A stretch of 62,092 nt of DNA, the filler included. It is 3 parts of 3 records of this genome, joined end to end, with 100 filler letters (N's around TTAATTAATTAA, not from the genome) between each part and the next. Parts side by side here need not be neighbours in the genome. Positions count along the whole stretch, not along the records: positions 15,394 to 42,796 come from SRR20825010_3288; 2 more parts are not named here. One strand, 5' to 3'. Both the position numbers and the translations under genes were made by a program. Under the pieces are notes generated by a model. It had not been told where the DNA came from. It was given only the letters and a program-made list of their open reading frames with translations, and did no database searches. Position 1 is the stretch's first letter, and each line of letters starts with the position of its first letter. Of the stretch, positions 1 through 62,092 are shown one piece after another.

Positions 1-524
1 CCGGTACCCGTGATTCTTTCAACGAGCTGGGTGTTGAAGGTGGCTGTAAGACCTTCCCTTGGCTGAAGGCCATGAAGAGCGAAGACAAGTCCAAGTACAA
101 AGCAGTTTGTCGCAGCATCCGTGAAGACGGTGCCTACGTGGAAGCGGGTGAGAACGACAACCTGATCGTTCAGAAACTGGAGTCCAACCCGAACGCTCTG
201 GGCGCTTTCGGTTACTCCTTCCTGGAAGAGAACCGCTCTGTTGTTAAAGCGGTGAAGATCAATGGTGTTGAGCCGGAAATGGAAAGTATTTCCAGCGGTG
301 AATACCCCATGTCCCGCTCCATGTTCTTCTACGTGAAGAAAGCACACGTCGGTGTGGTGCCGGGCATCGAAGGCTACGTGAAGGAATTCACCAGCGAGCG
401 CTCCTGGGGTCCAGATGGTTACCTGGTAGAGAAAGGCCTGATCCCCTCTTCTGACAAAGAGCGTAAGCAGTGGGCAAGCCAGGGTAAAAATCTGAAAACC
501 ATGACCGGAAAAGAGTTCAAGTAA
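1..524 (+). CDS. pstS: Phosphate ABC transporter substrate-binding protein, 5'-truncated by window edge
   Basis: Frame open from window start (GTRDSFNEL...GENDNLIVQKL...YPMSRSMFFYVK); directly upstream of pstCAB. Confidence 0.9.
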   Translation, partial: GTRDSFNELGVEGGCKTFPWLKAMKSEDKSKYKAVCRSIREDGAYVEAGENDNLIVQKLESNPNALGAFGYSFLEENRSVVKAVKINGVEPEMESISSGEYPMSRSMFFYVKKAHVGVVPGIEGYVKEFTSERSWGPDGYLVEKGLIPSSDKERKQWASQGKNLKTMTGKEFK

Positions 525-551
525 GAGCTCATAAAAAGCAGGGATGCTTTG

Positions 552-581
552 GCCTGGTGGTTCGTAGCCACCGGGCTTTTT
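552..581 (+). terminator. Hairpin + U-tract after pstS (terminator or mRNA-stabilising stem)
   Basis: GCCTGGTGGT-tcgt-AGCCACCGGGC followed by TTTTT. Confidence 0.6.
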
Positions 582-654
582 CGCCCTTAAATGATTTGTT
601 TTTTGCCGCAAGCGCTGCAATGCGTTTGCGAGAAAAAACTCACTGGAGCACCGC

Positions 655-2043
655 ATGCAAACCGGTAATCTTTTATTGCTTCTGCTAGTGATGATCGCAG
701 GGGCGTATTACTTGGGTCACCGCCGGGCCCTGATTCTGGCAAGGCCATTGGGGGGCATTCGTCACCTGCACTCACTGCCATTCTATTTTGCCATGCGTTC
801 GGCTATCTGGAGTGCGTTGCCGGCATTGCTGGTATTGGCATCCTGGTTGGCTTTTGAAAACAGCATTATCCGCGCCGTTGTTGTGGGTGGCATGGCGGAG
901 TCAGCGCAGCCGGCAGACCCGGCAGCGATGAATCTGGTGATTAGCCAAATACAAAATGTGGCCTCGGGGGCAATACCGGCAAGCTTCGTGAGTCAGGACG
1001 TGGCGCAGGCAGCGGAGCAGCTGAGCCGGTTGCAAAATCTCAGTGGCATGGCAATGACGGTTGTGGTTCTTGTGCTGGCCATGCTGGGGTCCGCCTGGGC
1101 CTGGTTGCAGGTGTCACCACGCATGCGTGCGCGCCAGAAAGTAGAGCGCGTGCTGCAAACCATTTTTATGGTATGCGCAACACTGGCGATTCTTACCACC
1201 GTGGGCATCGTGATGTCCGTGCTGTTCGAGTCCATGCAGTTTTTCAGCAAGATTCCGGTAACGGAATTTTTGTTCGGTTTGCAATGGAGTCCGCAGACCG
1301 CGTTACGGGCGGATCAGGTGGCGGCGCAAGGGGCTTTCGGTGCCATCCCGCTGTTTGTCGGTACCTTGTTAATCTCTGCCATCGCGTTGCTGGTGGCGGT
1401 GCCGGTGGGGTTGATGTCGGCGATTTATCTGGCGGAGTACGCCCCGTCTCGTGTGCGCTCCTTTGCCAAGCCGGCACTGGAAGTGTTGGCCGGCGTGCCG
1501 ACCGTTGTCTATGGCTTTTTTGCCGCGCTGACCGTGGCGCCCTTTATTCGCAACCTTGGCGAATCCGTTGGTTTGAGCGTGGATTCTGAGTCCGCTCTGG
1601 CCGCCGGGTTGGTGATGGGCGTAATGATTATCCCGTTTGTATCTTCCCTGGCTGATGACGTCATTACCGCCGTTCCCCAGGCACTGCGCGACGGCTCACT
1701 GGGCTTGGGCGCAACCCGCTCGGAAACGATCAAGAAAGTGGTTTTCCCCGCCGCTTTGCCGGGCATCATGGGCGGCATTCTTCTGGCGGCGTCCCGGGCG
1801 ATTGGTGAAACCATGATTGTGGTGATGGCCGCTGGCTTGGCCGCCAACCTGACGATCAATCCGCTGGAGTCGGTAACGACCATCACGGTACAAATTGTCA
1901 CCTTGTTAACCGGCGATCAGGAGTTCGATAGTGCCAAGACGCTGGCGGCTTTTGCGCTGGGTCTGATGTTGTTCATTACCACACTGGTAATGAACATGGT
2001 GGCATTGCATATCGTGAAAAAATACCGCGAGCAGTACGACTAG
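655..2043 (+). CDS. pstC: Phosphate ABC transporter permease PstC
   Basis: Multi-TM; ELLAGVPTVVYG-like, GSLGLGATRSETI and SRAIGETM motifs; operon position. Confidence 0.95.
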   Translation: MQTGNLLLLLLVMIAGAYYLGHRRALILARPLGGIRHLHSLPFYFAMRSAIWSALPALLVLASWLAFENSIIRAVVVGGMAESAQPADPAAMNLVISQIQNVASGAIPASFVSQDVAQAAEQLSRLQNLSGMAMTVVVLVLAMLGSAWAWLQVSPRMRARQKVERVLQTIFMVCATLAILTTVGIVMSVLFESMQFFSKIPVTEFLFGLQWSPQTALRADQVAAQGAFGAIPLFVGTLLISAIALLVAVPVGLMSAIYLAEYAPSRVRSFAKPALEVLAGVPTVVYGFFAALTVAPFIRNLGESVGLSVDSESALAAGLVMGVMIIPFVSSLADDVITAVPQALRDGSLGLGATRSETIKKVVFPAALPGIMGGILLAASRAIGETMIVVMAAGLAANLTINPLESVTTITVQIVTLLTGDQEFDSAKTLAAFALGLMLFITTLVMNMVALHIVKKYREQYD

Positions 2044-2065
2044 GCTGGGCCTGGAGGAGTTTTAA

Positions 2066-3334
2066 ATGAGCAAAACGACTGAACAAGTTCGTAAAACGCT
2101 GGGCCGCCGGTATCGAGCAGAGAAGCGTTTCAAGGCATTTGGTATCGGCTCTATTCTGATCGGCCTGATGGCACTGGTTATTTTGTTTGCCGACATTATT
2201 GGCAAAGGCCACAGTGCTTTCATCGAGCATACCGTCACTCTGGACGTTACTTTTGATGCGGCTGTTCTGGAAATCGATGATCCACTGGATCAGGAACAGG
2301 TGCTTTACGGTAATTACAACGGTGCGTTGCGTGAAGCCTTGCGTGAAAAATTTCCAAGCGTGAGTGACCGGAAAGATCTAAAAGAGTTGTATGGAATTAT
2401 CAGTAATGGTGCAGGCTATGCGCTGCGCAGCATGCTCGAGGAAGACCCGGCCCTGATTGGTGAAACGCGGACCTTGCAGGTACAACTGGATGATGCCGCT
2501 GACTTGTTTGTGAAGGGTAATGCGGAGCAACGCGAAGCCGCCAGAGTATCTGAACAGCAGCGTGGTTGGCTGGAAGAGCTTGAGGCGGAAGGGTTGATCG
2601 AAATGCGCTTCAACCAGTCATTGTTCACTCGCGGTGATTCCCGTGAGCCAGAACAGGCGGGTATGTTGGGTGCGATTCTGGGTTCCTTCTTCACCATGCT
2701 GGTGACGCTGGGGCTGAGTTTTCCGATTGGCGTGGCGGCAGCGATTTATCTGGAAGAGTTCGCGCCGAAAAATCGCTTCACCGATTTCATCGAAGTTAAC
2801 ATCAATAACCTGGCGGCGGTGCCGTCTATCATATTCGGGCTCCTTGGGTTGGCCGTGTTTATCGGTATTTTCGGTATGCCTCGCTCGGTGCCGCTGCTGG
2901 GTGGTGTGGTGCTGACGTTGATGACGCTACCGACCATCATTATTTCCAGTCGAGCTGCCATTAAGGCGGTGCCGCCCAGTATTCGCCAGGCGGCTATGGG
3001 GCTGGGGGCGTCGAAGATGCAGGTCGTGCTGCACCATGTGTTGCCGCTGGCTCTGCCGGGCATGCTTACCGGTGCCATTATCGGTATGGCCCAGGCGTTG
3101 GGTGAAACGGCTCCGTTGCTGATGATCGGCATGGTGGCCTTTATTGTTGAATTGCCAACCGGACCGCTGGATGCGGCCACGGTGCTGCCGGTACAGATTT
3201 TCCTTTGGGCAGGCAGCCCGGAGCAGGCCTTTGTGGCCCTGACCTCCGCTGCAATTATGGTGCTGTTGGCGTTCCTGATCACCATGAACACTCTGGCAGT
3301 AGTACTGCGCAAGCGCCTTGAGCGCCGCTGGTAA
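2066..3334 (+). CDS. pstA: Phosphate ABC transporter permease PstA
   Basis: [14 protein letters not shown] and [11 protein letters not shown] motifs; GGAGGAG RBS; operon position. Confidence 0.95.
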
Positions 3335-3360
3335 CCGGACCGCTAACGAGGATTTTAGTT

Positions 3361-4254
3361 ATGGAAACGGCACAGCAACTGGACAAAAACGTTTTGGGCG
3401 CCAATGATCTGCCCAAAGGCACTGTTAATGAAGAGCAAGGTTCAATGACACAAGACACCCCCTATCCGAAAGAAACAGTGGGTCGCCCCTTTGTGGATGA
3501 CCCGAAAATGCGCCTGCGCGATGTGGAGGTGTTCTATGACGATAACCAGGCGATCCATGGCGTCAGCCTGGATATCGGCAAGAATGAGGTGGTGTCACTG
3601 ATCGGTCCGTCCGGTTGTGGTAAATCCACATTCCTGCGTTGCCTCAATCGCATGAATGACACTATCGATATTTGTAAGGTGAAGGGCAGTCTGCATCTGG
3701 AAAGCCAGGACCTGTATGACCCCAAGCTGGATGTGGTGGAGCTGCGTGCTCGAGTGGGGATGGTGTTCCAGAAGCCCAACCCCTTCCCGAAATCCATTTA
3801 CGACAATGTGGCCTACGGCCCACGGATTCACGGTCTGGCGAACAAGAAGTATGACCTGGATGAAATCGTGGAAACCAGCCTGCGCAAGGCCGGGCTGTGG
3901 GAAGAGGTGAAAGATCGTCTGCACGCACCGGGTACCGGATTGTCTGGTGGTCAGCAGCAGCGTCTGTGTATTGCCCGAACCATTGCCGTGAGCCCGGAAG
4001 TGGTACTGATGGATGAGCCCTGTTCCGCGCTCGACCCGATTGCTACCGCAAAGATCGAGGAGCTGATCAGCGAGTTGAGCGAGTCTTATACCATCGCCAT
4101 CGTAACTCACTCCATGCAGCAGGCTGCGCGGGTATCGCACCGCACCGCTTATTTCCACCTGGGCCGCTTGGTGGAAATGAACGATACCGAAACCGTGTTC
4201 ACCAAACCGGAGCACGATCTGACAGAAGCCTATATCACCGGTCGTTTCGGTTAA
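3361..4254 (+). CDS. pstB: Phosphate ABC transporter ATPase PstB
   Basis: Walker [19 protein letters not shown], signature [13 protein letters not shown], Walker [18 protein letters not shown]. Confidence 0.97.
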
Positions 4255-4278
4255 GGCGCGGGAAAGGAGAGCAAGAGA

Positions 4279-4992
4279 ATGGACCGTATGCATTTTGGCG
4301 AGCATAGCTCGACCCAGTTTAACGAAGCGCTGGAATCCATCCGAAACCACCTGATGGAAATGGGTGGTCTGGTGGAAAAACAGGTAGTCGATGCGTTGCA
4401 GGCATTGTTGCAGGCAGATTCGGCCCTGGCAGAAAAAGTGATCGAAACCGAAGACAAGGTCGATAAGCTGGAAATGCTTATCGATGAGCAGTGCACGCGG
4501 GTGCTTGCCCTGCGTCAGCCGGCGGCGTCAGACCTGCGTTTGATCATTGCGGTGTCCAAAGCCGTGTCGGATCTGGAGCGTATCGGTGACGAATCCGCCA
4601 AGATCGCCCGCATGGGATTACAGCTGGCTGAAGAAGGCGAATCACCGCGTGGTTATGTGGAAGTGCGCCACATTGGCAACCATGTACGCAACATGCTGCG
4701 TGATACCCTGGATGCCTTTGCCCGCTTTGACGCCAAGAAAGCCCTGACCGTGGCGGCGGAAGATAACGAAGTGGACATGGAGTACGCCAGCGCCATGCGT
4801 TCGCTGGTGACCTTCATGATGGAAGACCCGCGCTCTATTACCCGGGTGCTTAATATCATCTGGTCGCTGCGCGCTCTGGAGCGCATCGGTGACCACGCCC
4901 GTAATATCGGCGAACAGGTGATTTACCTGGTGGAAGGCAAGGATGTACGCCATATCAGCATCGATGAAATGGAAGAGAAGCTGAAAGGCTAA
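4279..4992 (+). CDS. phoU: Phosphate signalling regulator PhoU
   Basis: Two PhoU repeats (QPAASDLR...DLERIGD; ALERIGDHARNI). Confidence 0.96.
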   Translation: MDRMHFGEHSSTQFNEALESIRNHLMEMGGLVEKQVVDALQALLQADSALAEKVIETEDKVDKLEMLIDEQCTRVLALRQPAASDLRLIIAVSKAVSDLERIGDESAKIARMGLQLAEEGESPRGYVEVRHIGNHVRNMLRDTLDAFARFDAKKALTVAAEDNEVDMEYASAMRSLVTFMMEDPRSITRVLNIIWSLRALERIGDHARNIGEQVIYLVEGKDVRHISIDEMEEKLKG

Positions 4993-5015
4993 TCAGCCTG
5001 CAACACGCTACACGC

Positions 5016-5047
5016 AAAACCCGGCTATCAAGGCCGGGTTTTTTTTT
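5016..5047 (+). terminator. Rho-independent terminator of pst-phoU operon
   Basis: AAAACCCGGCT-atca-AGGCCGGGTT followed by a T run. Confidence 0.85.
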
Positions 5048-5180
5048 GGAGAACCCTTCCACGAAACCTGGTGCGAAGCTATTCGTCAGCAGGCGTCCGG
5101 ATGACCTTTTGCGTTACCGACAGCGTATAAACCGGGGCGGTGTTGCATGAAGCATGTTGCGTGCAGCGTATCTCGCTGCT

Positions 5181-5211
5181 AATATCCGTATTTCCGAATA
5201 TATGAATATAT
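5181..5211 (+). promoter_or_regulatory. Probable ArsR operator/promoter region
   Basis: AT-rich imperfect palindrome ATATCCGTATTTCCGAATAT just upstream of arsR; ArsR proteins typically autorepress. Confidence 0.4.
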
Positions 5212-5220
5212 GGCAGGTTC

Positions 5221-5538
5221 ATGCTCACACCCACCCAGCTCTGTAAATGCCTCGGCGATGATATTCGCCTCAGCCTGATCTGCCTGTTGCACGGTCAGGG
5301 AGAGGTCTGCGTGTGTGATCTGGTCGAGGCCATGCAGGCACCACAATCTACCGTGTCCCGGCATCTTGCCCAGTTACGCCAGTGCGAGCTGGTGGTGGCT
5401 AGACGACAAGGGACCTGGATGCATTACCAACTGAACCCGGCATTGCCGGAGTGGGCTACTGTCGCCATTCAGTCGCTGGTGGTGCCCGCCCGGGATTCCT
5501 TGAATATTACTTTCCCCAACGCCGCGTGTTGCGGCTGA
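5221..5538 (+). CDS. arsR: ArsR/SmtB-family arsenite-responsive repressor
   Basis: EVCVCDL box, QSTVSRHLAQLR HTH, RRQGTWMHY wing; first gene of ars cluster. Confidence 0.92.
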   Translation: MLTPTQLCKCLGDDIRLSLICLLHGQGEVCVCDLVEAMQAPQSTVSRHLAQLRQCELVVARRQGTWMHYQLNPALPEWATVAIQSLVVPARDSLNITFPNAACCG

Positions 5539-5554
5539 ATGACGAGAAACGGTT

Positions 5555-6049
5555 ATGAATACGCCATTGAATGTTTTGTTTCTGTGCACTGGTAATTCCT
5601 GTCGCTCCATCATTGGTGAAGCACTGGCCGATCATTTGGGTCAGGGCAAGCTACGTGGTTTGAGTGCCGGCAGTATGCCCACCGGCAAGGTCAACGATAA
5701 TGCGTTGGCGGTATTGCAGCGCCACGGTGTGGCAGTGAATAGCCCCAGCTCCAAAAACATGGATGACCTGGAAGGTGAGCAGGTCGACATGGTCATTACC
5801 GTGTGCGACGCGGCTGCCGGTGAGGCGTGTCCGGTGTGGCTGGGTGACACTCCCAAGGTGCATTGGGGGTTGGCAGATCCGGCCCATGCGACAGGGACTG
5901 AAGCTGACATTAATGCAGCTTTTGAAACCACCTTTGATGAGCTTTACGCTCGCATTGAGGCACTGGCGGCATTGGATCTGGCAGACATGAACGCGTTGGG
6001 ATTGATTGCATCAGCCCAGAAAATTCATCGCGATCTGGGTAGTGTGTAA
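5555..6049 (+). CDS. arsC: Arsenate reductase, LMW-PTPase fold (thioredoxin-coupled type)
   Basis: CTGNSCRS P-loop, ITVCD...EACP, HWGLADP. Confidence 0.92.
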
Positions 6050-7068
6050 TGCCGTTTTTTGAACGTTATCTCAGTGTCTGGGTAGCGCTGGCGATTGCCG
6101 CCGGCGTGGCCCTGGGTGTCGCCATACCCGGCGTATTTGAAGCCGTGGCCGGTTTCGAATACGCCCATGTGAACCTGGCGGTGGCGGTGTTCATCTGGGT
6201 GATGGTCTACCCGATGATGATCCAGATTGATTTCACGGCGATCAAGAAAGTGGGCCAGAATCCGCGGGGATTGCTGCTCACGCTGGTGATTAACTGGCTG
6301 ATCAAGCCATTCACCATGGCAGCGCTGGGCTGGTTGTTCTTCAAGGTATTCTTTGCCGGTTGGGTGGACCCGCAAACCGCCACAGAATATATCGCCGGGA
6401 TGATCTTGCTGGGCGTGGCCCCTTGTACCGCCATGGTGTTTGTGTGGAGCCAGCTTACCAAAGGGGATGCCAACTACACCCTGGTGCAGGTGTCCGTAAA
6501 CGACATCATTATGGTGTTCGCGTTTGCGCCTATCGCTGGCCTGCTGTTGGGCGTTAGTGACATCACCGTGCCCTGGGATACCTTGTTGCTGTCTGTGGTG
6601 CTGTATGTCCTGTTGCCCCTGATCGCAGGTTTCATTACCCGGCAATGGCTGGGCAGCGATGAGCGAGTCGCCCACTTTGTCGGGCGTCTCAAGCCTGTCA
6701 GCGTCATGGGCCTGCTGGCCACAGTGGTGTTGTTGTTCGGGTTTCAGGCTGAAACCATTCTTGCCAAACCCATGGCCATTGTGCTGATTGCCATTCCTTT
6801 GTTGATCCAGACCTATGGCATTTTTGTCATCGCCTATTGGGCGGCAAAGCGCCTGCGCCTGAAACACAATGTTGCCGGCCCTGCCTGCCTGATCGGCACC
6901 AGTAACTTTTTTGAGTTGGCAGTAGCGGTAGCTATTAGTGTATTCGGACTCAATTCCGGGGCCGCCCTGGCGACGGTGGTTGGGGTGCTGGTGGAGGTGC
7001 CGGTGATGTTGTCGCTGGTGGCGATTGTCAATCGTACCTCGCATTGGTTTGAAGAAGGCAGTCAATAG
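6049..7068 (+). CDS. acr3: ACR3-family arsenite efflux transporter
   Basis: [10 protein letters not shown] start, [29 protein letters not shown] motifs. Confidence 0.95.
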
Positions 7069-7133
7069 TAAAACCAAGACCCTTCGCGATGCTTGCATCG
7101 CGAATAGGGCTTCTGGAAAACAGGCAAAGTATC

Positions 7134-7844
7134 ATGAGTGACACCCCTAATCTTGATAACGACAGCTTCCAGGTTCCCACTAGCGACAGCGTGTTCCGGG
7201 ATCAGCCGTCCACACACAAGCCGCGCATTCTGTTGTTGTATGGGTCGCTGCGTCAGCGTTCCTTTAGCCGTTTGGTGGTGCAGGAAGCGGCGCGCTTACT
7301 GGAAGCCATGGGCGCAGAAACGACAATTTTTCATGCCGATGGTTTGCCGTTGCCAGACAGCGAAGATGTAACGCATCCCAAGGTGCAAGAGCTGCGTGAT
7401 CTGGTGACCTGGAGCGAAGGGATGGTGTGGTGCTCGCCAGAACGTCACGGCGCCATGACCGGCATCATGAAAGCACAGATCGACTGGATTCCTTTATCGT
7501 TGGGAGCGGTTCGCCCGACCCAGGGAAAAACCCTGGCAGTAATGCAAATCAGCGGTGGCTCCCAGTCGTTCAACACGGTTAGCCAGTTACGCGTGCTGGG
7601 CCGATGGATGCGCATGGTCACCATTCCCAATCAATCTTCTGTGCCGAAAGCCTTTCTGGAATTCGATGACAATGACCGCATGAAACCCTCCGGGTTTTAT
7701 GATCGCATTGTCGATGTGATGGAAGAGTTGGTGAAGTTCACTTACTTGACCCGTGATCGCAGTGATTATCTGACCGATCGTTATTCCGAGCGAAAGGAAT
7801 CGGCCGAGCAACTGATGGCACGGGTGAATCAGCGCAGCATGTAG
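7134..7844 (+). CDS. arsH: ArsH NADPH-dependent FMN reductase (start at MSDTPNL)
   Basis: [37 protein letters not shown] motifs. Confidence 0.95.
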
Positions 7845-7903
7845 CGGGATACGCTACATGCTGAACGCAACAGGCTTCAGGCTAAAGCGGAGACGGTTTT
7901 GAG

Positions 7904-9088
7904 TTACAGCAAAGGCAGGCAGGAATTATAGCGGCCATTGTCTGGCGAGTGACGAAAGCATAGCTGCTGATCTTTGCGGGTCAGCGTGTCAGCCTTGCCC
8001 GGCGTCCAGGGATTGTTCGCCGGGTTGTCTGTTTCCGTTTTATCAAGCTGTTTCAGTAACGCCATGCGTGCATCCAGATGCACGAGCCTCAGTAGATATT
8101 GCTTGAAATCCGGCGACGCGGTTTCCAGCAAGACATTGCCGATAGGGTTACGGATAGTCTCACTCGTCGAGGCGGGCTCGGGGTGAAACGGGTCGGCTTC
8201 GATGACATCAACAGGCTGCTCAGCAAGCTGCGCATAGTGTTGGTAAAGCGGTAGCATGCGGTTAACGCTAATATGTTTTTTCAGGCCTGTCCTGAATTGT
8301 ATTTCTTCAATCCAGCTTGCTGCTTCATTGCCGTTCCAGTATTGCTCATCAATGAAAAAGTGCGCCATCATCGCGAATTCTTTCTGCAATGGTGCCTGAA
8401 AGCTTTTTTCCGCTGTGCTGAGCGGCGCAAGCTCCGGCGTGGAGATTTTTCCTTGCTGCACCAGCAGGGCCACCAGTTGCAGTTTTTCTGCCAGCATCGC
8501 ATTGGCGATCATCTTGCTGATCAGGCTATGGTCCTGGGTGAGCCAGCGCCGTAGCAGCTGTATTTCCCTGTCGATATTTTTTTCGGGCGCGTCACTGATC
8601 GCCCAAGCGAGGGATTGCAGCCGTGAGGCGGTGACCAGCAGGCTGTATTCAGGAAAAGTGGCATCCAGACGAGGCGGTGTGTTGTCCGCAAAATACGCAA
8701 AATCCAAAAAAGTCTGATAGCGCTCGATCAGGAACTGATACCGGTTCACCAGTGCCTCAGATTTCACGCGTTTTTCCTGTTGATGAAGCAGGCAGCTGGC
8801 GTTCATATTCCGGCATAGCAGAGGAGATGCATTCAGGTCCCGGTAGCTATTGGGAAGTGACAGGTCAGGATGGTTTTTTTGCCGCTGAACCAGCGCCTGA
8901 CCTTGCCGGGCAGGGGATTGATCGGCGGGCGCGCCAAAGCCCAACAGATAAGCGTAAGCGGGATTGTCATCGCTGGGAGTGGTGTCCAGCCACTGCCGGG
9001 CGGCGTCATCAAGGGGCGCGTCCTGTAGCCACCAAGTGGTAAACCCTGCCAGCGCCAAGACGCCAATCACCAGTATGATTTTTTTCAT
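7904..9088 (-). CDS. Hypothetical exported or membrane-anchored protein
   Basis: 394-aa ORF with MKK + hydrophobic N-terminus; no family recognised. Confidence 0.75.
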   Translation of the reverse strand: MKKIILVIGVLALAGFTTWWLQDAPLDDAARQWLDTTPSDDNPAYAYLLGFGAPADQSPARQGQALVQRQKNHPDLSLPNSYRDLNASPLLCRNMNASCLLHQQEKRVKSEALVNRYQFLIERYQTFLDFAYFADNTPPRLDATFPEYSLLVTASRLQSLAWAISDAPEKNIDREIQLLRRWLTQDHSLISKMIANAMLAEKLQLVALLVQQGKISTPELAPLSTAEKSFQAPLQKEFAMMAHFFIDEQYWNGNEAASWIEEIQFRTGLKKHISVNRMLPLYQHYAQLAEQPVDVIEADPFHPEPASTSETIRNPIGNVLLETASPDFKQYLLRLVHLDARMALLKQLDKTETDNPANNPWTPGKADTLTRKDQQLCFRHSPDNGRYNSCLPLL

Positions 9089-9140
9089 TATCTCGATTCT
9101 TTACGTGTCGTGGGTTGTGATGGTGCGGGCTTTGCCCGCG

Positions 9141-9704
9141 TTACGGATCATTGCGTTGATATTGACGGGCACCCAGCGCCACTATCACCAGCATCCAGCC
9201 GTTCATGATCAATTCAATGGCCAGCAACAGGCCGATCACCCATTGTCCGGATTGCGGCCACTGGGCAAAGATCATCCACGCCAGAGCCAGGCCAATGAGT
9301 GCGCTGAGCACCAGTAGAAAGACATTGGCGCCGCCGCGAACGTGCCAGGCGATCATCAATCGCAGGGCGGAAACAACGGCGATGGCGGCACCGATAATCA
9401 GGGTCAGGCCGTCGGCGGCGATGGCGGGGTGGGCCATCATGTAGCCGCCCAGCAAGGCATACAGCAAGCCCATTACCAGAAACGGCAGGCTGCGCGACAG
9501 AGTGGGTGTGCGGAATGCCTGAAGGATTTGAATCAGCCCGGCCAGCAGCAGAAGCCCGCCTGCCCAGAACACGCTGATCAGCGTGAACAGGCCTGTGGCG
9601 CCCAGGCCCAGGGTGCCGAGTACAATAAACACAATCCCGGTAATCAACAGGCCTTTCCAGTGTTGGGAAAGGTGTTCAAGCAGAGGCGGTGGTGTGGCGG
9701 GCAT
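9141..9704 (-). CDS. HdeD/DUF308-family inner membrane protein
   Basis: About 6 TM segments, W...LLITGIVFIVLG start, WVIGLLLAIELIMNGW end; AAGGAG RBS before ATG at 9704. Confidence 0.85.
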   Translation of the reverse strand: MPATPPPLLEHLSQHWKGLLITGIVFIVLGTLGLGATGLFTLISVFWAGGLLLLAGLIQILQAFRTPTLSRSLPFLVMGLLYALLGGYMMAHPAIAADGLTLIIGAAIAVVSALRLMIAWHVRGGANVFLLVLSALIGLALAWMIFAQWPQSGQWVIGLLLAIELIMNGWMLVIVALGARQYQRNDP

Positions 9705-9872
9705 GGCGAACTCCTTGTCGGCGATGCGAGGAAAAGTACGGTGTGAATGTAGCACAGCCTGGTTTTAAATAACGGGTATCCGGTCGGAACAGGGTGACTG
9801 AATCGTTGTTATGAAGGCGCCGGCTGCAGAGCCGGCGCGGGTATCGTTATGGTCTGTGTTGTGTGAATTCGG

Positions 9873-10961
9873 CTAGCCGGCACTGCGCGTATGTTTGATG
9901 GCCCGAATCATTTTCTTTTCCACGAACGGTGAGGTCATGGCGCGGACCAGGGCGCTGTAATTCACCCCGAAACGCACTTCGTCCCCTACTTGCAGGTGCT
10001 GTTTGTCGCAGTCCAGCAGTAGGTGGTCGCCGCTGGCGCCAAGAATGGTCAGGCCGTCGGGAGGCAGCAGGCCGTCCGGGTCCAGGTCCTGTTCGCCCAC
10101 CGCCAGAATCGCCCGTGCCATGGCGCCACTATCGGTGGAGATGACGTCACCGCCGAAGGCGGTTTCCGCCAGTGTGCCCCAGGGCAGGGACGGTTTGGTT
10201 TTCGACTCGATTACTTCCGCCACCAGCGTGATGGCGTCGGTGTGCAGGCCGTCAACGGGCTCGCGGTGCAGGGGTTCGCAGCCGAGAAAAATGGCTTCAC
10301 CGAGGCGCAGATGGTTGATGCGGCCGGTGGCGCTGTTGCTCAGTGCCCAATCCAGATTGGCAGAATTGCCGCCGGAGATCAGGGTCAATTTTATATCCAG
10401 TTCCGCTTCCACGCGGTCGGCCAGGGCGGACAGCACGCCCATGTTGTCCGCATCCGGTGCCGTGCCGCTGTGGCAGGCCAGGTTAGTGCCGATGCCGGTG
10501 AGTTCCAGGTTGGGCAGCCGTATAACTTCGCGGGCCGCACTGACCAGATCTTCGGGCAAAATGCCTTCGCGTAGATCTCCCAGTTCCACCATCAGCACGA
10601 TACCGTGACTGCGTTCGGCTTCCTCGGCGGCGGCGGAGAGCCGGCGCACCACCGACAGTTCGGTGTTGAAACTGATGTCCGCGTTTCGCACTACCCTTTC
10701 CACCTGGCTGAGCATGGGCGAGCGGATAAGCATGATGGGGGCAGAAATGCGCTGCTGGCGCATGGCTTCGATGTTCTCTATGCGCGAATCCCCCAACCCG
10801 CTCATGCCGGCCCGCAACATGGCCTTGGCAATATCCAGTGAGCCCAGGGCTGCCTTGGTGACGCCGGTGACGGCGATGCCCCGGTCGCCCAGGTCCTCCA
10901 CCAGCATACGGGCGTTGTGGCTGATCTTGTCCAGATTGATGTCCAGGCGCGGCGCGCTCAT
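9873..10961 (-). CDS. Alanine/ornithine racemase-family PLP enzyme (fold type III)
   Basis: GVTK PLP lysine, GDSRIEN, MVELGDLREG, GTNLAC, SGGNSAN, NHLRLGE, GASGDHL. Confidence 0.85.
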   Translation of the reverse strand: MSAPRLDINLDKISHNARMLVEDLGDRGIAVTGVTKAALGSLDIAKAMLRAGMSGLGDSRIENIEAMRQQRISAPIMLIRSPMLSQVERVVRNADISFNTELSVVRRLSAAAEEAERSHGIVLMVELGDLREGILPEDLVSAAREVIRLPNLELTGIGTNLACHSGTAPDADNMGVLSALADRVEAELDIKLTLISGGNSANLDWALSNSATGRINHLRLGEAIFLGCEPLHREPVDGLHTDAITLVAEVIESKTKPSLPWGTLAETAFGGDVISTDSGAMARAILAVGEQDLDPDGLLPPDGLTILGASGDHLLLDCDKQHLQVGDEVRFGVNYSALVRAMTSPFVEKKMIRAIKHTRSAG

Positions 10962-12181
10962 TGCGGTGCGCCTGTCAGTTCGTGGTGCAGGGCGGGGAAG
11001 GCGGCGAACACCATCTCCAGCAGATGCCGCACCGGCCGGTTCAGGGCGTCGGTGACCGGGATGCCCAGTTCATGGCTGAAGCGGGCCATGGCCTGGCTGA
11101 CCTGGTCGTCATCCATGTGTTCATGGTTCAGGGTCAGGCCGATCACGCGGGTGTCGGCAAAGGTTTCGATCAGGGTGACTTCGTCCGCCGGGTTTGGCAT
11201 GGCCATGGTGTCGAAGTCGCAGCGGAAAGCTCGCCCTGGCGCATGCTGCAGCACCACCGCTTGCGGGCAGGCGCCGCGCAGAATAAAGGAGGTGGTGGAG
11301 AACGCTGGATGGCTTAGGGCGCCCTGGCCTTCGATGATGATCACGTCCGGCTGTTCATTGTCGAACGCCTCGACGATGGTGGCTTCCAGTTCCCCGGCGC
11401 AAAACTGCGAGGGCACTGAATCCAGTGCCACGCCGTAGCGGGCGCCCTGGATCAGTCCGGTCTGGCCGGTACCCACCAGCACTGCCTTGAGACCGATGGC
11501 ATTGAGAGCGGCGGTGAGCACGGTGGCGGTGGTGCGTTTGCCGATGGCGCAGTCGGTGCCCAGCACGGCGATGCGAGGACAGGTGACCTGATGGATGCTG
11601 CCGCTGAACATGCGCAGAAATTTCTTCGGCCGGGGCCGGCGCACATCGATGATATCCACTTTGTGGGCAATGCGGGCGGCGGCAAACTCCGGGTCGTCGT
11701 TAAGGAATTCATGCAGACCGTTAACGATGCTCATGCCCCTGCTCATGGCGGCCAGCACCACATCGCGTTGGACCTCGGAGAGCAGACCGCTGGCCGGTGC
11801 CATGCCGAAAATCAGAAAGTCCGGCAGGGTGGTCGTCTGGCTCAGGGCGTCGTCCATATCCCGGCATACCGGGATGCCGTTGGCGGTGCCGTCAAGAATC
11901 ATGCCGCTATCAAGCCCGGCCTGGGTGCTGTCGATCACTGACAGCACGGTATATTTTTCCGAGTGACGAATCAGGCCGTTGGCGGTTTTACCGTCGATGT
12001 CGCCGAATTGGCCTTCGCAATAGATGATCGCGGTGGCGGTGCGGCTGATAGCAGGTTGGGGCAGGGTGTGGGCGTTATGCAGGGGGGGGAGGGTGTTAGC
12101 GGGCGAAGGCTGGGTGCTAGCGGGCGGCGCCTGGGCTGAATAGGGACGGGGGCGTAACGAAATCGGGGAAACGGTACTCAT
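10958..12181 (-). CDS. DUF1611-family protein (DgcN-like)
   Basis: GKTANGL, IVNGLHEFL, GTDCAIGKRTT, GTGQTG, IEGQGALSHP motifs; 4-nt overlap with the racemase gene. Confidence 0.85.
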   Translation of the reverse strand: MSTVSPISLRPRPYSAQAPPASTQPSPANTLPPLHNAHTLPQPAISRTATAIIYCEGQFGDIDGKTANGLIRHSEKYTVLSVIDSTQAGLDSGMILDGTANGIPVCRDMDDALSQTTTLPDFLIFGMAPASGLLSEVQRDVVLAAMSRGMSIVNGLHEFLNDDPEFAAARIAHKVDIIDVRRPRPKKFLRMFSGSIHQVTCPRIAVLGTDCAIGKRTTATVLTAALNAIGLKAVLVGTGQTGLIQGARYGVALDSVPSQFCAGELEATIVEAFDNEQPDVIIIEGQGALSHPAFSTTSFILRGACPQAVVLQHAPGRAFRCDFDTMAMPNPADEVTLIETFADTRVIGLTLNHEHMDDDQVSQAMARFSHELGIPVTDALNRPVRHLLEMVFAAFPALHHELTGAPQ

Positions 12182-12392
12182 GGTGGCTCCTCTGGGGGCA
12201 CGAAGCTTAGAGGGGCAATGGCGATGGGCCGGTTTGAGGCACCGGTGAGCAGCGAGACGTCCCCACTAAGCGGTGGGGTTAAACGGCAAACAGAGTAACA
12301 CGGACGGCGGCGAGACGTTGGGATTTAGCTGGGTGCTGCGTTGGCGCCGCCGCGGTAGGCGGCGATAACACCAGCAGTGGCAAGGTTGTACG

Positions 12393-12932
12393 TCAGGGGT
12401 ACCACTGTGAAAGCGTTATTTCCTCGCTCTGTTCGGTGGTGCCGAACCAGACCTGGCCGTCCTGGATCATGGCCTGCAACTGCATGGCCCGCTGGGCACA
12501 GGTGGCCAGCGCGGCTTCACTGTCCGCATCCACATGGACAATGGTCAGATTGTCGAAACGACGTACCTTGTTCTTCATGCTGTCCCACCACACCTGGGGG
12601 GCACGCGGGCCGTAGCAATAGATAGTGACCTGCTCGGCCAGGCCGCAGGCCTTGCGCAGGCGCTTCTCGTCGGGCATGCCCAGCTCGATCCAGTGTGCCA
12701 GGGTGTCGTTGGGATGGCGCTGCCACAGGTCCGGCTCTTCCGGGTTGGACAGGCCCCGTGAGAACGCCAGATCTTCATGGGCATTCAGTGCAAAGGCCAG
12801 CAGCCGCAACATCATTCGCGATTCGGTTTCCGAAGGGTGCAACGCCACCGTCAGGTTATGGGTGGCGTAGTAATCCCGGTCCATATCGGAGACGGTCAGT
12901 TCAGCTTTGTAGATGGTGGCGGTGAGGGCCAT
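12393..12932 (-). CDS. yaeQ: YaeQ-family protein
   Basis: MALTATIYKAEL...DMDRDYY...HPSET..RMMLRLLAF...EPDLW. Confidence 0.92.
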   Translation of the reverse strand: MALTATIYKAELTVSDMDRDYYATHNLTVALHPSETESRMMLRLLAFALNAHEDLAFSRGLSNPEEPDLWQRHPNDTLAHWIELGMPDEKRLRKACGLAEQVTIYCYGPRAPQVWWDSMKNKVRRFDNLTIVHVDADSEAALATCAQRAMQLQAMIQDGQVWFGTTEQSEEITLSQWYP

Positions 12933-13028
12933 GGCACAGGACTCGCAAACAGGCGGCACGCAACAGGCATGCACGCAAAAGTGGGCTGATTGTATCAGGG
13001 TTTATGCATGCCACCTGCTACCTCAGGC

Positions 13029-13580
13029 TTAAACCAGCGCGCATACCCCGAAACCGATAAACAACACCGCACTGATGCGATGGGCCCAGGTTTCAAAGCG
13101 CTTACTGCCGAACTGGTGGGCCAGCCAGATCACTGGCAGGTTGGCGGCAACCATACCCAGGGTGGAGCCACTCAGCACAGGCCAGAATTGGTCCTTGAAC
13201 TGTACGGCCAGGGCAATGGTGGCCAGCTGGGTCTTGTCGCCGATTTCGGCAATAAAGAACAGCACCAGTGCGGTGAGGAAGGGGCCGAAGCGCGGGTTGT
13301 CATTCACGGCTTCATCGCCGTCTGGAATCAGCATCCACAGGCCCAGGCCAATAAAGCTGATGCCCAGAATCCAGCGCAGCCACTCCATCGGGATGGCATC
13401 GGCAAGCCAGTCGCCAAACCAGACGGAGGCGCCGTGGTTGAGCAGGGTGGCGATGACCACGCCGGCGAGGATGGGCCAGGGTTTGCGGAATTTGAGAATC
13501 AGGGCCAGAGATAACAGCTGGGTCTTGTCGCCAATTTCACCAAGGGCAACGAGCAGAAAAGAGCTGAGCAGGGCTTCCAT
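13029..13580 (-). CDS. TMEM165/GDT1 (UPF0016) cation, probably Mn2+, transporter
   Basis: Two EIGDKTQL motifs; preceded by a yybP-ykoY riboswitch. Confidence 0.92.
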   Translation of the reverse strand: MEALLSSFLLVALGEIGDKTQLLSLALILKFRKPWPILAGVVIATLLNHGASVWFGDWLADAIPMEWLRWILGISFIGLGLWMLIPDGDEAVNDNPRFGPFLTALVLFFIAEIGDKTQLATIALAVQFKDQFWPVLSGSTLGMVAANLPVIWLAHQFGSKRFETWAHRISAVLFIGFGVCALV

Positions 13581-13654
13581 GAACGGTTCCAGCGGGGCGG
13601 GATTGAGCGACAAGAGACATCACCGGCCAATCCCGCCCCTGCGGAATGCCTGCG

Positions 13655-13800
13655 ATGTCTCAGGTCTCGTCAATCCTGGGGGAGCGATACAGAGGCTCCC
13701 CGGATACGGACGCAGCCACCATGCGCATGAGGCGCAACTATGTTGATGACCGCCAAGGGGCTTTACGTGAAAGCGATCGAGCGACTACTCCCCCAAGACG
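13655..13800 (-). promoter_or_regulatory. yybP-ykoY Mn2+ riboswitch
   Basis: Minus strand reads GTCTTG-GGGGAGTAG...TCAACA...GACGAGACC-TGAGAC: conserved loop strands and a closing P1, in the leader of a UPF0016 gene. Confidence 0.85.
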
Positions 13801-13902
13801 GCAAAACCATAGCGGAATTATGGGTAAAGGGCCAGTACAATGGAGGTCATCGGTAATGCAGACGGGAATGGCTGTGGCCCAGCTGTAATAAGAGAGTTAA
13901 GT

Positions 13903-14109
13903 ATGAGCGAAGACAGACTGATTGAGATTGAAACCAAGCTGGCCTACCAGGAGGACCTGGTGGAATCCTTGAACAAGGTGGTCAGCGACCAGCAACGCCA
14001 GATTGATGCGCTGGAAAAAACCTGTCGCAAGATGGCGGATAGGCTGATGGATTTGTCAGAGGCGTTCGAGGCCACTCAGGTCGAAGATGCACCGCCGCCG
14101 CATTATTGA
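13903..14109 (+). CDS. slyX: SlyX family protein
   Basis: RLIEIETKLAYQED...QQRQI and C-terminal PPPHY. Confidence 0.92.
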   Translation: MSEDRLIEIETKLAYQEDLVESLNKVVSDQQRQIDALEKTCRKMADRLMDLSEAFEATQVEDAPPPHY

Positions 14110-14152
14110 GGCAGCAAGCTGCCCGCCCCACGCACGGCGCTACACGCAAATG

Positions 14153-14190
14153 AAACAGGCCGCGCCCAAAAGATGGGTGCGGCCTGTTTT
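14153..14190. terminator. Bidirectional terminator between convergent slyX and the TM2 gene
   Basis: AAACAGGCCGCGCCCA...TGGGTGCGGCCTGTTT inverted repeat with A/T flanks. Confidence 0.75.
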
Positions 14191-14238
14191 ATTACAACAA
14201 GGAGCCAGTTCGCGCTGCCGCTTGTGGCTTGCTTTTCT

Positions 14239-14664
14239 TCAGGCAGGAACGGGCTCGCTCCGGGCAGCCTCGCCATTGCGCTCGGAAACTTGGCCATTGA
14301 GCGTGAACAGGTCGTAAAGCACGCCGAAACCCAGTAGGCCGAAGGTCAGCAGGTAAAGAATGCCCGTGCCCATCTTGCCCATGTAGAAACGGTGTGCGCC
14401 AAATACGCCCAGAAATAGCATCAGTACCCAGGCCACGCTGTAGTCGGTGTCGCCGCTTTTGAACTGATTATTGGCATCCTGATTCATGCGAGGAATCAAG
14501 AATGCGTCCACGACCCAGCCGATGAAAAAGACGCCGAGGGTAAACATCCACAGCAAGCCGGTGAGCTGACGACCATAGTAAAACCGGTGATAGCCAAACA
14601 GGCCGCCAAAAAACCATAGCAGGTAGCCGATAGGTGTCAGGTGTGTTTCCTTTTCTTGTTGCAT
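14239..14664 (-). CDS. Double TM2-domain membrane protein
   Basis: Two TM2 repeats: GYHRFYYG...LWMFTLG and GAHRFYMG...LYLLTFG. Confidence 0.88.
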   Translation of the reverse strand: MQQEKETHLTPIGYLLWFFGGLFGYHRFYYGRQLTGLLWMFTLGVFFIGWVVDAFLIPRMNQDANNQFKSGDTDYSVAWVLMLFLGVFGAHRFYMGKMGTGILYLLTFGLLGFGVLYDLFTLNGQVSERNGEAARSEPVPA

Positions 14665-14766
14665 GGGTTTCCCCCTCCGTTGGTAAAGTAAAAAGCGTCC
14701 TTGTTATCACTGAGATTCAGTAGTAAGCGCAAAGCGGCAACGCGAGCGTTTCTTTGAAATGAGTAA

Positions 14767-14791
14767 GCCGCGCCCGGTGGCTGGGCGCGGC
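14767..14791. terminator. GC-rich hairpin downstream of pilU
   Basis: GCCGCGCCCGG-tgg-CTGGGCGCGGC. Confidence 0.45.
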
Positions 14792-14860
14792 CTCTTTGTC
14801 TGGAGAGCACAGGGCACTTGATTCGCGTTGTTGCGTGAAGCGTGCCGCCTGCTGCGTCTC

Positions 14861-15293
14861 CTACTCAGTATCCTCGATGCTCAGTCCCCGCGTGGCCACG
14901 TCCAGGCTGGAGGCGTCAGTCTCGTTGCCCAGCTTGATCATCAGCCGCAGGTCGTTGGGGGAATCGGCGTGGAGCATGGCGTCTTCGTAGGTGATTTCTC
15001 CGGCGGAGTACAGGTCGTAGAGGGCCTGGTCGAAGGTCTGCATGCCCTGCTCGCGGGATTTGCTCATCAGCTCTTTGAGCTGGTGTACTTCGCCCTTGCG
15101 GATATGGTCCTGCACCAGTGGCGTGCCCAGCAGCACTTCGATGGCCGCACGGCGGCCTTTGCCGTCCGGGGTGGGAATTAACTGTTGGGCGACGATGCCT
15201 TTCAGGTTCAGGGACAGGTCCATCCACAGCTGGCCGTGTCGGTCTGCCGGGAAGAAGTGAATGATCCGGTCCAGCGCCTGGTTGGCGTTGTTG
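14861..15293 (-). CDS. pilU: PilT/PilU-family retraction ATPase, 3' part only (contig break)
   Basis: NANQALDRIIHFFP...MDLSLNL...GMQTFDQAL...ADSPNDLRLMIKL, a PilU-type C-terminus. Confidence 0.88.
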
Positions 15294-15393
15294 NNNNNNN
15301 NNNNNNNNNNNNNNNNNNNNNNNNNNNNNNNNNNNNNTTAATTAATTAANNNNNNNNNNNNNNNNNNNNNNNNNNNNNNNNNNNNNNNNNNNN
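15294..15393. other. Artificial contig linker
   Basis: 44 N + TTAATTAATTAA (stops in all six frames) + 44 N. Confidence 0.98.
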
Positions 15394-17132
15394 TCGAAGA
15401 ACATGTGCTCGGTTCGGCACAGTCCGATGCCTTCGGCACCGAAGTCACGGGCACGCTTGCTGTCGGCAGGCGAATCCGCGTTGGTGCGGATCGAAAGGCG
15501 ACGATACTGATCGGCCCATTCCATCAGCTTGGCGAAATCGCCGGACAACTTAGGCTCTTGGGTTTCGACTTCGCCAGCCATCACTTCGCCGGTTGTGCCG
15601 TCCAGGCTGATCGTGTCCTTGGCGGTGAACTTGCGTCCGCCGACCGTGATGGTCTTTGCCTTTTCGTTGATTTCCACTTCGCTGGCACCAGCGACGCAGC
15701 ACTTGCCCCAACCGCGGGCAACCACAGCCGCGTGGCTGGTCGCACCACCGGTGCTGGTCAAAATACCAACAGCAGCCGACATGCCTTCGACGTCTTCGGG
15801 ACTGGTTTCGCGGCGAACGAGGATGACGTCTTCGCCGGCTTCGAAACGCTCACGAGCTTCCGTTGCGGTAAAGGCCAACTTACCAACCGCGGCACCTGGC
15901 GATGCGTTGAGACCACGGCACAACACGTCGGCCGCGTTGCGAGCGGTGGGTTTGAACGATGGCAACAAGCAGTGAGTCAGGTCCGATGCAGGAACGCGAA
16001 GGACAGCTTCCTTCTCGGTGATCAAACCTTCTTTGACCATGTCGCAGGCGATCTTCACGGCTGCGATGCCGTTTCGCTTGCCGTTTCGAGTTTGCAGCAT
16101 GAACAACTTGCCACGCTCGATCGTGAACTCGATGTCCTGCATGTCGGTGTAGTGGTCCTCAAGCTTCTTCTTGATTTCCATCAACTCTTTGTGAGCCGCT
16201 TTGTCCCACTTCGCCATTTGAGCGACAGGTTGTGGGGTACGGATACCAGCGACCACGTCTTCGCCCTGAGCGTTGATCAGGAACTCACCGTAGAACTTGT
16301 TTTGTCCGGTGTTGGGGTCACGGGTGAAACCAACGCCTGTTCCCGAATCGTCGCCCATGTTGCCATAAACCATGGCTTGGACGTTCACGGCGGTACCGAT
16401 CAAGTTGTTGATCTCGGTGTTGCCCTTGGCCGATTCGATGCGGCGATAGCTGATCGCACGGTCAGCGTTCCATGAGCCGAAGACGGCTTCGATGGCCAAC
16501 TGAAGTTGCTTGATCGGGTCTTGTGGGAAGTCTTCGCCGGTGCCTTTCTTGTAGACCGCTTTGTAGGCTTCGCAAAGTTCACGCAAACCTTCGGCGGGAA
16601 CTTCGGTGTCTTCGGTGACGTTGTGTTTTTTCTTGACCTTGTCAAAGGCAGCTTCGAACTGCTCGTGGTGCAGTCCCATGACGACGTCGCCGTACATGTT
16701 GATCAGACGACGGTAAGCGTCGTAAGCGAAACGCTCGTTCTTGGTCGCTTTGGCCAAACCTTCGGTTGCTTCGTCGTTCAAACCGAGGTTCAAAATGGTG
16801 TTCATCATCCCGGGCATCGAGACGGCGGCACCGGAGCGGACGCTGACGAGCAATGGGTTTTCATTGTCGCCGAAGTTCTTGCCGAGTTCCTTTTCGAGGA
16901 TTTTGACGGCGTCCTGGATTTCGTCCATCAATCCCTTGGGAAGCTTTTTGCCGGCTTTGTAGTAGCCATCGCAAACTTCGGTGGTGATCGTGAACCCGGG
17001 AGGGACCGGCAGTCCGATGGAAGTCATTTCGGCCAAGTTCAGGCCTTTGCCGCCCAGGATGGCTTTGCTTCCGCCTTTTCCTTCGGTCTTCGTTTTGCCG
17101 AAGTAGTAAACCATCTTGTCTTTTTTTGCCAT
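15394..17132 (-). CDS. ppdK: Pyruvate, phosphate dikinase, 3'-truncated by contig end
   Basis: LGGKG..LAEM, VSVRSGAAVSMPGMM, AQGEDVVAG, phospho-His motif GGATSHAAVVARG, GIGLCRTEHMFF. Confidence 0.96.
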
Positions 17133-17329
17133 CGTCGCTGTCAATCCCTGTGTGGGGTTTGGAAATCAAAAGAACGTTTGGCCGCAAAGCGTATTTGGCA
17201 CACGTAGTTAGGTCAATCAGTTAAGACGTCCGAAACCGGCAAAATCACGGGGTTTTCGCACCGTTTGGGGCTTGGTCGGGACACGCCGCGCCATCGCCAG
17301 ATCGACACGCTCAACAAACGTCTCGGCGG

Positions 17330-17771
17330 TCAGTCGTGACGACGCAGATGCCCGGCACTGGTTTGGAACAATCGCCGACGCCGAGTGGCGGCTTCTTCGG
17401 CGGAGCGTCCGCGAGCGAGTTGCTGGTTCAAATCATCGAAATTGGCCCGACAAACGCGGCATCCGATTTCGGTCAGATGAAACAGGACGTAGTCCGCCAT
17501 CTCGTGATCCAACTGATTCGCGACGTACGCCTGCAGTGTCGATCGGTCGGGACACGACAGTCGCTGGCGACGCCAAATCGCACCAATCGTGTGCAAACCA
17601 GCGACATCCTGGCCTCGCAATTGGATCAGCCGCTGACGCAGTTTTTCGTCCTCCCGCACCGCCTGCTCGATCTCGGACGACCGCGAAGGCTCGAGTTGCT
17701 CATCCAGAAAAGCGACCAATTCCGCGTCGGAGAATCGGTCGGGCGAAGAAGCGGAATCAGCGGACAACGGA
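17330..17771 (-). CDS. Planctomycete hypothetical with anti-sigma-like zinc-binding motif (start uncertain)
   Basis: SDAELVAFLDEQL...; CPDRSTLQAY...FHLTEIGCRVC (H-x5-C-x2-C), resembling zf-HC2/ZAS domains. Confidence 0.6.
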
Positions 17772-17907
17772 AATTCAAAGGTGCGAGAAAATGAAATGGA
17801 CCGACGACGATCGGCAGAATCAAACGTCTCGGTATGGTAGCGTCTTTTCGAAACTCGGGCGGAACGACGCTCCGTGAAATCGTCGCTCCACGACCCTCGA
17901 CCTCCCA

Positions 17908-19191
17908 TTGTCCGACTCTCGCTGTTCGATGCCTGACTTCCCGACCGAAATTCTGAATTCGCCCGAAGCCGCCGAAGCGGTTCGAATCATCACCGAATTG
18001 AAAGACGCCGGATTTGTCGCTGTCCTGGCGGGAGGCTGCGTCCGTGACGCGTTGCTGGGTCGAAAACCCAAGGATTTCGACGTCGCGACCGATGCGACAC
18101 CCGAATCCGTGCGTGAAGTCTTTGGCAAACGCAACACGCTAGCGTTTGGAGAATCCTTCGGCGTGATCGGGGTGCTGCCCCCGCGAACCGCTGCGACGGA
18201 AGCGCCCTCTGCCAAACTGATGCCGACCGAAGTCGCGACGTTTCGCGCCGATGGAAATTACTCCGACGGCCGCCGGCCCGACAGCGTCACCTACGGCGAT
18301 GCGGAAGCCGATGCCATGCGTCGTGACTTCACCATCAATGGGATGTTCTACGACCTGTTCGATTCCAAAGTGATCGATTACGTCGGTGGCATCCAGGATC
18401 TCGAAAAGGGCCATCTGCGAACGATCGGTAAAGCGGTACAGCGTTTCGAAGAGGACAAGCTCCGAATGCTTCGAGCGGTTCGCTTTGCGACGACTCTCGG
18501 ATTTTCAATCGAGTACAAAACCTTTGCCGCGATCCAAAACCACGCCAGCGACATCAGCGTCGTTAGCGGCGAACGCATCGGCGCGGAAATGCGACGAGTG
18601 ATGACATCGTCCGCCAGCGATTTCGGATTGGAAACATTGGTCGACACCGGATTGGCGTTGCACGTTTGGCCACAACTGCGTTCCATGAATTGGACGGAAT
18701 ACTCACGAGCCATCCAGACGACGAAGCATCGCTCATTCGAAGTCGCGATGGCACTCGCACTGTTTCACCTACCCGGCGATTCAATTCAGTGCCTACGCCT
18801 GCTCTTCAACGATTGGAAACTCTCCGTCGCGGAGCGTCGTGCGATCGAAGCCGCACTGACCCATGCCGAAACGATCACGCAGTGTGACGGCTTACCATGG
18901 TCACGACTGCAGCCGATCTTGATCGACGAAGATGCTGAAACCATCGTCGCGACCGCGCGAGCCTTGGCACCGAAGTCCCGCGGCGTCGCCCGTGCGGCTC
19001 GATCTCTCTCAGGCGATCCGAACGAACTCAATCCGCCGCCGCTGGTGACCGGAGCAGACCTGATTGCCAACGGAATGCGTCCCGGTCCGGAATTCAAATC
19101 CATTCTGCAATCAATTCGCGACGATCAACTCGACGGCAAACTCACATCGCGAGAAGACGCTCTGCGACGAGCCTTCCAGGACAAAGTCTGA
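17908..19191 (+). CDS. cca: tRNA nucleotidyltransferase (CCA/poly(A) polymerase class II)
   Basis: GGCVRDALLG..PKDFDVAT, EVATFR, RRDFTING, EDKLRMLRAVRF; start may be the ATG at 17929. Confidence 0.88.
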   Translation: MSDSRCSMPDFPTEILNSPEAAEAVRIITELKDAGFVAVLAGGCVRDALLGRKPKDFDVATDATPESVREVFGKRNTLAFGESFGVIGVLPPRTAATEAPSAKLMPTEVATFRADGNYSDGRRPDSVTYGDAEADAMRRDFTINGMFYDLFDSKVIDYVGGIQDLEKGHLRTIGKAVQRFEEDKLRMLRAVRFATTLGFSIEYKTFAAIQNHASDISVVSGERIGAEMRRVMTSSASDFGLETLVDTGLALHVWPQLRSMNWTEYSRAIQTTKHRSFEVAMALALFHLPGDSIQCLRLLFNDWKLSVAERRAIEAALTHAETITQCDGLPWSRLQPILIDEDAETIVATARALAPKSRGVARAARSLSGDPNELNPPPLVTGADLIANGMRPGPEFKSILQSIRDDQLDGKLTSREDALRRAFQDKV

Positions 19192-19265
19192 TCTCAATCG
19201 ACGAGCCTCACAAAGGCTTTCACCCAACGGAACATTTGAGACAAATGTTCGACCTTGCTTCGGTT

Positions 19266-19688
19266 TTACTCTGCTTCACCGGGCACGGTGATCTTCCAAG
19301 ACACGCCGAATCGATCTGTCACGATTCCGTAACGCGTGGCGAAGAAAGTCTCTGAGAGCGGAACGATCACTTGCCCCTTTTCGCTCAAACCGGTGAAGTG
19401 CCGCTCGGCATCTTCAATTGATCTCGCTCTTACAGCAAACGCGAAACCGGTGAAGGAAGTCTCGAATGACGGGTCGTCGCAACCGACGTCACTCGCCATC
19501 AACTCCGTCGAACCAATGCGAATCGTCGCGTGGAAGACTTTTTCTTCAAACCCGGATTTCGCGAATGACGTGTCGGGGCATTCGCGAAAACGCATCAGCA
19601 TCAACACATCGGCGTCGAGCACCGCTTGGTAATGCTCGACCGCTTCTTCCGTGCGACCACCGAAGTTCAATGTCGTGACGACACTCAA
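19266..19688 (-). CDS. VOC/PhnB-family protein
   Basis: LNFGG..EEAVEHY, VFHATIRIG..LMASD, YGIVTDRFGVSW. Confidence 0.85.
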   Translation of the reverse strand: MSVVTTLNFGGRTEEAVEHYQAVLDADVLMLMRFRECPDTSFAKSGFEEKVFHATIRIGSTELMASDVGCDDPSFETSFTGFAFAVRARSIEDAERHFTGLSEKGQVIVPLSETFFATRYGIVTDRFGVSWKITVPGEAE

Positions 19689-19722
19689 CGAACCGCCCCC
19701 TGATCAAGCAATTGAATGGAGC

Positions 19723-20199
19723 TCACTTTGCAATTTCAACCTTCGCTTTTTCGCTCGCAGCGGATCGACGGGCGGAGTCGATCAACTTCCCCGTGTTCTT
19801 CTCCGCTTCCTTGGTCATTTTCACAATCAAATTCTGAGTGCACTGGTTCGGCAACACAGTGAGTTTGGCTTTGGTGGGCGCGAAGCCGTCGCACTTGAAT
19901 TCAAACTCATGGTCACCAGCCTGCAAGTGAAGTCCCGGCTGCACCGATGAATAGGGCGATGTCATCGCATGCCCGGTGAACTTTCCATCGACGAAGATGG
20001 AGATCGGCCGAATGGAATCGATCGGAAGCACCATACCACCGACATTGACCATCGTTTGCCTGTCTGCTGGTGGTTCGTCTTGGGGCACGACAAAGAACAG
20101 TTTGACTCGCGAGCATCCTTCCGGCGGGAGAGGCTCAGCTCCGATTACAGACGTCGCGGTGACTGCCAGGATCGCGAAAATGGCTAGACAAGTCTTCAT
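19723..20199 (-). CDS. Hypothetical secreted protein, possible PEGA-like domain
   Basis: Signal peptide MKTCLAIFAILAVTA; IFVDGKFTG...LHLQAGDHEFEFKCDGF; GGAGG RBS. Confidence 0.6.
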   Translation of the reverse strand: MKTCLAIFAILAVTATSVIGAEPLPPEGCSRVKLFFVVPQDEPPADRQTMVNVGGMVLPIDSIRPISIFVDGKFTGHAMTSPYSSVQPGLHLQAGDHEFEFKCDGFAPTKAKLTVLPNQCTQNLIVKMTKEAEKNTGKLIDSARRSAASEKAKVEIAK

Positions 20200-20329
20200 C
20201 GTGACCTCCGTTTGAATAAGAAAAGCACCGAGGAACATCTGCTCCTCGGTGCCAATTCTATCTCAATTCACGATGGGATGCCGTGGCAGTCCGCCGTTTG
20301 GACGGACGGCGACCAAGCCGCTGCGAATC

Positions 20330-23300
20330 TCATTCGTGGCCTTCTTCCTCGCCGGCCCGTGGGTCGACTTGAAGGCTCGCCAAATAGGCAACCAAATCAC
20401 GCAATTCGCGGGCGGTCATCTGCTCAGTCAATCCAGCGGGCATCGATGACTTGCCTTTCTTCCGAGCGATGATGTAGTCCTTCTCGATCCGAGACCGTGA
20501 CCCGTCGGCGGCGATCAGTTCAATCACGTCGTCGGTTTCCGCTCCCACAATCCCGGTGAAGACCTGTCCATCTTCGTCCGCAATCACAGCCGTCTCGAAC
20601 CCTTCTGCGATCTTTGCATCCGGCAGAGCGATCGCTTCCAGCAACGTGCGACGGTCTCGCGTTTTGCCAATCGTTGTCAGGACCGGACCAACTTCACCGC
20701 CCGCGCGATCCACTTTGTGACAACGCACACACGAAAGTTCGGTCTTGCCGAAGAACAGCTTCGCTCCCTTGTCGGGATCACCACCGTGCAACGAATCCAT
20801 CCACTTCGCCAATGGTTCCGTCGTCGCCAATTGCTCTCGATGAGCGGCGATCTTGGCGTTCCAGTCTTCAGGCAAACGTTTCGCGGCGGCTTCAACCAGG
20901 TTCAACTGAACATCGGCCGGAAGATCGTTTTCGAGGTAAGCGTTCACACCTTTGATGATGTGCTCGAGGGCCTCTTTCGACTCCACGTTGGCCAACAAGT
21001 CCCAAGCCAACCCTCGAACGAGTTGGCTCTCGGTCGCCGTCGCGGCAATGAAGCGATCAACGGACGCGGGACCATCATGCTTGCCCAAAACGGAGAGTGC
21101 CGCGGTGACCAACTGAGTCGGTTGCTCGAGATCGATCGCCCGAGCGATCTGGACCGCTTGAGCGGGTTGCAAACGAGCCAACGCCGTCAATGCCGACGCT
21201 CGTGATGCGGGTCGCGATTGAGCGTCATTGGTGCGTGCAATCAACTGCGGAGCGATCTTCTTGATCCCAAGTTTGGATCCGACATCGATCGCTTTTTCGC
21301 GAACCGTTTGGTCGGTGATCATCAAGACTTCGATGTGCTTGGCCAAAGCTTCACGAGCGACGATTTCAGGACGACTTTCCAAAGGTCGATATTCGTTCGT
21401 GACTCGGTCACGCGGATCCGGAGTGGCCCAATTGGCCAACATGTCGATCGCTTCGATTCGAGCCCATGTCGGCTTTTCACCCGACGCAGCGAAGGACGCC
21501 AGAGCCGCGGCGGAGTCTGCCGTGCCGATTCGGTAATTGGCCGCCAACACGCGACGCAACAACGCCTCCGAATTCAGTGGCAAATCCGCGACCAAAATCA
21601 ACTTCGCCAACTCGTCCACCCCAGCCGGAATTGGTCGGTCATGAATTGCCATCGCGGCTTCCGCCAAGACCAGTGAACTGGCGTCGGACAAAAATGCCGT
21701 CACCTTCTCGCTGCCTTGACCACGAAGAGCGGCGATGGCGGCTCGGCGAACGGGAACACTGCTGTGCGTCGCCAATCCTGCCAACATGTCTTCCGATGCA
21801 ACACGTCGCAGGAAAAACGTGCAGGCGTGACGGAGGGCAGGATCGTCGTTATCGTTCTCCGCCAAAATCTGCAAGACACTGCCGATCGCTTGCTGATTAG
21901 CAGAAGCGTTGCCAGCTTGCGAAGTCAACAATTCGGACAATGACATCGCGGCAAAGTATTTCACACGAGGCGATCCGTCAGCCAACAACTCGCTGATCTT
22001 CGCGACTGATTCGGCATCGTTCCGATCGCCTGCCAAAGCACAGGAGGCGGCACGAATGACCGGGTCGGAATCGGTCAACCAACCGCGATTGGCGGCCAAC
22101 ACATCCGCTTGCTTCGAACCATCCAAACGCACCGCGTGCTCGCATCCCCAAATGCCGTGCAAACGAAAACGAGCGTCCAAGTCAGTCGCTGATGCGATGT
22201 CGATCAGGGGTTGCGTTTCACCGCGGCTGGCGAGTTCCCACTGAGCATTCAAACGCACTCGACGATCGATGTGGCGAAGTTGCTCGGTCAGATCCTCCAC
22301 CGATGCGGGGGTGATATCATCACTGAGCAGTTCCTTGACTTCCGTCACAACATCAGTGTCTTGCTGTGCCGGGTCACTCAGCTTGTACAAGCGTCCTTTG
22401 CCAAGTCCGTCCCAACCGTCGACCCAGTCGCTGACCAGAAGCTCACCCGAAGGAGTGAAAGCAACGTCAGTCGCGAGAATGTTCCAAATCGGCTGGTCAT
22501 CGGCGCCCATTTTGTAAAAGGCCCCATCGGGATCCACCGAGAACGACCGGATGCCGCTATTGGATGGGCCGCCACGGAAATCACAAATCAGAAATTGATT
22601 GTCGAGTTGTTCCCCGAATCCGGTGCCCGGATAAAAGGCGAGTCCCGATGGTCCGTCGGTGAAGTTGATGATTGGCGGAACAAGGTGAGCCGGTTGTTCA
22701 TTGTGGTGCGGCTCCCAAATCTTCAAACGATTGAAAGGTCCGCGATCAGGCAAGTACTGATAGTGCATCCGCCAACCCGTGTCGCCACCTTCCAACAAAT
22801 GAACCAAACGGGCTTTGTCGCCACTGTCGGAGTTGTTGTCGACGGTGAACCAGTCGCCGATGTCGTTGAAGGCCAATTCCTGCGGATTCCGCAAACCGTT
22901 GCAATAAACTTCCAACTGGCTGCCGTCCATTTCGCAACGGAACACAGCGCCGACGGCTGGGTTGGACAACAGCTTTCCTTCGGGAGTCGTCACGTGGTAA
23001 CCACGGTCTCCGATCGAGAAGTACAAACGCCCGTCATAGCCTCGGATCAACCCGTGCATGTCGTGACCACGGAAAGCGACTCGGACGCCATACCCATCCG
23101 ATAACACTTGCGAATCTTCCGCGACGCCGTCGTCATCCGCGTCGGTCAATTTCCAAAGTTTGGGAATGCAGGTGTAATAGATATCCGAACCGTTGATCAG
23201 AACGCCCGCGCCGGTCCCTTCTTCCAAACCGTTGAAGCCATCGGCCACGACGGTGGACTCATCGGCGACACCATCGCCGTCGGTGTCCGTTAACCGGCGG

Positions 23301-23908
23301 ATACGATCGTCATGTTGTGCGTAAGTGATCGCCGCTTCGCCGAGCAACCGTTTGTGGTAATCAATTCGGTCTTGAACTGTCTCGGCCGACAAATCGGCCA
23401 GCAACCACTCGTCGTCGTGACCTCGGTTGTCCGTCACGCCGCGATTTTGCCGGTAGCTTTCGCAAACGTAGACTCGGCCCTTCGAATCCACGCCAAACGC
23501 GACGATGTTGGCGACTTGGGGCTCGGCCGCGAAAAGTTTGATTTCCCAGCCCTCAGGGATCTTGAATCCCGCCATCGCCTGGGCCGCTTCTTCGGACGCC
23601 TCGGCGATTTCCGGTTCCAGCGCTTCGGGTTTGGTATTCGTCACCGCCGCGGCAGCTGGCTCGTCGGCACTCACCGAGCCGATCGAATTGGCACCACTGA
23701 GAACGGCACAGACCGGCATCGCAGCGACGATGAGGCCGAGCCCGATTGCGGAGCGAAAGAAGGAAGACGGACGCCGCGACCGACGCAAAGAACGGGAAAA
23801 CGAGCGAGAGGGGAAAGCAATTGGCGACGACATAGTGCTGATAAGAGACCTCATTGGGCGGCGGCGAGCGGTATGTATAGAATAACTGGGGCTTGGAAAG
23901 ATGGACAA
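20330..23908 (-). CDS. PVC-type haem-binding CxxCH protein (beta-propeller dehydrogenase-like + HEAT + cytochrome c); start uncertain
   Basis: LFAAEPQV, DTDGDGVAD, GLRNPQEL propeller motifs; HEAT-like repeats; SCVRCH and KSSMP. Confidence 0.88.
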   Translation of the reverse strand: MSIFPSPSYSIHTARRRPMRSLISTMSSPIAFPSRSFSRSLRRSRRPSSFFRSAIGLGLIVAAMPVCAVLSGANSIGSVSADEPAAAAVTNTKPEALEPEIAEASEEAAQAMAGFKIPEGWEIKLFAAEPQVANIVAFGVDSKGRVYVCESYRQNRGVTDNRGHDDEWLLADLSAETVQDRIDYHKRLLGEAAITYAQHDDRIRRLTDTDGDGVADESTVVADGFNGLEEGTGAGVLINGSDIYYTCIPKLWKLTDADDDGVAEDSQVLSDGYGVRVAFRGHDMHGLIRGYDGRLYFSIGDRGYHVTTPEGKLLSNPAVGAVFRCEMDGSQLEVYCNGLRNPQELAFNDIGDWFTVDNNSDSGDKARLVHLLEGGDTGWRMHYQYLPDRGPFNRLKIWEPHHNEQPAHLVPPIINFTDGPSGLAFYPGTGFGEQLDNQFLICDFRGGPSNSGIRSFSVDPDGAFYKMGADDQPIWNILATDVAFTPSGELLVSDWVDGWDGLGKGRLYKLSDPAQQDTDVVTEVKELLSDDITPASVEDLTEQLRHIDRRVRLNAQWELASRGETQPLIDIASATDLDARFRLHGIWGCEHAVRLDGSKQADVLAANRGWLTDSDPVIRAASCALAGDRNDAESVAKISELLADGSPRVKYFAAMSLSELLTSQAGNASANQQAIGSVLQILAENDNDDPALRHACTFFLRRVASEDMLAGLATHSSVPVRRAAIAALRGQGSEKVTAFLSDASSLVLAEAAMAIHDRPIPAGVDELAKLILVADLPLNSEALLRRVLAANYRIGTADSAAALASFAASGEKPTWARIEAIDMLANWATPDPRDRVTNEYRPLESRPEIVAREALAKHIEVLMITDQTVREKAIDVGSKLGIKKIAPQLIARTNDAQSRPASRASALTALARLQPAQAVQIARAIDLEQPTQLVTAALSVLGKHDGPASVDRFIAATATESQLVRGLAWDLLANVESKEALEHIIKGVNAYLENDLPADVQLNLVEAAAKRLPEDWNAKIAAHREQLATTEPLAKWMDSLHGGDPDKGAKLFFGKTELSCVRCHKVDRAGGEVGPVLTTIGKTRDRRTLLEAIALPDAKIAEGFETAVIADEDGQVFTGIVGAETDDVIELIAADGSRSRIEKDYIIARKKGKSSMPAGLTEQMTARELRDLVAYLASLQVDPRAGEEEGHE

Positions 23909-23991
23909 GGATTAACCGTCCAGCATCTGGCATTCCAACCGAATATTTGCCTGTCAAACTTCTTGGTCTCCATCCCGAAGTCACCGTTTCA

Positions 23992-24408
23992 ATGAGTGAA
24001 CCGAACCCTTCGCCGCCACCATCGGATCAAGCCACTTCCGAGGCCGCTTCGTCTTCGCAAGCAGCAGGCGATCTGTCCGCGAGCGCTGAATCGAGCGAGA
24101 TCCGGCGTGGCAGCCCCTTCGCGGCGGGAACCGATCGCCCCGTCATCGCCGCGACCATTCCGTTTCATCAAGAAGAAGTCTGGGTGCCCGAGTCCGGCAT
24201 TCTGCAAGCGAGCGTCATCGCCGCACTGATCGTGCTGGTGTTCTCGGTTGCCTGCTGGCGATTGTTTCCGGCTGGCGGCATCCTGGTCACGGGACTGGGT
24301 TGCGGCCTTTCGATCCTCGGAATGTTCTCATCCCGACTCGTCGGTGCCGCACTCTGCCTGATCGCCCACTCGGTCCTCTTCGCCGCATGCTACATGCAGA
24401 TGATGTAG
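23992..24408 (+). CDS. Hypothetical membrane protein
   Basis: Disordered N-terminus then three hydrophobic segments. Confidence 0.65.
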   Translation: MSEPNPSPPPSDQATSEAASSSQAAGDLSASAESSEIRRGSPFAAGTDRPVIAATIPFHQEEVWVPESGILQASVIAALIVLVFSVACWRLFPAGGILVTGLGCGLSILGMFSSRLVGAALCLIAHSVLFAACYMQMM

Positions 24409-24492
24409 TAGGGAGTGGAAAGGGGCTCAGGGCCTCAGGAGCACAGGGATTCGTTTCGAATCGGTGTGATACTTGGCGGGGCCTTTTGACGC

Positions 24493-27400
24493 TCAGCGGT
24501 TGTTGGCTTGCGGGCGATTGGCGACGCTTGGTGCGGCGTCGGGGCTCAATGCTAGGGCCAACCAACCGTCACGAAGCTCCAACTGACTGACGACCAGATC
24601 CTGCATCGCTGGATGCTCGACCAACTTTGGCGTCGTCAACGGAATCACTCGATCTTCCGCCAACACTTTGTTGAAGACCGCTCGAATTGGCAGTCGTTGT
24701 CGCATCGACATGCCCGGGCCACTGACTCGCAGGTGCCCATCTCGAACCAGCCTCGCGTTGAGCCCGTCGATCTCAGGTTTGTAAGCTGCCCGAACAATGA
24801 ATCGCGTTAGCTTCGGACTGCCCGGTTGGCTCAATCGAACCACACGCAGCGTCAGCCACATCTTGCCGTCTTCGATTTCAATCGTCATTGGCCGCGTCGG
24901 CGAGAACGCGATTTCAGCATCACCTGGAACTTCCTCCGGCAACGTCGCACCTTCTTTGCCAAACAAAGCAAACGTATCGGTGTAAAGCTGATCAAACGTT
25001 TTGACTTCGCCGCGAGGAAGAATTTGTTCCAACGTGTTGTTGATTGCCGATTGGTGCATCTGCAAACTCAACCAGCTGTCATTCCACGCGCGAGGACGAG
25101 GTGTGTGAGCGGCGAGTTGCCAATCACCGGCCAAACGATACCGAGCGATCAAACGTTCCGACGTGGTCTCCAAGTCGATCACCGTCGGTGACAACTCCAA
25201 ACGTCCAAGCGGTCCGAGCACGAGGTCGTCCCACTTCTCTTCCGCCTTTGACGTCTGATTTCCCAATTCCGATTGAGTCTGCGTTGTGACTTCATCTCGA
25301 ATTTGTTGACGTGTTCGTTGATTCGCCAACGACTTGGTGTCTTCGTACTTCTTTTCCGCAATGCCGCGAACCAAGGATCCAATCAACGGCCACTGGTTGA
25401 CCTTGGAATCCACCCGCTGCAATCGGTTGTCGGCGTTGACCTGCACTTCGGTGCCGCCAACGGTCAAACCACCGGGCGTGATACGAATCGGAGTCGACGC
25501 ATCAAACTCGGCCCAACCATTGGCATGAACAGTCACGCCACTTTGCTGAGCGTAGCTGCGTGTTGACACGTCACCTCGCGTCAACAAATCGATGCTCCAT
25601 TGTCCAGGCACAGGGTTTAAACGCAGATCCATCGCGGTGCTGACGTTGCTGGTTCCTCGCACGGGCGTTCCGGCAACTCGGGTCGCGATCGGTGACGTGC
25701 GATCAGGAACCGATGGGATCAATCGCTCGATCAATTTCGCCGAGATCGCGGTTCGAACATTTGCATTTCGGTAGTTCAGATCAATTGCTTTGGCGACTCG
25801 AGCCGCGTGAGCGTCGTCTGAAAACCGCAGTGATTGAAACGCGTTGGTGACCTTCACAGCCGCCAAATCAATCGCGTCGGCTTCGGCTCGTTCCAAGTCT
25901 TGCAGCAACGCGACGTAGTCAATCGGGATCGCACTCCACGTCTTCATGGCTTCGGTCAATTGCAACAGTGCAGCTTGACTCAACCATTCCTCGTGCTCGG
26001 GTGCCAATCGCTTCGACGTGATTCGCGAAAGATATCGCTGGGCCGTCAAGGCACGCTCGTCCATGTCATCCGACGAAGCGAGCGTTTGAATTTTGTCAAG
26101 CAACAGGAACGTCGTCCAACCATTCGGATCACCCGTCTCAGGCAATTTCTCACGGACATCGCGAATCAGTTGGTGCACATCAAACCGTTCGTGCACCTTG
26201 TTTCGACTGTGCAAGGTCAACGTCTCGTTCGGCAGGGTGCCGGACGGTTCGAAGGAACCCGCATGGCCGCGAGCCAACTGCCAAATCGATGCCCACACAC
26301 TTGTGCGACGCGACAACGAATGAGATGCCTGCAACCAACGCACTTGCTGGTCACGTTCAGGAGCTCGTTCAGCCAACTGCAATCCCGCAGCGGCCAACGA
26401 CGATAACTCACGCAGGATCGGCCCAGCGTCTTGTTCGCCCAGTCGAGCGAGTTGGCGAAGCTGGCTCAGTCGCTCGTCGACTTCCTCGGCCCAGCGTCCC
26501 ATCACGATCGAGGTCGCCTGACGACGCATCGCTTCGGCGGAAGAGATCGATCCGTTATGCAGGTCTCCGGTCCGAAGCATTTCGTCATGAGCGGTCTTCA
26601 AATCGGTTCGCTCGATATCGACCGAAGTCAGCAACACATCGCTCAACTCTTCATTGGCATCCAAAGCCAAATTCGCATGCGATGACAATTCCGACAATTC
26701 CAATCGCAGTTGTTTCGGAAGTGGCCAACCGGTCGCATGGTGCGTTTTCGCTGCACTCGCATTTTCGGCCGGTGAAACAACAGGTGGACGGACAAAGCGG
26801 GGCAAGTCCAAATTCAATTGCGGAACGTCCGCGGCTCGCACGCTTGGTTTTGCCAGGACCACAACCGAATCGGGAATCAACGAAGCGGATTTGTCGTCCG
26901 CGTCTTGCGAGCCCGTGTGGAACATTTCCGCGGGCAGCGAAACCGATTCGGATTGCTTTGTCGTCGGGTCTTCCAATCCGGGGGACAACGAGGCGGGAAC
27001 CGCAGCGGAAATCTGTTCCAGAGCAGGTTCCAGCTCCAAAGCTTCAGAAAATCCAGCCAGCTCCGTTTCGAGGTCAATCACCGGGGCCTGCAACACACCG
27101 GGTGATTCCGGCGCATCGTCGGCCAAACGCTCGGGTAATGACAATCCTCGACCGCCACGGTCAGGACGATGTGCGTCTTCAGCGGGCGTTTCAGGCGATT
27201 TCACGTCCGCTTGATTGAGCGGCGTCAATGGTTCAGGAGCGCCAAACCCATGCTGAGTCGACGAAGAAAAATCGTCGGGCCGGTTGGGCGTGTCGGCGTC
27301 CCACGCGAGAACGTTTTCTTCCGATGTCAGATATGTATCACCGTCATCAGGTGTCGCAGCCAAATCGGCATCGTCGGATCGGTCGAATCCAATTTTGCCG

Positions 27401-27525
27401 AACACAGCGTCCGGGTCGATCAAACCGGTCGACTTCAGAAGATAGGGCGAAGTGGTGGCTGCGATGACGGCGATGGATGCCGTGATTGGCCACAACAACA
27501 GCGATCGTCGGGAATCCTGACGCAT
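24493..27525 (-). CDS. Large Planctomycete-type hypothetical protein with N-terminal anchor
   Basis: About 1010-aa ORF; TM/signal, acidic disordered region, helical middle, beta-rich C-terminus. Confidence 0.8.
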   Translation of the reverse strand: MRQDSRRSLLLWPITASIAVIAATTSPYLLKSTGLIDPDAVFGKIGFDRSDDADLAATPDDGDTYLTSEENVLAWDADTPNRPDDFSSSTQHGFGAPEPLTPLNQADVKSPETPAEDAHRPDRGGRGLSLPERLADDAPESPGVLQAPVIDLETELAGFSEALELEPALEQISAAVPASLSPGLEDPTTKQSESVSLPAEMFHTGSQDADDKSASLIPDSVVVLAKPSVRAADVPQLNLDLPRFVRPPVVSPAENASAAKTHHATGWPLPKQLRLELSELSSHANLALDANEELSDVLLTSVDIERTDLKTAHDEMLRTGDLHNGSISSAEAMRRQATSIVMGRWAEEVDERLSQLRQLARLGEQDAGPILRELSSLAAAGLQLAERAPERDQQVRWLQASHSLSRRTSVWASIWQLARGHAGSFEPSGTLPNETLTLHSRNKVHERFDVHQLIRDVREKLPETGDPNGWTTFLLLDKIQTLASSDDMDERALTAQRYLSRITSKRLAPEHEEWLSQAALLQLTEAMKTWSAIPIDYVALLQDLERAEADAIDLAAVKVTNAFQSLRFSDDAHAARVAKAIDLNYRNANVRTAISAKLIERLIPSVPDRTSPIATRVAGTPVRGTSNVSTAMDLRLNPVPGQWSIDLLTRGDVSTRSYAQQSGVTVHANGWAEFDASTPIRITPGGLTVGGTEVQVNADNRLQRVDSKVNQWPLIGSLVRGIAEKKYEDTKSLANQRTRQQIRDEVTTQTQSELGNQTSKAEEKWDDLVLGPLGRLELSPTVIDLETTSERLIARYRLAGDWQLAAHTPRPRAWNDSWLSLQMHQSAINNTLEQILPRGEVKTFDQLYTDTFALFGKEGATLPEEVPGDAEIAFSPTRPMTIEIEDGKMWLTLRVVRLSQPGSPKLTRFIVRAAYKPEIDGLNARLVRDGHLRVSGPGMSMRQRLPIRAVFNKVLAEDRVIPLTTPKLVEHPAMQDLVVSQLELRDGWLALALSPDAAPSVANRPQANNR

Positions 27526-27757
27526 TCGATGACTGATAATAGAGAGCAATTGAGAAGGCCGGCGACGAGACGATTTGCGCCGATCAAACGCTTATGCCTA
27601 AAATGGGCTCTCCAAACCAAGATGAATTCTGCCACCGATCGTCGCGATGCGAGGTTTGTTGCTCACAATGAGTGATTTTATTGCTTCGCCCGCTCACCAC
27701 GCGATGTTCAACTCGCCGAACGCGTGAAACGGATCGCGTGTGAAACTGCGGAACTCG

Positions 27758-28915
27758 TCAGTCATCATCCACATCTGAATCTGCCGTGGCGGTTTCCCAG
27801 TAGGAAGGAATCTCGCAAGCACGAATCGTGTGCCGGTCAGTTTCTCGTTCCGCGATCAAACGCTCTGTCAGTCCACCCTCGTTCAAAAAGCGACTGACGA
27901 CGGCGGTGCTTCCGTGTGTCACCCAAATATCCGCGGCTTCGCTCCATACGATCGCATTCATCAACCCCGACCAATCCACGTGGTCGCTCAGCACAAATCC
28001 GCGGTCGACCGCCCGACGCCGCCTCGCACCTCGGACCGCCATCCAACCGCTGGCCATCGCCGTGCTGACCGCTCCAAATTTCCGCATCCATGGTGTGCCA
28101 TGAGCGCTCGGCACCGCGACCACGATTGAACCCGCCCAATCCAGTTTCGCTGTTCGTTTGCGAGATCTTTTCTTCGGCGACGTTTCAGCGGACTCGTCCG
28201 AATCGAGTTTTGTTTCACTCGATTGCCCCGCCATTTCGATTCTACGTGTCACCGCCATCGTCTCGGGCAATTCCACTCCGGATTGACGATATGCCTGCAC
28301 GCCTTTCTCAACCGCACCGTGCGTGTAGATCGGACCAATGGAAGGATCCAAACCGGACAACAATCGCTGTGACTTACCAACCGCGTACCCGTACAGCAAG
28401 CAGCATTTTCCTTCCGCCGCCGATGTTCGCCACCAATCATTGATGTCGGCAAAGATCTCAACATCTTCACGCCACTGGTAAATCGGCAATCCAAAGGTCG
28501 ACTCCGTCACCAAAGTGTGGCACCGCACTGGTTCGAAATCGGCACACGTCGCATCCGATTGCAATTTGTAGTCTCCCGTGACGACGGCGACTTCGCCTCG
28601 ATATTCAAGTCGCACCTGAGCCGAACCGAGCATGTGCCCGGCCGGATGCAGAGAAACTTGGACGCCGCCAATCGTGCGTGGCTCGCCATATTCCAGGAAC
28701 TCAAATTCAGCTTCATTGCTCAGACGCATTCGCAAAATGGGTTCGCCGGGTCTGGCTGACAAATAGTGGCGACAACCCCATCTCGCGTGATCGCTGTGTC
28801 CGTGAGTGATCACGGCCCGATCGACCGGTCGAACGGGATCGACATAAAATCCGCCGATGGGACAATGCAGCCCGGCGGGGGTCGTTTCCAACAATTTTGG
28901 CCGTGGGCGTGTCAT
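27758..28915 (-). CDS. Ligase-associated DNA damage response exonuclease (MBL/beta-CASP)
   Basis: ITHGHSDHAR, PAGHMLGS, TGDYK, TESTFGLP, LSDHVDW, VTHG. Confidence 0.88.
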   Translation of the reverse strand: MTRPRPKLLETTPAGLHCPIGGFYVDPVRPVDRAVITHGHSDHARWGCRHYLSARPGEPILRMRLSNEAEFEFLEYGEPRTIGGVQVSLHPAGHMLGSAQVRLEYRGEVAVVTGDYKLQSDATCADFEPVRCHTLVTESTFGLPIYQWREDVEIFADINDWWRTSAAEGKCCLLYGYAVGKSQRLLSGLDPSIGPIYTHGAVEKGVQAYRQSGVELPETMAVTRRIEMAGQSSETKLDSDESAETSPKKRSRKRTAKLDWAGSIVVAVPSAHGTPWMRKFGAVSTAMASGWMAVRGARRRRAVDRGFVLSDHVDWSGLMNAIVWSEAADIWVTHGSTAVVSRFLNEGGLTERLIAERETDRHTIRACEIPSYWETATADSDVDDD

Positions 28916-29023
28916 GAAAGCGGCTGTGGCTGGTGAAGGCCGTCATCTGTACATGGGATGCGGACGGATTAAGGTTGGGCGAAAATCGAAGCGGCCCCCC
29001 GAACCGTTCCACTGTACCGCCGC

Positions 29024-29911
29024 GTGAACCACGCCGTAAAAAACGGCAAATTTGCAGCTGACAATCAACGACCGATCCACCATTGCCAATCCTTCCGGGA
29101 CCACCAAACAAACGTGACTCACCCCGATTCCTTGCCGCTTTCACGCCGAAATCGATTTCTGGTCAGCATCTTGTTGATCGGAATGCTGTTGACGATCGTT
29201 CTGCCGCCGCTCGCTTTTCAAGCACGTGGGGCTCGCGGGTTATCCCCATCGGTCGGAACATTGCTTTCGGTGATTTCGCCGATCGCCCAGATGTTTTACA
29301 TGGATCGCGGGTACGCCTTTTTCGCTCCCGATCCCGGCCCCAGCCACCTGATCCAGGCGTCTTCCGATGCCGGAGAAACGGTTCAGGTGTTTCCCGACCT
29401 CGACGAGCAGTGGCCCCGGCTGAAATACCACCGGCACTTCATGCTGGCTGAATTCCTGAATGACTCCTACCAGCCCGCATTGCCGCTGGAGGTCAGTCAA
29501 TTGATCGGCCCCGAGCTCAGTCCTGAAGAATTGCAAACGCTTCGTCTGGGCCGCAAACGATACGAACGCATCCTGGATTCGATGGTCCGGCACCTGGAGT
29601 CCACCGGCAAATCGGATGTCGCGATCGTGCGTCTGGAACACCAATTGCCTGATTTCGTCCTCTTCACTCAAGAGAACTTGTCCCTGACCGAAGAACGATC
29701 CTACGTCGAGCTGCCGGACGTTCCGATCACGTTGGAAGGACTGCTCGGTACCGCCGAAGCATTGCCTCAACCAGACGCCGAAAACGCGACTCCCATCGAT
29801 CCATCGAACTCGGAACCCGTCCCCGTGCCGGACGGCGAACGTAAAACCGACGCCGATTCCCCCATCGACGAAACGGATCAACCAGACGATACACAGGAGG
29901 ACGCGTCATGA
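29024..29911 (+). CDS. DUF5819/SdpA-like membrane-anchored protein (start uncertain, perhaps 29113)
   Basis: TM segment followed by GYAFFAPDP; 4-nt overlap with the HTTM gene. Confidence 0.6.
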   Translation: MNHAVKNGKFAADNQRPIHHCQSFRDHQTNVTHPDSLPLSRRNRFLVSILLIGMLLTIVLPPLAFQARGARGLSPSVGTLLSVISPIAQMFYMDRGYAFFAPDPGPSHLIQASSDAGETVQVFPDLDEQWPRLKYHRHFMLAEFLNDSYQPALPLEVSQLIGPELSPEELQTLRLGRKRYERILDSMVRHLESTGKSDVAIVRLEHQLPDFVLFTQENLSLTEERSYVELPDVPITLEGLLGTAEALPQPDAENATPIDPSNSEPVPVPDGERKTDADSPIDETDQPDDTQEDAS

Positions 29912-31182
29912 TGATCGAATCCTTCAAACAGTACGCCGCTTCATGGGTCGATGCATGGGATCGATTCTGGTTCACACCGCGCCACATCGACACGCTCGCC
30001 GTGCTGCGAATCGTGACCGGAGCGATGCTGTTGTATTCGCATTTGGTTCTCGCCACCGACTTTGCATCTTTCATCGGCACGGAAGCCTGGATCGACAACG
30101 AAACCAGCGCCCGATTGCACGACGGAACGCTTGGCGAGCAAACCGCGGCGTGGTCTTACCTTTGGCTGGTCGACAACGCGACGGTTCTATGGCTGAACCA
30201 CATCGCGACGATCTTGGTCACTACCTGTTTCATGGTTGGCTTCCTCACACGCGTGACCGGCCCACTGACATGGTTCCTTCAATTGATGGTGATTCATCGA
30301 TTGCTCGGCAGCCTCTTCGGTTTGGACCAAATCGTGACGTACTGCGCAATGTACTTGGCCTTCACTCCCTGCGGAGCGGTGTGGTCCCTCGACGCGAAAC
30401 TGCGACGTCGGTTCACGGACAATGGCGAGAAAACGCTGACCGGCCTGAAAGCTTGGTTGTTTCCGGCGGACAAGAAAACCATCACCGCCAACGTGGCGAC
30501 ACGTCTGCTGCAAATTCACCTGTGCGTGATCTACTTGTTCGGCGGAATCGCGAAGGCACGCGGTGAGCTTTGGTGGGATGGGACCGCGGTCTGGTTCGCC
30601 GTCGCCAACTACGAATATCAATCGCTCGACATGACGTTCCTGGGACGTTTTCCGCGGGTCTTCACGGCTTTGTCGCACATCACGATGTTCTGGGAAATCT
30701 TTTATTGTGCGATCATTTGGCCGCGACTGACGCGAGGAATCACACTGGCTCTCGCCGTAGCCGTCCACGGCGGAATCGCGTTGTTCCTGGGCATGATGAC
30801 ATTCGGAATCATGATGATTGGTGCCAACGGAATCTTCGTTTCGCCCGATTGGATTCGCCGGAAACGACTCGGCGACCTCGCCGAAGATGAGAACGATGAC
30901 GCATCCCTTTCCGGGGTGATGACATCGCTGGGTGGCGATCCAAATGGTGGTTCAAAGTCCGTCCAATTGCCGGCTGATTTGCAGCACCGCTTGGAAGAAT
31001 TGGAAGCAGCCGAAAAAGGCATCCAAAAGCGTTACGCGAAACTCAAACGTCGCGAAGCCAAGAACGAAGAACGCACCGAGCGCTTGATGGCAACACGCGA
31101 AAAGATCAAACAAAAGCTGGCCGATGGGAGCCTGTCGGCCGGTGATAGCGTTTTGAGAAACGACGATCTCAACGAGTCGTGA
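29908..31182 (+). CDS. HTTM-domain (SdpB / vitamin K-dependent carboxylase-like) membrane protein
   Basis: WDRFWF..LAVLRI, SLD, RLLQIHLCVIYLFGGIAK..G..WWDG, HGGIALFLGM; coiled-coil tail. Confidence 0.85.
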   Translation: MMIESFKQYAASWVDAWDRFWFTPRHIDTLAVLRIVTGAMLLYSHLVLATDFASFIGTEAWIDNETSARLHDGTLGEQTAAWSYLWLVDNATVLWLNHIATILVTTCFMVGFLTRVTGPLTWFLQLMVIHRLLGSLFGLDQIVTYCAMYLAFTPCGAVWSLDAKLRRRFTDNGEKTLTGLKAWLFPADKKTITANVATRLLQIHLCVIYLFGGIAKARGELWWDGTAVWFAVANYEYQSLDMTFLGRFPRVFTALSHITMFWEIFYCAIIWPRLTRGITLALAVAVHGGIALFLGMMTFGIMMIGANGIFVSPDWIRRKRLGDLAEDENDDASLSGVMTSLGGDPNGGSKSVQLPADLQHRLEELEAAEKGIQKRYAKLKRREAKNEERTERLMATREKIKQKLADGSLSAGDSVLRNDDLNES

Positions 31183-31201
31183 GTGGCGTTGCTTGCGCCA
31201 C

Positions 31202-31264
31202 GTAGCCGGATTCGCCAGAATTCGGTGTTCCAATTCTCGTCCGAATTCTGGCGAATCCGGCTAC
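31202..31264. repeat. GTAG-type REP/REPIN-like element
   Basis: Perfect 24-bp inverted repeat GTAGCCGGATTCGCCAGAATTCGG / CCGAATTCTGGCGAATCCGGCTAC with 15-nt spacer between convergent genes. Confidence 0.8.
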
Positions 31265-31302
31265 TGTTTGGGGCAGACGGACTTGGAAGTCCATCGTACG
31301 GG

Positions 31303-32421
31303 CTAAACCGGCTCTTGGAACGGTTCGTGTCCCCAACCCGCCAGCTTTGCATTCTTGAAAGCTTCGAACTCGCCCGCTTCGATCGCGTCGCGTGTCGCCT
31401 GCATCAAACGACCGTAGTACATCAAATTGTGATGCGAGAGTAGGATTGGCCCAAGCATCTCGCCCGCAACAAACAAATGGCGCAGATAGCCACGACTGTG
31501 CCGGCAAGCCAAGCACGGGCAATCTTCCATCAGCGGACGGGTGTCGAGTTTGTGCACCGCGTTGCGTAGCTTCAGCGGCCCCTCGTCGGTGAACGCAAGC
31601 GCATTGCGACCGTTACGCGTCGGCATCACACAATCGAACAAATCGATTCCGCGGGCGATGTTTTCGAGCAAGTCACGCGGTGTTCCCACACCCATCAAAT
31701 ACCGTGGCTTGTCCGCCGGTAAATGAGGCGTCGTGAATCCGGTCGTCGTGTACATGTCTTCGGGTGGTTCCCCGACCGACAAACCACCAACGGCGTAACC
31801 TTCAAACGACATCGCGGCCAATTCAGAAGCACACTGCTGCCGCAGTGTTCGATCCAAACCGCCCTGCACGATCGCAAACAAAGCCTGGTCTTCTCGGTCG
31901 GCGGCGATGCGACAACGCGCGGCCCAGCGGATCGATCTCGCCAGTGCGTCTTCGACTTGAGTCATCGGAGCGGGCAATGCGATGACGTGGTCCAGCACCA
32001 TCGCAACATCGCTGCCGAGTGCCTGTTGGATTTCGATCGAGTGTTCCGGGGTCAGTTCGATCTTGGCCCCGTCGATGTGCGAACGAAACGTCGCGGCGTG
32101 CTCGTTGACCTTGTTGATCGCGCCAAGTGAGAAGACTTGGAAACCGCCCGAGTCGGTCAGAATTGGCCCGTCCCAGCCACACATTTTGTGCAGACCGCCG
32201 AGAGCCGCAACCGTTTCGTGTCCGGGACGCAAACGCAAATGGTACGTGTTGCCGAGGATCATGTCCGCACCGGTGGCGGCAACTTGATCAATCGTCAGGC
32301 CTTTGACCGTTCCAAGCGTGCCCACCGGCATGAAGCCAGGCGTGCGGACCGGTCCGCGCGGCGTATGAAACACACCGCGCCGGGCACCTCCATCGGTGCC
32401 GATCAATTCATAGCGAAACAA
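31303..32421 (-). CDS. tgt: tRNA-guanine(34) transglycosylase
   Basis: [45 protein letters not shown], Zn site CPCLAC...H. Confidence 0.96.
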
Positions 32422-32426
32422 GCGGG

Positions 32427-33758
32427 TCAGTCGCCCCGCATTTTCAATCCGAGGTCACCCAGCTTTTCACGAACTTCGTTCAAACTGGTCACACCGAAGT
32501 TCTTGCACTCAAGCATGTCATCGCCGGTCTTGCGAATCAGCTCGCCAATGGAGTTAATTTGCAAACGGGTCATGCACTTGCGAGCACGAACGGACAAGTT
32601 GAGGTCCGCGATGGGACGTTCCAGCAACGCTTGTTCGTCGGGCGACATGTGCGAAGTGTCGACAGGCGGGTCGTTGGATTTCTTCTCGCCAGCGAACTGG
32701 CCGAGCGACAAACCTTTCTGCGACAGCATTTCGCGAATTTCGACCAAGCTGGTTTCGCCAAAGTTCTTGCTCGAGAGCAATTCTTGTTCGCTGTGGCGGG
32801 TCAAATCGCCAATCGTTTCGATGCCCATCTTCTGCAGGCAGTTGCGGCTTCGAACGCTGAGTTCGAAGTTTGCAACGGGCATGTTCAACGTTTGAGCCAA
32901 ACGATCGTTGCGACGTTGGGCTTCTTCGTCGTACAGCATGTTGCCGGTCGCCGAAGCGTCCTTCATGTACAGCTGCGTACGAGGGTGATCGGGGTGGCAA
33001 TCCAAGATTCGCTTGTAGCAAAGCTGAGCCTTGTCGTATTGCCCGTTGTCTTCGTACATCACGCCCAAGTTGATCAGGGCACCGATGCCGGTTGGGAATG
33101 CCTTGGCGGCACGCTCGTACAAACGGAGGGCTTCGTCGTCGTTGCCCAAGCGGTCGTTTTCGAGTGCCAAACCAAACAACGCACCCGCGTGGTTTTCGTC
33201 GGTCGACACGGCTCGTTGGTACAAGTTGATGGCTTCTTCCATCCGTCCACCGATCTGGGCGGCGGTTGCAGCACGCTGGTACATGTAGTCAGCGGTCTGC
33301 TCGGCGGGGCCGAAGATGTCGTCCAAGATCGCCATCGCTTCTTCGATCTTGCCTTGGTAACGCTTGGCTTCCGCGATACCAATCTTGCATTGATCTTCGT
33401 TGTATCCTGATGTCTTGGCTTGCTCGTAGCCTTCGATCGCCCCGTCGAAGTTCGACAGTTCAAACTGGCAACGGGCGTTGTAGAACAACGCCATTGCGCT
33501 GCCGTCGGCCGCGGAGAGAGTCTCCGAGGCGTCTTTGAAACGGCCCAGCATGAATTGGCAAACACCCATTTTGGTTTTGCCGGCGGGAGTCAGGGCGTCG
33601 TCCTGCTCCATTTCGTTGACCGCGTCGCGCAGTTCACCGAAGTGTCCGTAGTTTTCGGTGATCGCCTGCCGAATTTCGGCGACGTCGCTGGGGCCGAACG
33701 AGTTGCTCGCCAGAACCATTTGCTTCAGGTCGAGAACTTCGAGTTCGACTTCGCTCAT
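32427..33758 (-). CDS. TPR-repeat protein with two tandem RNA polymerase alpha-CTD domains
   Basis: TPR-like helices then LSVRSRNCL...[11 protein letters not shown] and LSVRARKCM...[11 protein letters not shown]; no alpha-NTD. Confidence 0.88.
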
Positions 33759-33956
33759 CTTCGTTTTGTCCGGGGCTAACTTCGGCTCGCTCGCACAGCG
33801 ATCCGAAAGGAGGGATAAGGAGTCAGGTGGCGATCTGCTCTGCAAAAATGTGCTCTGCAGGAACAAAAATTTGTCGAGAAAATCGACGCACAAATTGTGA
33901 TGCCAATTTTTCCCGACGCTCGGCGGCAAAAAAGTGGAAAATTTTCTGCTCGTCTA

Positions 33957-34030
33957 AGCCAGCGGCCGGATTTGAACCGGCAACCCTCGCATTACGAATG
34001 CGATGCTCTGCCAATTGAAGCTACGCTGGC
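33957..34030 (-). tRNA. tRNA-Thr (anticodon CGT), CCA not encoded
   Basis: GCCAGCGTAGCTTCAATTGGCAGAGCATCGCATTCGTAATGCGAGGGTTGCCGGTTCAAATCCGGCCGCTGGCT folds into a cloverleaf; anticodon loop TTCGTAA, T-loop TTCAAAT. Confidence 0.95.
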
Positions 34031-34602
34031 GACTTTTCCAGAGAATACGTGCGTTTGGGCCAAAACGTCAAGGGCCGTCGGGTCGGCCCAACCGGTCTCC
34101 AGAAGGCCCTGAAGTGATCCCCGCAGGTAAAAATTCCACAAAATTTTGAGACGATGAGAAAAAACTTTTTCGAATTCGCAAAAAAATTCTCTCGAAAATT
34201 TTGTGAGCGGGAGCTGGGATCGCAATTTGTGGTTCTCAAATTGCTCTACCGAAACGGACTCAAATCGGTCTCAGCAGACCACCTGATCGGTGAGCAAACC
34301 CGGACAGACCACAGTTTCGTCGACGTGGCGTGTCCTCGAGCCAGTGCACTTTTTCGCACGATCGAATCGAATTTCGCTCTCCGAAGGTGAAACCAGGCAT
34401 CGACGTGGTGTTAGAATGACGACACATCCCGCGTTGATGCTCTTGGTGACCAATGTGGCCAACTGGATGGCACCGAAACGAGCCAACGCGAACCGAAGCC
34501 GCGATACGCATCAGCGTGGACTGATGCCGGCGATGAATGAACGAATGAAACGGCCCGAGCAAATGGAATCGTTCGCAATGTCGAACGGAAGGTCTTTGAA
34601 CG

Positions 34603-34836
34603 ATGAATGTCACTGAAACGAAACCGTTGGATCAGCCAGCCGAAACGTCCGACGGTCGTCAACCGTCGCCGTCTTCACGGACGCAATCAGCTGAATCGAA
34701 CGCACCCGCGACGTCCTTTCCTGTGAAAGACGATTCAGGCAGCCTGGAATCATTCGCCTTGATGATTGGATTGGACGCCTGCGACGATGCCGCAATCTAT
34801 CTGCATCGTGCTAACACGCATCACGACGGCGAATGA
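34603..34836 (+). CDS. Candidate Pup/UBact-like small modifier protein (77 aa, ends HHDGE)
   Basis: GGAAGG SD-like site; S/P/T/E/D-rich N-terminus, short predicted helix, terminal G-E; 13 nt upstream of the PafA-family gene. Confidence 0.65.
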   Translation: MNVTETKPLDQPAETSDGRQPSPSSRTQSAESNAPATSFPVKDDSGSLESFALMIGLDACDDAAIYLHRANTHHDGE

Positions 34837-34849
34837 ACCCGGCCCCAGA

Positions 34850-36748
34850 ATGACCAGGCCTCGAACGCCCCCACCCCAGACGTCATCGCCCTCAGCCAGG
34901 ATTGCCATTCGCCAGCGTTTGTGCCGACGGTTGATGGGAATGGAAACCGAGTTCGCCACCGTCGTCGAACCTCGCGACGGTTCGTTGAGCTCCGGCGTTA
35001 CAGCTCGCGAGGTCTACGCCGGCTTGCGAGATGCGATTTGTCGCCACTTGCCGGCCGTGGAAGGACTCGATGGCGGCGATCGCCGTTTCTTGGCAAACGG
35101 CTCAGCCATCAACCTCGAGACCCATCTAGCATTTCGCGACGGACCGGGCGGGTTGTTTGAAATGGCGACCCCGGAAGTGTATTGCCCAAGTGATCTGGTC
35201 GCGTGCCAACGAGCGATCGACGAAATCATGCGAGACGCATCGAACGAGGCACGGTGGTCAGACGATCAAAACGTCGGACGACTTCGAGTTCTGAAGAACA
35301 GCTGCGACGCAGCCGGGCATCTCTATGGTTGCCAGGAAAACTACGAGACCGATGTGGCATCCGGCATTGGCTTGCTGGTCTACCGACTCGCGATCTGTTT
35401 CGTTTGGGCGTTGCAGATCGTTTGTGTGTTGATGTCATTTCCAATTGTGGTCGCGATCGTCTTTGCATCGCTGATTCAACACTCGGTTCGGCAAGCTCGA
35501 TCGATCGTTTACCGGCGCGGTGGTCGCTTTGACACACAACTGAACACCACGGACCAAGACAACGATCTGCAGTGGCACGACCATCCCGACACCAGTGATT
35601 CGGAAGAAACGTTTGTGGCACTGCCATCATGGTTTCAATGGCTTTCCATCGCCTGCCTGCGAATGCTGCACCTGCCACTGGTGTTGTCCTTGCGAGTGAT
35701 TGGGACACACATCGCATTCCGAACCCAACGTCGCCATCTGACCGGCCTGCTGGTTTCGCGAGTTGCGATCATGGGAACCGGTCACCTGGATCATGACGGC
35801 CGTTTTTTCTTGTCTGGCAAAGCGTTGGGAATCGACCGGGTCGCCGACATGGGTGGCTTCAACGGCGAGCGACCAATTTTCGTTTACGGTCACTGGTTGT
35901 CAAAGCTGTGTGGTCGTTCTTGGCGATCGATTGCCGAGACTCGTCACTTGCTCAAACGCAGACAACGTTTGCAAATTGGGTTGTCCGATTCCAACCTCAG
36001 CGATCTGGCGCAATGGGCAAAGGTTGGCAGCGTCGCGTTGGTGCTGGACATGATCGAAGCAAAGCAAACGAAGGAGCTGCCACGACTACGTCGTCCAATT
36101 CGAGCTCTGCATGTTTTCAATCGCGATTGGAATCTGCTGCGGCGAATTCCAACCAGCCACGGTGAGATGACATCGTTGGAAATGCAAACGCATTACTACC
36201 GCGCGGCGGCGAAGTTCGTCCGCGAGCAACAACAGCAATCTCGCCAAACGTCCGGTTGGGACGAAGCCGATCGGGCACTGCAACATTGGGCCGAGTCGAT
36301 TCGCTTGGTTCGCCAGTTCCGAAAAGACGGCAACCAAACGGCGCAGGGACTCGGCCGCATCGATTGGCTGGGCAAACGTTGGATGCTGGATCAAGCCGCC
36401 GGTGAGATGCCTGGTGAGAACGCATCTTGGGTGACTCGAAAGAAGATCGACCTTCGATACCACGAGTTGTCCGAAGAGGGTTACTTCGCTCGATTCATTG
36501 CTGACCACCGAGAACATGAACTGGTCGACGAAGATGACATCGAGATGCGTCGTCGCAACGCTCCGGCGGATTCACCGGCCGCCCAAAGAGGCTGGATGAT
36601 TCGTGAATTTGCGGGCGACGTTTCGGTGGCAGGCGGTCCAACCATGCGAACGGATTGGGACCGAGCCTTGGTGGGTCACGAACAAGGCGTTCGCACGGTG
36701 ATCTACGGTCAACGTGAAAGTGAACCGCGGGCCGACAAACGAAGCTAG
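34850..36748 (+). CDS. PafA/Dop-family (Pup-ligase-like, glutamine synthetase fold) protein with hydrophobic insertion
   Basis: RRLMGMETEF, FLANGS, EMATPE, KNSCD..GH.YGCQENY, LSDSNLS, KVGSVALVLDMIE, IDWLGKR, DLRYHEL, TDW match the PafA motif order. Confidence 0.88.
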   Translation: MTRPRTPPPQTSSPSARIAIRQRLCRRLMGMETEFATVVEPRDGSLSSGVTAREVYAGLRDAICRHLPAVEGLDGGDRRFLANGSAINLETHLAFRDGPGGLFEMATPEVYCPSDLVACQRAIDEIMRDASNEARWSDDQNVGRLRVLKNSCDAAGHLYGCQENYETDVASGIGLLVYRLAICFVWALQIVCVLMSFPIVVAIVFASLIQHSVRQARSIVYRRGGRFDTQLNTTDQDNDLQWHDHPDTSDSEETFVALPSWFQWLSIACLRMLHLPLVLSLRVIGTHIAFRTQRRHLTGLLVSRVAIMGTGHLDHDGRFFLSGKALGIDRVADMGGFNGERPIFVYGHWLSKLCGRSWRSIAETRHLLKRRQRLQIGLSDSNLSDLAQWAKVGSVALVLDMIEAKQTKELPRLRRPIRALHVFNRDWNLLRRIPTSHGEMTSLEMQTHYYRAAAKFVREQQQQSRQTSGWDEADRALQHWAESIRLVRQFRKDGNQTAQGLGRIDWLGKRWMLDQAAGEMPGENASWVTRKKIDLRYHELSEEGYFARFIADHREHELVDEDDIEMRRRNAPADSPAAQRGWMIREFAGDVSVAGGPTMRTDWDRALVGHEQGVRTVIYGQRESEPRADKRS

Positions 36749-36920
36749 TCTTGGGAGTTCGGCTGCGGCTCAGGTGACTGCCATCTCCCCCGTGTTGCCA
36801 GCACGCTCTTTCGCGACGACATCGCGTTTACGTTGGTTTTGAGACGACCACACGCTTCCCGACGATCAAGATTCGACGCTAAATCCGCCGCGATAGGCTG
36901 GTTCGTGGATCGTTGGTACC

Positions 36921-39431
36921 ATGGGGACGACGGACACACGTACAAATCGAATTGGGAATCGGATGGGTCGTACTGAATCGTTGGATCCGGGACTTCGTGA
37001 TTTATTGTCACGACTACGCGAACGGGTGCGACGCTACATCGTTTGGGATTCGTTGCTCGCAATCGCGGCGCTGGTGCTGGTCGTGTTCTGGGTGGCACTT
37101 GCGGTCGACTATCTGCCAGTCCGAATCGGCGGCAGCGAAATGCCTCGATCGGCCCGAGCGGTCGTGCTGTTTGTTGTCGCGGTTTTGGTCGTTGTGATTC
37201 TGGCCAAATGGTTGTGGGGCCGACTCAACCGAGAACTGCCCGATGACTCATTGGCGTTGCTGATCGAACGTCACCATCCGAGCCTTGGCGGACGTTTGGT
37301 TACCGCCGTTCAATTGACTCAAGAGAATCGCACCCACGATTCACACAGCCCCGTGTTGTTGCAACACGTTCACCAGGAAGCCGCCGCTGCCGTCGACCAA
37401 GTTGAATTCGGACGTGTCTTTCGGTGGGAACCGATTCGCCGGAAGTTGATGTTGGTCATCCCGTTGTTGCTGGCCGCTTTGGTGATGGCGATCGCCAGCC
37501 CACAAACGTTCGCTCGCGCGGTCGGACGATTGTCTTTGTTTTCTGATTCACCTTGGCCACGAAAAGCTGAGCTTGAAATGATTGGCGTGGAATCGCCGAT
37601 CATCACCGCGGACGACACCGAAGAGGTCGGCACCGAACTTTTGACATTCGAGGACAAGACGCTCCGCTTGGCTCGCGGGAGCAGCACAACGCTTCGCATT
37701 CGTGCGGCAACGGAAGAACTCGGCCACACCGTTCCCGAGATCTGCACGGTTTCTTACGTCGATGATTCCGGCAACCGTGGGCAAAGCAACCTTCGCCGAG
37801 TTGGCCGCATTCAAGATGGTTATCAATCGTTTGTGCTCGACGGGCCACCGCTCGCTTCGTTGGCCGAGTCCGTGACGATGACCATTCGAGGCTTGGACGA
37901 TCGCTTGCTCGACTACCGTATCGAAGCGGTTGATCCGCCCGCGATCGCGGACATGGAATTGGCAATTCGTTATCCCGAGTACTTGCGCATCTTTAACGCC
38001 GAAGATGCATCGCCCGACGCCGCTGATCAAATCCTGAAGTACCAAGCCGGCTTCCGAATTCGCGAGGGCAGCTCGCTCACGCTTCGTGGAACCAGCAGTA
38101 AACCACTCGGTGCCGTCGATGTCGCAACGACTTCCGAAGGTGCAAGCGATGGGTCCACCGAACGTGCGGAACCTGTCGTTAAAATCGCTAACGACCGCAT
38201 GTCGTTTGAATGGTCGGTGTCCGATTTGCGAGCCCCCACCTCCGTCCGATTGGTCCCCAAAGACGAAACCGGCATTTCCGCTCAGGCATCGTATCGATAC
38301 TTCATTGGCGTCGTCCGAGACCAAGTTCCCGAGACATCGATGACGATGAAGGGCATCGGCTCGTCCATCACTCCCATCGCGATGTTGCCAATTCAAGCGA
38401 CTGCAACGGATGACTACGGCGTTGAATCGTTGAGCCTGACGATGGCGGTCCGAGCATCCGAGGAAAATGTAGACGGGGCTAGCGATGGCGAAGCGGCGGC
38501 CAATGCGGAACCACAGCAACACACCGTGTCACCCGAATTGGATCGTGACGGCAACGCCGCTTGGACGTTTGACTTGCGAGACCTTTCTGACGACGGCACC
38601 GTGAATGGGTTGGCTCCCGGAGCGAGCGTGCAAATTTTCACGACGGCCAAGGACCGGTTCGACTTGGGTGAACCACACTCGATTCGCGGCGAGGTGGTTC
38701 GTTTGCAAGTCGTGACACCAGAGACACTGCTCGCGACACTTGAGCGACGCGAACTGGAATTCCGTTCGCGGTTGGAACAAGCGATCGATGAAACCCAACG
38801 TTTGCGTCAGAGTTTGGCCGCGGTGCAAAACGACGCGTTGGATGTTTTGCAAACTCCGGATGAGGGTGAATCTGCCGAGGAATCCGCCTCGACTGGTGAC
38901 GACGAATCCGACGGCGAATCCGCTGACGACGACGGCGAGGAAGACGTCCGGGCGAGACAAAGAGTCCAACTGCGAATCCGCCAATCGGAATTGCAGGCAA
39001 CCAAATCCACGGAAGAGTTGGCGGGGATTGTCGTCGGACTCGAAGACCTGCTTCTCGAAATGGTGCAGAACCGCGTCGATTCGGTTGACCGCCGCGAACG
39101 ATTGGAAAACGGCGTCCGTAACCCATTGTCGGCGGTGGTGACGGAACCCTTGCCACGCCTGCAGCGTCAAATCACTTCGATGGAACGGGTTTTGATGGCG
39201 GAAGATTCCGCCGAATCGTCTGGGGACAAGATGACGGAAGCAGCGACCGCGGCAATCGCAACAACCGACGAAGTCCTCCTGTCGCTCAACGCCGTCTTGG
39301 AAAAGATGCTTGACCTAGAAAGTTTCAACGAAATTCTGGATTTGGTCCGAGGGTTGATCAGCGATCAGGAAGAATTGATCGAGGAAACCGAAGAAACTCG
39401 AAACCAGCAGGTCCAAGATCTGTTCAAGTAG
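36921..39431 (+). CDS. Large membrane protein, DUF4175-like Planctomycete family
   Basis: Three N-terminal TMs, LALLIERHHPSLGGRLVTAVQL, ATATDDYGV, C-terminal coiled coil. Confidence 0.75.
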   Translation: MGTTDTRTNRIGNRMGRTESLDPGLRDLLSRLRERVRRYIVWDSLLAIAALVLVVFWVALAVDYLPVRIGGSEMPRSARAVVLFVVAVLVVVILAKWLWGRLNRELPDDSLALLIERHHPSLGGRLVTAVQLTQENRTHDSHSPVLLQHVHQEAAAAVDQVEFGRVFRWEPIRRKLMLVIPLLLAALVMAIASPQTFARAVGRLSLFSDSPWPRKAELEMIGVESPIITADDTEEVGTELLTFEDKTLRLARGSSTTLRIRAATEELGHTVPEICTVSYVDDSGNRGQSNLRRVGRIQDGYQSFVLDGPPLASLAESVTMTIRGLDDRLLDYRIEAVDPPAIADMELAIRYPEYLRIFNAEDASPDAADQILKYQAGFRIREGSSLTLRGTSSKPLGAVDVATTSEGASDGSTERAEPVVKIANDRMSFEWSVSDLRAPTSVRLVPKDETGISAQASYRYFIGVVRDQVPETSMTMKGIGSSITPIAMLPIQATATDDYGVESLSLTMAVRASEENVDGASDGEAAANAEPQQHTVSPELDRDGNAAWTFDLRDLSDDGTVNGLAPGASVQIFTTAKDRFDLGEPHSIRGEVVRLQVVTPETLLATLERRELEFRSRLEQAIDETQRLRQSLAAVQNDALDVLQTPDEGESAEESASTGDDESDGESADDDGEEDVRARQRVQLRIRQSELQATKSTEELAGIVVGLEDLLLEMVQNRVDSVDRRERLENGVRNPLSAVVTEPLPRLQRQITSMERVLMAEDSAESSGDKMTEAATAAIATTDEVLLSLNAVLEKMLDLESFNEILDLVRGLISDQEELIEETEETRNQQVQDLFK

Positions 39432-39483
39432 AAAGGAACGCGGGTGATCGACCGGGCTCGTTTTCTGGACGCATCCTCGCGAC

Positions 39484-41439
39484 GTGAACCGCGGATGGAA
39501 AGCCATTTCAATGAACGCCGATTGCATGAACCAAGCTGACCGCCCCCGCCCAGTCCTTTGGCCGATGACAAACGCACGCACTCGTTTCGCTTACTCACTC
39601 GCGTTGGCTTCGGCCGTGTTGGTGATCTCGGTCGCCCCGAAATCGTCCTTTGCTCAATCATCGACGGACGACGAAGTCACAACGCTCGCGTCACGCCAAT
39701 CCAGCGTTGCAACCCGCTACGAGCGTCTCGAAGAACTGTTGCTTCGATTGGCTGACATGGAAGCCAGCGAAAACCCGGAACGCTCAGCCCTGCTGCGACG
39801 CGTCGCCAAACAATCTCGCGAACGATTCGTGCTGGAAAAACTTCGCGGTGCCGGCAAGATGATCGGCGACGGCCAACTATCCAAAGCGATGACGGATCAG
39901 AAGTCGGCGACAGAAGAACTGCAGTCGATTCTGAAACTGTTGATGAGCGAAGACCGAAGCTCCCGAATTCGCGATGAGAAGAAACGCATTTCGGAACTCA
40001 TCAAACAACTTCGATTGACCGAGCGCAACGAACGTAGCGTCCGGGCTCGAACCGAAAACGGTGTCGAGATGAGCGAAGTCGAAAAGGAGCAGAAGGCGAT
40101 CGCCGAACGGGCTGAAGAACTTCGCAAAGAACTCGAGGAAGAATCCGACGACGCCAGCGGCGAACCATCCGAAAGCGAATCGTCAAAGAGCGAAGCACAA
40201 GAATCTAAGAACGAAAATTCCGAAAACCAATCTGGCAACAAAGGCGAGATGGAAGCGGGACGAGAGTCCGGCGAACAGAAACCTGGCGAAGAAAGCAGCG
40301 AGCAAAACGAGAACGGACAGCCGCAGGAAAACGAGCAGCCCAAAGAAAGCGGACAACAAGACGAGAACTCGCAACAGCAACCTGAAGGCGATGAGCCCAA
40401 AGAAGCTTCCGAAAATGGCGAGCAACCAGATGGTGAACCCGCCGAAGAAAAAACGGGCGAAGAGCAAGAAGAGCAAGGTGAACAGTCACCTGCCGGGGAA
40501 CAGCAATCCGAAGAAGGGCAGCAACAATCGGGCGAACAAAAGTCTGGAGAGAAGCAGTCCGGCGAACAGCAGTCGTCTTCGCAACAGCAACCACCCAAAC
40601 CGCAATCGCCTCAAGAACAGGCGAAGGAGCAGCTCGAACGCGCGATCGAGCGGATGAAAGAAGCTCAGGACAAACTCGCTCAGAACGAACGAAAAGAAGC
40701 CACCGAACAACAACGACAAGCCGAAGAAGAGTTGCGTCGCGCGATCGATCGATTGGAAAAGATCCTTCGACAACTTCGCGAAGAAGAGATGGAACGTGAA
40801 CTGGCAAAACTCGAGGCACGTTTGCGCAAAATGGCGGCGATGCAATCAGCCGTGTTGGACCAAACCGTTCAACTGGCAAAAACACCCGAAGTCCAACGCA
40901 ATCGTGCCACGGATTTGAAGGCCGGTGATTTGGCGTTCGAAGAGCAGAAGATCACGTTGGAAGCGGACCGCGCGATGCTGCTTTTGCGAGAAGAAGGCTC
41001 AAGTGTCGCGTTCCCAGAAGTCGTCTCACAATTGCGTGACGACACCGTTCGGGTCTCGACCCGGTTGGGACAAAGCAAAATCGACTTGGTCACTCAGGGT
41101 CTGCAATCCGACATCTTGGCTGGGTTGGAGGAAATGATTGCGGCATTAGCCAAAGCACAACGTGACCTGGAAAAAAAGAAACAACAGGAACAACAGGGCG
41201 ACGGTGGGGGGCAACCGTCGGGTTCTGGAGAAGAACCCCTTGTCCAGAAATTGGCCGAGTTAAAATTGATCCGCACGATGCAAACTCGCATCCAGGGCTC
41301 CACGGATCGCTATGCTAGTTTGATGGATGGCAAGGAGACTTCTGCCGAAGACGTCTTGCCATTGCTCCGCGATTTGTCGCAAAGACAAGATCGGCTTTAT
41401 CAAATCACCCGTGATTTGGTGACCGAGCGGAACAAATAG
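39484..41439 (+). CDS. Secreted coiled-coil protein with E/Q/S-rich low-complexity linker (start probably 39511-39565)
   Basis: Signal-like segment ending SSFA; heptad helices flanking GEQ[QK]S repeats. Confidence 0.75.
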   Translation: MNRGWKAISMNADCMNQADRPRPVLWPMTNARTRFAYSLALASAVLVISVAPKSSFAQSSTDDEVTTLASRQSSVATRYERLEELLLRLADMEASENPERSALLRRVAKQSRERFVLEKLRGAGKMIGDGQLSKAMTDQKSATEELQSILKLLMSEDRSSRIRDEKKRISELIKQLRLTERNERSVRARTENGVEMSEVEKEQKAIAERAEELRKELEEESDDASGEPSESESSKSEAQESKNENSENQSGNKGEMEAGRESGEQKPGEESSEQNENGQPQENEQPKESGQQDENSQQQPEGDEPKEASENGEQPDGEPAEEKTGEEQEEQGEQSPAGEQQSEEGQQQSGEQKSGEKQSGEQQSSSQQQPPKPQSPQEQAKEQLERAIERMKEAQDKLAQNERKEATEQQRQAEEELRRAIDRLEKILRQLREEEMERELAKLEARLRKMAAMQSAVLDQTVQLAKTPEVQRNRATDLKAGDLAFEEQKITLEADRAMLLLREEGSSVAFPEVVSQLRDDTVRVSTRLGQSKIDLVTQGLQSDILAGLEEMIAALAKAQRDLEKKKQQEQQGDGGGQPSGSGEEPLVQKLAELKLIRTMQTRIQGSTDRYASLMDGKETSAEDVLPLLRDLSQRQDRLYQITRDLVTERNK

Positions 41440-41458
41440 GGAACCACCTCCCGCGACC

Positions 41459-42694
41459 TTGAATGGATCATTGCTGATGAGAATTCGTTTCGCTGCTGCG
41501 CTCTGGACTCTGTTGCCGGCCTCCTTTTTGGCGTCTCCCGCCATGGCCGAAATCGGACCCGCGTCGGAACTCGCCATTGTCTCGGCCGCTTCGAAAGCAT
41601 CGTTCTCATCCAATTCGGCTTCTCGACCATCACGTTCTGATCTGGTCCAAATCATTCCGGAATCAGAAGCCCAACCTTTGGAATCCGGCCAAGCAAATGA
41701 CGGCTTGAAAAGCAACGCGGATTGGCCGCTGCGAGACTCGGATGAAATGGCAGAACAGCTTCGCGCGGCACTGGATGCGTTGGGCGTCGCTCCCGACTTG
41801 ATGGACCAAGCAACCGAAAGCTTTCTGATCGGAGTCCAACGTGACGACATGGAACCGCTCAACGCATGGGTTGATGCCGCGTCGGCACAGTTCGACGTGT
41901 TGTCCGAACTGATGCGTCGCCTGAATGGCGATTTGTTGTCCACTGCTCGCGGCATGGATCCCAACGGTCCGGATTACGCGATCGTTGAATCAATGCCAAA
42001 CGAATTGCGAGCCGCCCTTCGAACTTGGATCGGCCGCGAATTGGTGCGTGCTCGTTACTACGACGAAGCCCTGCCGATTTTCGCCGAAGTCGATCCGATG
42101 GTGTGCCCCGATCCCGCGACGCTGTTGTTCTATCGCGGTGCGTGCTACCACGCGCAGTTGAAGATCAAAGATTCACTGTCGGATTTGCGTCGCCTGTTGC
42201 AACGCAAAGACGAGATTCCTTCACGTTACGCTCGTACCGCTGAGATGATGGTCGCGGATATCAAACCACTCAAGAAAGATTCGCTGGACGAGATCTCTCG
42301 ATTGATGAGCGATGTCACCCGTCGCTTGGATTTGGGACGTGCTGACGAAGCGACCAAGGATCGCGAGCAAGAGGTGATCGACAAGCTCACCAAGCTGATC
42401 GACAAGATCGAAGAAGAGCAGCAGAAACAGCAACAACAGCAGCAGCAACAACAAAGCGCCAGTGGAAACGGTGGCCAAAGCGATGGGCAAGCGTCACCCA
42501 TGGATGACAGCCGAATCGCAGGTGCCAATGGCCAAGGCGATGCGGATCGCAAAAAGATGGACGACCAAAACGGCTGGGGCAATCTGCCTCCCGCGGAACG
42601 TCAGGAATCACTGCAACAGATCAGCCGCGATTTGCCGACGCATTACCGGGAAGCCATCGAAGCTTACTTCCGCAAACTTGCCACGCAAAAGTAA
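41459..42694 (+). CDS. Secreted TPR-like protein with poly-Q linker
   Basis: Signal peptide ...SPAMA; TPR-like LLFYRGACYHA; Q-run; WGNLPPAER...YREAIEAYFRKLA tail. Confidence 0.75.
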   Translation: MNGSLLMRIRFAAALWTLLPASFLASPAMAEIGPASELAIVSAASKASFSSNSASRPSRSDLVQIIPESEAQPLESGQANDGLKSNADWPLRDSDEMAEQLRAALDALGVAPDLMDQATESFLIGVQRDDMEPLNAWVDAASAQFDVLSELMRRLNGDLLSTARGMDPNGPDYAIVESMPNELRAALRTWIGRELVRARYYDEALPIFAEVDPMVCPDPATLLFYRGACYHAQLKIKDSLSDLRRLLQRKDEIPSRYARTAEMMVADIKPLKKDSLDEISRLMSDVTRRLDLGRADEATKDREQEVIDKLTKLIDKIEEEQQKQQQQQQQQQSASGNGGQSDGQASPMDDSRIAGANGQGDADRKKMDDQNGWGNLPPAERQESLQQISRDLPTHYREAIEAYFRKLATQK

Positions 42695-42796
42695 GCCTCG
42701 CCGACAATCCGGTGTCTTGCGACAAAGCACGCAAACCAAGTCCCACATGCCTTAGCATGCATTCGACGTAGGCCATGTTCCACATGGCATCCCAAC

Positions 42797-42896
42797 NNNN
42801 NNNNNNNNNNNNNNNNNNNNNNNNNNNNNNNNNNNNNNNNTTAATTAATTAANNNNNNNNNNNNNNNNNNNNNNNNNNNNNNNNNNNNNNNNNNNN
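42797..42896. other. Artificial contig linker
   Basis: 44 N + TTAATTAATTAA + 44 N. Confidence 0.98.
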
Positions 42897-43827
42897 CGCC
42901 CAGGCTTTTAAGCAGAACACGGGGCTCCATACCAGCACCCTGTAAAACTTCAGGGTGCGTCAGCAGAACCGGCATCAGCACATCCCTCGCGGCCTTCGCG
43001 GATTCTTTGTAAGCAATGCCCACCGGGATATTCAGGCGGGTGACCCCTTCTGCGCTGTAATTGATGATGTCGGATGACGCCACACTGTCGTTTGGAATCA
43101 TCGCGAAGATATTATCCCGGGTGCGCAGCCAGGTGGTGCGCAAGGCAATCTTGACCACTTTGCCGTCTTGCCCGTTGATGGTCACCCAATCACCAATGCG
43201 GAACGGCCTCTCAATCAGCAGGGTGATACCGGCAATGAAATTGGAGAGGGTTGATTGCGCCGCAAAGCCAACGGCGATACCGACGATCCCCAACCCCGCC
43301 ACAATCGAAACCACATCGAAACCGAACTGGGCGAGCACCGTCACCACAGCCAGCGCTGAGACGACCACCGAAAACAGGTTCTCGACCAGCTGGCGGATCG
43401 AAGGATCCATTTTGTAGCGCACCATGCTGTCCTTGATCAGGCGCGCCAGAACCAGCCAGGCCACATAGAAACCGAGGGCCATAAAGCCCGCCCTCGCCAT
43501 CGCCTTGAGAACCTCAGGAGACGTCCCGAACTGTGCAAGAATGAAGACCAGCGCCCCTAACCCGGCCAGATAGCGCAGAGTGCTTCGCACCTGGAGGAAC
43601 AGAGGTGTTTTGGCCCGCTGCTTACCCAAGACCAGCCGGATCGCACCGGTCACCACCAGATAGATCCCGAAAAACACCCCAAGATAGATTACAGAGACCA
43701 ACAACTGGCCAAGCATCTGTACGACAAGCGCGCCCCAGTCCAAATCCTCACCTGATACGGCCAGGAAGGCATCGCCAATATTTCGCTGGAGCTGTTCAAC
43801 CAGCTCGGTACCAAAGGATTCAGCCAT
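42897..43827 (-). CDS. MscS-family mechanosensitive channel, 3'-truncated by contig start
   Basis: GIAVGFAAQSTLSNFIAG, RPFRIGDWV, IPND..ASSDIINYS. Confidence 0.92.
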
Positions 43828-44048
43828 CAGGTGTCTGCTCTTCTTTTGTTGTGGGGGTGGGCGTCACTTTATCGGATCTCTTGCTCATAATGATATGTAG
43901 GTTAACGTCAGCCTGTTTACCAATCATCAGCCATTGATCCTATCCGAAATGGTGGACCAACAGGTTCCTGGCTTCAGCCAACCGGTGGGCACGGATGTTT
44001 TCGACAGTCCAGGTTGACACAGTCCGAGGTTGGCTCAAGGATGGTTGT

Positions 44049-46040
44049 ATGGCCAGACAAAAAAAAGAAACCGAAAACCAGAACAGCCGCGCGCCAACGG
44101 AACTTGTAAATGCATTTGACGATGCCGTTAGCCGCCTTGCTGCAATCAACGCGATCGAGGGCGTTTCGCCCGTATTCGAAGTAATTGATGCGGCAAGGCC
44201 CCTGGTGCTCAGCCCCGAAGGGCTGGACGCAATCTACGAACGCGTTCCGGCCATTGAATCCGCCGGGTTCTTTGGTGGCAGCGATTGGGACTACCCCCAG
44301 ACACTGGTGCCTTCCCTGGCTGCGCGTACGGTCCGCCACGGGGAGCCCACCGCAACACTGGTCGAATGCCTGAGCCAGATTCGCCTGTTGGCGGTCACCA
44401 AAGGCGACTACGTCCACGCTTCTATCTCGGCGGAACATGCCCATAATTTCCTCGCCCAGGTGATGGCGATGAACCTGGACCTGGTGGTCAGTGATGACCT
44501 GCAGGAGAGCGACCGGCTGCGGCCCGATCAGCTCGGCCATGCCGTGCAGAACCTGTATCACTACCTGCTCCAGCATCTGGGATACGATAACCTGCTGGAG
44601 CACCTGGTGGCCGAAGTCTGGCGGATTCTGGAGCAGCGCCCGGTGCAGGTTGAGGGCGTCAAACACATGGTGACCCAGATTGCTGTCTGCCTGGAAAAAC
44701 CCGATGCCCTGGGCGGAGAAGTCGGCGACGACGCCCTGCAACTGATCAACGCCGTATTCAGCCCCACTGAAGGTTGCCGTGAAGACCCCGGTTTTGAAGT
44801 CTATTCCGAACGACTGGCGGACATGGACGATGCCGCCCTGATGCAGGAAGCCATCGCCTTTGCCCAGGCCATGCACAACACCGGCCTGGTGTCGGCCTAC
44901 ATGCCGGTGTTCATACGCTACCTGCGCGGGCGCTGGAACGCCCTGATCCCCACAGCCCTCGGGTTGAGCTACACCGGTGCCGATGCATTCCACTGCTACC
45001 CTGCACTGATTCACCGCCTGATCGACGACGCCGTGTTTCCGGAAACCAGTCAATGCACTTACGGCCTGGCCATGATGCTGGAGCGGGGCATTCTTTACTC
45101 GCCACCGGTAGCGCCATCCCTGTGGCGCCAGATACGCATGACGCTTTGTGACGCCGCAGCCGAGAAGATCGCGACGGTCTTCGGCAGCAGCCACTCCCCC
45201 GAATGTTTTTTGCTTGCCGACGTACTCAACGTGCTAGGGCGGCCACTGGGCGTGGGCCAGGGCAACTACCCGACCTGCCAGTCCACCCGCGCCCTGTCCA
45301 TGTGGGCGTACAACATGCCGGCAGAACTGCTGCGCATCCTTGCCTGGGCAGCGCGGGACGATGAGATCGTTATGCGCTTCGAAGGCAACAGCATTTCTTC
45401 AAAGGAGCTTGGCGCCGGACTGGCAACCGAACCGCCCGTGGATGTCGATGCCGTATCCCTGCTGACCGTGCCGCATCTGGACCGTATCTATTTTGAAATG
45501 GGGCGGCGCAGTATTGGCCGCGGAGAGGATCCCCATAAATGGGTTAATGCAGAGTTTCACGGCGACCACGTCGGCCACGGATTTCGCATCGCCGTGGACG
45601 TTTTCACCGGCGGCCTGAAAGACTTCGAAGGGTTTGTCCGGGATTTCTACGCCGCCTATCACCCGTTCTATAACGGCAACATTCCCGTGATCAATCCACA
45701 GCCGGCCGGTATCGCGGTGACCGACAGCGCCACGCGCTTTCTCGGCTGGCACGCCATCACCATCCAACGGCTCGCCATGGACCCCGACAAGACCATGCGC
45801 GTCTACTTTTTCAACCCCAACAACGACAGCGGCCAGAACTGGGGCCAGGGCGTCATCACCTCCACCCATGGCCACGGTGAACTCTTCGGCGAAGCCTCCT
45901 TACCGGTAGCCGAGTTCGTCTCCCGACTGTACGTGTTCCACTATGACCCGATAGAAAAAGGCGAGCCGGGCGACATCCCTGCCGATGAAGTCAACCGGGC
46001 CATGGACCTGGCCCGGGGCAGTTGGGCTTCGGGGCGGTAG
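44049..46040 (+). CDS. Conserved-looking hypothetical; C-terminal putative papain-fold cysteine peptidase
   Basis: 663-aa ORF; GQGNYPTCQS, GWHAITI and YFFNPNN in Cys-His-Asn order. Confidence 0.75.
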   Translation: MARQKKETENQNSRAPTELVNAFDDAVSRLAAINAIEGVSPVFEVIDAARPLVLSPEGLDAIYERVPAIESAGFFGGSDWDYPQTLVPSLAARTVRHGEPTATLVECLSQIRLLAVTKGDYVHASISAEHAHNFLAQVMAMNLDLVVSDDLQESDRLRPDQLGHAVQNLYHYLLQHLGYDNLLEHLVAEVWRILEQRPVQVEGVKHMVTQIAVCLEKPDALGGEVGDDALQLINAVFSPTEGCREDPGFEVYSERLADMDDAALMQEAIAFAQAMHNTGLVSAYMPVFIRYLRGRWNALIPTALGLSYTGADAFHCYPALIHRLIDDAVFPETSQCTYGLAMMLERGILYSPPVAPSLWRQIRMTLCDAAAEKIATVFGSSHSPECFLLADVLNVLGRPLGVGQGNYPTCQSTRALSMWAYNMPAELLRILAWAARDDEIVMRFEGNSISSKELGAGLATEPPVDVDAVSLLTVPHLDRIYFEMGRRSIGRGEDPHKWVNAEFHGDHVGHGFRIAVDVFTGGLKDFEGFVRDFYAAYHPFYNGNIPVINPQPAGIAVTDSATRFLGWHAITIQRLAMDPDKTMRVYFFNPNNDSGQNWGQGVITSTHGHGELFGEASLPVAEFVSRLYVFHYDPIEKGEPGDIPADEVNRAMDLARGSWASGR

Positions 46041-46246
46041 ACAACGCAATGTACTGACCTTTCAAGAACCGCATCAGGCGCCAGCCTACGCTTTCCCAAG
46101 GCTCTGGACCACGCTCTCCAACGCCGGCCAGGTTCGCAATCTGGTAACAGTCCGCAAGTAAATCGTCCTCTCTCGAATCACATACGGCCCAAAAAGCTCG
46201 GCCGTCTCGTGCGACCCTGTTTGAAACTTGATAAGCGGAATCGGCA

Positions 46247-47119
46247 ATGTTTCAAAAGCAAAGACTCACCCATCAGTCACGGGCTGTCATCACAGGCTCT
46301 GGAAGCGGCATCGGCAAAGCCCTCGCATTGGAGCTGGCCCGTCGCAAGGGGCTCATCGTCTGTTCGGACATCAGCCTGCAAGCGGCTGAGCAGACCGCCC
46401 GGGAGGTTCGGGCAGAAGGCGGCGAGGCCTGGGCTGTCGCCTGCGACGTTAGCGATCTGGCGCAGGTTGAGGCACTGGCCCAGCAAGCTCAGGAGCTACT
46501 GCCGCAACCCCTGAACCTGGTGATCAACAACGCCGGCATCGGTATCGGCGGCCAGAAGATCGGCGACGTCCCAATCGCGGATTGGGCCTGGACCATCAAC
46601 ATCAACCTGTGGGGCGTTATCCACGGCTGCCACGTGTTCACGCCGCTTTTGAAGGGCCAGACAGCCGCCGGCATTATCAATGTTGCCTCCACAGCGGCCT
46701 TCTCCGCGGCACCGTTGATGGGGCCCTACAACGCCACCAAAGCGGCCGCCCTGGCGGTTTCGGAAACATTGGCCGCGGAGCTCTCCGAAACCAACGTTCA
46801 GGTCACCGCGCTCTGCCCCACCCTGGTGAAAACCAACATTGCCGCCAATGGCCGGATCACTGGCGATTCCGGTGCCCTGTTCAACCGGTTGATGGACCGT
46901 TTCGGAATGTCAGCCGAACAGGTGGCCAGAATCACCCTCAATGGCCTGGACCGGGGCCAGCTGTATGTGATGCCGCAACTGGACGCAAAACTGATCTGGC
47001 GCCTGAAACGACTGCTGCCAAGCGGCTACGCCGTCGGCACAGGCTTGCTGAACCGTTTTGTCAGTAAGACCGGGAGCGTAACCGAAGAAGAGACAGCGAG
47101 AGCTAGACTCCATGGCTAA
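46247..47119 (+). CDS. Short-chain dehydrogenase/reductase
   Basis: TGSGSGIG, NNAGI, NVASTA, YNATK. Confidence 0.93.
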   Translation: MFQKQRLTHQSRAVITGSGSGIGKALALELARRKGLIVCSDISLQAAEQTAREVRAEGGEAWAVACDVSDLAQVEALAQQAQELLPQPLNLVINNAGIGIGGQKIGDVPIADWAWTININLWGVIHGCHVFTPLLKGQTAAGIINVASTAAFSAAPLMGPYNATKAAALAVSETLAAELSETNVQVTALCPTLVKTNIAANGRITGDSGALFNRLMDRFGMSAEQVARITLNGLDRGQLYVMPQLDAKLIWRLKRLLPSGYAVGTGLLNRFVSKTGSVTEEETARARLHG

Positions 47120-48038
47120 AATCGACCTGGACAAGATGTTGGAGAAGATCAAGAGCTCCCAGTGGTCACTGTCCGACGTGGATTGGGACGCACCGGGAGC
47201 CGAGCTGATAACCGCCGAACAGTGGCCCAAACTGAAAGCCTTCATGGCCGACCTGATGTGGATCGAACATGTAGGTGCCCGCGCTTTCGCAGCCATGGCC
47301 AAGAAAGCACCGGATGACACGCTGCGGGAAATCTACACCTATTTCCACGCCGAAGAACAGCGCCACGCCAACGCCGAAATGGCGCTGATGAAGCGCTGGG
47401 GCATGCTGGAAGAAAACGAGCTGCCCGAGCCCAACAACAACCTGCGTCTGGTGATCGAGTGGCTGGACCGCTTTGCCGACGACCAGCCCGTGTACGTGCT
47501 GGGCACCGTGGTCCCCATGCTGGAGATTGCGCTTGATGGTGCCCTCTGCAAGTTCCTGCTGGAAACCGTGGACGACCCCGTCTGCCATCAGGCCTTTGAG
47601 CTGATCAACAACGACGAGTCCCGGCACCTTGGCGTTGGCTTCACGGTGATGGAAATGCAAGGCCATGGAAAAACCTACAGGGAACTGGCGCGTATGGTGG
47701 CCCAGTTGATGGACCCCCGGCTGATCCTCGGTATCGCCTCCTACTTTCCGTTGCTGAACAAGATGCGCGACAACATCATCGAAATGGGCCTGCCGGAAGA
47801 GAAACTGTACGCAGCCATGCAGAAATTCGAAAAGATTGGTGGCCGCTCAGAAGACGGCCGGCGCAACCCCTGGTTCCAGATCATCAAATACCACGGGCGT
47901 TTCGTGGTGGATCGGGGTAACCGGTTCTACCACAAGCCGATCGACGCCTTGGTCAAAGTGACCGACGCCATCCCCCGGCGCGCCTTTCCCGCTGTACCCA
48001 GCTGGGTGCGCGAAATCACCTACCAGACGACGGCCTGA
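47112..48038 (+). CDS. Ferritin-like diiron-carboxylate protein
   Basis: WIEH...EEQRH...LEIALD...DESRH (E / ExxH / E / ExxH pattern). Confidence 0.8.
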   Translation: MAKIDLDKMLEKIKSSQWSLSDVDWDAPGAELITAEQWPKLKAFMADLMWIEHVGARAFAAMAKKAPDDTLREIYTYFHAEEQRHANAEMALMKRWGMLEENELPEPNNNLRLVIEWLDRFADDQPVYVLGTVVPMLEIALDGALCKFLLETVDDPVCHQAFELINNDESRHLGVGFTVMEMQGHGKTYRELARMVAQLMDPRLILGIASYFPLLNKMRDNIIEMGLPEEKLYAAMQKFEKIGGRSEDGRRNPWFQIIKYHGRFVVDRGNRFYHKPIDALVKVTDAIPRRAFPAVPSWVREITYQTTA

Positions 48039-48042
48039 CACC

Positions 48043-49521
48043 ATGACTGACGCACAGACGACGACTGTGGTTACCACCCTGATCATCGGGGCCGGTTTTG
48101 CCGGCCTCGGCACCGCCATTCGCCTGCAGCAGGAAGGCATCGATGACATGGTCATACTGGAACGGGACAAGCAGGTAGGTGGAACCTGGCGGGATAACCA
48201 ATACCCCGGTGCCGCCTGCGACATCCCCTCAAACCTGTATTCCTATTCGTTTGCGCCAAACCCGGATTGGTCCCGAAGCTTCTCCGGTGCTCGCGAGATC
48301 CTGGGCTACATCCACCATCTGGTGAACCAGTTTGACCTGGCCCGATACATTCGCTTTGGCACCAACGTCACCGGCCTGAACTGGGATCAGGATAGGGGCG
48401 TATGGGAGGCCACCACCGAGGGCGGAGAAACCTACTACGCAAAAACCGTGGTGATGGCCCAGGGACCGTTATCGAACCCGGGCTTTCCGAATATTGCAGG
48501 CATCGAAGACTTTCAGGGCAAAAAAATCCACAGCGCCCAGTGGGACCACAGCTACAACCTGGAAGGCAAGCGTGTCGGGGTAATCGGCACCGGTGCCAGC
48601 GCCATCCAGATCGTGCCAAGCATCGTGGGCAAGGTCGACAAGCTGACCGTGTTCCAGAGGACACCACCCTGGGTGATGCCACGGCCAGATTTCGAAACGC
48701 CGGACTGGCAGAAGCTGGCGTTTCGAAAACTGCCCCTGAGCCAGAACGCATTGCGCAAGGCGCTCTACCTCGCCCACGAATCCATGGCTCTTGGGGTGAT
48801 CTGGAACTCACCCCTCACTCGCCTGGCGGAGCGGCTGGGCAAGTGGCACCTGCGCAATCAAGTGAAGGATCGCTGGCTTCGCCGCCAGCTAACCCCAAAC
48901 TACCGCCTGGGCTGCAAGCGGGTATTGGTATCCAGCGACTATTACCCGGCCCTACAGCAACCCAATTGCAAGTTGATCACCTGGCCCATTGCCCGGATCG
49001 ATGAAAACGGAGTGCGCACGGTTGAGGGCATCGAGCACCAGTTCGACTGCCTGATTTTTGCCACCGGTTTCAACGTCAGCAACGCGGGCACACCGTTTCC
49101 GATAACCGGTGTGGATGGCCGGCAATTGAACGAAGAATGGAAACGGGGCGCATCGGCTTACAAAAGCATCAATGTTTCCGGCTACCCGAACCTTTTCCTG
49201 ACGTTCGGCCCCAACTCCGGCCCCGGGCATAACTCCGCTCTGGTGTATATGGAGTCGCAGATTAACTATATTGTTAAAGCCGTGCGCACCATCACCAGCC
49301 TTGACCTGAAAGGATTGGACGTGCGCCAGAGCGCACAGGAAAGTCACAATCGTGCGATACAAAAGCGCCTGTCACGAACCAACTGGAACTCCGGCTGCAA
49401 AAGCTGGTATCTCACCGAGGATGGGTTTAACGCGACGATGTATCCGGGATTTGCCACACAGTATGCGCTGCAAATGAAAGAGGTAGTTCTGAAAGACTAT
49501 CGGCTTCTGCCGCATAGCTGA
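48043..49521 (+). CDS. Flavin-containing monooxygenase (class B, Baeyer-Villiger-like)
   Basis: GAGFAG, GGTWRDNQYPGAACD, FQGKKIHSAQWD fingerprint, GTGASA, ATGF. Confidence 0.92.
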   Translation: MTDAQTTTVVTTLIIGAGFAGLGTAIRLQQEGIDDMVILERDKQVGGTWRDNQYPGAACDIPSNLYSYSFAPNPDWSRSFSGAREILGYIHHLVNQFDLARYIRFGTNVTGLNWDQDRGVWEATTEGGETYYAKTVVMAQGPLSNPGFPNIAGIEDFQGKKIHSAQWDHSYNLEGKRVGVIGTGASAIQIVPSIVGKVDKLTVFQRTPPWVMPRPDFETPDWQKLAFRKLPLSQNALRKALYLAHESMALGVIWNSPLTRLAERLGKWHLRNQVKDRWLRRQLTPNYRLGCKRVLVSSDYYPALQQPNCKLITWPIARIDENGVRTVEGIEHQFDCLIFATGFNVSNAGTPFPITGVDGRQLNEEWKRGASAYKSINVSGYPNLFLTFGPNSGPGHNSALVYMESQINYIVKAVRTITSLDLKGLDVRQSAQESHNRAIQKRLSRTNWNSGCKSWYLTEDGFNATMYPGFATQYALQMKEVVLKDYRLLPHS

Positions 49522-49593
49522 AGAGTCTTTCAAAATCTCCAACGCTTCGGGGCGCATTTTGCTGTGGGTATCTGCGATCACACCAATTTGCAT
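49522..49593 (-). pseudogene. 5' remnant of a YfcE-like metallophosphoesterase
   Basis: MQIGVIADTHSKMRPEALEILKDS (motif I, DxH) with RBS just after slyD; similarity ends at the monooxygenase stop. Confidence 0.65.
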
Positions 49594-49611
49594 CTACGCC
49601 CCCTTTTATCT

Positions 49612-50091
49612 TCAGTGATGCCCACCCGGCCCATGCGCGTGGCCGTGCGCTATCTCTTCCGCATCGGCGGCACGTACTTCGATCACTTCGATATCGAAGG
49701 TCAGGGTTTTACCGGCCATCGGGTGGTTGGTGTCGACATCGGCAAATTTGAGGCCGACCTTGGCAACGACCACATGGCGCGGGCCCTGCTCGGTTTGCAC
49801 TTGGGCGATCATGCCCCGCTTCCAGCGTTTGGCACCCATCAAATGCTTGACCGGCACGCGCTGCACGGCATCGGCCTTGCGCGGGCCGTAGGCTTTTTCC
49901 GGAGTGACGGTAACGCTGAACGTATCGCCGGCTTCGCGACCTTCCAGAGCTTCTTCCAGACCCTGGATAACGCCGCCGTGGCCATGCAGATACGCGTTCG
50001 GCTGACCGCCACGGGAATTTTCAACTTCGTTGCCCTGTTCATCACGGACACTGTAGTGAAACAGGACCACCTGATTCTTTTCGATTGGCAT
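49612..50091 (-). CDS. slyD: FKBP-type peptidyl-prolyl isomerase SlyD
   Basis: YLHGHG...GLEEALEG, PEKAYG, DTNHPMAGKTLTF, short His-rich tail. Confidence 0.93.
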   Translation of the reverse strand: MPIEKNQVVLFHYSVRDEQGNEVENSRGGQPNAYLHGHGGVIQGLEEALEGREAGDTFSVTVTPEKAYGPRKADAVQRVPVKHLMGAKRWKRGMIAQVQTEQGPRHVVVAKVGLKFADVDTNHPMAGKTLTFDIEVIEVRAADAEEIAHGHAHGPGGHH

Positions 50092-50307
50092 AGGATAGGT
50101 TCTCTTCGACGGTTCAATGTACGCCATTATACCCAGTGGCGGCACTGACTTCAGTGAAGGCAAATCAGACCTGCCTCGGTTCACTTCCATCTGATAACAG
50201 GTCGCGGAACTTTTTTCAGCAAGCTATGATCAGGTAACAACACTCTCCGTTAATTCGAAATCTGACCCACACTCTGATTTTCCTCCAACAGCAGATGAGG
50301 TTCATGA

Positions 50308-52719
50308 ATGGTAGGCGCCAACTTGGGAGTAAAGTATCAGGAGCTCAGACAGCAGTATGCTCAAAACCTTCCAAGCCGCGCAAAGGAACTGAGAGCTTCC
50401 TGGAGCCATTTGCAACATGTCAATTGGGACAAGAAAACACTGTTGCTCATGGATCGGTGCGCCCACAAGCTGTCGGGCAGCGGAACTACGTTCCAGTTTT
50501 CTGCCATCAGCGAAAGTGCACAGGTCCTCGAGAGCCAGTTGCAGCACGTGCTGAATAAACCGGTAGCAACTCCCATAGAACGTGACCAGATTGAAGCCTC
50601 GCTCCAGGCTCTGGAGCGGGCCATTGACCAGGCTATCAATACCGCCACCCAGAACGAAACGGCCCCGGCGGCTGTGACTGTCATAAACCATCACCGAATC
50701 GCCGTCATCGAGGACGATCGCAACCAGGCGGTTTTTCTGCAGGGTTGGTTGGAACAACGGGGCTTTGATGTTGACACGTTCGACACGCCAAACGCCTTTA
50801 GCCAACAAACAAACGACTACTACCACTTGATTCTTCTGGACATCAGCTTCCCCGACGGCGCTTTGGAGGGAATAACGCTTCTTGACCGCCTCAAGCACCA
50901 GGTGGATGCCTGTAGCCCGGTGATCATGATGTCAGCCCGAAATGACATCGTCGCACGTATGCGGGCTATGCGGGCCGGCGCGGATGGCTACATCACCAAA
51001 CCCCTGGATATGGACGCGCTGGAGAAGCGGATCGATCAGCTACTCAGCACCAGTGTCAGGCAAAGGGTACTTTGGGTGGATGACGACAGCGACCTGCTCG
51101 CCTACTATCAAGACTTACTGTTCAATCAAGGTTACGAAGTAGAAGGCCTTTCCCAGCCCGCGAGAATTCTCGAGCGCATCGAACAGTTCCAACCTGACGC
51201 CATCGTGCTGGACCACGAAATGCCGGGAGTTCAAGGTCTGGAACTTGCCCGCGCGCTGCGCCAGGACCCAAGATATCTCACCATCCCCATCCTGTTTGTG
51301 TCAGCGTCGCAGGCAGTGGCCGACCACCTCGAGACGAACAGCATGGCGGGCAATGAGTTCTTCCAGAAACCACTCGACAATCAACGATTCTTGGCGGCGC
51401 TGCATCATCACCTGGCACAGGCTCAACGCATCTCGGCGCGCATCAACCTGGTCAGTCAACGCAAAGAACGTCAGGGCTTGCAGAACCATGACTTTTTTCT
51501 GACCGAACTGGCCTCCTCCCTCGCTTATCTTGAGGCCTCGCCTAACAACCAGGCGCGGTTTCTGGTCCAGGTGGGAATCGACCGCGAGGAGTACCTGCGC
51601 GCACAGCATGGCGCACGCGCACTGGCCAGTTTAACTGCCCGCATGGAGCACCACTTCGCGGACCAATTGGGTGCCAGGGATTCCGGCTGTCGCCTGGGCG
51701 GCGGCAGCTTCCTGTTTCAAATAACCGCGCCTGTAGCCGAGGACGCAAGTGCCTATCTGGACCAGTTTCACCAACGCCTGAACAGCCCGGCATGGTCCCT
51801 GGGTGAACCGCCGAATTCCGTTACCGTCAGTATGGGCGTATTGCCTCTTACAGAAGCGGTGAATGAAGACAAGGCCCTGATGGAAGTCGAGCAGGCTTGT
51901 TGTGAGGCCATGCAGGCGGACAACGCTCGGGTGGTCTGGCGGCGGGCGCCGGAGCGTTCCGATCATAGCAAACTGGATGATCGCATTCGGGAACTGCTAG
52001 ATGCCCAGGCCTTCAAACTGCACTACCAGCCGATCGTGAATATGAACTCCGGAGATACTGTCTTTGAAGCCCTGGTACGGCTAGTGGATGAAGACGATGC
52101 CTTGTATCTGCCCGGCCAGTTCTTGCCACAGCTGACAGAGGGAAATCATGGCACCTTGCATGATCTCGATCGTTGGGTCGTGGAGCACGCGCTTGAGGGA
52201 CTCTCAGAGCTTTCGGGAAAAGCCGCAGCGGGTTACTCCGTGGCGATCAAACTCGCGTCCCCCATGGCGGATGTAGCCAGAATGATGCCCTTTCTCAGCA
52301 GCGGTATGCGCAACGCGAGCATCAAAGGCAAACGCCGCATTTACCTCGCATTGTCCAGCCCAACCGTGATCAAAGACGTCGCAAAGGCCAAGCAGGTATT
52401 AAACGTGCTGCACGGCATGAACTGTGGTCTTATCATCGAGCACGTTGAGACCGGCCCGGCATCGATTGAACTGCTGAAAGAGTTGCCGACCGTGGAATTC
52501 GTGAAGCTGGCTCCAAAGTATGGCACCAGCGCCGAGCAGACGGCTGAACTGGAAAACATGCTTCGCCAGCTTACCGGGGTCTTCGGGTCGAGCCAGCCAA
52601 TCGTAGCCACCCGGGTCGAAGACGCCAAGGCTCTGACGTGGTTCTGGGACCGTGGCATCCGCCATTTTCAGGGGCACTTCATCCAGGCGCCGGAAGTGGC
52701 CATGACCTTCGAGCTCTGA
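50308..52719 (+). CDS. Hpt-REC-REC-degenerate GGDEF-degenerate EAL signalling protein
   Basis: AHKLSGSG (Hpt); IEDD..LLD..TKP and VDDD..VLD..QKP (REC); GGGSF; FEALVRL but IEHVETG in place of DDFGTG. Confidence 0.85.
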   Translation: MVGANLGVKYQELRQQYAQNLPSRAKELRASWSHLQHVNWDKKTLLLMDRCAHKLSGSGTTFQFSAISESAQVLESQLQHVLNKPVATPIERDQIEASLQALERAIDQAINTATQNETAPAAVTVINHHRIAVIEDDRNQAVFLQGWLEQRGFDVDTFDTPNAFSQQTNDYYHLILLDISFPDGALEGITLLDRLKHQVDACSPVIMMSARNDIVARMRAMRAGADGYITKPLDMDALEKRIDQLLSTSVRQRVLWVDDDSDLLAYYQDLLFNQGYEVEGLSQPARILERIEQFQPDAIVLDHEMPGVQGLELARALRQDPRYLTIPILFVSASQAVADHLETNSMAGNEFFQKPLDNQRFLAALHHHLAQAQRISARINLVSQRKERQGLQNHDFFLTELASSLAYLEASPNNQARFLVQVGIDREEYLRAQHGARALASLTARMEHHFADQLGARDSGCRLGGGSFLFQITAPVAEDASAYLDQFHQRLNSPAWSLGEPPNSVTVSMGVLPLTEAVNEDKALMEVEQACCEAMQADNARVVWRRAPERSDHSKLDDRIRELLDAQAFKLHYQPIVNMNSGDTVFEALVRLVDEDDALYLPGQFLPQLTEGNHGTLHDLDRWVVEHALEGLSELSGKAAAGYSVAIKLASPMADVARMMPFLSSGMRNASIKGKRRIYLALSSPTVIKDVAKAKQVLNVLHGMNCGLIIEHVETGPASIELLKELPTVEFVKLAPKYGTSAEQTAELENMLRQLTGVFGSSQPIVATRVEDAKALTWFWDRGIRHFQGHFIQAPEVAMTFEL

Positions 52720-52729
52720 GCATCACGAC

Positions 52730-52823
52730 CTCGTGCGCGCAACCAGGCGCTAACGCCCCCCGGTTCGGCAGCGTGCACTTCAATCAATTCGATATAGAAG
52801 GTCAGGGCTTTACTGGCCATCGG
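52730..52823 (-). pseudogene. Degenerate second copy of the slyD 3' end
   Basis: PMASKALTFYIELIEVHAAE vs slyD PMAGKTLTFDIEVIEVRAAD; then a 1-nt frameshift. Confidence 0.75.
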
Positions 52824-52825
52824 TT

Positions 52826-54616
52826 TTACACCTCATTCGCCTTACGATAGCTACCCCGATAATCAAAAATCCGCTCCTGCACCTGCCAATAATGCTTCTG
52901 CTTGCGGGCAACAACAAAATCCGGCGCTGGCAACAAGGCCTGGCTCTCAAGTACTTCCTCCGCCTTGCTGAATGTTTTCGGCGCTCGGCCATTCGCGAAA
53001 CGCCGCCCGAACAGCTTATTGAAAACGGTGCGCTGGCCAGGCTTGCTGAAATCAAACGACTCCCTGAGTTCCTCCCCGTCCTCGCCGTGATAGGTCACTC
53101 TCAGCTTGTTTCCATCAACACTGAGTGCAATTCCAGCGCAACGGATCACCATGGCATCCTTGAGCTTCAGCGCATCTCTCAGCTGATCATCCGGGTCGAT
53201 AATGGCTTTCTGGCATCGGTGACAGTTGCGGGCGGCAATATCGTTCTCGCCACCGCAGTGGGGACACTCCTTGAAGCGAAAACGGTAATCACACTGCTCA
53301 AGGCGACCTTTCTGCGAAGCAGGCTCGTCTACGTCCACAGGCTCCAGAAGCCCCTGACAACGGCGCCCGTAGTGCTCGATCACACGGCCTTCACTGTCTG
53401 TTTTGCCCCAGAAGATATTGGCAAAGCCACAGCCCGGGCAAAACACCTGCACCGGCTCACTGTCCGGGTTCGGTTTCGGTTCGCCCACCTCCGGATGATG
53501 CAGATTCACGTGGTTGCCCGCGTAATCAATCACCAGGCAATCCTGCTTGCCCTCGTCAAGGCGAAGACCTCGGCCCACGATCTGCTGATACAGGCTGACC
53601 GACTGGGTAGGCCGAAGAATGGCAATAACGTCCACATGGGGCGCATCAAAGCCCGTGGTGAGCACGGATACGTTCACCAAGTACTTCAACTGCCGCTGTT
53701 TGAATCGTTGAATCAGCATGTCCCGATCTTTCTGATCGGTCGCGCCAGTTACCAAAGCGGTCTCATATTCAGGAAGATAACCGGTGATCTCCCTCGCATG
53801 CTCCACCGTGGCCGCAAAGATCATCACTCCCTGGCGCTCAGCGGCCAGTTCCATCACCTGCTCAATGATCGCGCGGGTCACACGCTTGTGTTTGCTCAGC
53901 AGCTGGTTGACGTCCTTCTCGGCATACTCGCCAAAGCGGTCCCGAGCCAGCGCGGAGAAATCGTATTGCGCCACTGCCGCATTCACCAACTCGGGCCGGG
54001 TGAGATACCCCCGATTGATCATATAGCTCAACGGCAGTTCGTAAATGCAGTGCTGAAAGGGCTTGTCCTGCTCGTCAACAGAGCCACGAACAAAGCCCCG
54101 GTAGTGATAACGATAGATCCAGCCCATGGCCAGACGGTAGGGCGTAGCGGTCAGCCCGAGCACTTTGAGGGCGTCATTCTGTTGCCGTAGCAACTCAATG
54201 ATGCGTTGATACTGACTGGTTTCATCGCCGCTGACCCGATGACACTCATCGATGATGACCAGCGAGTATTCATCCCGGAACTGATCCAGATTCGCCGATA
54301 CCGACTGCACACTGGCAAACGTCACCTGATGGTGGCTTTCCTTGCGCTTCAGCCCGGCGGAGAAGATGCCGCCGGCCAACCCATAACTCTGGTATTTGGC
54401 GTGATTTTGCTCCACAAGCTCTTTGACGTGGGTCAGCACCAGAATCTTGCGCCGGGCAAGACGGGCCAGCTCGGCAATGACCAGGCTTTTGCCGGCGCCG
54501 GTTGGCAGCACGATGACGGCAGACTCATCGGATCTGCGGAAATGATTCAGCGTGGCGTCGACGGCTTCCCGTTGGTACGGGCGGAGTTTGAAAGGGGCTC
54601 CTGAATACGCAGGCAT
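52826..54616 (-). CDS. radD: RadD/YejH-like SF2 helicase with C-terminal Zn motifs
   Basis: [51 protein letters not shown]. Confidence 0.9.
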
Positions 54617-54617
54617 A

Positions 54618-54809
54618 CTAGAAAAACAGTACCGGAGATAGTGCTTCTCTGATCTCAACAAAAGCAGGCGATAGCATAAGCCTCACTCCTTAATTGCGAC
54701 GGTATTTGTCAGTAAGCCGGTCGTATTCGGCGTGGCTGCAAATGTGTTTTACGTACATGCGATTATCACGAAATTCAATGAAGGCAATCAGCCTTAAATT
54801 GAAAGCCAT
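54618..54809 (-). pseudogene. Remnant of a higB-higA toxin-antitoxin pair
   Basis: 54800-54690 encodes NLRLIAFIEFRDNRMYVKHICSHAEYDRLTDKYRRN* (HigB C-terminus pattern); then GGAG + 19-codon [17 protein letters not shown]... at 54677-54618. Confidence 0.7.
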
Positions 54810-55018
54810 AACAACAAGCCGGCAACCACGACAAAAAGCACGGCAACATGAACAGCCAGGTTCTTCCGAGTCGTTGGAGCGGGCTTTCTGGCGAAACGAA
54901 AATAGTCGTCACCAAACAGCCCAACGCCGCAGCCCTCACAGTAGTTTTTTGAGTACGAAAGCCTCAGCTCGGATGGCTCAAACTTTTTCCGACAGCTGTA
55001 GCAACTCGGCTTGATCAT
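54794..55018 (-). CDS. Small CxxC...CxxC protein with C-terminal TM helix
   Basis: MIKPSCYSC...YCEGC...hydrophobic tail; ATGA overlap with the upstream gene. Confidence 0.55.
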   Translation of the reverse strand: MIKPSCYSCRKKFEPSELRLSYSKNYCEGCGVGLFGDDYFRFARKPAPTTRKNLAVHVAVLFVVVAGLLLWLSI

Positions 55019-55503
55019 TCCGGGCTCCGGGCAGAGCCGTGTTCGGTCAACAATCGGCAACTCCCCACCGCCTGCGCCTGCAGATACTCACAAAACGCCG
55101 TCACATCGGAATTTGTGAACTCACTGGAAATGAACTCACCCGGAATCAGCCCTTCATCCCATCGAGACGTCACCAAAGTATGGGGATACGCCACATCGTC
55201 GCCGGGATAAATCTGCACCACCGCTTGGGTCTGGTGAATATATAGATCGCGAAGTTCTTTGGCACACCGAAGCGTACTCAGATCATGCCTGGCATCACAC
55301 TCATAGTCCTTCCCGATGAAGAACTCACTGGCAACGGAAAACAGCGTGTTTTCATCCAGAGCAGACGACGGCGCCGGATGAATGGTTCTGGCGACATCGC
55401 CGGCCATGTTGGTACAGCCGGCGATTAACAACAGCAATGGAATCACCAACACCTGAATCTTATTCACAACAGCGCCTGACCACTTAATTTTTTCGATTGG
55501 CAT
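55015..55503 (-). CDS. Hypothetical lipoprotein (start uncertain)
   Basis: Lipobox LIAGC after a hydrophobic stretch. Confidence 0.65.
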   Translation of the reverse strand: MPIEKIKWSGAVVNKIQVLVIPLLLLIAGCTNMAGDVARTIHPAPSSALDENTLFSVASEFFIGKDYECDARHDLSTLRCAKELRDLYIHQTQAVVQIYPGDDVAYPHTLVTSRWDEGLIPGEFISSEFTNSDVTAFCEYLQAQAVGSCRLLTEHGSARSPE

Positions 55504-55713
55504 AACGTTTTCTGCAACGGTTTGAGGTAGGCCATTATAGCCAGCAGCGGCACTGACTCCAGAAGCCAGCGATCGGAACACCTCGGCTCAACCTGGTGAA
55601 CAGGAGAGTATGCCGCCCTCTCCAGAGAGAGCCAGGTCTATCGCGGCCATCCACCTTATGCAACAATGATATAACAATATTCTATTTAGATAACATTGTA
55701 AGGAAACAGAACG

Positions 55714-56274
55714 ATGAAAAGGATTTTGGCATGCACCTTTATTTCGGCATTAATGGTCGGTTGCGGAGGCGGCGGAAGTGGGAGCGATCTGGAAAAAACC
55801 AACGAAAATACCACTCCCGGTTCAGGTTCGTCTGACGGGAACGACGATAGCGACCCCGTGACGCCACCCGATCAAGTCACGGTACTCGAGGGCACCTGGA
55901 AGAAACCATGCGGGCACGTGGAGGGCGAAGCACACTACGATATCGTAACGGTCTCTTTCACCCGCAGCGCATTTGCCACAAGTATCGAGAACTACATCGA
56001 TAGCGCTTGCACCACCCCGTTACCGGAAGCTCCAAATCCTACCTCATCAGGCAACTTCACACTGGGTGAAGACGTTTTACTGAGTTCCGGCCTCACCGCT
56101 ACCGAACTCACGTCGCATGTGACTCAGTTCAATGGCGCCGACTTCGAGATCGACGAGTACAATGTCGTTTACATCAACAACAATATTCTCTACACAGGAG
56201 AAGGCACAACCAGTTCGCCAGACCAGCGGCCAACCAGTCTCGATTATGATCGTCCATTCTATCGACTGAACTAG
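55714..56274 (+). CDS. Hypothetical lipoprotein
   Basis: MKR..LMVGCGGGGSG lipobox, then linker and beta-rich domain (LEGTWKKPC). Confidence 0.75.
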   Translation: MKRILACTFISALMVGCGGGGSGSDLEKTNENTTPGSGSSDGNDDSDPVTPPDQVTVLEGTWKKPCGHVEGEAHYDIVTVSFTRSAFATSIENYIDSACTTPLPEAPNPTSSGNFTLGEDVLLSSGLTATELTSHVTQFNGADFEIDEYNVVYINNNILYTGEGTTSSPDQRPTSLDYDRPFYRLN

Positions 56275-56467
56275 GTTATTTGCCCAGGGGCGGGAATGAC
56301 TCACCCTGCCCAGCCTGCCCAAGAGATTTTACGAAATTTTACTCCGGTTGCCGCTTCGGTACATAGCAAGCCCACCAACGCTCAGCTACCATGGCCCGCT
56401 GCTCTGAGCCCAGGCTCAATGGCAGGCAATACCCCAAAATAATCAAATAAGTAAGAAGGAACCTACC

Positions 56468-57019
56468 GTGCGAAACGCAAGGATTCTGGCGGTGCTAGCC
56501 GCTCTGCTCTACCTCACCGGCTGCGCCTCCGGCGCCAAAATGGGCAACATGGTGTACGACGGGCAAGTGAAGCCCTACGACGCGGCCCTGCAAAACAATG
56601 TGGATGTCACCAACGTGTCGGGCGGCGAAGAGACCAACCCCGCATGGACCTCCGAGATCGACAACAACGCATTCGCTGGTGCTCTGAAGCAAACCCTGCA
56701 GAAACAAGGTCTGCTAGCCGGTTCTGGCCGCTATCAGCTTGAAGCGCTCCTGCTGGAAGTTGACCAACCCGTCTTCGGGCTGGACTTCGAGGTAACCACC
56801 CACGTGAAGTACATCCTGACCGACCGTGAAAACAACGGCGCAGTCGTCTTGAATGAAACGATCACTGCCCCCTACACCGCCACCATTGGCGATGCCTTCG
56901 CTGCCATCAAGCGCCTGCGACTGGCCAACGAGGGATCCGGAAAAGCCAACATTCAGGGCCTGGTTGAGAAACTCTCTGAACTGCAAATCCAGCCCGGCAA
57001 CATCTCGCTGGCGCAATAA
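56468..57019 (+). CDS. Hypothetical lipoprotein
   Basis: LTGCAS lipobox; AAGGA RBS. Confidence 0.8.
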   Translation: MRNARILAVLAALLYLTGCASGAKMGNMVYDGQVKPYDAALQNNVDVTNVSGGEETNPAWTSEIDNNAFAGALKQTLQKQGLLAGSGRYQLEALLLEVDQPVFGLDFEVTTHVKYILTDRENNGAVVLNETITAPYTATIGDAFAAIKRLRLANEGSGKANIQGLVEKLSELQIQPGNISLAQ

Positions 57020-57385
57020 CTTTCCTGGAATTCAGCACTTCTACAATGCACTTTCTGGGCATCGACGCCACGCAGAAAGACACCACCGTCCGGGCACTGA
57101 ACCAGCTTGCCCTGGCGAACGAGAACGACCTTGAACTGGCTAAAACGATCATTGAGGTTTACGACGTTCAGTAAGGCGCCAAGAGCCACTTTCGAAACCG
57201 GGGCAGGCCTATTCTTCAAACCACGAAGATAGATCTGTCCCGGCTCTCTCGATTCAGAAAATTATACCTGCCTATATCACCGCCCCCACAAGCGTGCTAA
57301 AAATCTCCTCCCAGCGATAGCCTGGGCATTCTCCTCGCCAGGTTCTCAGTCTGTCAGATAAATTATTCTTCAAAGGACGGTGACT

Positions 57386-57826
57386 ATGATTGTATGTGGA
57401 GTTGAACTGACGGGCAGCGATGCGGTGGTGTGTTTGCTGAATATGGACAGAGGGCAGTTCAATCTGCCGGAGTGCAAGGTGCGCAAACTGTCTCTGCCGA
57501 AAAACCATAGCCGTGAAGACCTAAAGCGGTTCCAGGCGGCCTTTGCGGAGTTAATGGCCGAGTACGGGATCACCCGTGTCGCGATCAAGGAGCGGATGCC
57601 GAAAGGCAAGTTTGCAGGCGGTGCCATCAGCTTCAAATTGGAAGCGGCCATTCAACTGATCACGGATACAGAGTTAACCGTGACCCTGCTACCACCGGCA
57701 CTAATCAAATCCACCCTGGCATCTAACCCGCTGCCGATTGCGTTTGCCGATACGGGTTTGAAGGTCTTTCAGGAAGCGGCCTTTATCACTGCTTATGTAG
57801 GACAGCTGCATCGTCATTGCACCTGA
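57386..57826 (+). CDS. DUF3010-like RNase H-fold hypothetical protein
   Basis: VCGVEL.G, IKER..KGKFAGG..SFKLEAAIQL, FQEAAF. Confidence 0.7.
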   Translation: MIVCGVELTGSDAVVCLLNMDRGQFNLPECKVRKLSLPKNHSREDLKRFQAAFAELMAEYGITRVAIKERMPKGKFAGGAISFKLEAAIQLITDTELTVTLLPPALIKSTLASNPLPIAFADTGLKVFQEAAFITAYVGQLHRHCT

Positions 57827-57885
57827 CAGTGTGCATCTGGCTGCAAAAGCGACCGTCCCTGGTCGCTTGCCAAAGTATCAACGAT

Positions 57886-59412
57886 TTATTTCACCAGATG
57901 AGATCCGCGATATTCCATATCGCTCTTGAACTTACCAAGGCCTTTACCTTTATCAGTGCCGTTAACCGCAGAGGTGGTCATGGCGAAGGTCATCACCGAA
58001 TGGGCGACAGCATCCGACATCTCGTCCAGCGCCTGCAGGCTTATATTATCGAAGGTGTCACAGGCAAGGTGGTAACAGGGGTCGTATTGATCCCCCGCTG
58101 TACCGCCATACAGAGCAGCTTCGTCCGGTGTCTTGATCCCTTCCGCGCCGGTGAAGAGCCCGCCCGCAGGAATGCCGACCTCGATAAACGGCCCGTAGTC
58201 GGAGCGGCCGTCGAATGCCGTGGGCTCAACCGGTAAGGACATCGCTGCGAAGTAATCCAGGAAGACACTTTCGATGTTCTTCGAACCGTTCGGGCCTGCC
58301 AGCGGGGTATCAGAGCCATCACCGTCGTAAACAAAGCGGACAAAATTCGGTGAACCTATCATGTCGAAATTCAGGTTCAGCGCAATGTCCTTGATGTCTC
58401 GCGGGCTCAACTGATCAACATAGTGTTGTGCACCCAGTAAGCCGGCTTCTTCCGCACCCCACCAGGCAAAGCGAACCTGATTTCTCGGGCTGATTTGCTG
58501 GTTTGCCATCTGAATCGCAATCTCCAGAATGGCCGCGGAGCCACTGCCGTTATCCTGGATACCGGGGCCTTCAGCGACGGAGTCAAGGTGGGCGCCCACA
58601 ACAACAACCCGGTCGTCCCGGCCTGCCGGCGAGTTGGCAATTACGTTTGAGGTGGTGCGGATTTCCGAGCTGGCGTCTACCACGAGATTCACTTCAACAC
58701 CGCCGCCGGCAAGCTCAATTCCGACCTCAAATGCGGCCCCCACCACTGGAACAGTAATACCGGGGCCACCGAGCGTTCCCAGAAAGTTATCTGTGCGCCC
58801 GGGCTGACCTTCATTGAAAATAATGACTCCGCTGGCACCGGCGCTTTCGGCATTCAGTGCCTTCTGGCCAAATGAACAGGAGCCCCTCTGGATCAGTGCG
58901 ATGTTGCCGGCAGTAAAACCGGCGAAATCCGTTGCTTCACAGCCACTGGTTGAGGTGTCGGCCGCCGTTCCGGGTGGTAATGCCAGGTCCACACCCTCGA
59001 CCACGGCCGTTACATTGCCACTGCCGGAATACGTCATGGTGGCAAAGCCGTCGAGGCCGAAATACGTGTAGACAGTCGGATTGGGGCTTATCTGCTCCAG
59101 AGTGGCGGGTACGTTTTCCTCAAAGAATGGATAGTCAAACTGTTGGATGGTTACGTCATACCCAACAGAGGTCATCTGGTCGACAACATAGTCCACCGAG
59201 GCCTGGTAGCCGGGCGATGAAGCTTCTCGGGTTCCTCCATTGTCGTCTGCTGCTGCCTGGAAGGCAGCCTGGTGACTGCGAACACCTTCAACAGTAACGG
59301 CTTCTCGAAGGGTATAGGTATCAACGCTGGTAGCGGCGAAGACAGGTAAGCCGGTCGCTGCTGCGACCACTGCAATGGCAAGAGGTGTACGATTAAACCT
59401 GATGTTTAACAT
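57886..59412 (-). CDS. Secreted M28 aminopeptidase with PA domain
   Basis: Signal peptide; IQRGSCSFGQKA (PA); GAHLDSV, DNGSGS, WGAEEAGLLG, NFDMIG, RSDY, CYH. Confidence 0.93.
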   Translation of the reverse strand: MLNIRFNRTPLAIAVVAAATGLPVFAATSVDTYTLREAVTVEGVRSHQAAFQAAADDNGGTREASSPGYQASVDYVVDQMTSVGYDVTIQQFDYPFFEENVPATLEQISPNPTVYTYFGLDGFATMTYSGSGNVTAVVEGVDLALPPGTAADTSTSGCEATDFAGFTAGNIALIQRGSCSFGQKALNAESAGASGVIIFNEGQPGRTDNFLGTLGGPGITVPVVGAAFEVGIELAGGGVEVNLVVDASSEIRTTSNVIANSPAGRDDRVVVVGAHLDSVAEGPGIQDNGSGSAAILEIAIQMANQQISPRNQVRFAWWGAEEAGLLGAQHYVDQLSPRDIKDIALNLNFDMIGSPNFVRFVYDGDGSDTPLAGPNGSKNIESVFLDYFAAMSLPVEPTAFDGRSDYGPFIEVGIPAGGLFTGAEGIKTPDEAALYGGTAGDQYDPCYHLACDTFDNISLQALDEMSDAVAHSVMTFAMTTSAVNGTDKGKGLGKFKSDMEYRGSHLVK

Positions 59413-59668
59413 TGTGTAGCTCCTTGCTGCGTTTTTTTATCTTTCCCTGGATACCCCTCGCGTCTCGTCGCAGAATCAGCTGCGACGAATCAAGCGTATC
59501 AGGTTTCTTCCGTTCCGCCAGTTTCAGCCATCAGGCTCAACTATCTTTCAGACAACACGCATAGGAAAAGCCGGACCTGACCCGCAAAATGATTTATGAG
59601 GACTAGGCCCCTGGACTTCCTCCAGCAGGTCGGCCTGACCGACAGACGGATCGCAGACCTTCCGGCCC

Positions 59669-60937
59669 CTAGGACAGCTGTTCCTGCGGCACCTCCTGGC
59701 TTGAGCCTGACTCTACCGCCTCATATTTATCCTCAGAACGGGCAATCACCGAAGTGCACACCAGATCCCCGGTGACGTTCATCGCCGTGGCCCCCATACC
59801 CACAAGGGCATCGATGGACACCAGCAGCGCTACGGTTTCAATGGGCAGGCCCACCTGGGCAAACACCGTAGCAATCATCACGATACCCGCACCCGGCACA
59901 CCGGCCGTACCGATAGAGGCCAGAGTGCCGATCAGAACGATTTCCAGCATGGTGACAAAGTCCAGGGGCACCCCGATCACATTGGCCGCAAAGGCTGCAG
60001 AAATCGCAATGCGGATGCCGGCTCCGTCCATGTTGATGGTCGCGCCCAGCGGCAGGCTGAAGCCATAGATACTCTGGGGAACACCCAAACGCCGAGCCGC
60101 GTTCAGGGTCAGGGGCAGCGTCCCGGAGCTGCTCTGGGTGGCAAAGGCCGTGGCGACCGGAGCCCGGGCCTCACGAACAAAGTCCATAAGGTTAACGCCA
60201 TTTAGACGCATAAGAACCCCGTAGACCACCAGCTGTACCGCCAGGGCGATGTACAACACCATGACCATATCCCCGAGGGCCAGTATCGTGTTCATGCCCT
60301 GCTCACCTGCAGTGCTGGCCACAATCGCAAACACACCAATCGGAACATACTGGAGCACCCCGGCCATCACCTTCATGGTGACCTCATTCAGGCCAGATAC
60401 CACACCATACACTCGCTCAGCGACTTCGCCGTGAGCCTTTGACTCCCGCAGCTTCAACAGTGCAATACCAAAAACAATCGCGGTGAAGATAATCCCCAGC
60501 AGGTTCGGCTCGGCGAATGCCTCAACCATGTTGGTGGGAACAATGTTCAGAAGTACCTGGATAAAGCCCGGATTCTCCGGCACTTCGACACTTTCCGAAG
60601 ACGTCAATTCCAGGCCACTGCCAGGCGAGAAAGCAGACGCTACACCCAGCCCCACCGTGATCGCCAACGCCGAAGTCAGCACATAGAAGCCCAGCATCTT
60701 CCGGCCCACACGCCCCATACTGCCAAGATTGGCCTGATTGATTCCCACCATCAGGGTTAACAGGACAATCGGCACAACCAGGAACTTCAGCAACCGAAGC
60801 AGCAGTTCTCCCAGAGGGTCCAGCCATTCGGCCACCGCTGGCCCGCCCACCAGTCCTACAACCAGACCAAGAACAAGCGCAATACCAATGCGCAGCACCA
60901 GCGAAGTATTCAGATAGGCATCAAGTACAGCTTTCAT
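59669..60937 (-). CDS. Dicarboxylate/amino acid:cation symporter (DAACS/SLC1)
   Basis: TQSSSGTLP, GATINMDG, GTAGVPG, TAMNVTGD. Confidence 0.93.
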   Translation of the reverse strand: MKAVLDAYLNTSLVLRIGIALVLGLVVGLVGGPAVAEWLDPLGELLLRLLKFLVVPIVLLTLMVGINQANLGSMGRVGRKMLGFYVLTSALAITVGLGVASAFSPGSGLELTSSESVEVPENPGFIQVLLNIVPTNMVEAFAEPNLLGIIFTAIVFGIALLKLRESKAHGEVAERVYGVVSGLNEVTMKVMAGVLQYVPIGVFAIVASTAGEQGMNTILALGDMVMVLYIALAVQLVVYGVLMRLNGVNLMDFVREARAPVATAFATQSSSGTLPLTLNAARRLGVPQSIYGFSLPLGATINMDGAGIRIAISAAFAANVIGVPLDFVTMLEIVLIGTLASIGTAGVPGAGIVMIATVFAQVGLPIETVALLVSIDALVGMGATAMNVTGDLVCTSVIARSEDKYEAVESGSSQEVPQEQLS

Positions 60938-61045
60938 GGAGGCTCCCGTTATACCCTGGCCCGTTAGTGAGCAGGCATTCAAAAACGTAAGGGCGAGGAT
61001 TCTGGTCAGTACCGGCTCGTTGGTAAACCGGTATTGCCACGTACT

Positions 61046-61120
61046 TTACTCACAGAAGCTGTGGATAAGTTTGTTGGAAACCTAGGGTTAAATACCCATA
61101 AGCCTTGTGCCACAAGGCTT
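61046..61120. promoter_or_regulatory. DnaA-box-like inverted pair plus perfect palindrome
   Basis: TTACTCACA (61046-54) / TGTGGATAA (61060-68, reverse complement of TTATCCACA); AAGCCTTGTG-C-CACAAGGCTT (61100-61120). Confidence 0.5.
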
Positions 61121-61228
61121 CGGGGAATCTGGTGCAATTATGGGCTATACGCGGGTGGTATATGGATATGAAGAATCCGTCTCAGCAGGGGGAGCCTGTT
61201 CCGGTTTTCCGTTTAGGCGAGGCTTTTT

Positions 61229-61852
61229 CTACCAAGCTTCTAGCTCTCTCCCAACGTCCCGATAGAACTCTTGATTCCGCGATTCCAGAAACTCAGCGAA
61301 TTCAAAAGCATCAAAGCCGTGGAAATCCTTTTCTGGACTATCAATCGGCAACCCCGGATCCGCCCCAAGCTTTAGCAGTGCGCGGAGATAGTCAGTATCG
61401 GCGTACAGTAATGCCTCATGCACCGGTGTGAACCCATTGTAATAGCCGTTAACAGGCTCGCCCCTTGCCGCAAAATGTCGAAGCAGCTCGTAACCACGGC
61501 GCTTCATGATAGAGCCACTATCGTGCCTATCCAACGACGCGCCAACGAAATTGACCAGCGGTTGCGAACAGCCGCTCATCGCGCTCGTCACTTTACCGCA
61601 GCGTTCATACGGCCAGTCGAAACGCGTCAGAAGCCAATAGGCCGCTGCAGGCCGGATTGCCAGGCTATCGGAATCGAAAGGGCTCCAGGGCATTTCCTCA
61701 GGATCAAGAAGCGCAATGATGGTCAGGCCCCAAGCATCGGAACCAAAAACCCAGGTGCGATAGATCATTGGGAATAAAGTCAGGGTAATGGCCAGCACCA
61801 CGCCGCCAATAGTGAATGCCTTTTTGTGGCTCAGAAAATATGTAATAAGCAC
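61229..61852 (-). CDS. Hypothetical membrane-anchored protein with ankyrin-like repeat
   Basis: GGAGGAG RBS, GTG start, N-terminal TM, GFTPVHEAL...ALLKLGADP. Confidence 0.7.
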   Translation of the reverse strand: MLITYFLSHKKAFTIGGVVLAITLTLFPMIYRTWVFGSDAWGLTIIALLDPEEMPWSPFDSDSLAIRPAAAYWLLTRFDWPYERCGKVTSAMSGCSQPLVNFVGASLDRHDSGSIMKRRGYELLRHFAARGEPVNGYYNGFTPVHEALLYADTDYLRALLKLGADPGLPIDSPEKDFHGFDAFEFAEFLESRNQEFYRDVGRELEAW

Positions 61853-62092
61853 GTCGCTCCTCCGTGAGCTGTGAGAGATAGGTTTTTACTCCCTTAATAT
61901 TCCGAAGCTTTCCTTTATAAAAGCAGTCCAACTATCAAAAGAACGACAAAGCACCCGTACAGCAGCAACGGCGGCAGCAATGCCCATAAGGTCAATCGAA
62001 CAGGCAATCGAGTTGATATATCCCCAATATGCGCAGCTGAGCGATTCAGCCGGCTAGAGGGCACAGACCGAAGCACAAGAAACGTAAACACG

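Follow-up and report, generated by a model that had tools for sequence, protein, structure and literature searches.

The window analysed here, meaning the whole stretch of 62,092 nucleotides with filler included, carries two adjacent genes on the plus strand that resemble the tag and the enzyme of a Pup-type protein-tagging system. The first gene runs from an ATG at 34603 to a TGA at 34834-34836 (34603..34836 with the stop codon) and encodes a protein of 77 amino acids with the C-terminus ...IYLHRANTHHDGE. The protein is acidic, with 13 acidic and 5 basic residues and a calculated pI of 4.5, and Ser, Pro and Thr account for 29% of its residues. Its ATG is preceded at 10 nt by GGAAGG, an SD-like site with rather long spacing. 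A plus-strand spacer of exactly 13 nt (34837..34849), ACCCGGCCCCAGA, separates the tag gene from the ATG at 34850 of the second gene, which encodes an enzyme of 632 amino acids and occupies 34850..36748 of the plus strand, including the stop codon at 36746-36748. An earlier note on this DNA had described the acidic, Ser/Pro/Thr-rich ORF, its SD-like site and the 13-nt distance, and all of these were read in the sequence. A 331-nt contig, from a run that is only guessed to be RNA, spans 34847-35177 and weighs neither way.

The C-terminal part of the tag is its conserved part. The block comprises residues 48-77 (34744..34833, plus strand) and includes a hydrophobic stretch, Asp58, Tyr66-Leu67 and the terminal Gly76-Glu77. 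Asp58, Tyr66 and Leu67 are nearly invariant in alignment A1, and Gly76 and Glu77 are invariant. Three strain contigs over the tag ORF, from three runs and with two distinct sequence forms, contain at least 10 differences, all of them before 34760 among those listed. About half of the listed differences are synonymous, and two of the three contigs have identical listed differences.

The tag family is without any Pfam or NCBIfam model, and databases label the tag "hypothetical protein". The tag of the window matched no Pfam or NCBIfam family at E values up to 10, none of 20 tags matched the Pup models of Pfam (PF05639) and NCBIfam at E up to 1, and a tag profile searched against PDB sequences retrieved no Pup chain at E up to 10. 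The sole PDB hit of the tag, a plasmid stabilisation protein at E 0.28, is at chance level and was discarded. The ESM Atlas returned only unnamed clusters with a score of 0.85, which is below the meaningful level. Relatives are nonetheless on record, namely a 77-residue "hypothetical protein [Rhodopirellula baltica]" with 91% identity and another protein with 95% identity, contrary to the suggestion of the earlier note that gene callers would miss the ORF.

The PafA/Dop-family enzyme and its insert

The product of the second gene is a member of the PafA/Dop family, as the earlier note had recognized. It matches Pfam Pup_ligase (PF03136) with 273.4 bits and an E value of 4.8e-81, residues 27-604 aligning with profile positions 1-438 of 441. 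The G-h-E-x-E nucleotide-binding motif, which is the ATP-binding motif of the family (Hecht et al. 2020, section 6), is present as G30-M-E32-T-E34 (34937..34951, plus strand). The motif is invariant in 20 of 20 orthologues (alignment A3), which have 39 further invariant columns. The AF2 model of the enzyme has a pLDDT of 85.4 and a pTM of 0.86, and its fold is best matched by Dop (4b0r), with a TM-score on the target of 0.82, and by PafA (4bjr), with 0.73. Structural matches to Dop and PafA range from E 3e-22 to 2e-15, and the next folds are YbdK and glutamate-cysteine ligases.

From its sequence and model, the enzyme cannot be called PafA-like over Dop-like. Dop scores higher than PafA by sequence (228.8 versus 173 bits) and also by fold, and the placement of the enzyme in the relevant part of Hecht et al. 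2020 is outside PafA and Dop, as an outgroup to both. The label "PafA-like" used in the earlier note is therefore not upheld. The enzyme scores 124.5 bits against the PafA equivalog TIGR03686, for which the cut-off is 551.3, and 110.8 bits against the Dop equivalog TIGR03688, for which the cut-off is 492.3. The residues that discriminate the two families according to Table 1 of Hecht et al. 2020 are mixed and dependent on the alignment; Pro108 and the alpha-loop Gly-Leu are Dop-like, while Phe80, Ala106, Thr107 and Asp602 are PafA-like. Since the enzyme lies outside PafA and Dop, it may reveal what the ancestral pupylation enzyme did.

The active site also has features of its own. Glu90 (codon 35117..35119, plus strand) lies in the profile alignment opposite D64 of C. 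glutamicum PafA (4b0t), the position of the PafA/Dop catalytic Asp, and is invariant in alignment A3. In Table 1 of Hecht et al. 2020, the positions on either side of D64 are those listed as "residues neighbouring the catalytic Asp". The D64-V-G-S of PafA is absent; in its place are the invariant Glu90 and then a six-residue insertion, which makes a longer loop. Two alpha-loop Thr residues common to PafA and Dop are not conserved in the profile alignment. The substitution of Glu for the catalytic Asp and the unconserved alpha-loop Thr residues suggest that the chemistry may differ from that of PafA and Dop.

The catalytic domain is interrupted by a hydrophobic insert at approximately residues 170-300 (35357..35749, plus strand), which is presumed to be a membrane anchor. 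The insert, which neither Dop nor PafA has, falls between profile positions 137 and 242 and contains at least two hydrophobic peaks in 20 of 20 orthologues, in agreement with the membrane association proposed in the earlier note. Arg179, which is nearly invariant, falls within the first hydrophobic stretch. Helices span residues 172-224 and 260-288 in the AF2 model, and the loop at 227-255 is disordered. Four transmembrane segments after core strand 4 are given in the pertinent passage of Iyer et al. 2008 (PMC2588565), and AF2 has a single 53-residue helix where four-segment models require a turn. On these models the insert may span the membrane two or four times.

Co-folding of the tag with the enzyme, which the earlier note had proposed, was done with ESMFold2 with alignments unused. 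It gave a score of 0.73 in three of three runs, and the best of three controls scored 0.00; that mark is attained for 51 of 78 solved complexes and for 2 of 108 mismatched pairs. The runs have at least 58% of contacts in common, with a tag pLDDT of 49-50. Tag residues 48-71 contact enzyme residues 36-48, 148-154 and 498-552, and the confident contacts do not include the six C-terminal residues of the tag. The model thus places the conserved block of the tag in the Pup-binding region of the enzyme, the face where it was expected. Residues 498-552 (36341..36505, plus strand), which include K-K-I-D-L-R-Y-H-E-L, form the predicted tag-holding region, and K532, D534, L540 and Y545 are invariant in alignment A3. 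The score may reflect likeness to known structures, because PafA-Pup and Dop-Pup complexes have already been solved (4bjr, 7oxy).

Conservation and linkage of the two genes

Of the 301 genomes examined from the order, 22 carry the enzyme. Nineteen of the 22 ligase loci have an upstream ORF that ends in G-E and carries Asp and Tyr-Leu at fixed spacing, a selection that demanded only the G-[EQ] ending. Two more genomes, G264 and G274, have the tag on another contig (profile E values of 2.2e-5 and 4.0e-5), bringing tag homologues with the same C-terminal block to 21 of the 22 ligase-bearing genomes. The single exception, G279, has a best profile hit of E 0.2. Its ligase has Q-I-T-A-E where the others have G-L-E-T-E, a degenerate ATP-binding motif.

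Linkage of the two genes differs between clades. A large sister clade with Rubripirellula, Stieleria and Novipirellula has kept the tag in unlinked form, and the tag is never beside the ligase in 52 rows. Seven genomes from this unlinked clade were tested and each gave exactly one significant hit to the tag profile, away from the ligase; the tag gene lies megabases away from the ligase in five of five chromosomes tested. Between genera the peptide retains 15-30% identity over its length and a fixed C-terminal block (alignments A1 and A4). The rows of A4 were picked by a pattern requiring an aromatic residue and a G-[EQ] ending, and invariance in A4 is partly by construction; independent support comes from the G-[EQ] search at the 19 loci and from the genome profile hits. 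These comparisons show that the tag ORF is a real gene and that tag and enzyme are a real, conserved two-gene module; the earlier note had inferred a two-gene module and proposed a search upstream of related ligases.

The end of the tag was examined across the homologues. Glu is the last residue in 42 of 42 aligned homologues, whose rows were partly chosen by that ending. The third-from-last residue varies (G, D, Q, E, N, S, H, Y or V); of the 42 sequences, 20 have G there, 9 have D and 13 have some other residue. All tag profile hits reach the last profile position, and the six unlinked ORFs listed all end there. The D-G-E ending occurs in the window, in the nearest genome compared (G001), in two Rhodopirellula loci and in four further linked loci, and also in two Rubripirellula-type genomes and four of the five listed unlinked genes. 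By these sequences the ending is typical of a clade and not peculiar to the window, and D-G-E is a genuine variant ending, as had been supposed.

The gene downstream of the ligase encodes an 836-residue membrane protein. This linkage was seen in no genus but Rhodopirellula, where it occurs in the window, in G001 and at 2 of the 80 named loci. No neighbor that would name a target or a reader was found conserved across clades. The ligase of the Rubripirellula-type clade lies 3' of a ribH-like gene, so named by reading the translation. Unlinked tag genes adjoin unrelated genes that were read as aminotransferase- or HisA-like.

Gene content and comparison with known tagging systems

The earlier note had reported no proteasome, Mpa or second paralogue and had proposed a search of the genome. 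G001, a single contig of 7.1 Mb that is 99% complete, has a ligase with 99% identity and the same neighbors as the window. The entire genome of G001 has one Pup_ligase match and 0 matches to the proteasome family PF00227, and against the Mpa/ARC model TIGR03689 its highest score is 151.6 bits, below the cut-off of 504.75 and over the AAA module only. These results bear out the earlier statement for the nearest genome. As a control, C. glutamicum gave a Pup_ligase match and no PF00227 match, and it alone among the controls exceeded the TIGR03689 cut-off. Among 61 interrelated family genomes, an HslV-like PF00227 match is missing in 10 of 30 ligase-positive and 4 of 31 ligase-negative genomes, a modest effect that carries no conclusion on an inverse relation between the two.

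The tagging system is already known from a prediction made in 2008 and is not new in kind. Iyer, Burroughs and Aravind (Biol Direct 3:45, PMC2588565) made a computational prediction for Rhodopirellula baltica and Plesiocystis pacifica, and the earlier note had mentioned a comparative-genomics prediction of membrane-protein pupylation in planctomycetes. The portion of the paper on R. baltica gives a Pup missing from the annotation, a Pup ligase that carries a transmembrane insert, and an absence of linkage to the proteasome; the insert is read simply as an anchor, the proposed role is modification of membrane-associated proteins, and Pup is said to be always the neighbor of the ligase. The pair in that portion of the paper comes from the same genus as the window and has likewise a small ORF ending in G-[EQ] beside the ligase, an insert after core strand 4, no proteasome linkage and a downstream membrane-protein gene, and it has no essential difference from the pair described here. 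The 2008 features recur in the window, where the insert follows the Q-E-N-Y-E stretch and the neighboring ORF of 77 residues lies within 50-90 and has G-[EQ]; that proteasome genes are unlinked agrees with the PF00227 result for G001. The unlinked tag gene of the sister clade departs from the statement that Pup is always a neighbor. Added here beyond the 2008 work are the D-G-E ending as a clade trait, the Glu at the position of the catalytic Asp, the linkage to the membrane-protein gene only in Rhodopirellula, and the unlinked tags of the sister clade. The literature search found no laboratory test of this tagging system.

The tag has the marks of a Pup-type modifier in that it is small, has a C-terminal G-[EQ], and has its gene beside that of a PafA/Dop homologue. 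For its homology to Pup, the support is the 2008 paper and analogy. The actinobacterial Pup-proteasome system (Pup, PafA, Dop, Mpa/ARC and PrcAB), as in Mycobacterium tuberculosis, has in common with the present system the enzyme fold, G-h-E-x-E, and a small acidic tag with a C-terminal G-[EQ] that is predicted to bind on the C-terminal domain of the enzyme. Unlike the actinobacterial pair of PafA and Dop, there is a single enzyme here, which is membrane-inserted and has Glu for the catalytic Asp, and, judging by G001, Mpa and the 20S proteasome are absent. Actinobacterial Pup ends in G-G-Q/E, whereas the tag ends in D-G-E and is missed by Pup models.

Corynebacterium glutamicum has Dop and a soluble PafA. 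As proposed for the present system, pupylation occurs there without a 20S proteasome, but C. glutamicum retains an Mpa/ARC-type ATPase. Pupylation in this species reportedly has a role in ferritin and iron homeostasis. The UBact gene shares an operon with those of Mpa, Dop, PafA and the proteasome, and the protein ends in R-[TS]-G-[EQ]. It was reportedly described by Lehmann et al. in 2017 in Nitrospirae, Verrucomicrobia and other Gram-negative phyla. Like UBact, the present tag is a Pup-like small protein outside Actinobacteria with a G-[EQ] end. UBact is also mentioned briefly in PMC11354881. Set against the operon and ending given above for UBact, the present system differs in its H-D-G-E ending, and in G001 it is accompanied by no proteasome, no Mpa above the cut-off and no second PafA/Dop homologue; neither the gene context nor the ending fits the description "UBact-like". 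Considered as a whole, the earlier interpretation stands as to the module, the insert, the Glu ending and the gene content of the nearest genome, but not as to novelty, the UBact-like and PafA-like labels, or the escape of the ORF from gene callers.

Proposed function and alternatives

The locus is best explained as the Rhodopirellula version of a proteasome-independent, membrane-anchored, Pup-like tagging system in which the enzyme conjugates the tag, with a probability of about 0.68. The 77-residue protein would serve as an acidic, largely disordered tag, of which the block at approximately residues 48-71 would dock on the C-terminal domain of the enzyme while the free terminal Glu enters the active site. 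The enzyme, related to PafA and Dop and present in single copy, would be anchored by its hydrophobic insert on the cytoplasmic side of the membrane. With ATP, it would activate the gamma-carboxylate of the terminal Glu and join it to lysines of nearby proteins, which would probably be membrane or membrane-associated proteins. A deamidase would be unnecessary for a tag that already has Glu at its end, as the earlier note had pointed out. Given the lack of a proteasome and Mpa in G001, the most likely role of the tag is to regulate or mark proteins and not to route them to a 20S proteasome. If it works in this manner, the system would amount to a ubiquitin-like tagging apparatus of the smallest kind, a single tag and a single enzyme working at the membrane without a proteasome, and the tag must then carry a message other than "degrade by the 20S proteasome".

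It is possible, but unlikely, that the enzyme is mainly or only a hydrolase, similar to the amidase Dop, or that it both attaches and removes the tag as a writer and eraser of ancestral type. The closeness to Dop in sequence and fold, the Dop-like Pro108 and alpha-loop Gly-Leu, and the single-copy status of an enzyme outside both clades are consistent with such an activity, and a limited set of substitutions switches activity according to part of Hecht et al. 2020. However, an enzyme that is only a hydrolase would be without a substrate, as G001 has one family member and the tag ends in Glu, not Gln. The four PafA-like residues also argue against hydrolysis, and the bifunctional form is compatible with conjugation of the tag as preferred above. 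Rather improbable is that the tag binds the enzyme without being conjugated, whether as a regulator, as an aid to assembly, or as a scaffold that is itself modified at the C-terminal Glu. The co-fold speaks for binding and not for transfer, the last six residues of the tag lack confident contacts, and the third-from-last residue is free to vary. Against mere binding, the terminal G-E is at the very C-terminus in 19 of 19 linked ORFs, and the profile hits, with the listed unlinked ORFs, likewise run to the last position. A free gamma-carboxylate donor at the end is what this ligase family needs.

The acceptor could also be other than protein. A small or lipid amine of the membrane, such as phosphatidylethanolamine or the head group of an ornithine lipid, might receive the tag, which would then be lipid-anchored like eukaryotic Atg8. 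The family belongs to the carboxylate-amine ligases, most of which use small amines, and YbdK and glutamate-cysteine ligases are the next folds; the insert lies inside the catalytic domain itself in every one of the 20 orthologues, the active-site base and alpha-loop are unlike those of both PafA and Dop, and a reader of a protein tag (Mpa or proteasome) is absent from G001. This acceptor is nevertheless very unlikely, since the nearest characterized relatives all use protein lysines, and the insert is taken as a plain anchor in the R. baltica passage of Iyer et al. 2008. The odds are just as long for a joint reading in which the terminal Glu is joined to an amine lipid and the single Glu-for-Asp enzyme is both writer and eraser. 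If true, lipid attachment would be a bacterial counterpart of Atg8/LC3 lipidation in planctomycetes, which are bacteria with elaborate internal membranes. A chance open frame of 77 codons in the leader of the ligase gene would fit the missing family match, the distance of 10 nt between the SD-like site and the ATG, and a promoter and terminator scan at the locus that gave results at chance level. Yet a chance frame would not be kept across genera with a fixed C-terminal block at 15-30% identity, nor would it be found as a separate gene megabases from the ligase. The 19 of 22 loci, the unlinked profile hits and the five of five chromosomes rule out this explanation for practical purposes.

Conjugation of the tag to lysines by a membrane-held enzyme remains the preferred reading, and the prediction has stood since 2008. 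Leads for the bench are provided by the exact tag sequences, including those of unlinked tags, the docking block, the Glu at the catalytic position, and the tryptic remnant. The remnant of the tag expected on a lysine is ANTHHDGE, with a calculated mass addition of +861.34 Da.

A protein-tagging pair already predicted for planctomycetes

The tag gene and the adjoining ligase gene probably encode a system, to which we give about two chances in three, in which the terminal Glu of the tag would be joined in an ATP-dependent reaction to lysines of proteins located at the membrane. One enzyme, distinct from both PafA and Dop, would carry this out, and no proteasome would act downstream; which reaction takes place, what accepts the tag and what follows from tagging are what we infer here. 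The earlier note's reading as a tagging system was right in substance, but it is a rediscovery of a system described by Iyer, Burroughs and Aravind 2008 (PMC2588565). In that paper, Rhodopirellula baltica and Plesiocystis pacifica have a Pup orthologue ending G-[EQ], unannotated in Rhodopirellula, and a Pup ligase whose core strand 4 is followed by an insertion of four TM segments. There the ligase is unlinked to proteasome genes and linked to a membrane-protein gene, and pupylation of membrane-associated proteins for regulation was proposed. The literature searched, with most subscription journals outside its reach, contained no experimental study of a planctomycete Pup-like system. The new points are modest: a clade-wide D-G-E ending, unlinked but retained tag genes, the tag and the nucleotide-binding motif possibly lost together from genome G279, a Glu aligned with the catalytic position, and a tag without any family model.

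Conservation, linkage and ending of the tag

The tag gene (ATG at 34603, stop at 34834-34836, plus strand) has 77 codons and a product with the C-terminus ...IYLHRANTHHDGE. The product contains 13 acidic and 5 basic residues, has a calculated pI of 4.5 and is 29% Ser, Pro and Thr. GGAAGG lies 10 nt 5' of the ATG. The ligase gene (632 codons, plus strand) starts with an ATG at 34850, exactly 13 nt past the tag stop, and ends at 36748. Coordinates and composition bear out the earlier description of an acidic small ORF 13 nt before a ligase gene. At 34473, 5' of the tag gene, 15 extra nt that duplicate the adjoining bases are present in one related strain (run X5).

G001, the genome nearest to the window (single contig, 7.1 Mb, 99% complete), carries this locus too, and its ligase is 99% identical. 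Among 301 genomes sampled from the order, 22 have a ligase homologue. The window's own family accounts for 16 (of 33 sampled), a second family for 5 (of 13) and a third for 1 (of 12), with 0 elsewhere. The DNA 5' of each ligase gene was screened for any frame of at least 20 codons ending G-[EQ], with no other requirement. Such a frame occurs upstream of most of these genes (19 of 22). All 19 share a block (alignment A1) in which a hydrophobic stretch precedes an Asp and Tyr-Leu (or a close variant) stands seven residues beyond it; exactly ten more residues lead to the C-terminus, the final two being Gly-Glu in each. With the A1 profile, two of the three exceptions proved to have the tag gene on a different contig (G264, E 2.2e-5; G274, E 4.0e-5), and both of these tags end ...NTG[HY]DGE. 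The tag is kept in 21 of the 22 ligase-bearing genomes (19 upstream, 2 on other contigs), and a chance open frame is excluded. In the third exception, G279, the best A1 match had an E of 0.2, and no tag gene was found. Its ligase (L030 / L021) has an open frame of 601 aa and reads Q-I-T-A-E where all others have the G-h-E-T-E nucleotide-binding motif. Because the tag is missing and this motif is altered, tag and enzyme activity may have been lost jointly. At locus L019 (genome G155, 87% complete), the ligase frame shifts past about residue 118, by frameshift or assembly error, and the upstream tag gene is intact.

The tag protein has zero matches to Pfam and NCBIfam models at E up to 10. The databases hold 41 relatives at E up to 0.001, each named one a "hypothetical protein" and none with a Pfam domain. 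Because one of them is a 77-aa R. baltica protein, the expectation that gene callers would miss the ORF was mistaken; they detect it but cannot name it.

A wider scan of one genome per species (185,579 species) yielded 271 stretches encoding a ligase relative. Among the best 80 of these 271, the nearest relatives that carry a name are Rhodopirellula europaea 6C (93%) and a Rhodopirellula MAG (78%), and the window organism is therefore assigned, on sequence similarity, to Rhodopirellula of the baltica group. The next relatives among the 80, at 39-48%, are Rubripirellula, Stieleria, Novipirellula, Roseiconus and Roseimaritima. A pattern search found the tag gene linked to the ligase in 22 of these best 80 loci, 5 of the 80 having less than 300 nt of upstream DNA. 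In a FastTree phylogeny of 95 ligases, from which 6 short rows had been dropped, loci that lack a linked tag group in a single 52-row clade with local support 99, containing Rubripirellula, Stieleria and Novipirellula (L025, L004, L048-L100). No linked tag was found within 408-2500 nt of upstream DNA in 50 of the 52 rows, and the remaining 2 lack upstream data. The minimum number of changes between linked and unlinked states over the whole tree is 3.

The tag gene need not adjoin the ligase gene. A profile from a second tag alignment, A4, gave exactly one match in each of five large genomes of the unlinked clade (E 2e-10 to 4.4e-6). On the five chromosomes tag and ligase genes lie 1.1 to 7.4 Mb apart, and all four translated tags end D-G-E. 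Together with G264 and G274, the tag is retained away from the ligase in 7 of 7 genomes tested (L033:1483-1653, L034:1501-1716 and L126-L130). The 52-row clade departs from the statement of Iyer et al. 2008 that Pup is always next to PafA. All 42 aligned tags end G-E, an invariance partly by construction since many rows were selected by a pattern requiring an aromatic residue and the ending. Selection-independent support comes from the upstream screen requiring only G-[EQ] and from the profile matches. The third-from-last residue is G in 20, D in 9, Q and E in 3 each, N and S in 2 each, and H, Y and V in 1 each. D-G-E is the norm for the clade containing the window and no peculiarity.

The enzyme and its predicted binding of the tag

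The ligase has a full-length match to Pfam Pup_ligase (273.4 bits, E 4.8e-81) and falls far below both equivalog cut-offs (PafA, 124.5 vs 551.3 bits; Dop, 110.8 vs 492.3 bits). The strongest alignments of the ligase family profile are to Dop structures (4b0r, 228.8 bits), ahead of PafA (4b0t, 173 bits). The AF2 model (pLDDT 85.4, pTM 0.86) gives the same order, with TM-scores on the target of 0.82 for Dop and 0.73 for PafA; YbdK and glutamate-cysteine ligases are far behind. Among 20 orthologues, 39 columns are invariant, including G30, E32, E34, E90, E104, E109, E163, R304 and D380-S381. In the profile alignment, Glu90 lies opposite D64 of C. glutamicum PafA, and the loop after it is six residues longer. 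Hecht et al. 2020 list (Table 1) the residues flanking D64 as neighbours of the catalytic Asp, whose position Glu90 would occupy. At the ligase/hydrolase-discriminating positions given in that paper, the enzyme is mixed in an alignment-dependent assignment, PafA-like at Phe80, Ala106, Thr107 and Asp602 and Dop-like at Pro108 and an alpha-loop Gly-Leu. Two alpha-loop threonines are conserved in both PafA and Dop, whereas in the window enzyme family, on the same alignment-dependent reading, they are not. Hecht et al. 2020 took the single-copy planctomycete homologue as outgroup to PafA and Dop, with 29-31% identity to each.

Some Pirellulaceae (G315, G322, G325, G334, G350) have two to four Pup_ligase-family matches, and G315 has two full-length copies on one chromosome. 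In some copies the match starts only at about profile position 60-70, within longer frames (530-828 aa); these may be another kind of paralogue.

Dop and PafA have nothing equivalent to an insert of about 105 profile positions that separates the Q-E-N-Y-E strand from the F-L-x-S-R helix. This insert contains two or more hydrophobic peaks in 20 of 20 orthologues. The window enzyme has hydrophobic stretches at residues 170-210 and 255-297, separated by an Arg-rich loop, and AF2 places helices at 172-224 and 260-288 around a disordered loop (227-255). Iyer et al. 2008 (PMC2588565) counted four TM segments in the ligase insert; the window insert may form two or four.

Co-folding of tag and enzyme, suggested in the earlier note, supports predicted binding through the conserved block. 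ESMFold2, with alignments not used, scored 0.73 in 3 of 3 runs versus 0.00 for the best of three controls, passing a mark reached by 51 of 78 solved complexes vs 2 of 108 mismatched pairs; PafA-Pup and Dop-Pup complexes are already solved, and the pass may reflect likeness to them. The runs have at least 58% of contacts in common, with partner pLDDT of at least 49. The confident interface joins tag residues 48-71, which are the conserved block, to residues 498-552 of the enzyme and to its strands close to the active site (36-48, 148-154).

Proteasome genes and neighbouring genes

The earlier note's picture of a pair without proteasome genes extends to the whole of G001, which has one Pup_ligase match and zero PF00227 matches, hence neither a 20S proteasome nor HslV. 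No Mpa/ARC protein scored above cut-off in this genome, the best match (151.6 vs 504.75 bits) covering the AAA module only, as in E. coli and other controls. A single PF00227 match occurs in 47 of 61 family genomes and looks like HslV; the frames that contain it are about 112-331 codons long (mostly 182-260). No match was found in 10 of 30 ligase-positive and 4 of 31 ligase-negative family genomes, which are related; that ligase presence tends to go with a missing match is only a hint.

No neighbouring gene of the ligase is conserved across the clades compared, and the 836-aa membrane-protein gene downstream (36921..39431, plus strand; no Pfam match, N-terminal hydrophobic segments) is linked to it only within Rhodopirellula. 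Next on the plus strand is a gene for a 651-aa protein (39484..41439), with no Pfam match, a long acidic Glu/Gln/Ser-rich stretch and coiled-coil-like ends. A tRNA-Thr (CGT) gene (33957..34030, minus strand) separates the tag gene from a gene for a 500-aa TPR protein (32427..33929, minus strand). Besides its repeats, the latter carries the RNA polymerase alpha-subunit C-terminal domain (PF03118, E 1.5e-44) twice at its C-terminus, an unusual architecture.

Follow-up and report, generated by a model that had tools for sequence, protein, structure and literature searches.

What would a Pup ligase do with a long hydrophobic stretch set inside its catalytic fold? The question is raised by a gene in the window, the whole 62,092-nucleotide stretch of DNA that was analysed. 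An original prediction, made from the letters of the window, had proposed that this ligase is held at a membrane, that membrane proteins may be its substrates, and that sorting or turnover by a membrane protease may follow in place of proteasomal degradation. The features of the locus are collected in Table 1.

Table 1. Features of the tag-ligase locus, in positions of the window
Feature	Position	Strand	Basis
Pup/UBact-like tag gene, 77 residues, ending Gly-Glu	34603..34836	+	translation, upstream ORFs in relatives, UniRef UBact names
PafA/Dop-family ligase gene, 632 residues	34850..36748	+	Pfam PF03136 match and fold match; ATG start
Strand-1 GxExE motif (E32, E34)	34937..34951	+	each Glu in 119/121 rows; defining motif in PMC2588565
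E90, replacing the catalytic Asp of PafA/Dop	35117..35119	+	121/121 rows; aligns with PafA D64
GCQENY motif, 5' flank of insert	35327-35344	+
Insert after core strand 4, residues 166-296	35345..35737	+	translation, alignments to solved structures, homologue spacers
Predicted helix A, residues 172-224, likely membrane-embedded	35363..35521	+	AlphaFold secondary structure; charge/hydropathy profile
Charge-free run in helix A, residues 180-213 (34 residues)	35387-35488	+	charge profile
Variable, largely disordered loop	35522..35584	+	alignment, AlphaFold
Predicted return helix B, residues 260-288, hydrophobic with a narrow basic face, antiparallel to A	35627..35713	+	AlphaFold, profile, covariation
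LTGLLVSR motif, 3' flank of insert	35738-35761	+
Remodelled extended loop, residues 330-368, with two clade-specific helices	35837..35953	+	AlphaFold, alignment, covariation
QRLQIGLSD catalytic-core motif (R373, Q375, D380)	35963..35989	+	alignments
KKIDLRYH helix, centre of predicted tag-binding surface	36440..36463	+	(nearly) invariant; predicted interface

The ligase belongs to the Pup-ligase family by profile as well as by predicted fold. The Pfam family PF03136 (Pup_ligase) spans residues 27-604 with an E-value of 4.8e-81 and 273 bits against a cut-off of 25. The closest of the 227 matches in a homologue search, at 93% identity, bears the name of Rhodopirellula europaea. One public contig, possibly the source of the window itself, is identical to it over 34400-36900. 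PF03136 matches a single gene in the nearest genome, which is 99% complete. The superposition on PafA suggested with the original prediction bears out a PafA/Dop fold. The AlphaFold model (mean pLDDT 88.8) matches Dop 4b0r with a Z of 40.6 (rmsd 2.3, 416 aligned; Foldseek E 2.7e-22) and PafA 4bjr with a Z of 34.9 (rmsd 3.1, 432 aligned), and the next-best fold family has a Z of 19. Profile matches to the PDB are also slightly nearer to Dop (E 2.4e-38) than to PafA (4.8e-28). The scores against the two NCBIfam equivalogs fall below their cut-offs, 124.5 vs 551.3 bits for PafA (TIGR03686) and 110.8 vs 492.3 bits for Dop (TIGR03688). Both the slight nearness to Dop and the far higher cut-offs count against reading the enzyme as a ligase.

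The spacer between the GCQENY and LTGLLVSR motifs is 131 residues in the ligase vs 14 in the alignments to solved Dop (4b0r) and PafA (4b0t), a net insertion of about 117 residues. The predicted length of about 130 residues holds for the spacer but not for the net insertion. The two hydrophobic segments and the basic-then-acidic loop that had been described are all present in the translation. Conservation was followed in two alignments, one of 121 rows (the query and the best 120 of the 227 matches) and a broader one of 118 rows (110 insert-bearing and eight soluble planctomycete homologues). The spacer is 100-137 residues in 121/121 rows of the first and 81-139 in 110/118 rows of the second; the eight soluble homologues have 12-20, so the motifs are close together in soluble enzymes, as had been said of PafA. 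Loss of the insert from close orthologues, which would have spoken against the prediction, is not seen in any of the 121 rows. Since the spacer is conserved in all of these rows and the public contig is identical over the region, the insert is neither a chance feature nor an assembly error.

A quick tree search on 57 rows of the broader alignment with the insert excised, rooted at the midpoint only, placed the 49 insert-bearing rows on the same side of a branch with an SH-aLRT of 92. Named distant members come from Deltaproteobacteria, Vulcanimicrobiota and Uabimicrobium. Deeper-branching insert-bearing ligases (loci L007-L020, L029) have a second, non-hydrophobic insertion of about 70 residues near the C-terminal helices. 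Other planctomycetes (L002-L005, L021-L023, L025-L028, L030) encode soluble PafA/Dop-like enzymes as two paralogues in one operon; between the two genes lies a small Gly-Glu or Gly-Gln tag, and the catalytic Asp is kept.

The insert and the idea of membrane anchoring were already published, in silico, in 2008. Iyer, Burroughs and Aravind gave a computational account of transmembrane-insertion ligases from Rhodopirellula baltica and Plesiocystis pacifica (PMC2588565), and the present insert lies at the same site, directly after core strand 4. The accessible portion of that account places four transmembrane segments there, finds no linkage to proteasome genes, and proposes likely anchoring of the ligases at the cytoplasmic face, with membrane proteins as possible targets (PMC2588565). 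As far as this portion goes, the present ligase shares with them the genus, the insertion site, an adjacent Pup-like gene, the absence of proteasome linkage and the proposed anchoring. It differs in having two long helices by models and covariation rather than four transmembrane segments, and the membrane-protein gene linked in 2008 is not conserved over the family loci examined here. Searches of openly available papers yielded no experimental study of membrane-insert Pup ligases. A term search of a 2025 review (PMC12288473) returned no match, and nothing relevant was found in the accessible part of PMC7203096. The parts available of two further papers merely cite the 2008 paper (PMC2837639) or mention UBact once (PMC11354881).

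Just three Kyte-Doolittle windows of at least 1.6 occur in the whole ligase (residues 169-187, 191-209 and 267-285). All of them lie in the insert, within the two predicted long helices, as compared with the four segments counted in 2008. Four windows occur in two of the 230 homologues scored; another 39 of the 269 were dropped, as the flanking motifs could not be located. On one side of the charge-free run of helix A stands R179 (99% of close rows), on the other are basic residues at 211-214; the run has a median of 38 residues and reaches at least 30 in 85 of the 110 diverse insert-bearing rows. Residues 191-208 are hydrophobic on every face (mean 0.81, moment 0.12) and interchange freely among hydrophobic residues, like lipid-facing helices. 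In 95-100% of close rows the helix B segment carries R271, H274, P276 and R282; only 41 of the 110 diverse rows have an uncharged run of at least 19 residues there. The polar loop is lineage-specific, 36 residues in the ligase vs a median of 9 among the 121 rows, and its pLDDT falls below 50 at residues 232-247.

Two AlphaFold models, one for the ligase and one for a distant member (pLDDT 94.2), agree on a continuous helix of about 50 residues and a return helix of about 30. Covariation over 452 rows, about 260 effective sequences, gave an antiparallel ladder (174-291, 177-288, 181-284, 184-280), and the sum-465 diagonal has the top mean score in a pair list that includes many noise-like pairs. 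A hairpin turn within helix A at P198 was considered and rejected; the top pairs within A are 7, 8, 11 or 15 residues apart and the helix is continuous in both models. Because the enzyme continues on both sides of the insert, the number of spans must be even. The preferred shapes are a pair of tilted spans and a hairpin lying in the membrane plane; four transmembrane spans look unlikely. Anchoring of the ligase through the insert, as originally predicted, is likely, being well supported by hydrophobicity and conservation. The second segment, with R271, H274, P276 and R282, does not form a clean span. The hairpin could otherwise be an arm that binds a protein or mediates oligomerisation and does not anchor in lipid, on an enzyme that is soluble or held by a partner. 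The conserved charges on helix B would suit such an arm, as would covariation of the hairpin base with catalytic domain residues 330-346 and 367-368 (183-368, 290-367, 285-332 and 285-346, from the list that contains noise). That role is nevertheless very improbable, given that residues 191-208 are hydrophobic all round and vary freely among hydrophobic residues and that no conserved partner gene was found.

The ligase gene follows the stop codon of the tag gene by 13 bases. The tag gene had escaped the original prediction. The tag has a variable N-terminal part and 30 conserved C-terminal residues. Small, helical in its C-terminal part, closed by G[EQ] and encoded beside a ligase gene, it fits the description of Pup and UBact, and UBact is the UniRef name of two members of its own cluster. 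UBact is reportedly a Pup-like modifier of Gram-negative bacteria, said to have been described by Lehmann et al. in 2017, with proteasome-linked operons and soluble enzymes. The present tag resembles it as a small Gly-Glu-ending protein beside a PafA-family gene; it differs in being paired with a single, likely membrane-bound ligase and in having no match among Pfam and NCBIfam profiles. Searched with the Pfam Pup profile (PF05639) up to an E-value of 1, the nearest genome gave no match, and since the tag is present though unmatched, this profile is too insensitive.

The tag accompanies the ligase over much of the family. Seven of 80 ligase loci had no upstream DNA, and a GE-ending ORF lies directly upstream in 19 of the 73 usable loci, one chance match having been discarded. 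A profile of these 19 ORFs was run together with a ligase profile over 151 genomes of the family. A near-full ligase is present in 78 of them, leaving out one genome with a weak partial match only. In 57 of the 78 the tag lies immediately upstream, in keeping with the adjacent Pup-like gene ending in G[EQ] of the 2008 description; in 15 it lies elsewhere and in six it was not found. These six count against the ligase reading. Two of the 15 displaced tags are weak, one confirmed as a real ORF and one likely a chance match. At E ≤0.005 tag and ligase occur together in 67 of the 151 genomes, the tag only in one, the ligase only in 11 and neither in 72; these counts include genomes that supplied the tag profile, and related genomes that are not independent of one another. 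Of 30 retrieved tag loci, 29 show a GE-ending ORF.

Several arrangements depart from the pair seen here. One branch of the family (L209-L221; G357, G315, G402, G423 and others) has the tag away from the ligase, by up to megabases; these displaced tags (L209-L221) keep the Gly-Glu end and have no neighbour gene in common. The genomes G310:C1 and G400:C1 each hold two separate ligase and tag pairs. The planctomycete family f18 has tag ORFs of about 100 residues (L222 6200-6492, L223 5388-5726 and a minus-strand ORF of L224) with a hydrophobic segment of their own before the Gly-Glu end, their start codons being uncertain in GC-rich genomes; by their sequence these tags may be membrane-bound too. 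As to expression, the start of the tag gene (34568-34749) is covered by a depth-2 contig from a run guessed to be RNA, and the loose end that opens this contig is presumably a cDNA library adapter. Short pieces were all that came from three presumed RNA runs, and one of these pieces lies over the tag gene. The contig is a weak hint that the tag gene is transcribed and gives neither level nor strand; a promoter and terminator scan found nothing beyond chance.

A complex of the ligase with the last 51 residues of the tag was predicted with a score of 0.77, vs 0.01 for the best of three controls. At least 74% of contacts recur between runs, with a partner pLDDT of 60 or more. For comparison, 51 of 78 solved complexes and two of 108 mismatched pairs attain the score mark used. 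The predicted interface is centred on ligase residues 525-552. Because like complexes have been solved (4bjr, 7oxy), the pass may reflect structures that the predictor had already learned. The prediction is one of likeness to Pup-enzyme complexes, not proof of binding.

No two-subunit proteasome was matched in the genomes searched. The proteasome subunit family PF00227 has no match in the nearest genome; among the 78 ligase genomes it has one match in 47, none in 31 and two in none. Nor were Dop, ARC or a two-subunit proteasome found in the nearest genome. The PF00227 matches were rejected as proteasome. All four strong ones tested are HslV, just one of the four coming from a ligase genome, and two matches never occur in the same one of the 78. 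Four weak matches have no NCBIfam name. An ARC-like ATPase occurs in five of the 151 genomes, none above its cut-off and three beside a separate, weaker PafA-family match. One of the weak PF00227 matches is a lone 240-residue proteasome-fold gene without an NCBIfam name (L254 1884-2606, minus strand), found singly in some family genomes and reminiscent of Anbu. The non-proteasomal outcome that had been foreseen is thus supported by the absence of PF00227 from the nearest genome and of two matches from all 78 ligase genomes. The conserved neighbours likewise show no proteasome linkage.

The survey of neighbourhoods, which took in Planctomycetota members only, found no conserved third gene beside the ligase over 81 loci or beside displaced tags over 41. 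At the loci examined, neither ligase nor tag has a protease, lipid or partner gene among its conserved neighbours, and the gene context gave no clue to the substrate. Downstream of the ligase the window has three co-oriented genes (36921-42694) of 836, 651 and 411 residues without a Pfam or NCBIfam match, which trail the ligase in a few close relatives only. The 836-residue membrane gene, with hydrophobic N-terminal segments, was rejected as a component of the system; it adjoins the ligase in four loci only. The gene divergent from the tag-ligase pair (32427-33929, minus strand) encodes a protein that combines TPR repeats and two C-terminal domains of RNA polymerase alpha, and farther on a run of N at about 43775-43820 breaks an ORF that starts at 42841.

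An anchored ligase could still mark proteins for degradation, with a general protease (FtsH, Clp) as the acceptor in a quality control of membrane proteins. Pup is a degradation tag in actinobacteria (PMC2588565), two full-length protease domains of the FtsH type occur in the nearest genome, and the variable N-terminal part of the tag could be an entry handle. However, 10 of the 14 control genomes match FtsH as well, so that its presence is little informative; no protease is found among the conserved neighbours of ligase or tag, and about half of the family (72/151) has no ligase match. Degradation is therefore an unlikely purpose, with some chance left to it.

The active site was compared with the signature given for the family in the accessible part of the 2008 paper, namely GhExE, acidic residues on strands 2-3, [HQ]x[NH], [QH]x4D and two arginines (PMC2588565). 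The ligase has E32, E34, E90, E104, Q162/N164, Q375/D380 and R373 at these places, with Lys324 for the loop arginine. Among these, E32, E34, E104, R373 and D380 are conserved core residues and the metal ligands are conserved. The catalytic Asp is changed; the E90 position is Glu in 108 of the 110 insert-bearing rows and Asp in all eight soluble rows. PafA activity requires its catalytic Asp (PMC5358908, from the portion available). This change and Ala86 in the column of PafA R60 and Dop R90 count against the ligase reading.

The residues that separate PafA from Dop have also been altered. All Dop have a Dop loop, which is missing from PafA, according to the part of PMC8599861 available; it comprises 40-65 residues before strand 2. 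The distance from E32 to E90 is 58 residues in the ligase vs 48 in PafA and 86 in Dop, which leaves no Dop loop. R227 is essential in Dop, and its PafA equivalent R207 recognises substrates together with R137 and R218 (PMC10465538, accessible part). In the ligase the R137 position is the start of the insert, R218 is Q372, and R207, like Dop R227, is G347, a match of motif register rather than of exact column. The loop carrying R207 or R227 is replaced by the remodelled extended loop of residues 330-368; in PafA the extended loop touches the substrate (bioRxiv 10.64898/2026.04.10.717840, in the portion available). The ligase therefore has neither the catalytic Asp57/Asp64 and site-2 arginines of the PafA equivalog nor the Dop loop and R227 of the Dop equivalog. 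With PafA (4bjr, 4b0t) it shares the fold, GxExE and the other metal ligands, the absence of a Dop loop and the adjacent tag; unlike PafA it has the insert, Glu for Asp64 and the three arginines replaced. With Dop (4b0r, 7oxy) it shares the fold, as its best structural match, but Dop H241 is Gln. The residue pattern points to a ligase with a changed choice of target.

Might the enzyme be a Dop-like hydrolase that removes tags, or be inactive? Its slightly better matches to Dop and its altered catalytic residues would fit, but the nearest genome has no second family member to form conjugates, the Dop loop and the R227 equivalent are both absent, a Glu-ending tag leaves nothing to deamidate, and the metal ligands are conserved; such an enzyme is highly improbable here. 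A ligase reading leaves room for other acceptors: at the membrane the tag glutamate might be linked to an amine that is not part of a protein, an amino-lipid head group for instance, or else to a small amine. Replacement of all three PafA arginines and the clade-wide Glu would be in keeping with this, and related enzymes of the fold ligate small amines (PMC2588565). Against it, the tag and the predicted binding surface resemble Pup and its groove, the characterised members in the cited papers act on protein lysines, and no lipid gene is among the conserved neighbours, so that an amine of this kind is quite improbable. The planctomycetes are a phylum known for membrane remodelling. In a bolder form of the same idea, pupylation chemistry would have been turned into lipidation, the last tag glutamate passing to an amino-lipid head group as a bacterial counterpart of Atg8 lipidation; the chance of this is slim.

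The reading we consider probable is a membrane-anchored PafA-type ligase that tags membrane-proximal proteins with the upstream 77-residue tag and without a proteasome. By way of the predicted two-helix hairpin the ligase would sit against the inside of the cell membrane and there join the tag to nearby proteins, likely with no proteasome involved. By analogy with PafA, ATP would be spent in phosphorylating the last glutamate of the tag, which a lysine of the target would then attack. With Glu at its end as encoded, the tag calls for no deamidase. The choice of targets, made in PafA by the arginine patch, may here fall to the anchor and the remodelled extended loop, and the tagging would be regulatory.

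What is added to the 2008 account is modest. First, a two-helix model takes the place of four spans. Second, the Asp-to-Glu change is clade-wide and goes with a loss of the substrate-recognition arginines. Third, the ligase is present in about half of the sampled family, and the tag persists after leaving the ligase. If the reading is true, planctomycetes would own a minimal two-gene system for tagging at the membrane that works without a proteasome, an analogue of the membrane-bound ubiquitin ligases.
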